From contig NC_057719.1 in assembly GCF_004010195.1 (NCBI RefSeq), positions 41,175,318 to 41,228,120 on the forward strand: DNA of 52,803 bases, given 5' to 3'. Of this stretch, positions 1 through 52,803 are shown one piece after another. The first letter of the stretch is position 1. Each line of letters starts with the position of its first letter. Source of the DNA: Chiloscyllium plagiosum (taxonomy: Eukaryota). The position numbers were made by a program, and so were the translations under genes. The notes below the pieces were generated by a model. That model had not been told where the DNA came from and searched no databases. It saw only the letters and a list, made by a program, of their open reading frames with translations.

Positions 1-10852: not shown

Positions 10853-13489
10853 AGGCTACAGCTGAGGTAGAGACTGATTGGATTACTGTCCAGACAGCCA
10901 ACATGTTGTCAATGGGCTGATTGGCCTCATTCAGTGTTGTAATGACCCTATAAGCTCAATTACCATCTCAGCTAAATGTAAAATAGCCTGTAGCTCATTA
11001 TAAACAGAAGTATGGGAGCCCTTGCCAATTTTTATCAATCCATTAGCACCACTAAAAGAAAGATTAGCTGGTATCTTACTACATTGTTCTTTATGAAACT
11101 CAGTTGGCTCCTGCGTAACATATTTCGTTGGGACATCCTGGTGGACATGTGTGGTGCCACAGAAATGCAATTTCTTTGTTCTTTTTCCCTTTCATCAATT
11201 AGTCTTGTAACTCCTAGACTATGTCTCTTACATTTCTGAGTGAAAGCCTACTCAAAAATTCTTTCATTCATTCATCTCTGTAAATAAAGTCTCAGCTTAA
11301 AAAATACAGCAACAACTATTGACGTGATGCCACAATCAATTAATGTGCTGATATTCTCAGGTCTATGTGTAAACACTTCAGAACAACAACTGGCCATGCA
11401 TAGAAGCAAGTGAGGAGAATATTAATGTTTCACTAAATTATACAGAAATGGAGAGGGGGGAATAAGACAAAAGAGAAATATATGGAACTTTTGTATTATT
11501 GTAAAGTTAGGTCTTAAACTGCAGTAAAATGACAGTATAATCCATGCAAGTCAATTGTCATAGATGTAAATTCCATAAACTGTTCATGAGCTGTGCAATA
11601 TCTATCTCTTTCAGTATTTATTGGGGTAAGTAAATCTAGTTTTGAAATGGAAATGATATACTTCACTAAAGAGATCATCTTCATCAACATTCCCACTGCC
11701 AGGAGAAACTATCATGTTTGTGATTCACTCGAACCATAAATAGAACACAAGAGAGACAAAGGGTAAACTTGAAAAGACAATACTTCTTTGTTGGTCTCTT
11801 AGCTCCACAGTCAGTTTTTACATTTCCTCCCTTAGCGCCCGCCTCTGGGTCACCTGACCCATTCTTTTAAAGGGGCAGCACACTCTTAACTTCACATAAC
11901 AGAATCATTAAATGATTATCTGTGACATATTATTATGTTTCATTTATGGCATAAATTAAGGCTTTCGAAATATTCCGTACCTAGGAAATCTCCAACCATC
12001 AAATAAGATAATTCACATTAGTGGTAATCGTTCCTTAAGCTAATTTTAAGATAATTGTTTAATTCTAAGAAAAAATCAATTCAACTATCCTTTGCAGTGT
12101 CAAGGTACCTACATCAAGATCTAAAAACATGAAAATTTTGACAACTCTCTAGCATCTACAGAACCAACACTTTAATATATATCACTTTAAATAAGCTTCA
12201 CAGAGGCAGAATCAAATCAGAATCAATGCGAAGCCAATGTCTGTAGGAAGTTAGAGAATAGCACACCTTTACCTTTGTGAACTTGGAGTCCATCTTCTTC
12301 CTAGATTTCAAAGTTAATGTGATGGACAACTATGATAGCACTTAGGACCTTTTCTTCTTGTCTTCAATTCTAGTAACACCTAATGGCTTCGAACACTTCA
12401 AAAATTGCTTGAATCCGGGAAATCACTAACTCCTCACAGTTTTGTTGCGAGGTTTCGCCAAAGGAGTTAAATGCTTAAAGAATATTTGTGCTGCAGGTCC
12501 TCAAAGACTGAGCTAAACTGCTTTGTTTTTGATATTCATTGCAAGTTCATTTACCACAAAATTATAATAACAGCCTTGATATGAACTGGAATATGATCTC
12601 CAAGTGCAGGGTTGGGAAAAAGAGTTCTGATCAGAAAACAGAGGTCTGGATTCCCCAGAACATCACTGAAGATTAACTCCAAAGATGTGTGTTATTTTTT
12701 GAACAGATATCCTACCTGGTGCCAGGGTCTTTGTCAAGGTTATTGCTTGCTGGGTGACAAAAAGTCTAGACAAGCAGATAAGTTTAGTGATTGTTGGTGG
12801 CAATGGTTCCCAGCTGATGTTGGGGCTAGTGTGGTTGGGAAGATCATGAGGTGTGTGTGGGAGGGGATTATAGAGGGATGAGGTTGATTACAGGGAGTTA
12901 TAACACCACTGTCAGTATGATATGATCTGAGTGCTCCCTATATGTGAAGACTGAATTTTTTGCTGAGACAGATCTCTTGAAGTTTATTACTAATTACATA
13001 GAACAAATAAAAAAAAGGAAATGCAAGTAGACTGTCATTATTACAACTATTGCTATGACTGGTATTAGCTACTGATGGTATTGGAACTGCACGTGATGAC
13101 ATGTACAGTCTTAAATGTAAACTGTCTGTTTGGAAACTATGAAATAATACAATATCTTCTCTTTTTTTTCTTTCAAGAGTACAAACTTTTCTGATTAGCA
13201 AGAATACATACAAATATATCATCTTCATACATTGAAATAAAACTTTGGTGAATTGACACAACTGGATCTAGTCATTATACAGTTATCATGACTTAGCTGT
13301 GTAGCTTCACTCTGGAATATACTATCTGTCATCACAAATGGATGTGCATCATTTGTCGTAGATATGAAGTTGCCATCTGGCACTAACATAACAAAGTCAG
13401 TTATATAACTTAGCAGGTGTAGCAGTATCTGTAATGAGTAAACAGAGTGAACATTTGGAGTCCACTAACCAGTTCTGATGAAGGGAGTG

Positions 13490-14920
13490 TTGAAATACGT
13501 CATGGTTGAGTGATGGTCCAACTGATAATCTGCAGAAGCAATGTCTACTGAAAGGCGTTCTAAACGTTGCTAGTTTCTATGACTCTGGAGAAAGATGTAC
13601 GGACAAATGTCAACGATTGACCTTGTGCTCAGAATATATTTGGCCCCGGAGAATTTGTGATTAAGTTCTTCCAGGGTAGAGATCTTCTATGGACATATCT
13701 TTAGTTGCCTTGGATTGAAATGTTGTATGGTGCTGTCTTTCCTCAAAGCACAAGTAATAGAGTTGCACCAGTCAGAATGATGCTTGATATTATGGATGAT
13801 ATTGTTTTGTACCATCCAGTTTTAGTTTTGCGTTTTATCTTGAATGTGAACACTACACTTACAGGAAGGTTGAATGTTGGGTAAGTCATCATCTTTCAAG
13901 AGTAACATTACATCGCCTGTAAATTTGCTGAGATCATCAAACCTGTCTGGATCTACATCAGTCAGATCATGCATTGTCTTGATGTTGCAGTCTGGAATAT
14001 TTTGTGTTTCATCAAATGGGTCTGTTACTTTGCGGATCACTGCAATATGTAGATCAGAGCACACTGGTAGATCAATAATAGCTCAACCAGCTGTTTCAAC
14101 AATATACAGGATTTCAGATGTCTATCAAGAGAAGCTGCACTGGTGTTTATGATATATAATGCCAAATCATGGAATGTTAGACTCATTGTATGCTGTTACC
14201 TGGTCTTGAGTGCACAGCACCAGTTGTGTCAGTCACCTACATGGATCATGGGTAAAGTGCATAGACCAGTGATTTTTGCACTAGCACCAGCATCAGTTTT
14301 GGCATTTAGTTTATTTTGTCCATTTCTTTTAAGATGTGCCACTAGGATGGCGAAATAGTTTCAGCTTTTCTGATAGCATTCATGTGGTCTATCAAACTGA
14401 CTAGATGTGTTATCACATTGGTGGTGTGTAAACTATGTTATTGTAGATATTTCTTGGACTTCATTAACATGTTGTGTACCGTGATAGAACATTGTGAATG
14501 ACCTTGACCTTGCTCCTTACTTGACTTGATGTTCATTGCATGCAGTTTGGAGCATTGTGTTGCTTTTCTGGGCAATTGGATTTCTTGCACATGTTAAACC
14601 AATGTTCTCTTCTGGAACACAGCTTGCATATATCATGAAATGCTGGACACACTTTTGGTGAGTGGAAAAAGTCACATGTCACGCAAGATTTGGATATTCT
14701 ACTGACCTTGCAATTTTTATTACTGAGAAAAGCACCAGAAGATGCTGCTGCCCTGTGATAATAGCTTCAAGCTTTTGTCCATGATTGAACAAGACGTCAA
14801 AGAAAAATTCTTTAAGTTTATCTAGAAGTGATTTTTTTGAAAGGTTTAATGGGTGAAGAGACAATAACCAATTCCATAATCCTTTCAGGGATGTCAGCTT
14901 CAATGAAAACATACTCTTTA
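13490..14920 (-). mobile_element. Decayed Gypsy/Ty3 LTR-retrotransposon gag-pol remnant
   Basis: Protease-like LNAKTDAGASAKI (14271-14309); RT N-terminal HSDWCNSITCALRKD and KISTLEELNHKFSGAK (~13640-13780); boundaries approximate. Confidence 0.75.
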
Positions 14921-15011
14921 CCTTTGCTTTGACATTAACCTATGAACTGATTGGCTTTTCATCTGGGGTATATTATGAATTCCAGCCAATATATCCTGAA
15001 AATGACTCAAC

Positions 15012-15175
15012 CTTTGGACTGTGGGAAGAAACTGGAGCACCCAGAGGAAACCCACACAGACATAGTGAGAATGTGCAAACTCAATACTGTCATCCATGAT
15101 TGGATTTGAAACTGGGTCCTTGGTGCTGTCAGATAGCAGTGACAACCAGTGACCAATGAGCCACCGTGCCTCCCT
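15012..15175 (-). mobile_element. HE1 V-SINE 5' fragment
   Basis: gactgtgggaagaaactggagcacccagaggaaacccac...gagccaccgtgcc. Confidence 0.85.
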
Positions 15176-15405
15176 ATGAAATCTTACATCTCTAACTCCA
15201 CCAGTACCATTGAGGGAACCGATACTAGTTCACTAGAAAAGTGTGAGAGTGCCTAAGGGAAATATTGGAAATTGACATCTCTTCAAACTGAAGTTTCCTA
15301 GTATTTAAGGTGTAGCATGACATTTCATTTAATTACTGTTATAGTGTATGTTGCCACATTGCTAGCAGATCTAAACAAAAGGAAAAGTCACAAGAGTGAC
15401 ACTGA

Positions 15406-16058
15406 GTAAGAAGGCGTTTGGTATGCTTTCCTTTATTGGTCAGAGTATTGAGTACAGGAGTTGGGAGATCATGTTGCGGCTGTACAGGATATTGGTTAGG
15501 CCACTGTTGGAATGTTGCGCTCAATTCTGGTCTCCTGCCTATTGGAAAGATGTTGTGAAACTTGAAAGGGTTCAGAAAAGTTTTACAAGGATGTTGCCAG
15601 GGTTGGAGGATTCGAGCTTTAGGGAGGGGTTGAATAGGCTAGGGCTGTTTTCCATGGAGCGTCGGACCTGAAAGGTGACCCTTATAGAGGTTTATAAAAT
15701 CATGAGGGGCATGGATAGGATAAATAGACAAGATCTTTTCCCTGCTGTGAGGGTCGAGAACTAGAGGGCATAGGTTTAGGGTGAAAGCGGAAAGATATAA
15801 AAGAGACCTAAGGGGAACTTTTTCACGCAGAAGGTGGTACGTGTATGGAATGTGCTGCCAGAGGAAGTGGTGGAGGCTGGTACAATTGCAACATTTAAAA
15901 GGCATCTGGATGGGTATATGAATAGGAAGGGTTTGGAGGGATATGGGCTGGGTGCTGGCGAGTGGGACTAGATTGAGTTGGGATATCTGGTCGGCATGGA
16001 CAAGTTGGACTGAAGGATCTGTTTCTATGCTATACATCTCTATGGCTTTATGACTCTT
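15406..16058 (+). mobile_element. 5'-truncated CR1 LINE (HER1-like) with candidate 8-bp TSD AGTCACAA (15386-15393 / 16059-16066)
   Basis: KKAFGMLSFIGQSIEYRSWEIMLRLYRILVRPLLECCAQFWSP; tail ctctatggctttatgactct. Confidence 0.93.
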
Positions 16059-16959
16059 AGTCACAATGGTCCCCTGAACTATCATCAATGTTGTATCTGG
16101 CACCATGTGTAGCCTGTTATCAGTGTATTGTTTGGGAAAATAAGATATTTTTGTTTTTAGAAACTAACTCTCAGATGAAAGCAGGCAAAGGGACAAGTGT
16201 CACCCTGGCATCATGATTAGCTGCCCATGGTCATTGGCCAAGAGCTTTAGGCAGGTGATTGAAACAATATAGACTGCCAGCCCCCATGAAAAGAAACATT
16301 TAGCAGGGGTAGGTGGGGAAAGAGAGGAAGGGGTGATCCGGGGAGGAGCCATGATCTTTTTGGGAGATGTCCCAGAATTCCCTTAAATCAGTCCAAGGGA
16401 AGAACAAAGACTGTTGCAGCCTATCCCAGGGTTGTGAACAGGTTCCTTCTGCAGTCCATTCACAAGTTGATTGTATGCAGGTTGGAACACAATGCAGGAC
16501 AATATAAAGCAATTATTCACAAGTACAGAAATATTTTGGGTGTTTAAAAATGTATGCCGGTTTGGGATTGTAAATATCAGCTTTCATAAATTGGCTGTTG
16601 GTAAATCAGAGACTTCATGCATTATTGAAGACTACCACCAAAGATGAACACTCTACCATCCCGAAACTGTCAGAGTCCACTGATAATGCTCCTCCATTGT
16701 AAAGCATGGCTGAGGATTGGTAAAATGTTCTCGTCTGTGACAAGTCATAATTTCTCTTTTTGTATCTAATTAAACAATGCATCTTAATAAACTGCTGCTC
16801 CATTACAAATTCAATATATTATCTGAAAATCACTTACAAATAGTTGACTGCCTATGTTTGATAACTGTGATCATAAACATCCCCTCAAAACATAACAGAA
16901 GGAACACCAGGACATACCTAAAATTGAGATTCTAATCTTATCAAGTTACAACACAGGTC

Positions 16960-17465
16960 CACAGATATGCTAAACAGCAGAGGCTGCATGTTGTGGATGT
17001 AGTTAAATAAGTGATCCCATAACTAGTGGATCAGATCAAATCTCTGCTGCATCGAGTTATAAATGGCGATTAAACAATTAATGGCGAAGGAGGCTTCCTA
17101 AACACCTCTATCCTTGGTGAATGCTGAACCCTGGCAAGAGTACAAAAGATAAAGCAGTGATGATCATTCAGAAGTGTTGAGTGGATGATCTGACCCAGCC
17201 TCCTTATGCTGGAATTTAGTCAATGCAATTCACTTAATGTGTTATCAAGAAACAGTTGGCCTGCTGTCATTCCTGAAAAGGCCACCAGATTCCAAGAACA
17301 TTCCAGCTGTGAGGCTGAAAAATTGTGCTTCAGAATGAACCGTACCCAGAACCGGCCTCTTCCAGTGCAGATACAACACTGACATGTACATCACAAAGTG
17401 GAGAATTGCCGATCCTCAAAAACAAAACAGAATTAATCCAATTTATTCAATCAGTCTACTTCCAA
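16960..17465 (+). mobile_element. Old non-LTR LINE fragment (second CR1/L2-group family), pre-RT region
   Basis: aaggccacc...aacattccagctgtgaggctgaaaaattgtgcttcagaa...ctcttccagtgcagatacaacactg...tggagaattgcc, resembling KAT.PDNIPA.LK.CA.EL...LFQ...W.IA. Confidence 0.65.
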
Positions 17466-18679
17466 TGATCAAACATTTTGTAAATAATCTGAACTTTAGC
17501 TAATTTAAGTAAATTGAGACAAAATGCAAAAATCCCTTTTCCAACACTCTCGTGCTAATAAACCTTAATACTGTACTGTACTAGTATCAGATTTTTCACA
17601 CATTTTGGCAAAAAGTGCAACTGCCTCACTTTCCACACACTGTAACTTATCTGTTCATTCATTTTAACATGACATATTCTGCATATAAGACCACAATGCT
17701 GCAAATAGTCTGCTCTTTAATTTATTGGAAAATATGTCAAGAGTTTATTATTAGATTTCCATTTCGCACAACGTTCTCATCAGATTTCCAAAGCTGCTTG
17801 TAGTGATATAGTTTAACACTCTGCTGCAACAACAGATAACTGTTTGAGTCAGCACAACAATATTTAATAAACCTTTCAAGACTAAATCCTCTGAATCCAA
17901 TAGTTTGACAGCTAAGGGAGCTAACATTTCATTCTGAAACACAGATAAAAGGGTGATATTAGGTACATTATATAATGTTATCATCTCTCAGTTAACAGAG
18001 ATTACTGGTTGCAACCCTGTATCTGACTCCTAAATTGAGATTTAACTAGTTGGTGCAGTGCAAAATCATTGACACTCAATATCATTTCCATCTAATCCCT
18101 GAAGTTAAGAAGTGTTAAGTGGGATAAAGATGAATTTTGCAATGGAACGGGAAAATGACAGGAACACAATCACATTGTGAAAACTTTTCACTGAAGCCCT
18201 AACCTACGAGGATTACATTGTACCTTTTAGCTCCCAAACATAATAAATTTAAACTAAATGCGAGGTTTAAGTCCTACTCAATAGCACCGGATTACCCATT
18301 CCTTAGTATCTTAACAGAACAGCTGTTTTGGACTGATAGCTTGCCTTTGTAAACAGATCAAAGGTGATTCCCTCTCACTTCTTTGTTGCTCAATTATTGC
18401 ATATGTCTCTTTTGGCTCATGTTTTCTGATTAACTGCGTGTTAATTTTTGTAAATTTTTCTCATGCCACGTGTTTGCACAATGTCAGTGCAGCCTTGAGC
18501 CAAGGTTCAAGCAGATTTTCAGCAGGGTCCAGCATGACTTGCTCAGTTTTTGCTTTTCTCCTTTGGGCCTCTGCTCACATCATCACCTAGCAGCCCAAGT
18601 GATATCAGAAACACATCACTAACAGTGGAATGACACTGCAGTTAAAGATATTGTCAGGTCCTTGTGGATGTCTGATCTG

Positions 18680-19025
18680 AATCATCAAACCCTACAGCAC
18701 GAAAGCAGGCCATTTGACCCATTGAGTTCACACCAACTCTCCAAAGAGCATCCAACTCAGACCTACCCCATCCCCATTACCCCACATTTCCATGGCTAAT
18801 CCACCTAACCTGTACATCCCTGGAAATTATAGGCAATTTAACATAGCCAATCCACCTAATCTACACATCTTCAGACTGTGAGAAGAAACTGGAGCAACTG
18901 ACAGAAACCCACATCGACAAAGGGACAACATGCAACGTCACAGACAGTCCCCCAAGGCTGGAATTGAATGTGCGTTCCTGAGGCTGTGAGGCAACAGTGT
19001 TAACCACTGAGCCACTGTGCCACCA
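18680..19025 (-). mobile_element. HE1 V-SINE, near full length
   Basis: Reverse tRNA head (aaccactgagccactgtgcc), V-domain, CR1-like tail. Confidence 0.88.
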
Positions 19026-19629
19026 AGAAATGTCAGTAGAGATTTTACATAATGTGTACTTCACATTCAATGGAGAACATGCTTATTATTATTCTTGCTG
19101 ATAATGCCAACATACTGAAAAGAATTCATACCGAGTTTATAAATCAAACTTTAAAATAACATCAATCAAGCACTTATGGTTAGAAACTAAAGAATTAAAA
19201 ATCATTGACTGGCAAATGGACACAATCCCTTTAACTGTGTTTTACACAGTTTCAAAATGTAGAGCATTAACTCTAAGTAAGACTTCAGTAATGTGAAAAG
19301 ATTTATAATTCATCACATTTGTTCTAGAAACCAATAGCCTATATTAATCTTGACATTCCGTGACCTATAGCTGGGTTAGAATTTAATAACAACTGGCCTT
19401 GGGCATACTCTGGTAGGAAACAGGTCCCATTGCTGAAATCAGCTACAAGATTATCCAACAAATCAGACTGGGAAATCTATGGTTCCCACAATCTGTGACC
19501 TTTGACCTGCTCAGTATATATGGGAGAAGCCTGAAAATAAATAGCCTATTGGTTTTTGTGTTAAAAATGCATCAGTCACCAATAACCAAGGTATCAAGAG
19601 CATGCAATAGCAAGAGATTAACACCCTCT

Positions 19630-19992
19630 TTTTGTTTATTTGTTCTCAGGCTGTGAGTGTTGCTGGCTAGGTTAGCATTTATTGCCCATCTCTAACTGAC
19701 CTTGACAGTGAGTTGTGAGCATGAATTGTGAACCCACAATACTGTTAGGAAGGCAGTTCCAGTATTTGACCCAGCAACAGTGAAATAACAATGATATCGT
19801 TCTAAATCAGGATGACATATTATTTGGAGAGGAATTGCATGTGGTGGTGAACCCCTGCATCTGCTACTTTAGTCATTCTTAATGGTAGAGGTCAGGGGTT
19901 TGGAAGGTGTTCTGCTAAGGAGCCTTGGTCAGTTACTGTCATGCATTTTGTAGATGACACTCACTGCTTCCTCTGTGTGCCACATGGAGGTA
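19630..19992 (-). mobile_element. 3' end of the second LINE family
   Basis: gctggctaggttagcatttattgcccatctctaa... homologous to 50745-50990. Confidence 0.75.
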
Positions 19993-21659
19993 CGGAGAGT
20001 TAAGGTGGTATAGTACATCTCTTCGTTTTGTTATTTTAATAATAACAGAAAATGTTACTATTTCATCCCTGCTTTTTCTAACATTTCTGTTATTTAAACT
20101 CAAACTAAATTTTTCTTTAACTCATTAAGGTATCTGCAGGAAGCAGATTGAGCACTCTTCAAAATGGGCTAAACTTTTTTACTGCTTGCTCTCAGCTCTT
20201 ATCTATATCACTCTTACAGATCCCCTTTTAACAGGCTGAATGGACAGTGTGAGTCTAGCAGGGTGAGTGGAAAGATTTGTGTTGTTTTCACACTTTCTCC
20301 TTCCTTATTCTGGACTACTGCTAGTTCTTTACTTCCTTCCTACTGCAATATTGAAATTGTTTTGTCATTCCCATTCTCCTTTAATTCCATAATTTTATTT
20401 TTTCCCAAATTCTCTGTGTCAATGACAAGAAAGAACTTGCATTGAAATAAGTAAAAAATATTGAATAGCTTCTACATTTGGTGGATGAACTTATGAGATT
20501 TACACTTGGCTAGTTGAAAATATACATCCGTGTTTGAAAGCCATTTCAGATGCAAAAAAGAACAATATGATGACTGTCCCATATGATATCCCTACAATTA
20601 TATTCAATATTCTAAATAGTTTTTAGTATTAAGTCAACAAAATTCTCTAACTCAGGGAATTAACCCTTTTTTGGTTCAACCCATGTGTTGTTTTATATTA
20701 ATAAAATATGCATTGCGAAAAAAAATCTCCAGGCTGTAGGTGGAAGCTTCACATTACTAAAGCTAATACTTTACTGAATAAAATATTAACTGTTTGATGG
20801 AGTCAACTTAATTTAAAACAAACTTGATTCTTTTTGGATTCAGCTGGTACAAGTTTTGGTCACCATCTAAACTATGAGAACAGATACGGGAAAGGCCAGA
20901 ATTGAATTTAAATGATTAAATGATACTAAAAGCACTGATACAATAATATTTCTAAGAGGTACATTTATTTGTCTATATGACAGCCTTCAGCTGCTTTGTA
21001 GATATGGTAATTCAGGTTTTGCTTCTAGTTGATGTTATCAATACACTTCAAAATGCCTGAAGTTTACTTTAGCCTCCTCACATTTTTGTAGGCAATTTAA
21101 AAAGTGCAAGTTTTTTGTGTTCTCAACTTTCTGCACTGTAGTGAACTTTTTTTTATTTTCAAACATAGAAAGCTTTGAAATTTGCAGCGGTAAACATTGC
21201 ATTCATTGTTTTGCAGTAACAAAGTATGATTTGCTCGTCTCTAAAAGACGTACCAGCTTCCTGTCGCTAAGTGAGGAATATTTATTTTGAAATTGTTCTT
21301 TGCATAGAAGTGAAATGCTAAAACTAAATTAGTACCAAGCACTATTGATCTCTCTAATATTAAACATGTTGTTTCAAATCTGAATCCTGTACTAAGTTCA
21401 ATAATAATAACTGTACTACATAACCTGGTGAAATAACCAATTAGTGCATTGAATGCTCCGGATTGTGCTGTATGAGCAAATAATTAATTTGCAGTTACAA
21501 TAAAATGTTTTTGGAAATAATGATTTCATGGATTCAAGGGCACATATACATATTGCTTTGGAAAATTCAGAGTTATCTCTAAAACACCAACCACACCAAA
21601 CAATTCATATTTTTGTAGCATTTTTAACACATTAGTTACAACAGGAGTGTTATAAAATC

Positions 21660-22690
21660 AAACATGACTGAAACCGATATTAGGTCAGATGTCTTAAAGG
21701 AGGCAGAGATGATGACTGACTTCAAAAGAAAATTGGATAGGTGCTTTAAGGAAAGATATTTGTAGGGGTGGTATGGGGTGGCGGGATTGTCTGGATTGCT
21801 GCCAAAATGATCGGCCAAATGGCTTTTTTATTTATTCTTTCTATGGAATGTGACCACAAGTCTAGCAATTGTTGCTGATCCTTAATTTGCCTTGAACTCT
21901 GAGGCTTGTGAGACCATCTTAGGGGGCAGTGAAGAGTCAACCACATTGCTATTGATCTGGAGTCACATGTAGATCAGAATGAGTAAAAAATATAAGTTTT
22001 CTTTCCCTGACACTCATCAGTGGGCTGGATGGGTATTTTGTAACAATCACTTTGTGATTTCCCGCTACTAAAACTAGGTTTCAATTCCAGAATTAATGAC
22101 TGAAGGTAAATTCCTCAGCTATCTTGGTGGGATTTGAATCTACACTCCTGGGCCTCTAGATTCCTAACCCACTTAGTGTATAGCTACCACACCAACATTT
22201 CACCATTTCTGACTGTAAATAAATCCATGAGTCAAAAGAAGCTAGAATTTAATGATTGCAGATATCTCAGGGAATTGTGGGGCTGGAGGCGATTATGGAG
22301 ATTAGAAGTTGGGAAGACGATATTGGGATTTGAAAACAAGGATGAGAAATGACAATCAAGATATTGACTGGAATACAGTGTGGGTCAGTGAACCTAGGGT
22401 TTAGAGGGGATTAGCACTTGTTGTGAGTTATGATGTGGGCTGCAGTTTTAGGTGAACCTCATGTTGATGTAGGACTGAGTGTGGGACATCAGCCAGGAAA
22501 AGGCTGGAATAGTAAAATTTAGAGGTAGCCAATGAACTGAGAATGAAGTTGGGTGATGTTACAAGATTAGAAATAACGAAGGCACAAATTTGTGATTGGA
22601 TACTTTTAGGGTTGAATATATCACCAAAACTGTGAATAGATAAATTAATCAAGTTGCTGCAAGTGTGGAGCAATCCCAGCTTCATTCATT
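21660..22690 (-). mobile_element. Very old L2-like LINE remnant, interrupted by the SINE at 21823-22200
   Basis: Purine-rich L2-like 3' sequence (gggaattgtggggctggagg...gatttgaaaacaaggatgag); no clean ORF. Confidence 0.45.
21823..22200 (-). mobile_element. tRNA-derived SINE, same family as 26967-27318
   Basis: gggcagtgaagagtcaaccacattgct...ggagtcacatgtaga is the reverse complement of the 27200-27250 core; reverse B-box gggatttgaatc. Confidence 0.75.
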
Positions 22691-22699
22691 GTCTGAGAT

Positions 22700-23960
22700 G
22701 GCATGTGTCATCAGTGGCTCCTGAACTTGCTTAGCTTAGTATTCATGACAAACACAGTATTGATTGGTGTGGACCTTGATTTTATTGTCCGTGTTTGGCC
22801 AGAGAGCACATTTCTTGCTATCCTTAAACTTAATTCATTTTCTGGGTTGTTGCATGAGCATTAGCATCTCTCCTCCTGTTCTCCTTCAGGATAATGACTT
22901 TATTTGCTCTGAACAACATGCCGTCATGGGCTATCAATTCATCTCTCTATGGCCAATATGCTGTTTAGCAACAGGAATGTCCTTGATGCTCTTTGTCATT
23001 CTTTTATCACTACATTTTGCAACACTTTCAGATTTGCATCTTGTTGGATAGTTTGCTTGATTTGAGCAAGACACTTGTCTGTTGGATTCAGTGTCTTTAA
23101 TGGTTTGATAACTTGTAGCACATGACAACGTTCCATTGAAGCAGGAAGATTTCACCTTCGGTTTTTGTATTCTCCACTTTCTCTTGATAGCATGTCTGGA
23201 ATGTGCATCTGCTTCCCTTACTTTTAGTGTAACATCCAGATGATGTCTCTGCAACCGTAGTGACATTTTTTGTAGATGTCATGGTCAGACTAAACTGACA
23301 CTTAGATTCTTTCAAGACAGGTTTGATGAAAATGGTCACAAGCAAATGTGATGAATCCAACAAATCATTGTGGTGCTTTTCTATCTGTCGGGTCACTGCA
23401 TTACTGCTGCATACCTCACCTTTTTGGGTTCCATGCAGAGACGTTTTAGCTGCGAGTGCATGACCCATGTTCTTGACCTCAGCATCTTCATTTGTTATTT
23501 TTTCTTATTCAGCTTCGGGTTCACGTGGTGAGATCTCTCTAGCAGTTGTACTCGATGTTGACGTGATCAGCAATGGCTTCCTCCACTGTGTCTCAACATA
23601 TGCATTTAGCTGTAGCTCCCAAAAAGCATCCAGGATGTGAGTGGAAAGCTGCAGCTTTCATCCAGATTCACTTGCCAGTAACCACCCTTTGCATCCAAGA
23701 CTTTTACCATTGCAAGTTATGGCAAAATTCCTTCAAAGGCTGGCATAGAGTAGTGAAATTTCTTCAGTGCTTTATTTAGATTTCTTTTGGTCCAATGCAT
23801 GTTCTAAGCTTTTCAGCATGTTTCACTTCTACCATGTTGCTCATTCATTCTCTGTGAGTCATAATTTTCATGATTATTCCCTTATTTTCCAGCTCTTCAA
23901 TCTTATCAAGTGGGTTGCCTTTTCCTGGATAGTATCAAGCTTACTGCATGTTTTTGCAGC
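22700..23960 (-). mobile_element. Second decayed Gypsy/Ty3 pol remnant (RT, RNase H, start of integrase region)
   Basis: NKALKKFHYSMPAFEGILP*LA..KVLDAKGGYWQVNLDESCSF...FGSY (~23600-23780), IADHV at the YxDD position, MGHAL, QQDANLKVLQNVV. Confidence 0.82.
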
Positions 23961-23964
23961 TACA

Positions 23965-24470
23965 TGCAACCAGGTAAGTGAGGAATATTTCATCACACTC
24001 AAGTTGCGCCTTGTAGATGGTGCACAAACTTTGGGAAGTCAGAAAGTGATTTACTCACTGCAGAATTCATAGCCACTGACTTGTTCTTGTGGCCACTGTA
24101 TTTATAATGCTCGTCTTGTTCAGTTTCTGGTTAATGGTAATCCCAGGATGTTGATAGTAGGAAATTCAAAGTTGGTTTTGCCATCAAATGTTAAGGGGTG
24201 ATAATTAGATTCTCTCTTTTTGGAGATGGCCATTGCCTGGCATTTGTGTGATGTAATGTATTTGCCACACGTTAGCACCAAACCTGGATATTGTCCAGGT
24301 CTTACTGCATTTGGACATGGAATGCTTCTGCATGATGTATGAACGGCACTGAATACTGTGCAATCATCAATGAACATCTGTACTTCTGACCTTACAAAGG
24401 ATGGAAGGTCATTGATCAAGCAGCTGAAGATGGTTTGGTTTAGGAAGTTAATCTGAGGAACACCTGCTTG
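23965..24470 (-). mobile_element. Second LINE family, RT fragment
   Basis: GVPQ..LNQTIFSCLINDLPSFVRSEVQMFIDDCTVF. Confidence 0.85.
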
Positions 24471-24559
24471 GGTTAGCCCAGGATTACTTATTGACACCAC
24501 CTTGACAAAAGAATGGACTGTTGTGCTTTCAAATGTTGGAGGTCATGATGCAGGACACT

Positions 24560-25385
24560 GTCATTTAAGTTTTACAGGAATGAAACAACCAACCAATTAA
24601 TAGTGGGCAATGCAAGTCCAGTGGAATGGCAATTGCTGCTGGTTACCTTGGCGTGGTGTATACTTCAAAGTCCTGCTTGTTTTATCGAAGCAGCAAGCAC
24701 ACACCTTGGAAGCTAAGACGGTTCTTTTAGTTATATGGTAGAGTGCCTTGTGACACATGTCAGCTGCTTTTTTCACAACTTTTAACAAAGACATTATCCA
24801 TCAGAGAAAGTCTTGTCATCCATGAACCATTCATTTAATTGACTATCTACCCTGAAGCATCCTTTCCTGAGGAGGAAAACATCAAGGCAATTCTCAGTAA
24901 CCTGATTTTCACATGAATAACTTTTTGTATTCAGCAACAAAAAAATCTGGGCAAGTAAGGAGTGACATCCTCTTTGTTATCGAACTAGAGGAGGTTGATA
25001 CTTTGAGCTCACAATAGTCTATGGGTTCCATCTTATTGCAGTCTATAATTTGAGGCATGCAGCAATGTGGTGAAATTGGATGGCCTTATCAGGCTGCTGC
25101 TAAACTGGATGTTTTCTCCAGGATCCCTAGAGACTGTACCAGTTACTTGATGAATACATAGCTGTATGGTACAATGGCTGATATTGCCCACATTTATGCT
25201 TGACATAAATCTCTATCATAAACGTTGAGTGCTATTGTCACTTTCACAAAAGTACCCAGGCAGATGATCTTGGCAGGTGGTCTTCATGTGGATTCTAGCA
25301 CAAATCAGATCTTTCATTGCCTCTTTCATTGATCACCCTTCTTTTGCAGATAGTCTCAAGTGAAGTCATCATACAATCTGGCTTA
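24560..25385 (-). mobile_element. Decayed PIF/Harbinger (HARBI1-like) transposase
   Basis: Collinear motifs VKVTIALNVY (~25217-25247), CIHQVT (25141-25158), GxHS..Q-like, WFMDDK (WLLGDK position), RTV..KV..CFDKTSRTLKYTP (RFRCLDRSGGxLQYxP position); many stops. Confidence 0.72.
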
Positions 25386-25390
25386 TATGA

Positions 25391-25444
25391 CCATAAGACA
25401 TAGGAGCGGAAGTAAGGCCATTCGGCCCATCGAGTCCACTCCAC
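25391..25444 (-). mobile_element. CR1 3' tail microfragment
   Basis: ccataagacataggagcggaagtaaggccattcggcccatcgag resembles the reverse complement of the 2670-2710 tail. Confidence 0.75.
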
Positions 25445-25506
25445 AACTCCGTAAGTTACTTGGGAAAGCATATGATCATATATGGCACAACATCCTTAAG
25501 CAATGT

Positions 25507-25870
25507 TGTGGTTCTGTTCGCCGAGCTGGGAATTTGTGTTGCAGACGATTCGTCCCCTGTCTAGGTGACATCCTTCGTGCTTGGGAGCCTCCTGTGTAGC
25601 GCTTCTGTGATCTTTCCTCCGGCATTTGTAGTGGTTTGAATCTGCCGCTTCCGGTTGTCAGTTCCAGTTGTCCGTTGCAGTGGTCGGTATATGGGGTCCA
25701 GATCGATGTGCTTATTGATTGAATCTGTGGATGAGTGCCATGCCTCTAGGAATTCCCTGGCTGTTCTCTGTTTGGCTTGTCTATAATAGTAGTGTTGTCC
25801 CAGTCGAATTCATGTTGCTTGTCATCTCTGTGTGTGGCTACTAAGGATAGCTAGTTGTGTCGTTTCGTGG
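25507..25870 (-). mobile_element. 5'-truncated Penelope-like element of a second family, with 12-bp TSD
   Basis: GIY-YIG C-terminal-like KRH..LSLVATH.DDKQHEFDWDNTTII / REFLEAWHSSTDSINKHIDLDPIY; TSD CTTAAGCAATGT at 25495-25506 and 25871-25882. Confidence 0.85.
25541..25580 (-). ncRNA. Minimal hammerhead-like motif with mutated core
   Basis: gca-CGAAGGA-t-gtcacc-tagaca-ggggac-GAAT-cGTC-tgc: stem I gca/tgc and stem II present; core deviates from CUGANGA/GAAA. Confidence 0.65.
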
Positions 25871-26083
25871 CTTAAGCAATGTCTCCTGCCCTTTTCTCTA
25901 TTTTTGCACTACTCCTCTTTTTCCCTATGCCTCCTAAAGCCAGTGAAAGAATTCAGGAATGGGAATTAATGAGAAGCAGTATTCTGATCAACACAAGAAT
26001 CGTCTGAGCAGATCCTGTGAACAGGAATCATTGAACCGCTTTCCCAGTTTTTCCTTCCACCTGTGGAGCACATTGTGAATGCT

Positions 26084-26132
26084 TGTGTGTGTTTGTGTGC
26101 ACGTGTGTGTTTGTGTGTGGGCACGTGTGTGT
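26084..26132. repeat. Degenerate (TG)n microsatellite
   Basis: tgtgtgtgtttgtgtgcacgtgtgtgtttgtgtgtg. Confidence 0.8.
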
Positions 26133-26966
26133 CTATAGAAAGTTCATAATGGGATTCGATTTTTAATGACTGCTTTATATTTTGACAGTTCATAATTGTT
26201 TACCTGTAGCACGAATCTAGTCACCAGTAATAAATAGTAATTCTTGGTAATTATAGAAGCCTGGTCCATGCTTTTTGTCAACCTGAATCTCAAAGAGATT
26301 GGGGAATATTGCATATTTTAAAAAAAGATCTTTAGCTTCTTTGACAACTCCAGGAATAGTTGAGCTTGATTTCTAGGATTATCCCAGTGAGTATTCACAA
26401 TAGTACTGATTCATTTGAGGAAACAAGTTTGAGAATTAATTTGCAACATCCTTTCTGACACAAACACAGCTGTTAAAATGAATACATCTGGTTAATGTCC
26501 ACTCTTCTCAGCAATAATAAATGGATATGATATTAATGTGCTACTTTTAACTATATTTTTCTATGTTTGGTTTGTATCCTGTTCCCTAGTGTTTTAATGT
26601 AGCTTTTGTTTTGTATGAGCGTGAAATTGATGTGATCTTGTGATACTAAAAAGATCCAATATTCTGCTGATGTGAAAGCCTTCCATAACAACAGATTTAA
26701 TGATACCAGGAGATGATGTGATCAACATTTCAGTAACACTAGATCAAAGCTACTTAATAGTTCAGCTGCAGAGTCAACTTGCATTTGCTTCATATTGTAT
26801 GTGGGGAACATCAACCGTCTGTGTTTTTATTGATCAATTTTATGTCTTGCTATTTCTGTACTGAATAATGATTCCTAAAACAAAGGTTCAAACCTTTCTG
26901 TCTAATGCTAGCTGATTCTGCACGATGACAGTGTGTCACTGACAGTCTGCAACACAGCATATTCAT

Positions 26967-27318
26967 GGGGAGGCATTGATATAGTGGTATTATTGTTAGA
27001 CTATTCATCCAGACAGCCTGATAATGTTCTGGGGGCATAGATTCAAGTTTTTCCATGGCAAATGGTGAAATTTGAAATCAATAAATATCTGGAATTAGGA
27101 ACCTAATGATGACTATGAAACAATTGTCAATTGTTGGAAAAACCCATCTGGTTTACTAATGTCCTTTAGGGAAGGCAACTGCCATTCTTACCTGGTCTGG
27201 TCTACATATGACTTCAGACCCACAGCAATGTGGTTGACTCTTAACTGCCCTTTGGGCAATTAGGGATAGGCAAGAAATGTTGGCCTAGCCAACACATCTC
27301 GTGGCTGAATAAAAGAAA
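26967..27318 (+). mobile_element. Full-length tRNA-derived SINE with LINE-shared 3' tail (possibly a Meta-domain SINE)
   Basis: Degenerate A/B boxes; core cccatctggtttactaatgtcctttagggaagg...cttacctggtctgg; tail gggcaattagggataggcaagaaatgttggcctagcc followed by an A-rich end. Confidence 0.78.
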
Positions 27319-27599
27319 TTGAGGGAATCAGTTCATGGTGCCACAAAGTGATGGGCTATAGGGTCTCATGGGCTTTTCTCTCACAATAAGTTCTCAATCA
27401 AGACATGAGTACTGGTTGACAGTGGCAGGCTGAACTGAGTCTGGCAAAAATGGAGGATGAGCAGAAAGAGGTAGATACAAGTGGCAGGTGAGGTGGTCAC
27501 TGGTAAAATGTCTCAGGTTGGGCCCACATGATTTTATATTAAGAAAGAGGCAATGAGAAAATTAGTCAGGGTCAACATCACTTTGTTTTTAAATCACAC

Positions 27600-28180
27600 T
27601 GGCCACTTTTATTTTTTAAGACCCTAGGATAAAATCCATCAGGATCTCAGAACTTGTCATCCTCCAGCTACAACAATTTGCTCAGTATCATTTCCTCAGT
27701 AATGTAATATTCTTGAGTTCCTGCCGTTTTCTGATTTACAGCTATTTTCTGGAATGTTACTTATGTCTGTCATAGTGTAGACTGATGCAAAAGATGTGTT
27801 TAATTCACCTGCCATTTCATTATTTGTCATTATTTATTTCCAAGAATCAGTTTTTATTGGACCAATAACTGCTTTATTAGATGTTTTTCTAAATATCCAT
27901 AGAAATGTTTACTTTTTTTATATATATCCAACTAGCTTTCTCTTGTACTTTATTTTTTTCCCTCCTTGTTAATCTTTTTGTCATTTTTAAAAAACAATTC
28001 TGTCAAATCTTTCAATTTGCTGACCAGCTTTGCACAATTGTATGTTTTCACTTTAAGTTTGGTATTTCCTTTAATTTTTTTTAGATTGTCACAGATGGAG
28101 GCCCTTCTCTTGGAATTTTCTTTCTCTTTGAATTTTCTTGTGTGATTCCCTAAATGCTAGTTCCTGTTTATGTGCCATTT
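27600..28180 (-). mobile_element. Old CR1 ORF2 fragment
   Basis: KF*DPDGFYPR (KSPGPDG motif) and AGELNTSFASV-like segment. Confidence 0.7.
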
Positions 28181-28676
28181 TAAGTTAGAAATTCCACATT
28201 CAATTTTAAAGAATGAATTACTTCAGCGATGTCATGTTTTCTTGGGACTAAATTCATTGGTATTCCAGTATTGACAGGTTCAAATTGTTCCTTCTCCTTC
28301 TAACTTCCTTTTTCTCCTGACTTGCGCCCTCTTATCTCTACCCTTCCACCTTATTGACTCAACCTTTTCCCAGCTTGTGGCCTCCTGATTCTCCTATCTT
28401 GCAGCTTCTTTGTTTGCTCCCCATCATTTGACGACAACTCCTTTTACCCAACCCACAGCAACCAGCCCCTTTCCCCTAAACTCTGTGCAATCTCCTCCTT
28501 TCCCCATCAGCACCTTGCAATCTGCTCCTTTTTTGTCAACCTTCATAGCTTCCTTCTACACCTCCAACTCCTTGCAGTCTCAGCTATACCCCCATGTTCT
28601 TGCAGCTTTCTCCTTTCCCCCACCACGTATTGTTGCCTCCTTCTTTCACCCACCTTTTTCTGCCCCCTGAAGGCTT

Positions 28677-28714
28677 AGTTCCTGATGAAGGGCTTTTGCC
28701 CGAAACGTAGATTT
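28677..28714 (+). ncRNA. Minimal type I hammerhead ribozyme motif (PLE-associated)
   Basis: CTGATGA(28682-88)-A-GGGC-TTTT-GCCC-GAAA(28702-05)-C-GTA; palindromic ACGT in place of stem III; weak stem I agttc/gattt. Confidence 0.78.
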
Positions 28715-28806
28715 TGCTGCTCATCGGAAGCTGCCTGAATTGCTGAGCTCTTCCAGCACCACTGATCCAGAATCTGGTTTCCAGCATCTGCAGTCATTGT
28801 TTTTAC
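28683..28806 (+). mobile_element. Solo PLE terminal-repeat insertion with 9-bp TSD CTTAGTTCC (28674-28682 / 28807-28815)
   Basis: Homologous to the 9092-10852 termini; direct flanking repeat visible. Confidence 0.88.
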
Positions 28807-28971
28807 CTTAGTTCCAGAAGAGCCCAGCAACCCACAGACTCTGGTTCTGAGCTCAGCAATTCTTGGGACCTGGACCAATTTTCACAGCCTTAAGACCCAG
28901 ACCTGAACAATCTGAGGCCCAACCACATGTTTAGTAATCCCTGAGACTCAATTTCACACTTGATAACTTGG

Positions 28972-30443
28972 GTCATAGAGTCATAGAGATGTACAGCATG
29001 GACACAGATCCTTCGGTCCAACTCGTCAATGCTGACCAGATATCCTGACCTAATCTAGTCCCATTTGCCAGCATTTGGCCCATATCCCTCTAAACCCTTC
29101 CTATTCATGAACCCATCCAGATACCTTTTAAATGCTGCAATTGTACCAGCATCCATCACTTCCCCTGGCACCATCCATTGCGTGAAAAATTGCCCCTTTG
29201 GTCCCTTTTAAATCATTCCCTCTCACCCTAAACCTATGCCCTCTAGTTCTGGAGTCCCCCATCCCAGGGAAAAGACCTTGTCTATTTAGCCTGTCCATGC
29301 TCCTCATGGTTTTATCAACCTCTATAAGGTCACCCCTCAGTCTCTAATGCTCCAGAGAAAATAGCCCCTCCCTCTAGCTCAAATCCTCCAACCCTAGCAA
29401 CATCCTTGTAAATCTTTTCTGAACCCTTTCAAGTTTCACAACATCCTTCCGATAGAAAGGAGACCAGAATTGCACACAATATTCCAAAAGTGGCTGAACC
29501 AATGTCCTGCATAGCTGCAACATGACCTCACATCTCCTATACTCAAACTCTAACCAATAAAGGAAAGCATACCAAATGATTTCTTCACTATCCTATCTAC
29601 CTGTGACTCTACTTTCAAGGAACTATGAATCTGCACTCCAGGGTCTCTTAGTTCAGAACCACTCCCTAGGATATTATAATTAAGTGTATAAGTCTTGCTA
29701 AGATTTGCTTTTCCAAAATGCAGTACCTCGCATTTACCTGAATTAAACTCCATCTGCCACTCGTCAGCCCATTGGCCCATCTGATCAAGATCTCGCTGTA
29801 ATTTGAGGTAACCTTCTTCGCTGTCCACTATGCCTACAATTTTGGTTTCATCTGAAAATTTAATAATTATAACTTCCATGTTCACATCTAAATCATTTAT
29901 ATAAATGACGAAAAGTAGAGGAACCAGCACTGATCCTTGTGGCACATCACTGGTCACAGGCCTCCAGTCTGAAAAACAACCCTCCACCACCACCTTTGAG
30001 CCAGTTCTGTACCCAAGTGGCTAGTTCTCCCTGTATTCAATGAGATCTAACCTTGCTAACCAGTTTCCCATGGGGAACCTTGTTGAACGCCTCACTGAAG
30101 TCCTTATAGATCACATCCACCACTCTGCCCTCATCAATCCTCTTTGTTACTTCTTGAAAAAACTCAATCAATTTTGTGAGACATGATTTCCCATGCACAA
30201 AACCATGTTGACTATCCCTAATCAGTCCTTGCCTTTCCAAATGTGTGTAAATCCTGTCCCTCAGGATTCCCTCCAACAACTTGCCTACTACCAATGTCAG
30301 GCTCCCCGGTCCATAGTTCCCTGGCCTTTCCTTACCACTTTCCTTAAATGGTGGCACCACGTTAGTCAACCTCCTGTTTTCCAGCACCTCACCTGTGACT
30401 ATTAATGATACAAATATCTCAGCAAGGGCCCAGCAAAATGTCT
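28972..30443 (-). mobile_element. 5'-truncated CR1 LINE (HER1-like)
   Basis: QHGFVHGKSCLTKLIEFF, VPQGSVLVPLLFVIYINDL, KFSDETK, WQMEFN; gtcatagagtcataga tail. Confidence 0.95.
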
Positions 30444-30890
30444 GAGGCCCAAACCTATGCTCGGTATCCCCTGAGGTCCCAACCCAGCTGACTGTAACCC
30501 CAGCAATTTACTCACCACTGACATTTCAATGTATCCTCCATTCACATCCTGGTTCTCTCCCACCCTTGACGCTGGTAGCCTTACTGTGAAACTATCATTG
30601 GAAAATGTGCGAGACACAACATCACTCATTGGAGTAGGAGCTCCTCACAAATTCTGTCATTCTCATGTATAGAGACAACCTTCTTCAAATTGGTTGCAGA
30701 GAGATGCAGCTACCCAAGCCAGGGTCTCAAATGGTTAGCACCTAGAGCCTGTGTCCTTCAGCAACCCTGGACCCTGGAAGATGCACTATTGGCAGCAGCT
30801 ACTGCCTCCCAAGTGACACTGTTGAGTAAACACAGTTGTTGGCCTCTGATTTGGCTGACAGCTCTTGGGGACAGCATTTCTGCCTCTGTG

Positions 30891-31009
30891 AAGGGCTTAT
30901 GCCCGAAATGTCGATTCTCCTGCTCCTTCGATGCTGCCTGACCTGCTGCGCTTTTCCAGCAACATATTTTTCAGCTTTGATCTCCAGCATCTGCAGTCCT
31001 CACTTTCTC
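30891..31009 (+). mobile_element. Solo PLE terminal-repeat insertion with 11-bp TSD CTGCCTCTGTG (30880-30890 / 31010-31020)
   Basis: aagggcttatgcccgaaatgtcgattctcc...ctgcagtcctcactttctc; begins inside the hammerhead core. Confidence 0.9.
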
Positions 31010-31199
31010 CTGCCTCTGTGGAGAGCCCACCACTAGCTGGTTAATGATTTACACTGTATGTGGTGGGTCTTCACAAGAGCAAGTTTCAAGGTGCTCTCAT
31101 CAGCTTTCCAGCCAGTGTGTAAGACACATGTTGCTCACACTAAATTCTACCCAACATAAGATAACCACCTGCTTGTTTTCTTGGTGAATGGGTAAAATA

Positions 31200-31458
31200 G
31201 AGGAAAGAAGGACCTGCATTTATATCGCTCCAGTTGATCTTACATTATTCCAAAGTGCTTCACCACCTTTGAAGGGCTGTTTAGTTCATCATCAGTGCTG
31301 TATTGTAGGGAAAATGCAGCTGTCAATGAGCATGCAGCAATCTCCCACAATCAGCAACTCCATTGGGATCGGTTAATCTGTTTTTGTGATATTGGTTACG
31401 GGATAAACATTGGCCTGAACACTTTTGAGACTTCCCTGCTCCTCTTCAAATAGTACCA
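31200..31458 (-). mobile_element. Deu-domain SINE (SacSINE1-like), 3' part; resumes at ~33346-33405 after the CR1 insertion
   Basis: L2-type tail ctgcatttatatcgc; ccctgctcctcttcaaatagtacca|...|gtccatctgagaaggcaggtggagcctcaatttatggtttcatctg. Confidence 0.7.
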
Positions 31459-31459
31459 A

Positions 31460-33345
31460 CTAGAACAATATAGCGCAGTACAGGCCCTTTGGCCCTCGAT
31501 GTTGCGCCGATCCAAGCCCACCTAACCTATACTAACCCACTATCCTCCATATACCTATCCAATGCCCGCTTAAATGCCCATAAAGAGGGAGAGTCCACCA
31601 CTGCTGCTGGCAGGGCATTCCATGAACTTACGACTCGCTGAGTGAAGAACCTACCCCTAACATCAGTCCTATATCTACCCCCCCTTAATTTAAAGCTATG
31701 CCCCCTCGTAATAGCTGACTCCATACNNNNNNNNNNNNNNNNNNNNNNCCGCACTATTTACTTGGGTGGCAACTTTCAGAGATCTGTGTACATGGACACC
31801 AAGATCCCTCTGCTCATCCACACTACCAAGTATCCGACCATTAGCCCAGTACCCCATCTTTTTGTTATTTTTCCCAAAGTGAATCACCTCACACTTAGCT
31901 ACATTGTATTCCATTTGCCACCTTTCTGCCCAGCTCTGCAGCTTCTCTATATCCTGCTGTAACCTGCCATATGCTTCCTCACTGTCAACAACTCCTCCGA
32001 CTTTTGTGTCATCCGCAAACTTGCTCACCCAACTTTCTAACCCCTCTTCCAGGTCATTTATAAAAATGACAAACAGCAATGGTCCCAAAACAGATCCTTG
32101 CGGAACACCGCTAGTGACGGCACTCCATGAAGAAACTTTGCCATCAACTACTACCCTCTGTCTTCTTCCATCCAGCCAATTCCTAATCCAAACCTCCAAC
32201 TCACCCTCAATGCCATATCTCTGTATTTTCTGCAGTAGCCTACCATGGGGAGCCTTATCAAACGCCTTACTAAAATCCATATATACCACATCTACCGCTT
32301 TCCCCTCATCAACCTCCTTCGTCACCTTTTCAAAGAATTCAATAAGGTTTGTGAGGCACGACTTGCCCTTCACAAAGCCATGCTGACTATCCTTGTTCAC
32401 ATTATTCCTATCCAGATGTGCATGAATCCTATCCCTTACAATTCTCTCTAAGACTTTGCCCACAACAGAAGTGAGACTCACCGGCCTATAGTTACTAGGG
32501 CTATCCCTACTCCCCTTTTTGAACAAGGGAACCACATTTGCTATCCTCCAGTCTTCTGGGACTACTCCTGTAGACAAAGAGGACATAAAAATTAAGGCCA
32601 ATGGCTCTGCAATCTCCTCCCTTGCTTCCCAGAGAATCCTAGGATAAATGCCATCAGGCCCAGGGGACTTATCTATTTTCACCTTTTCCAGGATTTCCAA
32701 CACCTCTTCTCTACATACCTCAAAGCCATCCATTCTACTTATTTGTGACTCGGTATTCACATCGACGACAATGCCCTGTTCCTGAGTGAATACTGAAGAA
32801 AAGTATTCATTCAGTGTCTCCCCAATCTCTTCCGCCTCCACACGCAACTTCCCACTACTATCCTTGACTGGTCCTATTCCTACCCTAGTCATTCTTTTAT
32901 TCCTAACATACCTATAGAAAGCCTTAGGGTTTTCCCTAATCCTATCTACTAAGGACCTTTCGTGTCCCCTCCTTGCTGCTTTTAGCTCTCTCTTCAGGTC
33001 CTTCCTGGCTACCCTATAACTCTCAATCGTCCCAATTGAACCTTCACGTCTCATCTTGAGATAGGCCGCCCTCTTCCATTTAACAAGGGATTCCAATTCC
33101 TTATTAAACCACGGCTCCCTCGCACGACCCTTTCCTCCCTGCCTGACAGGTACATAATTATCAAGGACACTCAATAGTTGCTCCTTGAACAAGCTCCACA
33201 TATCATTTACACTCTTGCCTTGGAGTCTACTTTTCCAGGCCACACATCCTAAGTCATGCCTCACCGCATCATAATTTCCCTGACCCCAGCTATAACTCTT
33301 GCCCTGCAGTGCACACTTATCCCTCTCCATCACGAGAGTAAAAGT
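31460..33345 (-). mobile_element. Young 5'-truncated CR1 LINE
   Basis: Long uninterrupted ORF2 frame, C-terminal TRGHSFKL..FFTQRVV, 3' UTR; small N gap at 31727-31748. Confidence 0.96.
31749..33333 (-). CDS. CR1 ORF2 reverse transcriptase domain (partial open frame, lacks endonuclease)
   Basis: KSPGPDGIYPRIL, NYRPVSLTS, QHGF, DFSKAFD, GVPQGSVLGP, FADD all intact over ~525 codons. Confidence 0.88.
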
Positions 33346-35649
33346 ACTCTTCGGTCCATCTGAGAAGGCAGGTGGAGCCTCAATTTATGGTTTCATCTGT
33401 AGAAGAATTGAAACAACTGAGATAGGAATTAAGTTATTTTTTAATAATGGATGTGAATCTTTAGATTGAAGTATTATGGCAAAGATTTCAATTATGAAGA
33501 CATCATTTTGAGTGTCAAATCTGATCTAGATCAGATCAGCTTGGGAACATGACAATTTGAGCTCGAATTATAATGCACTGATGATTGCATGCATATGAGT
33601 TGGGAAGTCCTTGAGTATTTAACCAGCTGATATGATATTCCTCAGATAGTATCACCAGTAATCTGTGGTACGACACGTTCTTTCCTTAATTAGAAATTTT
33701 CCTGATCAAATTGCTGAACATATTTAAGTATATACAGTGCCTTAAGTACATGACAAGCACCATTTCACAAATGCACTTCTTGGTTGCACTTCTAGACATG
33801 TCTTTGGGATCTCTGAAAAGGATATTAAGGGTCAGTCTGAAGCTGTAGTGAAGATAAGTCAAACTACATCTCCCACCGGGTGATGGCTGCTGAAAGTACT
33901 TACAATGATTGTGATTAATTTCATCAGTACACAATTTGCTTTCATATTTTCTTCCTTTTCTGTCTGCACAGAGGTAATTTTGTTCTCACAATGAATTCAG
34001 CATGACAGTTTAATTGGCTCAGACAAGCTTAAGTCTGAAATGAATCTTTAATATTAATATGCTATTGACCACAGCTATGGATTAAGCAAACTAAGGGCAG
34101 AGTAAGTGAATGATTGAAAAGGATTTTTGTGGTTAGCTTGAAGATTTACAAACTCATGGTTGATAATCAAGTAAATTATTTTCTCATTCATATGCAGTAT
34201 TTGCATGGGAGTTCTTGGCAGAGCAGTTACCTTTTATAGTGTTTTTTTCTTAAAGACATACGTATCACCTTGTGTTTCCCTATTGCTCAGATATTATTTT
34301 GATCTTTAGAAAATCTATACCTAACACTTGACGACTCTTGGACAATGCACTTTTGCTTCAGAACAACAGCTACTCAAATACACATTTGACAATACCGTGA
34401 TGCCACTGTATTAAAGTTCTAAATAAAAATATTTCACTAGGATTTCCAAAACTTAGTATTTCTATTCGCATTGTGAAATAATAATGCCTAATGTAAAGTT
34501 ACTGCCCACAGGAGACAATAGTCAAGATTCAGCGATAGTATGTATCTCTTTAATATAGCTTTGGATGATTGGCCAATTACGTTTATTTCAAAATTGTTAT
34601 CATATTCTTCTGATATTTATTGGCTGTTTCTTTTCATTCCTACTTTATGGTTAAACATTTGCAAAAATTGAGCTGCATTTGTTTTCTACCTCTAGTCAGC
34701 TAATGCAGATGTCGCATATCAGTGATTGAACAAAAGGAGGAGGCCAGTCATGCATACCAATATACGCTACACCCTCATTAGAACAAGCTCATGAAGAGAC
34801 ATGTGCTCACTGTGCTTTAATGAGGTGCATACTGGAGTGAGGATCTTTTAACACTGCATAGAACACAGCATGAGCAATTTGGTAGCCAGGGCCTGGTAGA
34901 CTTATTAGAATTGGGACAGTGCTGTCACTGGGACCCTTATAATGAGGTGGCATGGAGGAGTTTATCCTGTCCAGGAGGTGCTTATTAGAAATATTCAGTT
35001 TTATTCCATGGGATTTTGTGGTAATTTGTGTGTCTTGCTCAGCATTTGTTGAGAATTTGAAGTTCCAACTGTACAACATGCCAGTTGTCATTTAATGTGC
35101 TGATCCTGATTAGAAATAATCTCACTTCCTCAGGAAGAGATTATTACATCAATCACAGTAAATTTCTGGGGTTCTGTTATTCAGATACAATACTATTAGA
35201 ATGATACTTGCAGCCTGACCAAACATCACCCAAAAATAATCTTTGCTAATGAATCTTCCCATATGAATGGAATGAGTCTTATGATAAATAATACTACAAT
35301 TATTAAACCACATTGTGTTAAGAAATGTGTCAAGCAAAAAACATTGTGACCACAACCATTTTTCTCTAACTGATTGTTGCCATAAAGCAGTGAAGGCAAG
35401 TGGCAAAGCTGAAGCGTTTGCAGCCAAAAGTATGCTGTCCTACTTAACCTCATCCCAAAATCCTCACCTCATAGCTACCAGTATCCAGGTAAGACAGTTC
35501 ACTGCATGTGGTATTAAAGCTGAATATAATAATGAGAATAATGAATCCTACATGAATCACAGAATGTAAAGCAGTTGAACTCCTGTCACAAAACCATTCC
35601 AGTAGAGCCAAGACACTGATATCTAGGCCTACTGTTTGGAAAATTATCA

Positions 35650-36120
35650 AGTTGTCCTTTGTTGAGGAAGTTGTTTTAGGGAGTGCATTATGGACGGATA
35701 TTGAAGAAGTGGATGTGTTCAGAAAGAAGGTAATTGGGGGCCTAAGAAGCTAAAAGAACACGCACCAAAGGTGGGACAAGGTGAGAGAGGTACACAAGTT
35801 TGGAGCCTGATTAACAGGGACTGTAGGAACTTGGTGGTGGAGTTATGGTGCCAGAGGAGGTTACAGCCAAATATAAAATTAATGCTATGGTGGACCAGAA
35901 ATTATGTTAGCATAAACAGTAGAGATTAGTCTTTACAGGCCTTTGAATGATCTAATAGTTATGGAGGGCAGAGAATAGATGGCCAGTCAACAGAGCATTA
36001 AAATATTTGACTGTGAAGGATACAGACATAGATTGGAAAGTGTTTTGGAGGAGTAGATTTGCTAAGGTGGGGGCAGAGGACTACGATATTAGAAAAGTAG
36101 GCAGTCTTTGTGATAATCAA
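35650..36120 (-). mobile_element. Very old L2-like remnant
   Basis: Composition and spaced similarity to 22230-22560. Confidence 0.35.
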
Positions 36121-37464
36121 GATATGAGGTGGAATCTTCCCAGCCACTGAATGACATGGGTATTGGTGAGAATGTTGGAAGAATCATGAGAGATTTGCAG
36201 TAGGAGATTCCCAATATTGAGAGCAAGCCAACTTTTCCAACCAAGTGTTGAACGGTGAGATGGGATTCTTACTAATGAGCAGCAAGGGGCCTGTGTGCAT
36301 GCAATAACATGCTCATTCCTGCCCACTCTAGCACCCATTGGATAGAAACTAGATGGTGACAATTCCTGACCTGAAAGGCAGAATGACTACTTGAGGACTC
36401 CATCTCACCACTTGTTCCTCCAGCTTTCTCTCCTGGACACTAGGCAAAACATTTCTTGCACACTCCATTGGCAATAACTGCACACCACTCCAGTCCACCT
36501 GTATCCCGCTTTATCATATGCCTGGGCAGTTAACAGGAATCACATGGGGCAGCAGCAGACTGCCAGGGCTTAGCTGGATACACAGCAAAGCTTTAACAAT
36601 GGCATCAGCATTGTTAATCCCAGAATGTCCTGGCAGTGGCCATTACTTCTCTCTGTGGCAAATGGGAGAATATGACAAGGGGGGCCTCTCAATTTGAAGG
36701 TCAGTTTATAGGATTAGGCACAATGCCTTCAGAGGTATTGTGAGGTAACAACCTGAGTTTGTGAAGATAGTGTGAGAAAACCCATTTGGGCTCAGGGAGA
36801 AAAACTGTCCATGAAACTTGCCAAAATTGATTTCTGGCAAAACTCAGTCCATGGAATTAGAAGTTCAGTTTTTGTTGAAGAGGTGCCTATAAAACAAAGC
36901 AATAAGGAGAATCTCTGCTAACACAATTATATTGATCTCTGCCATTTTCAAAGGTCAAATATGATGTTTAATTACATTGAAATTTATGAAGTAATTCTGA
37001 GACGGATTTATCTTTGATTGCTGTAAGATGTGTAAACTGTCTTTCAGCTATCACAATGGTCTGTAGAATAAAACTTAAAGGAAGCATAAAGCTAAAGTAA
37101 GACCTGGTAAGCATCAGAAGTGCCTTGTTCCTCTCATTGTCCCTAAACAATGCCTCCTATCCAGATGTATAGTCTGGGTTATACTTGTCATGTAAGTGTG
37201 AACCAAACATGTCCATTGAGACCTTCCCTATCTGGAAACAAGCTACTAACACTGTTAGCAAATGAATCCCAGTTCATTGAAGTGGTATTCCCCTCTTTTT
37301 TTCAATCAACCTTCAATTATCATAATTTCATACAGAAAAGAAAATAACACCTCACGGGTGTATCCAAAACTGCAAAGGATAATACACCCGACTATCACAA
37401 TTAAACTGTCATATTGTTTTACCAATTGATCTTCAAAAAAACCTGACAACATGATGGAGCTGAG

Positions 37465-37621
37465 ATAGAGTCATAGAGTCATAGAAATGTACAGCATGGA
37501 AACCGATCCTGCAGTCTAATTCATCCATGCCGACTAGATACCCCAACCTAATCTGGTCCCATTTGCCAGCACTTGGCCCATATCCCTCTAAACCCTTCCT
37601 ATTCATATACCCATCCAGATA
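37465..37621 (-). mobile_element. CR1 3' UTR fragment
   Basis: Closely similar to 28975-29122. Confidence 0.9.
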
Positions 37622-39134
37622 ACAAATAAACATGTGATATTAAGATTTGAAAGCACGTAAAAGCAAAACTGCTGAAACAAAATATATAAGAGTGGCTTAG
37701 CAAAATGAAATTCACCAAAGAAAAGGCAGAGCCAAAAGGAACAGCAACCCGAGGAAATTGGTGAAAATATGATTCACTTTTACATAATTGTAGTATTGGC
37801 TTTGCAAGGGGAAACAGAGAAACATTATTGTAATTTCAGTGGCAGCTTTTCTGAAGGCATTGTGCCTAATCCTATAAACTGACCTTCAAATTGAGGAAAC
37901 GCCCGGCAGAAGATTCTATTAATAGTTCTGTTTGCTTGACTTCTAAGCAATAAATAGTGGGAATTTTGATTATCGGATACAGCCATCTTGTCTGCATAAA
38001 AGTAATGCATTCTAATAATATGGTGTATTGTTTAAAATTGGTAGGGGGAGAAAGGTGTTGGGATTCACCAAGTGATTAAAATAAGCCCATAAGCAATGTT
38101 ATAAAAGGATAATAAAATCTAAATCTCATTTGTTCCACTTCAGTTTCTTCATATGCATAAAACTCCATAAAAACAGCATCTGTGTTCAAATAATGAGCTG
38201 AAAAGACACTGCACAGTTGCTAATTCGATTTACATTCTTAAGCTCATTGTTCCATATACATCTATTGACTAGGTATCTGGCCTAAATATAATGCTTCAGA
38301 AGTAAACGGGAATTAAAAATGGAGCGATTTAGTTACTATGATGAGATTAGTAAACAGACTGACAGTACAGTGAGCTGTCAAGTGCAGTCAGATATTGTCT
38401 GACCATATGAATTGTTATTGTCTTTCCAATTTATTACAATTTTGTAGAACAACATTTTATTTTGCTGTGTTGCCAATAAGGGTCTTTTCAGCTTTTCTGA
38501 GTGGACTTCTATCTCATTTATAATTTCTGACAAGGCAGATATAGAATATAGATAACTCCCACTGAATGAATGACTGCAAAAAGTATTTGTAGTGAAAAGA
38601 AAGGAAAGCAGCAGCGATGTGTTAGGGGTCATTAATTTTGGCATCATTTTCACAGGAGAGCATAGAGTATACTGGGGGTGGAATGGTCAGTATTTTTTCA
38701 CAAAGGGGATGCGTATTGAGAGTCAGCTATTGCAAAGCAATCTTCTGCACATGCCTTAAACTCACCAATTGTGCAGACAGAAGTGAATTATAGGCTATTT
38801 CCTGCCATCCTGTGACTATACCATTGGTTATATCAAATGTTGTGGGTTATTAGCATTTTAAAAGATTTGAAAAAATTGAAACAATGTTTGATGTGAAAAA
38901 GAGAAATTATACTATATGATCCATTTGACAACATGATGGGGAATTGGATAGCAGAATAGTGGAATGAATATCAGCATGAGCAATTAGATATTAGAGCAGT
39001 TCAACAGCTAGCAGTATGAGCAATTTGAAATCACAGCAGTTGAATGGATATCCATAATAAAAAAAACCTGAGAAATGCTGGAAACACTCAGTGGGTCAGG
39101 TAGCATCAATTAAAGGAAAGAGAGAGAAGGCATA

Positions 39135-40112
39135 AATGGATCATTTTCTGGTTGACAAGGATGTAATAAGTGGTGTGCCACAGGGATCAATGCCAGGGCC
39201 TCAGCATTTTAACATTTTACAATTTCTATATATGAGTTGGATGAAGTGCCGAAAATATGGTTATTAAATTTGTGACTGACACAAAGATAGACAAGAAATT
39301 AAGTTGTGAAGAAGACATAGGAGGTTACAAAGGGTTATGGGTAGCTTAATTGAGTGGGCATATGTCCTATAAATGGAGCATAATGTTGGAAAATATGACA
39401 TGTTGCATTCCAACGGAAAAATAATAATAAAAAAGACATCATCTAAATGGTGAGAGGTTGCAAAGCTCTGAGACGCAGAAAGATCTGGTTGCCCTAGTGC
39501 ATGAATCATAGAAGGTTAATATGTGGACACAGCAAATAATTAGAAAAGCCAATAGTAAGTTATTGTTTATTGGGAGGGAATTGAATAAAGAAGTAGAGAG
39601 GTCATTCTTCACTTATAAAGGACATTATTGAGGACACATCTGGAGTACTGTGTACATTATTGTCTCTTCCTTAAGAAAGGATGTAAATGCCTTGGAAGCA
39701 TTTCTGCAGGTTTACCAAACTAATATGGAATGGGTGGATTGCCTTATGAGCAATGGTTGGACAAGTTAACCTTGTATCCATTAGAAATTAGAAAACTAAT
39801 AGGCGACTTTATTGAAACATGTAAGAACCTGAAGGGTTTTGACTGGGTGCATATGGAAAGAATAGTATCTCTTGTAGGAAGATCTTAAACTAGGGTTCAC
39901 ATTTAAGAAACTATCTCCTCACAAACTATCATGAGTCTTTGGAAACCCCTTGCCCAAAATATAGTGGGAACAAATTTTAAAGGCAGTGGGTGATAGATTC
40001 TAGATAAGCAACAGTTATTGGGGTAACTGAGATTGTGAAGTAATAAGACCAACCATGATCTTATTGAATGGTGAAGCAAACACATGAGGCTGAGTGGTTT
40101 ATTCTTGTTCAT
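39135..40112 (+). mobile_element. Decayed CR1 LINE 3' portion
   Basis: SGVPQGS (agtggtgtgccacagggatca), HLEYCV (catctggagtactgtgta), GDFIET-like, 3' UTR. Confidence 0.85.
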
Positions 40113-40680
40113 AATGCATGCATCTATTTGTAAATGCTGCACTTGATGTATTGAATGTGTATTTGCATATCCCAGAGCTCCAAATTGGTAATTTAAAGAA
40201 AAAGCACAGTGAAAGGAGAGAAGCCAGGCACTGGTAGTAAAGCAATATTGCCACGAGCCTTTGCTTACTGTGAGCGGGCATTTTGATGCATGATCCCCAA
40301 TTGATGCAAAGCATGCATCATAAATGGATACAACTTAGATGCATACGTCTTAAAGCTTGTGCATGACTTGTTTGTTCCTTGCACTATATATTCTGACATT
40401 TAGAGGAAATATGATAGTAACTGGGATAACCAAACTGAATTAAAATAGGGCAACAAGCAACAGGGGACAAGAAAGACAACGCAATGAAGAAGTGGATAAT
40501 AAATAAAGAAATACTGGTTAGCTGGTGCATGGTCGAAAGAAAGAAACGTGAAGTAAAAGAAGATTAACTGTGACGTTTTTATTTCACAGTGAAAACTGTA
40601 AAATAATTTTCCTATATTTTAAATCTATTGGTAACTATTTGAGGTGAAATTGGTGATACAAGATTACACTTGTAGGGAAA

Positions 40681-41377
40681 CAAGATGGCGTTGGAGTGGG
40701 GGGCTGACACTAGAGCTTTTCTGCGCCTGTCAGTTTTCTTCCTTTTTCTTTCTTTCTCTCTTTATCTTTTTTTTCTTCATTTTCATTTCTTTGAAGCGTG
40801 GAGAGTGGCAGGTGAAGAAGGAGGAGTCCTCCAGTCGCAATGGCAGTTGCAACAATGCCAGAAGAATCCGAACACAACTCCACCCCAGCCTGAGAGCTCC
40901 CAGCAAGCGAAGAGCAGGTTTCTGAGATGGTTACCCAGGCCCGGACTCCCAGGCTTGGTCGAAGCTCCAGGTCCACAGCTAGGCCTGGGCACCTGAAGGA
41001 GTGGAAGCATCCATGAAAGGGGGGATGGTGGATTGGTGGCAGCATCTGGACATGGTCAGATGGGTAACAGGAACTCGTGTATCCAAAAGATCATGGTTCA
41101 CTGCAATTGCAGGGTTGGTGGCGGTCAGACCACAGGTGGTGGTGGAGGTCTGTAACTGAGACCCCAGAGCCTGTTACAAAGCAACTAGTAGAGCAGTGGA
41201 GAAGCAACAAGAAGAAGAGAGAAAAATGAACTCTACTGCAATAAAATCTTGCATTATGTTCAGTGTTTCAAGATGGCACTGAGCATGGCACCATTTTGCA
41301 TATAAGATGCAAACAAACACTTTTCACTGTATTCTTATATACATGTGTCAATAAATCTAATTCTAAATCTAAATCTA
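40681..41377 (+). mobile_element. Putative non-autonomous non-LTR element: CAAGATGGCG head, Rex1/Babar-like 3' tail
   Basis: GC-richer block starting caagatggcg and ending acttttcactgtatt...tacatgtgtcaataaa(tctaaa)n. Confidence 0.55.
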
Positions 41378-41545
41378 CCCTGGAAAGATTGATGGAATTA
41401 ACAATCCACCTTATAATTTTCTATTTATCAAATATCAGCAAAGGCTAACTGAAAGTAAACAATTGCTAAAAAAAAACACCATTCATTTGGGAGAGTTTTT
41501 CAGTGGAATGGAATTTGGGTAGTAAAAGGTTCCAAATACAATCTT

Positions 41546-41583
41546 AGAGTCATGGAGTCATAGAGATGTACAGCACAGAAACA
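41546..41583 (-). mobile_element. CR1 3' tail microfragment
   Basis: agagtcatggagtcatagagatgtacagcacagaaaca. Confidence 0.8.
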
Positions 41584-41919
41584 AATTTGTCAGTCAGTCA
41601 ACATCTGCTGACGATGGTCATGCAAACTGCCTTAATATTTAGAGATGAGTAGAGATGTACAGAAAACAATAATTTTCTAATGTTTTCCCAATCGTTATCG
41701 AATCCACACAGTTCCAGACCTCATTAGAGATTTGGAGAAAACTTTCGTTGTCTTCCTTGATGCGGAAATACTGCTCTCATACTGGATTGGGAAGCAGTAT
41801 CTGCTGAATCTAATTGAAAGTCTCAAACAGGCTGACTTAGCAGACAAACTGATATCTTACAGTTAGCTAGAGAGCAATTTCTGTACACATCCGTCATTCA
41901 GCATATTACTGTTTGGCGT

Positions 41920-42213
41920 TATCATGGCTGCTGGTGTCATCCTGGTCCTTTGCTTATTGAAATACTCAGCTTTTAAAGCAGGAGCACAATGCAAACATGG
42001 AGAAAAGAGCAGAGTTCCAAAGATAAGGTGCGACTGTCTGCACTTGATATCCAAGCAGCATTTGACCAAGTGTGCTACCAAGGATCTTTAGTAAATTGAA
42101 GTCAATGGGAATCAGGTAAAACGTTTTTCACTGGTGGATGTTGACCCATCATAAAAGAAAATGTTGTGTTTTTTTGGAGCACAATCATCTCAGCTCCAGG
42201 ACACCTTTGCGGG
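41920..42213 (+). mobile_element. Second LINE family, RT fragment
   Basis: VRLSALDIQAAFDQVCYQG (LDxxxAFD motif). Confidence 0.78.
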
Positions 42214-42407
42214 ATATGCATCAGTACTTTCATGGGGTCCTGATGCACATCTCCCAGCTTACATTCAATATGGATTCAGGAAGATGAAGGCCAATGCATT
42301 CAATATGGTCTCAACTTTCTCATTCGCACCCAAGGTATGAATTTTATTTACAACTATTACTGGGATTTAATGGCAAATAGATGTTAAAAAATGTTTAATA
42401 GCTGTAA

Positions 42408-42656
42408 GGGTGGCTCAGTGGTTAACAATGCTGCTTCACAGTGCCAGGGACCTGGGTTCGATTCCAGCTTTGGATGACTAAGTGTGTGGAGTTTGCATGT
42501 TCTCCCTGTGTATGTATGGTTTTCCTCTGGATGCTCTGGTTTCCTCCCACAGGTTAAGTGGAGTTACAGGTAGAGTGTGGAATGCTCTTCAAGGGTCAGT
42601 GCAGACTCAATGGGCTGAATGGCCTCTATCTGCGCTGTGAGAATTCTATGATTCTA
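42408..42656 (+). mobile_element. HE1 V-SINE with internal deletion
   Basis: A box tggctcagtggtt, B box gggttcgattcc, V-domain, ttctatgattcta tail. Confidence 0.9.
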
Positions 42657-45238
42657 AGTCCTCTGGACCCAATATTGAATAGGTTTGAAGTTGTAGGGAT
42701 GCTGGGATGCTGAAATTCTGATTGGCAAAAATGAATCTGCTGGGTCCTGTCAGCAAATAAATTGTGGCCATTGCAGAAAGAGAGTACAGTTTTTCCCAGG
42801 TCTCTTCCTGACCCAAAGCTGCAGCTGACATAAAATATATTTCTCAGTTTACACCATGTGCTGTGGAATAAAGCGTGATTGCAACACTCATAAATTATTT
42901 GATACTCTGCATAGACATGTACACTGCACACAACCTTACAGTTCATAACTCTTTTCGAATTATGTAGCAATTTAACATTACCTTTATCCTTTCACTATTT
43001 ACTTGCTTAAAGAGACTTTTGGAGTCCCCTCTGTGTTGGCTGCTATGTGTCTTTTCATACTCTTTCTGATTTATATTATTAAAGAAGTCCTATTTATATA
43101 TGAAAGTTAAAAGTCTAATCGTGTGCTTTCAGTATTGTTCATGAAAATTCACTGGATGACATTTTTAATTTGAGCAAAATAATTGATTTGCATATGGTAA
43201 TAAGTAAACGCTGAAATCAGAAAGCCTCAGTTGTATGAAGACAGATCCCATGACACTTATGCCTTTTGCAGATTGCGGAACATGTAAAGGAATTTGAACA
43301 AAGCTTGAAAGAGAATTAAAAATAAAAGTGACTGAAAGTTATCTAAATGCAAAAACCTTGTCAGTAAACAATTGTGTTTCAGTACACAAAATAATGATCG
43401 ACACTGGCTGTTTAATGACTTTATTATATTCAGGCTATCACCACAAACAGTGAACAAAAAAGCAACATTTCATAGACATTGGAATTCTAAACTAAATACA
43501 AAAAGTACTGGCAGCATCTGCTAATAGTCATTGCTTCTGGTAGATAAAAAAAACTATTCTTAGCACTGAAGGGAATTAAAGATAAACCAAGTTTAAAAAG
43601 AAACAAACCCAAAGAGGAAGGAGAAACACATTCAAACAAACACAAGTGCAAAAAGGCCACATATAAGAAACAAACATGCAAAGCAAGTGAAGCAACGTCC
43701 TCAAGTGTTGAAGGAAGAGAGTTGATAATTTGAACCAAAAGCAGAATTATGAAGGGAGAATTAATAACTTCTGAAGGTGAATTAAGAAAAAGAGTAAATG
43801 GATGTGTCTTAGATAAGCAACTGACAAGTTTGGGTGGTCCGCGGGGGTTGGGGAGGTGCGCATGGAGAGAAATAGAAAATAGAATGGCTATCGACAGAGC
43901 TCACGAGGAGAGCAGCTGCATCATAGTACTGCCAATTTAATGCCACTAGTTTCTAAATAAAGGGGAAATTGTAAAAAGAACAGCTACTTAACACAATGTT
44001 TAAACAGCATCATTGTGTAATCTTTTGAACTTGTTCAAATGTTTATGATCTGGAAGGGTATTTAATTCCAGAAAAACAATATTTAAATTTCACTTTGATG
44101 GATTGTCTGAAAATTTAAAATTATTAGATAAACTGAAAGAAGTAATTGCATGTCATTGAGAAAAATGGCTTGTTTAGTGACTACATTCTACTCTTACCTA
44201 AAACAACCACAGTGCAGGTACTTTATTTATAATAAAATATTTTCCATTACTCAAATCATTTTATAACATTGAAGTTTACTACAATGTTAAAATACACATT
44301 AAGCTTCAAGTTGCTATGTATTAAAGGAGATTGAATTAGCAGACTCATTATTTGAACAACAAAGATATGCAACAATAAAATGAAGACCTTCCACTCTGAT
44401 TGAAAGATACAATTGTCATGGTAACATTATACGAGGAAGGACAATCACTCAACTGTTGCTATGAGAACTCATAAGTAATTACTTGAACAGGAAGACTGAC
44501 CATAATGTAATGTCAATATTTATCACTGTATATCAGCTTTTCTCTCACAATACTACATAAAGAAAAAGCAAGTGATGGCAATCCATAAGATGGTGTGTTG
44601 GCAATATTCTGCATAATTTCAGGGACAGAAGAGAATGTCTTTGTTCATGTTGGATTGGGATGGCGTTTGTTGGAGAGGAAGAATTACTCCTTTGGGAAAG
44701 CCTAAATGTTCAAGTAATCATTTGTAATAATGAAAAACAGAACAAAATGGGGCATATATTTGTGGAATTTCTCAGACATATTTGGAATAATGGTTAGTTT
44801 AATAGGATATTTAACCCTATTGTTAGGACTGGGTTCATTGTACATTACGAGTCTCCTATCATTTTTAAGTGCTCTCGTAACACGTGCATGATGAAACCCA
44901 ATATGTGATAATAAAATTGTGTATTTCAGTATAGTGCAACTGTCATGAGTGCGGAGTGGAAATATTTAATGTAGTGTTTTTTTAATCTAAAAAGTGCATT
45001 TTGCAAAGCCTAACTTGTATTGTTACTTCTCCTTAATCTAAGCTCTGCTTATTTTGTAACCTTAATCTAAACAATCCTGTCATTATAAAGTGAGAACCCT
45101 GCTGGAAAACGCAAATATAAAGGCACACTTCCATTTTCTTTCAAGCAAAATAGAACATTTAATGTGAGGTTTATTGCCTTAGGCAACTCAAGTTTTGAAG
45201 GTTAGACTATTCCTTATTTTCAGCTGGGAAACACAAAT

Positions 45239-45343
45239 GAGTAGTAGTGAATGAATAAATAAATAGTAGTGAATAAATAAGTTGTAGTGAGTAAATAAGT
45301 AGTGGTGAATAAATGAGTAGAAGTGAATAAATGAGTAATAGAG
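45239..45343. repeat. Degenerate ~18-bp tandem repeat
   Basis: About 5-6 copies of gtagtagtgaataaat(a/g)a. Confidence 0.65.
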
Positions 45344-46844
45344 TTTAAATTAATACAATTGAATAAATTTACCACTGTGTGCTTCAAATAACAAATATTA
45401 TTGAAAAAAAAAATCAGAACATTATTAGTTTTTGATCCAGAAGGTATCAATTAATTAATTATCACCCCAATCTGCAGAATGCAATATGCTGAATGAGATC
45501 GCTATGTAGTCATTTGATCACAAGTCAGTATTTTGTAATTCCTTTGATGAGGAGTTCTGTACTGTAGATCTTATACTGAGCATCATTTGGTCCGTTCAGT
45601 GCATTGATTGTCTGCCATTTCTTGCTGGATGAACACTATCTGCCGTCAGAAAAGGATCTCTCTGTGAGAAGCCGCTCTCCATCTGTCAGGAGCAATTTGT
45701 CTCATTTATCACTCGTATCATATTAGGGTGTAGTAAATGTGCCAATTAATGCTGTAAACATTGATTTAGTTGGAAATTGATAAAAATGAAGCAGCTATAT
45801 TCATATGTCACAAAAAATTTAAGTCTGTGGATACTGACTGATTTGCCTCATTGACTTCAATTACGAACCCCCCTAGGTTGGATAAAAAAGGGAGGCAAAG
45901 TGCTTTGTATGAATCATGTGGCATTTGTTAAATGGCTGTTTCTTGAGAAACAAAATATTTTTATCATTATAAATTCAGAGCAGGATTTAAATAACTTAAC
46001 CTATTACTGTAATCTCAGAAAGTCAGGATTTTCAAAATTTGAAGGAGATGCATTCTCTTTCACTTAGCTTCTTGCTCAATCGATCTGAACTCAGGTTGAG
46101 AGGAGAGATAAATGACTATAAACATTTCCTTTGCCTCCGCTTAAGCTTCTTGAGAGTCGTTGAGTAAAAAGTGAAACACCTGTTAAGTTAATTCTCTCCA
46201 GTCGGAGAGGCACTTTGGCTTTGGTTGATGTTACAGTTATTGACTCCACTGAAGCCGGTGTACTTTCTGTGGAGTCCATGTGAAACAGCTATTTGACTGG
46301 CATCATTACTAAAGGCTATATGATCGCTAACAATAAGGTAATCCATTAATAACACTAATAAACTTATCAAAACCACTTTAGTGAGGATATAATGTCACTT
46401 ACATGCCAAGAGAGAACAAATTGAGCTATGGATAGACACACAAATGACACAGTAATATGCTGTAACAATGTAAGTGTCTATTCCCTGACATTTTGGATCG
46501 TTTATTGCTCAAGCTATTTTTTGCTATTAGTCTGAAAAACTTGTGAAAAGAGATTGTCATGGTCCTGTGCCTATGGCTATTGTCACCTGGGCAAAATGAA
46601 TATAGATAAACCAAATGCAGACCTGTACAATAGCTGGCCTGATTTTCTTGTTCATTGTTTTAAATGTTAGAAAAACCGTGCACCCAATTTTCCTGTACTT
46701 GTCTAGAAATCCTTTGCTTACTGATATAAGAAGAAGAATGTCTACCATTTATGTCTTTTTGCATCTGTTTACCCTTCTGTTTCTTCTGTGACAAACTTAT
46801 GATGGTTAACATGGTGGTCAGTCGTTGAGGTAAATTGACATAAA

Positions 46845-47450
46845 GACGTTCATCTTCTTTAACAATAGAATAGGAAGTCTGTTCCCACTGGAGTTCTGCA
46901 GGGCTTAGTGTTGGGGCCCTTTCTGTTTGCAATATATATTCATGATTGGACTTAAAGATAGGGCATATGATCAAGAAGATCAGAGATGAAATGAACATTG
47001 TAGGTGTTGATAGTGAGGGGAATTGCCATAAACTTCAGGAGGACATCAACAGACTGGTCAGATGGGCACAGCAGTGGCAAATAGAATTCAACCCAAAACA
47101 GAACAAGATTATGCACTTGAGGGCTAACAAGACAAAGGATTACAATGGAAAAGTTTGGATTCTGGAAAGTCCTGAAACTCAGAGACATCCTGGTGTGGTA
47201 AGGTAAGAGGTAAAAGGCTAAGCAGGGAGTTGAGGAGGATGTTTCTCAATCAGAGGGTGCTGGGAGTCTAGACCTCACTGTCTGAGAGGATGGTTAAATC
47301 AGAAACTCTGGCAATATTTAGATATTCAGTTGCATTGACATAACCTGCAGATATATGGGCCAAAAGCTAGAAAATAGGATTAGCGTAGTCAGATTCCTGT
47401 TGACTTGTATGGATATGATGGACTGAATGGGCTCCTTTGATGATGTAAAT
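46845..47450 (+). mobile_element. Decayed CR1 fragment with internal deletion
   Basis: GVLQGLVLGP, LQEDINRLVRWAQQWQIEFNP, then 3' UTR. Confidence 0.82.
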
Positions 47451-47809
47451 GATGCCTCTGAGCTTTCTGGCTGACTTACTGTGCCTCCCATATTGGTTCG
47501 ATGGGCCTGCAGGACTGAATGCAGCTCATTCTACTGGGTGGTAGGGTACAGCTCCCTGGACTCTGACAACTCAAAGTGGCTGACCGGCTGTGTCCTGGAC
47601 TGATATCAGACCCTTTCCCTGATTTACTGTGCCAACACACTGTGACGCAAGATTATATGCCTTGACCTGAATGAACACTTCTCACATTAGACTGTGACAT
47701 GCAGCCATTTGTATGAAGGTCTTGAACGGAGTTTATCACATAGATTTTACTGTAACATTAACATAGCATTCTGCCTTTCAGCCACATACAAGAAGTTTCT
47801 ATAGTGCCA

Positions 47810-47985
47810 TACAGCTGTTCTCCTATTAGAGAGACAAGTTGACTTGAGTTTAACAGTCAACTTGTAGGGTTGAGGTAGGGTTGAGAAGGTAAGACCTTCA
47901 TGGTGACCTCAACTGGTACAAGAATTGAACCTGCATGTTAACATTACTCTGTATACCAAAGCAGCCACCTGACCCTGAATTAACC
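47810..47985 (-). mobile_element. tRNA-derived SINE remnant (third family)
   Basis: Reverse strand ggttaattcag...caggttcaattcttgtaccagttgaggtcaccatgaagg (B-box-like). Confidence 0.55.
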
Positions 47986-48034
47986 AAGAAAAAGGGAGAA
48001 ACCCTGAGATGTTTGAATCAATGAGATGAGTTGA

Positions 48035-48120
48035 AAAAAAGAGAGCTGGAGGAACACAGCAGGTTTAGCAACATCTGAGGACAGAAAAATGTTATAGTTC
48101 TAATGACCCTTCATCAGGAG
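48035..48120 (-). mobile_element. Degenerate PLE terminal-repeat fragment
   Basis: gctggaggaacacagcagg...gacccttcatcagg (reverse complement CCTGATGAAGGG). Confidence 0.6.
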
Positions 48121-49135
48121 ATGGGTACCTGTCTCTGCATGCAAAGTATTCTTATAGCAGCATTACAGTGAAAGGTGCCAATGCAATCCAAAGTGCATCA
48201 TTACAGAGAAATAGGGACAGGATTAAGACATTTGATCCTTCAAGTTTGCTTCACTATTCATTATGCTCATGGATGATCATCGAAGTGGAGAACTGTATTA
48301 TAAGTGGACTGGAGATGTGCCACGATAGTGTCAAAGGTGAGGCTGACATGTGTCCGGTGGCAATCTCTGTGGATCAAGAGCGTGGGTGGTGATTGCACAT
48401 GGATTGTGTCCTGAGATGTTGGCGACTGCTATCCAAGATGGAGGCCATCAGAGAGCTGCAGTCACCAGGTTACCTGCTCTGACTTCCATGTTTGGAATTA
48501 TCACTGTCTCCTTTCTCTCATGGTAGAACAGGAAATACATATCAAACTAATTCACAATTGCCAACATTGTTCAGAGGCTAAGAAGATTCTGCCCAAGGTT
48601 TTCAACCTGTTTTCCTACATCATTAATTTACAGAGATTCAAGTCCAGAGAAAGTATTTATCTTTAACAAATCCTTATGTTCTAAATAACTGGTGCACCCT
48701 AGTTTGTATCCTGTGAACTATGGAGTGTTACATAAATATTTACAAAACTGAGAGCTTAGATTTTCTCAGTTTCTAATAATTTGAAGATTTCTAGCCAAAA
48801 TCTTATGGTTTGAAGCCATACAAACTAAGCTTTGGCTGAGATAATTGCTCTGAACTGTTGAATCCTGAACTGCTCTGAAAAGTTCCTTTCCAGAAGAGAA
48901 ACCACACTTGCTTTTGACCCTGGTCAGATCTCCTTTAAAGTTTTTAAACACCAGTCAGTGAGTAGGAGACCAGGAAAGGTTTGCATTTTGGTTGGATGAG
49001 GTGGATGAGAGACCTTGAGTGGACATGATGCACAAAAGTTCTAGTTCATGAGCCATGGTGAGGGGAGTGTGCAGTTGCTGAGTTAAAATGAGTTTTGGTT
49101 TTATGAATATAAAAGTAGCAGAGAGAAATTGTGGG

Positions 49136-49400
49136 ACTTACTCATGCAGAGTGCAGAAAATCATTGACCTTTTTCTATGCTGCTGAGGATTGCATTTCAC
49201 TTGGAACCTTGCATTGACCCCACTGCTACACCCTAAGTTCAATTTGGCTTGGTCTGGTACAGTGGTCTGTTGTGGCAGTCAGCTGGAAATCCAATGTCCC
49301 TCTTTTCCACCACCCATCCACCAACACCTCCAGATCCCTGTGCAGGAAGTGAGGTGCAAACTTGCTATTCTTAGACTTAAACATGTAGCACCACTGCGCG
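49136..49400 (-). mobile_element. Decayed Harbinger-type Myb/SANT-like DNA-binding exon
   Basis: KFAPHFLHRDLEVLVDG ... PQQHRK(frameshift)VNDFLHSA followed by a GTAAGT donor (49141-49136). Confidence 0.65.
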
Positions 49401-50744
49401 AGGGGCAATTCTTGATGTGTAGCATCTGAAGTGGTATGCAGTTGGGATTTAAATATGGAATTGGCAACAATGGCATTAATAGAGGAAGGTCCTGGCAGTG
49501 TGAAGCACTTCCGCCTCTTCTGGCAAGTAATTTAATGAGATGCCCTTTGGAACAATTGTAGACTGAAAGAAAAATAATATTTTCAAAGCACTTAAGACTT
49601 GCCGTAAGTAAATTATTGTTATAAAGGTCTTCTGTGATGGTGACTTTGCCTCACTTTTAGCAACTTTCTACCAATTGTGCAAATGGTATTATAATACAGG
49701 TATCGCCTTTTGAAGGACTGACCATTTCACATTGCTATCAATTTTCTGACAAAGAAAATTGATGTGAGAAGTGTATGAAGTTTTCTCCAGTGTGTTTGTG
49801 TATATCACTTCATTTTGAAGTAACCAGTAGTAGATTTATGAGGGATGCAGGGGATGTAACTAGAACCTTTCATTAATTTTCTTCCTCTTTGACCACCGTC
49901 CAGTATGTGTCATTCATATATTTTGTGGCAGTGCCGGAAAACTATATTAACACTGAAATGAAATGAAACTTAGGTTTCTGCCTCAACCCATCAACTCTGA
50001 TCTGCAAAATATAGGTGGAAGCAAGCCTTCAACTTCAATACTTGGATCAGACAGTAGTATTGACTTTAGCAATTTACTTTTCTAGATGCACGAAGATTTA
50101 TTTTGAGTTGCTATCAGTACATTCATCTGTCTCTCCATGAACACATATGTGACAGCTCCTAAAAATACATCTGATCAGATTTTACAGGAGCTCATTTTTA
50201 AACTTCCTGTCATCACAGCTTGTACAGAATTCCTTTTATAGCAAGTTATTTGAACTCACTTTGAAACGTAGAAGCCTGAAATGGCATCACTGAAATAGCT
50301 GTCAGAATTGATACTGATTACATTCTACATGAAAATTCTCAAACAATATTCAAACATAATTCTTATAATAAGGAAACAAGCATACACAATGGGGCTAGTC
50401 CTGTAATCCGTGACAAAAAGCATCATATTTTGACCTGGATTAGAATTGAAAATCAATCATTTTAAAGAAAGAGAATGTGCCAATCCACTCTGATAAGAAA
50501 TTTGGAGTGTTTTCGCACACAATTTCTTTGAAAGATGTGAGCTGCTTTTTTTTGTAGAAGAATTGGATAGCCATTAATTTGCTCATGAGCATGACCAATA
50601 TAATCAACAGTTCTGAGGAGAACACACAAGCAAAATATCAAAAGCTGCCATTTCACTGATACTGACTAGCCTGTACTGTCATTCTTATTTCACAGTTGTT
50701 GTAGTTTGTCTTTATCAAAAATCTTTTAACATAAAATATATCAT

Positions 50745-50990
50745 TAATGGGATGTGGATGTTGCTGGCTGGGCCAGCATTTATTGCCCATCCCTAGTCAC
50801 TCTTGAGAAGGTTGTGGTAAGCTGCTAGACACATTCACAATACTGTTAGGGAAGGATTCCAGGATTTTGACCCAGCAAAAGAACGGCAATATATTTCCTA
50901 ATCAGGATGGTGAGTGGCTTGGAGAGAAGCTTGCAGGTGGTGGTGTTCCCATGTATTGGCTGCCCTTGACCTTCTAGATAGCCATGACAA
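50745..50990 (-). mobile_element. 3' end of the second LINE family
   Basis: atgggatgtggatgttgctggctgggccagcatttattgcccatcccta...; homologous to 19630-19900. Confidence 0.8.
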
Positions 50991-51299
50991 TGGTTTTTTT
51001 TTGGGGGGGGCGAGGGGAGAGCACTCCAGACTATGTTATGTGTCTGTATTTCAGACCAAAAATGTGGTCTGTCCTCTGTCAGCATTCGAAAAGCTAGGGA
51101 AATGGACTAGTATAATGGCATAAAAGGGTCCTGTACCAAATGTCTGCCCATGTAGGGAGTTCTTTCACACTCTGACCTCAAGCATTTTCAAAGCTTTTTA
51201 ATAAGGCAGTTTTAGTTACTCATTCATCTGCCTCCAGATGCATTATGCCAGAGAGACTTCATTCATCCTCTCAGAGACTTGCATTCACATGGAACTCTG

Positions 51300-51665
51300 A
51301 CTTGACCAGAAGTACTAAATTGGAAGCATTTTGGTGGTATCGGGCAAGAAATTTCAAAAGTTGATTGGGGGTGGATATTTGCAGGTAAAAGGACAGCTGA
51401 AAAATGGGAAGCCTTAAAAAAGAGATAATGAGAGTGGAGAGACAGGTATGATCCTGTTAGGGTCAAGAGCAAGGCTGGTAAGGTCTTGTTGAAAAAAGAT
51501 GGAATCACATAGACAGTAAGGATCAACTGAAGCCCGAGAAAAGTATGACAGCAGTAGGAGTATATTGAAGAGAGAAATGCAGGAGGGCAAAAACGGGACA
51601 TGAGATAGCTTTGGCAAATAAAAATGAGGAGAACCCAAAAGGATTCTACAAATATGTTAAGGATA
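51300..51665 (+). mobile_element. CR1 ORF2 linker fragment
   Basis: aagagagaaatgcaggagggcaaaaacgggacatgag...gagaacccaaaaggattctacaaatatg (RAKRGHE..ENPKGFYKY). Confidence 0.78.
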
Positions 51666-52519
51666 TTGCTATTCCCTCTAAATAACACTATCATTTTTAA
51701 CGCCCCATCCTACAGCAGGATCCCCTCATTTAACATGGGAAGCGATTTCCCCCAATATTTTTCTTGTTTTCTTTGCTCTCCCAGTAACCTTTCTTCAGCT
51801 AAACAAGGTAAAACTTGCCTTAATAGCAAACTGCAGCCTTTTAAAGGTTGTAAAGACTGTTGGAATTCCTGTTCCTCAGCTAGATGCTAAATTTGTTGTC
51901 TATGTTTTCCACAGGCAAGGAACATACTAAAATAAAGAGGAGGGATTTTATGAGATTGTAGAGTCTGTCCCTTTCGTCTGCTAACATAGATGCACCCTTA
52001 GGGAGGAATTTAACACAATACGTAAGAGTGGCAAATCTGGTTAGTAGGAGGGATAGAAAAGTAAGCATTTCACTGAATTGGGAAGACAGGATTAAATTCT
52101 GTCAAATTGCTTTTGAATTGTATGCAAGATGCCTATTAAGGATATCAATGAGCTTCCCCTCAGTGGATTACTTTCCCATTATGGTACCTTTTTGCCACTG
52201 ACTAGATCACTTCCAACATTGCCGTTTCCAGGGAGCTGATTGATGGCCTCCCATACAATTGGCCATGCCCTCCCATCATCTTAAACATTCCAGCTAACTC
52301 CAAAATGTCTAGCCCTTAAACCTAGCAAATTTTTAAACATTGAAGTCCTGCCCTCAAGATTAAGTCAGTTTTAATAAACGTAGAGTACAGCAGCTGGATC
52401 TGTTCAATTGAAGTTCAAGTGAGAGTTTGTTTTTGTGGACATTTGTAGCATGGGGAGAAGAGAAGGATATTGGCAGTTTGGAAGGAGGATCAGAGGGGCT
52501 AGAATGACTTTAAAGTGTG

Positions 52520-52803
52520 AGGTGCATCAATAAGTGTGAGGACTGTGTCTGGTGCAATCAATAGGTGCGAGAACTGTCCCAGGTGCATCAATAGGTGTGA
52601 GGACTGTGTCTGGTGCATCAATAGGTGTGAGGACTGCATCAGGTACATCAATAGGTGTGAGGATTGTATCAGGTACATCAATAGGTGCGAGGATTGTATC
52701 AGGTTCATCAATAGGTGTGAGGATTGTATCAGGTACATCAATAGATGTGAGGATTGTATCAAGTTCATCAATAGGTGTGAGGATTGTATCAGGTACATCA
52801 ATA
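52520..52803. repeat. 30-bp minisatellite, at least 9 copies, runs off the window
   Basis: Unit ATAGGTGTGAGGATTGTATCAGGTACATCA. Confidence 0.97.

Follow-up and report, generated by a model that had tools for sequence, protein, structure and literature searches.

Minimal hammerhead ribozymes (min-HHRs) have been described in the terminal repeats (pLTRs) of metazoan Penelope elements (PLEs) (Cervera and De la Pena, 2014, PMC4209133). According to the available text of that study they occur in fishes, coelacanth, frog and reptiles, mostly as single scattered copies from truncated PLEs, and single min-HHRs show no cleavage while dimers cleave little (PMC4209133; review PMC6765202). Sharks are not named in that text, the supplements of which may list shark motifs, and a literature search on Penelope, ribozyme and shark returned no shark PLE ribozyme study by title or abstract. 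For the Poseidon element PAc of Anolis carolinensis, the sections available of Frangieh et al. (2024, PMC11167929) report a ribozyme that is inactive alone and cleaves with its own protein, insertion that does not need cleavage, with no read ends at the cut site, and reverse transcription that starts 111-118 nt into an ORF beginning at stem II. Non-LTR retrozymes, in the available text of Li, Clavereau and Pollet (2026, bioRxiv 10.64898/2026.07.22.740005), consist of at least two consecutive units, each with a complete hammerhead; one of nine Xenopus dimer elements cleaved, and retrozymes are reported in one chondrichthyan genome, for which the supplements may name the species or family. The canonical type I hammerhead has a 6-bp helix I that makes loop contacts with helix II, and its helix III is capped (PMC4209133). 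The role of PLE hammerheads is described as unsettled in the text available (PMC8557442).

A hammerhead motif in Chiloscyllium plagiosum

All coordinates below refer to the window, the whole stretch of 52,803 nt of Chiloscyllium plagiosum DNA that was analyzed. The motif at 28677-28714, part of a repeat copy here referred to as 28682+, consists of the following elements:

28677..28681, + strand: stem I 5' strand, in which 28677-28678 are host-site letters (alignment, folding, loose family reads before 28679)
28682..28689, + strand: first box CUGAUGA and one additional base between position 9 and position 10.1 (sequence, descriptor scan)
28690..28701, + strand: stem II of 4 bp, capped by a UUUU loop (folding of four spans, with pair probabilities of 0.88-1.0)
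28702..28709, + strand: GAAA, helix III ACGU (28705-28708) and position 17 (A28709; family majority C), with the nominal cut after 28709
28710..28714, + strand: stem I 3' strand (folding; P of the first pair 0.08 for the 38-mer and 0.0 for 28660-28815)

Each part named by the initial annotation (CUGAUGA, extra A, hairpin, GAAA, ACGU and GUA) was found in its place. On the + strand, the first core box CTGATGA (C3-A9) at 28682-28688 is followed by the extra A at 28689, and the stem II hairpin GGGCTTTTGCCC at 28690-28701 is closed by G10.1-C11.1. The second box GAAA (28702-28705) runs into the palindromic minimal helix III ACGT (28705-28708), and the triplet GTA ends at 28709. The two strands of stem I (28677-28681 with 28710-28714) give C-G, U-A, a U.U mismatch, G.U and A-U, that is, 4 of 5 pairs with one wobble and two contiguous. 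The locus carries CUGANGA and GAAA boxes, U16.1-H17, G10.1-C11.1 and a palindromic 15.2-16.2 without a helix III loop, all features of minimal hammerheads. The ATG in the first core box opens a 17-codon frame spanning the ribozyme (28685-28738, +); a role of this core ATG as a PLE start codon was rejected for the 28685 frame, which stops after 17 codons.

Both strands of the window were scanned with a minimal-hammerhead descriptor, the strict version of which demanded a palindromic 4-nt helix III and a stem II of at least 4 bp. Relaxed rules returned four loci (28682+, 9213-, 29767- and 31103-) and strict rules returned 28682+ alone; this sole strict match supports the earlier assignment to type I minimal hammerheads. 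The hammerhead search suggested as a check in the initial annotation had a divided outcome, positive with our own descriptor at 28682+ and negative with Rfam, where no hammerhead family was among 11 matches up to E=10 in the window.

The Rfam result would be in line with a chance arrangement unrelated to hammerheads, as would the lack of covariation: changes on both sides of a stem were seen at 0/7 pairs in the five copies of the window, which as young sister copies provide a weak test, and among the variant rows listed C28693G is present without a change in its partner. The absence of covariation in five young window copies does not refute the motif class. Against a chance origin, strict matches are expected at 0.047 and 0.040 per window (150 simulated windows each, order-2 and order-4 Markov models), and the motif lies where PLE hammerheads sit.

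Loci with the same architecture in metagenomes also argue against chance, pairing at positions that the search had left free. A degenerate scan of metagenomes gave at least 120 loci with at least 121 matches, and pairing was analyzed in 120 loci with enough flank. Among the matches listed, stem II pairs 3-4 were paired in 90% (48% in shuffled sequence) and stem I pairs 1-3 in 82% (43% shuffled); in 69 family representatives among these matches, the values were 86% vs. 44% for stem II and 76% vs. 43% for stem I. These contrasts are inflated by relatedness and some matches are decayed or chance occurrences; pairing across unrelated hammerhead families is clear. Furthermore, 4/120 of the metagenome loci among the matches listed have a related GIY-YIG on the same strand, in three cases 224-355 nt upstream of the motif. 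The motif at 28677-28714 is a real minimal hammerhead arrangement, and coincidence is an extremely improbable explanation for it.

Among the metagenome matches listed, none resembles the Chiloscyllium repeat beyond the core, and the exact 27-nt family pattern had 0 matches in viral contigs and 0 in metagenome contigs. In the same set, A17 occurs in 2/121 natural motifs, a 4-bp helix II in 38/121, and a stem I of at most two contiguous pairs in 47/120. One metagenome locus (L118) has two minimal hammerheads on opposite strands, an inverted arrangement of the kind described for PLEs.

The repeat family and the insertion at 28679-28808

The window is repeat-rich DNA with several LINE-type RT remnants. 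A full-length 5S rRNA match (169-287, +, 110.8 bits) adjoins a 555-N assembly gap (368-922); it could mark the border of a 5S array or else represent a young 5S copy. At 31696-33384 (-) a 562-aa open frame (RVT_1, E=1e-35), with a 22-N gap at 31727-31748, represents a young LINE remnant, putatively CR1-type. Perfect 46-nt inverted arms (36688-36733 and 37850-37895, 1116 nt apart) may mark either an inversion or the termini of a young DNA transposon, and tandem arrays lie at 52527-52796 (period 30 nt) and 45234-45377 (period 18 nt).

BLAST and profile searches of the 52,803-nt window recovered five close copies of the repeat, 7588-, 9213-, 10760+, 28682+ and 30885+, with the following features:

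28679..28808, + strand: solo 5'-truncated PLE terminal-repeat (pLTR) piece, about 130 nt (loose read ends, mixed flanks in three runs)
28674..28682, + strand: upstream copy of the 9-nt target-site duplication CTTAGTTCC (two + strand occurrences in the window, no more)
28807..28815, + strand: downstream copy of the 9-nt target-site duplication, the first 2 nt of which overlap the family 3' end
30880..31020, + strand: nearest same-strand sister, 2.2 kb downstream, truncated inside the first box (11-nt target-site duplication)
7461..7602, - strand: sister copy with G12A and C15.2U (alignment)
9090..10207, - strand: longer sister copy with PLE RT-end, linker and GIY-YIG remnant, then the repeat with core 9213 (tblastn, Pfam)
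10184..10870, + strand: inverted 5'-truncated partner of 9090-10207 with decayed core 10760 (inverted repeats, tblastn)

The initial annotation described 28682+ as the only copy in the window to keep both boxes, the ACGU palindrome and a fully paired stem II. This is true among the five close copies, stem II of 28682+ being Watson-Crick throughout, because each of the other four has a broken box or a lost palindrome, mostly through CpG-type changes: G12A and C15.2U in 7588-, C11.1U and G16.2A in 9213-, G8A, C11.1U and G16.2A in 10760+, and loss of CUGA with C15.2U in 30885+. Two further relatives were observed, an older diverged one at 48029-48124 (-) that keeps CUGAUGA and the A, with stem II and the second box broken, and a partial, older one at 39076-39107 (-).

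A PLE origin of the repeat, also proposed earlier, is supported through sister copy 9213-, which lies beside an RT/GIY-YIG remnant. In tblastn the protein P0001 matched 10207-9360 (E=5e-66), covering the RT end, linker and GIY-YIG domain, and the 9213- core follows 147 nt behind the end of this match on the same strand, placing the repeat in sense to the ORF; 28679-28808 itself has no ORF. The window remnant has 74% identity to a Chiloscyllium punctatum protein, and its Pfam GIY-YIG match (E=0.0017) is below cutoff. In P0001 the RT precedes a C-terminal GIY-YIG in which two cysteines separate GIY from YIG. Because both the RVT_1 and GIY-YIG Pfam matches of P0001 are weak and below curated cutoffs, the PLE call is based on the combination of motifs, domain order and arrangement. 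The CX2-5CxxC linker before the endonuclease, which in the available text of PMC8557442 marks Neptune and Nematis PLEs, is complete in P0001, with its last Cys altered in the window remnant. Linker and domain order, taken without an RT tree, suggest that the repeat family is an EN+ PLE of Neptune/Nematis type. The two copies at 9090-10870 form a head-to-head pair, with a 1.1-kb 3' remnant (-) and a shorter inverted copy (+) overlapping near 10184-10207, and such inverted pairs have been described for PLEs (PMC8557442, text available).

At the locus itself, the duplicated sites enclose an insert proper of 28683-28806, and 28679-28808 shares 78-81% identity with the four other window copies. The nearest sister is 2.2 kb away, in agreement with the earlier description as a solo copy. 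The upstream duplication contains the entire stem I 5' strand plus core position C3, and its last 4 nt (28679-28682) also match family sequence, constituting a junction microhomology. The earlier view that stem I is weak and partly built from flanking DNA therefore holds, with the flank part being target-site duplication. At least 9 nt were shared by chance in 54 of 20000 random pairs of 25-nt windows. Target-site duplications were found at 2/3 solo copies examined (in the 30880..31020 copy, 11 nt at 30880-30890 and 31010-31020); a search for duplications of at least 6 nt at 7588- and at the outer ends of the inverted pair found none.

Reads and contigs of four runs were placed on 28150-28960, with 80% likeness required. 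The family records span 28679-28808, beyond which they continue into mixed flanks on both sides. One contig from run X13, possibly the assembly source, equals 28150-28705 without a difference, confirming the 5' junction, and the 3' flank is uncovered in X13. Summed X13 depth was 0.5-2.7 million on the repeat and 9.8 on the flank, a ratio of about five orders of magnitude that is a summed depth and not a copy number; the family is a very abundant repeat. Loose ends behind 28808 start with AGTT in both X13 and the RNA reads of run X17, at low overall agreement, and AGTT is also found in the duplicated target (28806-28815); in this one case, the target may itself have served as primer through a short match to the template. 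RNA reads and X13 contigs contain joints at which the strand switches, from 28679 to 28684 and from 28679 to 28690, showing that other places in the genome have head-to-head junctions located right at the core. The pyrimidine-rich flank at 28290-28678 was considered as a PLE 3' UTR and rejected: its alignments to five upstream regions scored within the range of shuffled sequence (scores at least as high in 60-255 of 300 shuffles), and its X13 depth is single-copy.

Among the five copies the position of the 5' end varies, the extremes lying within box 1 and over 1 kb upstream, and the 3' end, at +119 to +121 from A9, is common to 4/5. The scissile bond is contained in all five copies, in keeping with reverse transcription of uncut RNA (PMC11167929, sections available). 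Taken together, we consider 28679-28808 to be very probably a 5'-truncated EN+ PLE end-piece that was made by target-primed reverse transcription, has drifted and is most likely inert. By analogy, the minimal hammerhead of an active master element would most likely cleave weakly, as an ACGU dimer or aided by protein. An endonuclease would have nicked the target, priming would have taken place at the fixed 3' end of the family about 120 nt behind the core, reverse transcription would have passed through the still uncut ribozyme site, and the cDNA would have joined the target at the 4-nt microhomology just before the core, leaving the 9-nt duplication. The junctions and duplication are observed; from them we infer that uncut RNA was copied by target priming and that the copy was truncated early at its 5' side. 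After insertion, the copy would have drifted by about 5%, C17A among other changes, with the core so far escaping CpG decay.

Alternatively, the 130-nt piece could represent one monomer unit of a family that is non-autonomous (a non-LTR retrozyme or SINE-like) and makes a short or circular RNA of its own. The flanks at 28679 as well as at 28808 are mixed in many family records (agreement 0.34-0.42), one X13 record joins 28793 to 28679 via 17 letters, a partial tandem, and retrozymes are derived from pLTRs according to the available text of bioRxiv 10.64898/2026.07.22.740005. However, the locus has no tandem, the window copies differ in their 5' ends whereas 4/5 have the 3' end in common, and loose ends at 28679 are forced by the reference and do not reveal where other copies begin. 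A non-autonomous monomer is in our view unlikely, and the truncated PLE end-piece is the preferred reading.

The family reads also identify which letters of this copy are its own. At 28709, C was found in 563 and T in 104 of 675 X17 RNA reads, and C makes up 82% of X13 depth; because family reads carry C here, the GUA of 28682+ (A17) is a private change of the family GUC. Among the rows listed, the majority further differs from this copy at 28716, 28723, 28729 and 28746 in X13 and X17 alike, with 28740 and 28764 added by X17 alone, for a divergence from the family majority of roughly 5%. The intact fraction, calculated as the product over six core and stem II positions, was 0.59 (X13) and 0.46 (X17), values that assume independence and are biased to young copies. 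Intact cores are usual in this family, at about half of the family sequence, and 28682+ is not special, contrary to what had been proposed. G12, the general base (PMC6155905, available text), was changed as often as its CpG neighbor C11.1 (7.7% vs. 8.1% in X13; 80/665 vs. 72/664 in X17), which fits neutral decay after insertion. A depletion of intact cores in RNA relative to X13 was dropped as uninformative, since non-core positions were raised as much (G28726A, 15.8% vs. 4.5%).

Predicted folding, partners and transcripts

Stem II is predicted to be stable (closing pair G28690-C28701, P=0.88-1.0), and the pair probability of stem I was at most 0.085. In 28660-28815 the mean probability of box 1 being unpaired was 0.05 (95% paired), the predicted partner being:

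28721..28727, + strand: predicted pairing partner of the first core box, which it would sequester (folding; depends on the minority base A28723)

Freeing both boxes was calculated to cost 4.7-7.7 kcal/mol in three spans of the 28682+ copy, 1.6-4.7 with one or both of two private letters at the majority state, and 1.1-6.9 in sister copies, energies that omit tertiary contacts, Mg2+ and protein. RNAalifold with the five window copies recovered stem II and the core-sequestering helix, not stem I.

The initial annotation had predicted cleavage after 28709 with activity uncertain. From the geometry of a dimer, the bond after 28709 would be cut by the core of the partner, and likely cleavage at this position is not supported, as a partner core is needed and 30885+ has lost its first box. 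No intact same-strand partner is present in the window, where 30885+ without CUGA is the sole same-strand neighbor; the mixed helix III of the 28682+ core with the 30885 copy has an energy of +0.1 kcal/mol, and the active-dimer fold reaches -10.9 vs. -15.8 kcal/mol for two separate stem II hairpins.

In X17, no RNA reads were found outside 28654-28821 on the unique flanks (13 million records), in a shallow sample of about 2% of one poly-A single-cell run; a second run of this sample (X18) placed 0 reads and provides no test. Family RNA of both orientations was present in X17 (1085 reads placed), and therefore partners in trans exist. Read ends did not accumulate at the cut site, a result not counted as evidence because the poly-A single-cell library does not preserve cut ends. 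A Pfam scan identified no host exon among 208 of the 210 frames of at least 62 aa, a length at which short exons would be missed; it returned retroelement domains and four weak matches below cutoff, nothing else.

Could 28682+ nevertheless be a working ribozyme, its + strand transcript pairing through ACGU in trans, or in cis with 30885, perhaps with PLE protein? Every core position is intact, stem II is stable and family RNA is there. C17A need not be harmful, because GUA is a naturally used, fast triplet (PMC3138052, text available), the 30885 copy keeps GUC and could pair with A15.1-C15.2 of the 28682+ core, and protein-assisted cleavage is known (PMC11167929, sections available). The predicted unpaired stem I and sequestered box 1, the unfavorable dimer and mixed-helix energies, the loss of CUGA in 30885 and the lack of both flanking X17 reads and a host exon stand against it, and we regard a working ribozyme here as quite unlikely. 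A target-completed ribozyme, in which the insertion would have ended exactly at the core and the host site, once duplicated, would have provided a stem I equal in quality to that of the family, is very unlikely. The flank-built stem I (4/5 pairs, one wobble) is no weaker than in sister copies that keep their own 5' strand (at most 3/5). If it were true, and given a host + strand transcript, the 28682+ core could cut the 30885 GUC after 30912 as a one-way cis heterodimer, or alternatively the 28682+ site could be cut by family RNA in trans, and scattered solo copies would be conditional cleavage sites in host RNA when PLE protein is present. Considering the missing cis partner, the 2-bp contiguous stem I, the sequestered box and the lack of any sign of an own transcript, the 28682+ copy is most likely inert.

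Significance and comparison with known systems

The locus itself matters little: the motif is known, the repeat is very abundant and this is a single copy undergoing drift. Its importance would rise only with a demonstration that solo copies cleave transcripts of the host. It does preserve a clean record of PLE integration, with a fixed 3' end, a ribozyme site copied uncut, junction matches and a 9-nt duplication, in agreement with in vitro work in which insertion does not require cleavage (PMC11167929, sections available). Young tandem copies of the family would be a better test substrate than the solo 28682+.

Two described classes were set aside. The canonical type I hammerhead was rejected on helix I and III, by folding and Rfam. 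Non-LTR retrozymes share a type I hammerhead in a short pLTR-related unit; their units are tandem, whereas 28682+ is solo and flanked by a target-site duplication, the sister nearest to it being broken, and the class was rejected for lack of a tandem at the locus.

With PAc, as far as the available text describes it, the family shares a minimal hammerhead about 110-120 nt before a fixed 3' end and copies that derive from uncut RNA. The family here differs from PAc in its Neptune/Nematis CX2-5CxxC linker (P0001), in a core ATG that opens 17 codons whereas the PAc ORF starts at stem II, and in junctions that both match the target shortly whereas PAc primes without homology.

Compared with the PLE min-HHRs of PMC4209133 (available text), the motif is alike in being type I, in both boxes, the nucleotide between 9 and 10.1, G10.1-C11.1 and the palindromic 15.2-16.2. 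Helix I of the class is short, about 4-5 bp; here it is interrupted by the U.U mismatch at pair 3. The motif differs in a helix II of 4 bp vs. 7-8 bp in Schistosoma families, in A17 by private change, and in a helix I 5' strand located inside a target-site duplication. Judged from its sequence, 28677-28714 appears to have the testable features of a metazoan PLE minimal hammerhead. On the published description available, it is a PLE minimal hammerhead of an already known kind (Cervera and De la Pena, 2014, PMC4209133).
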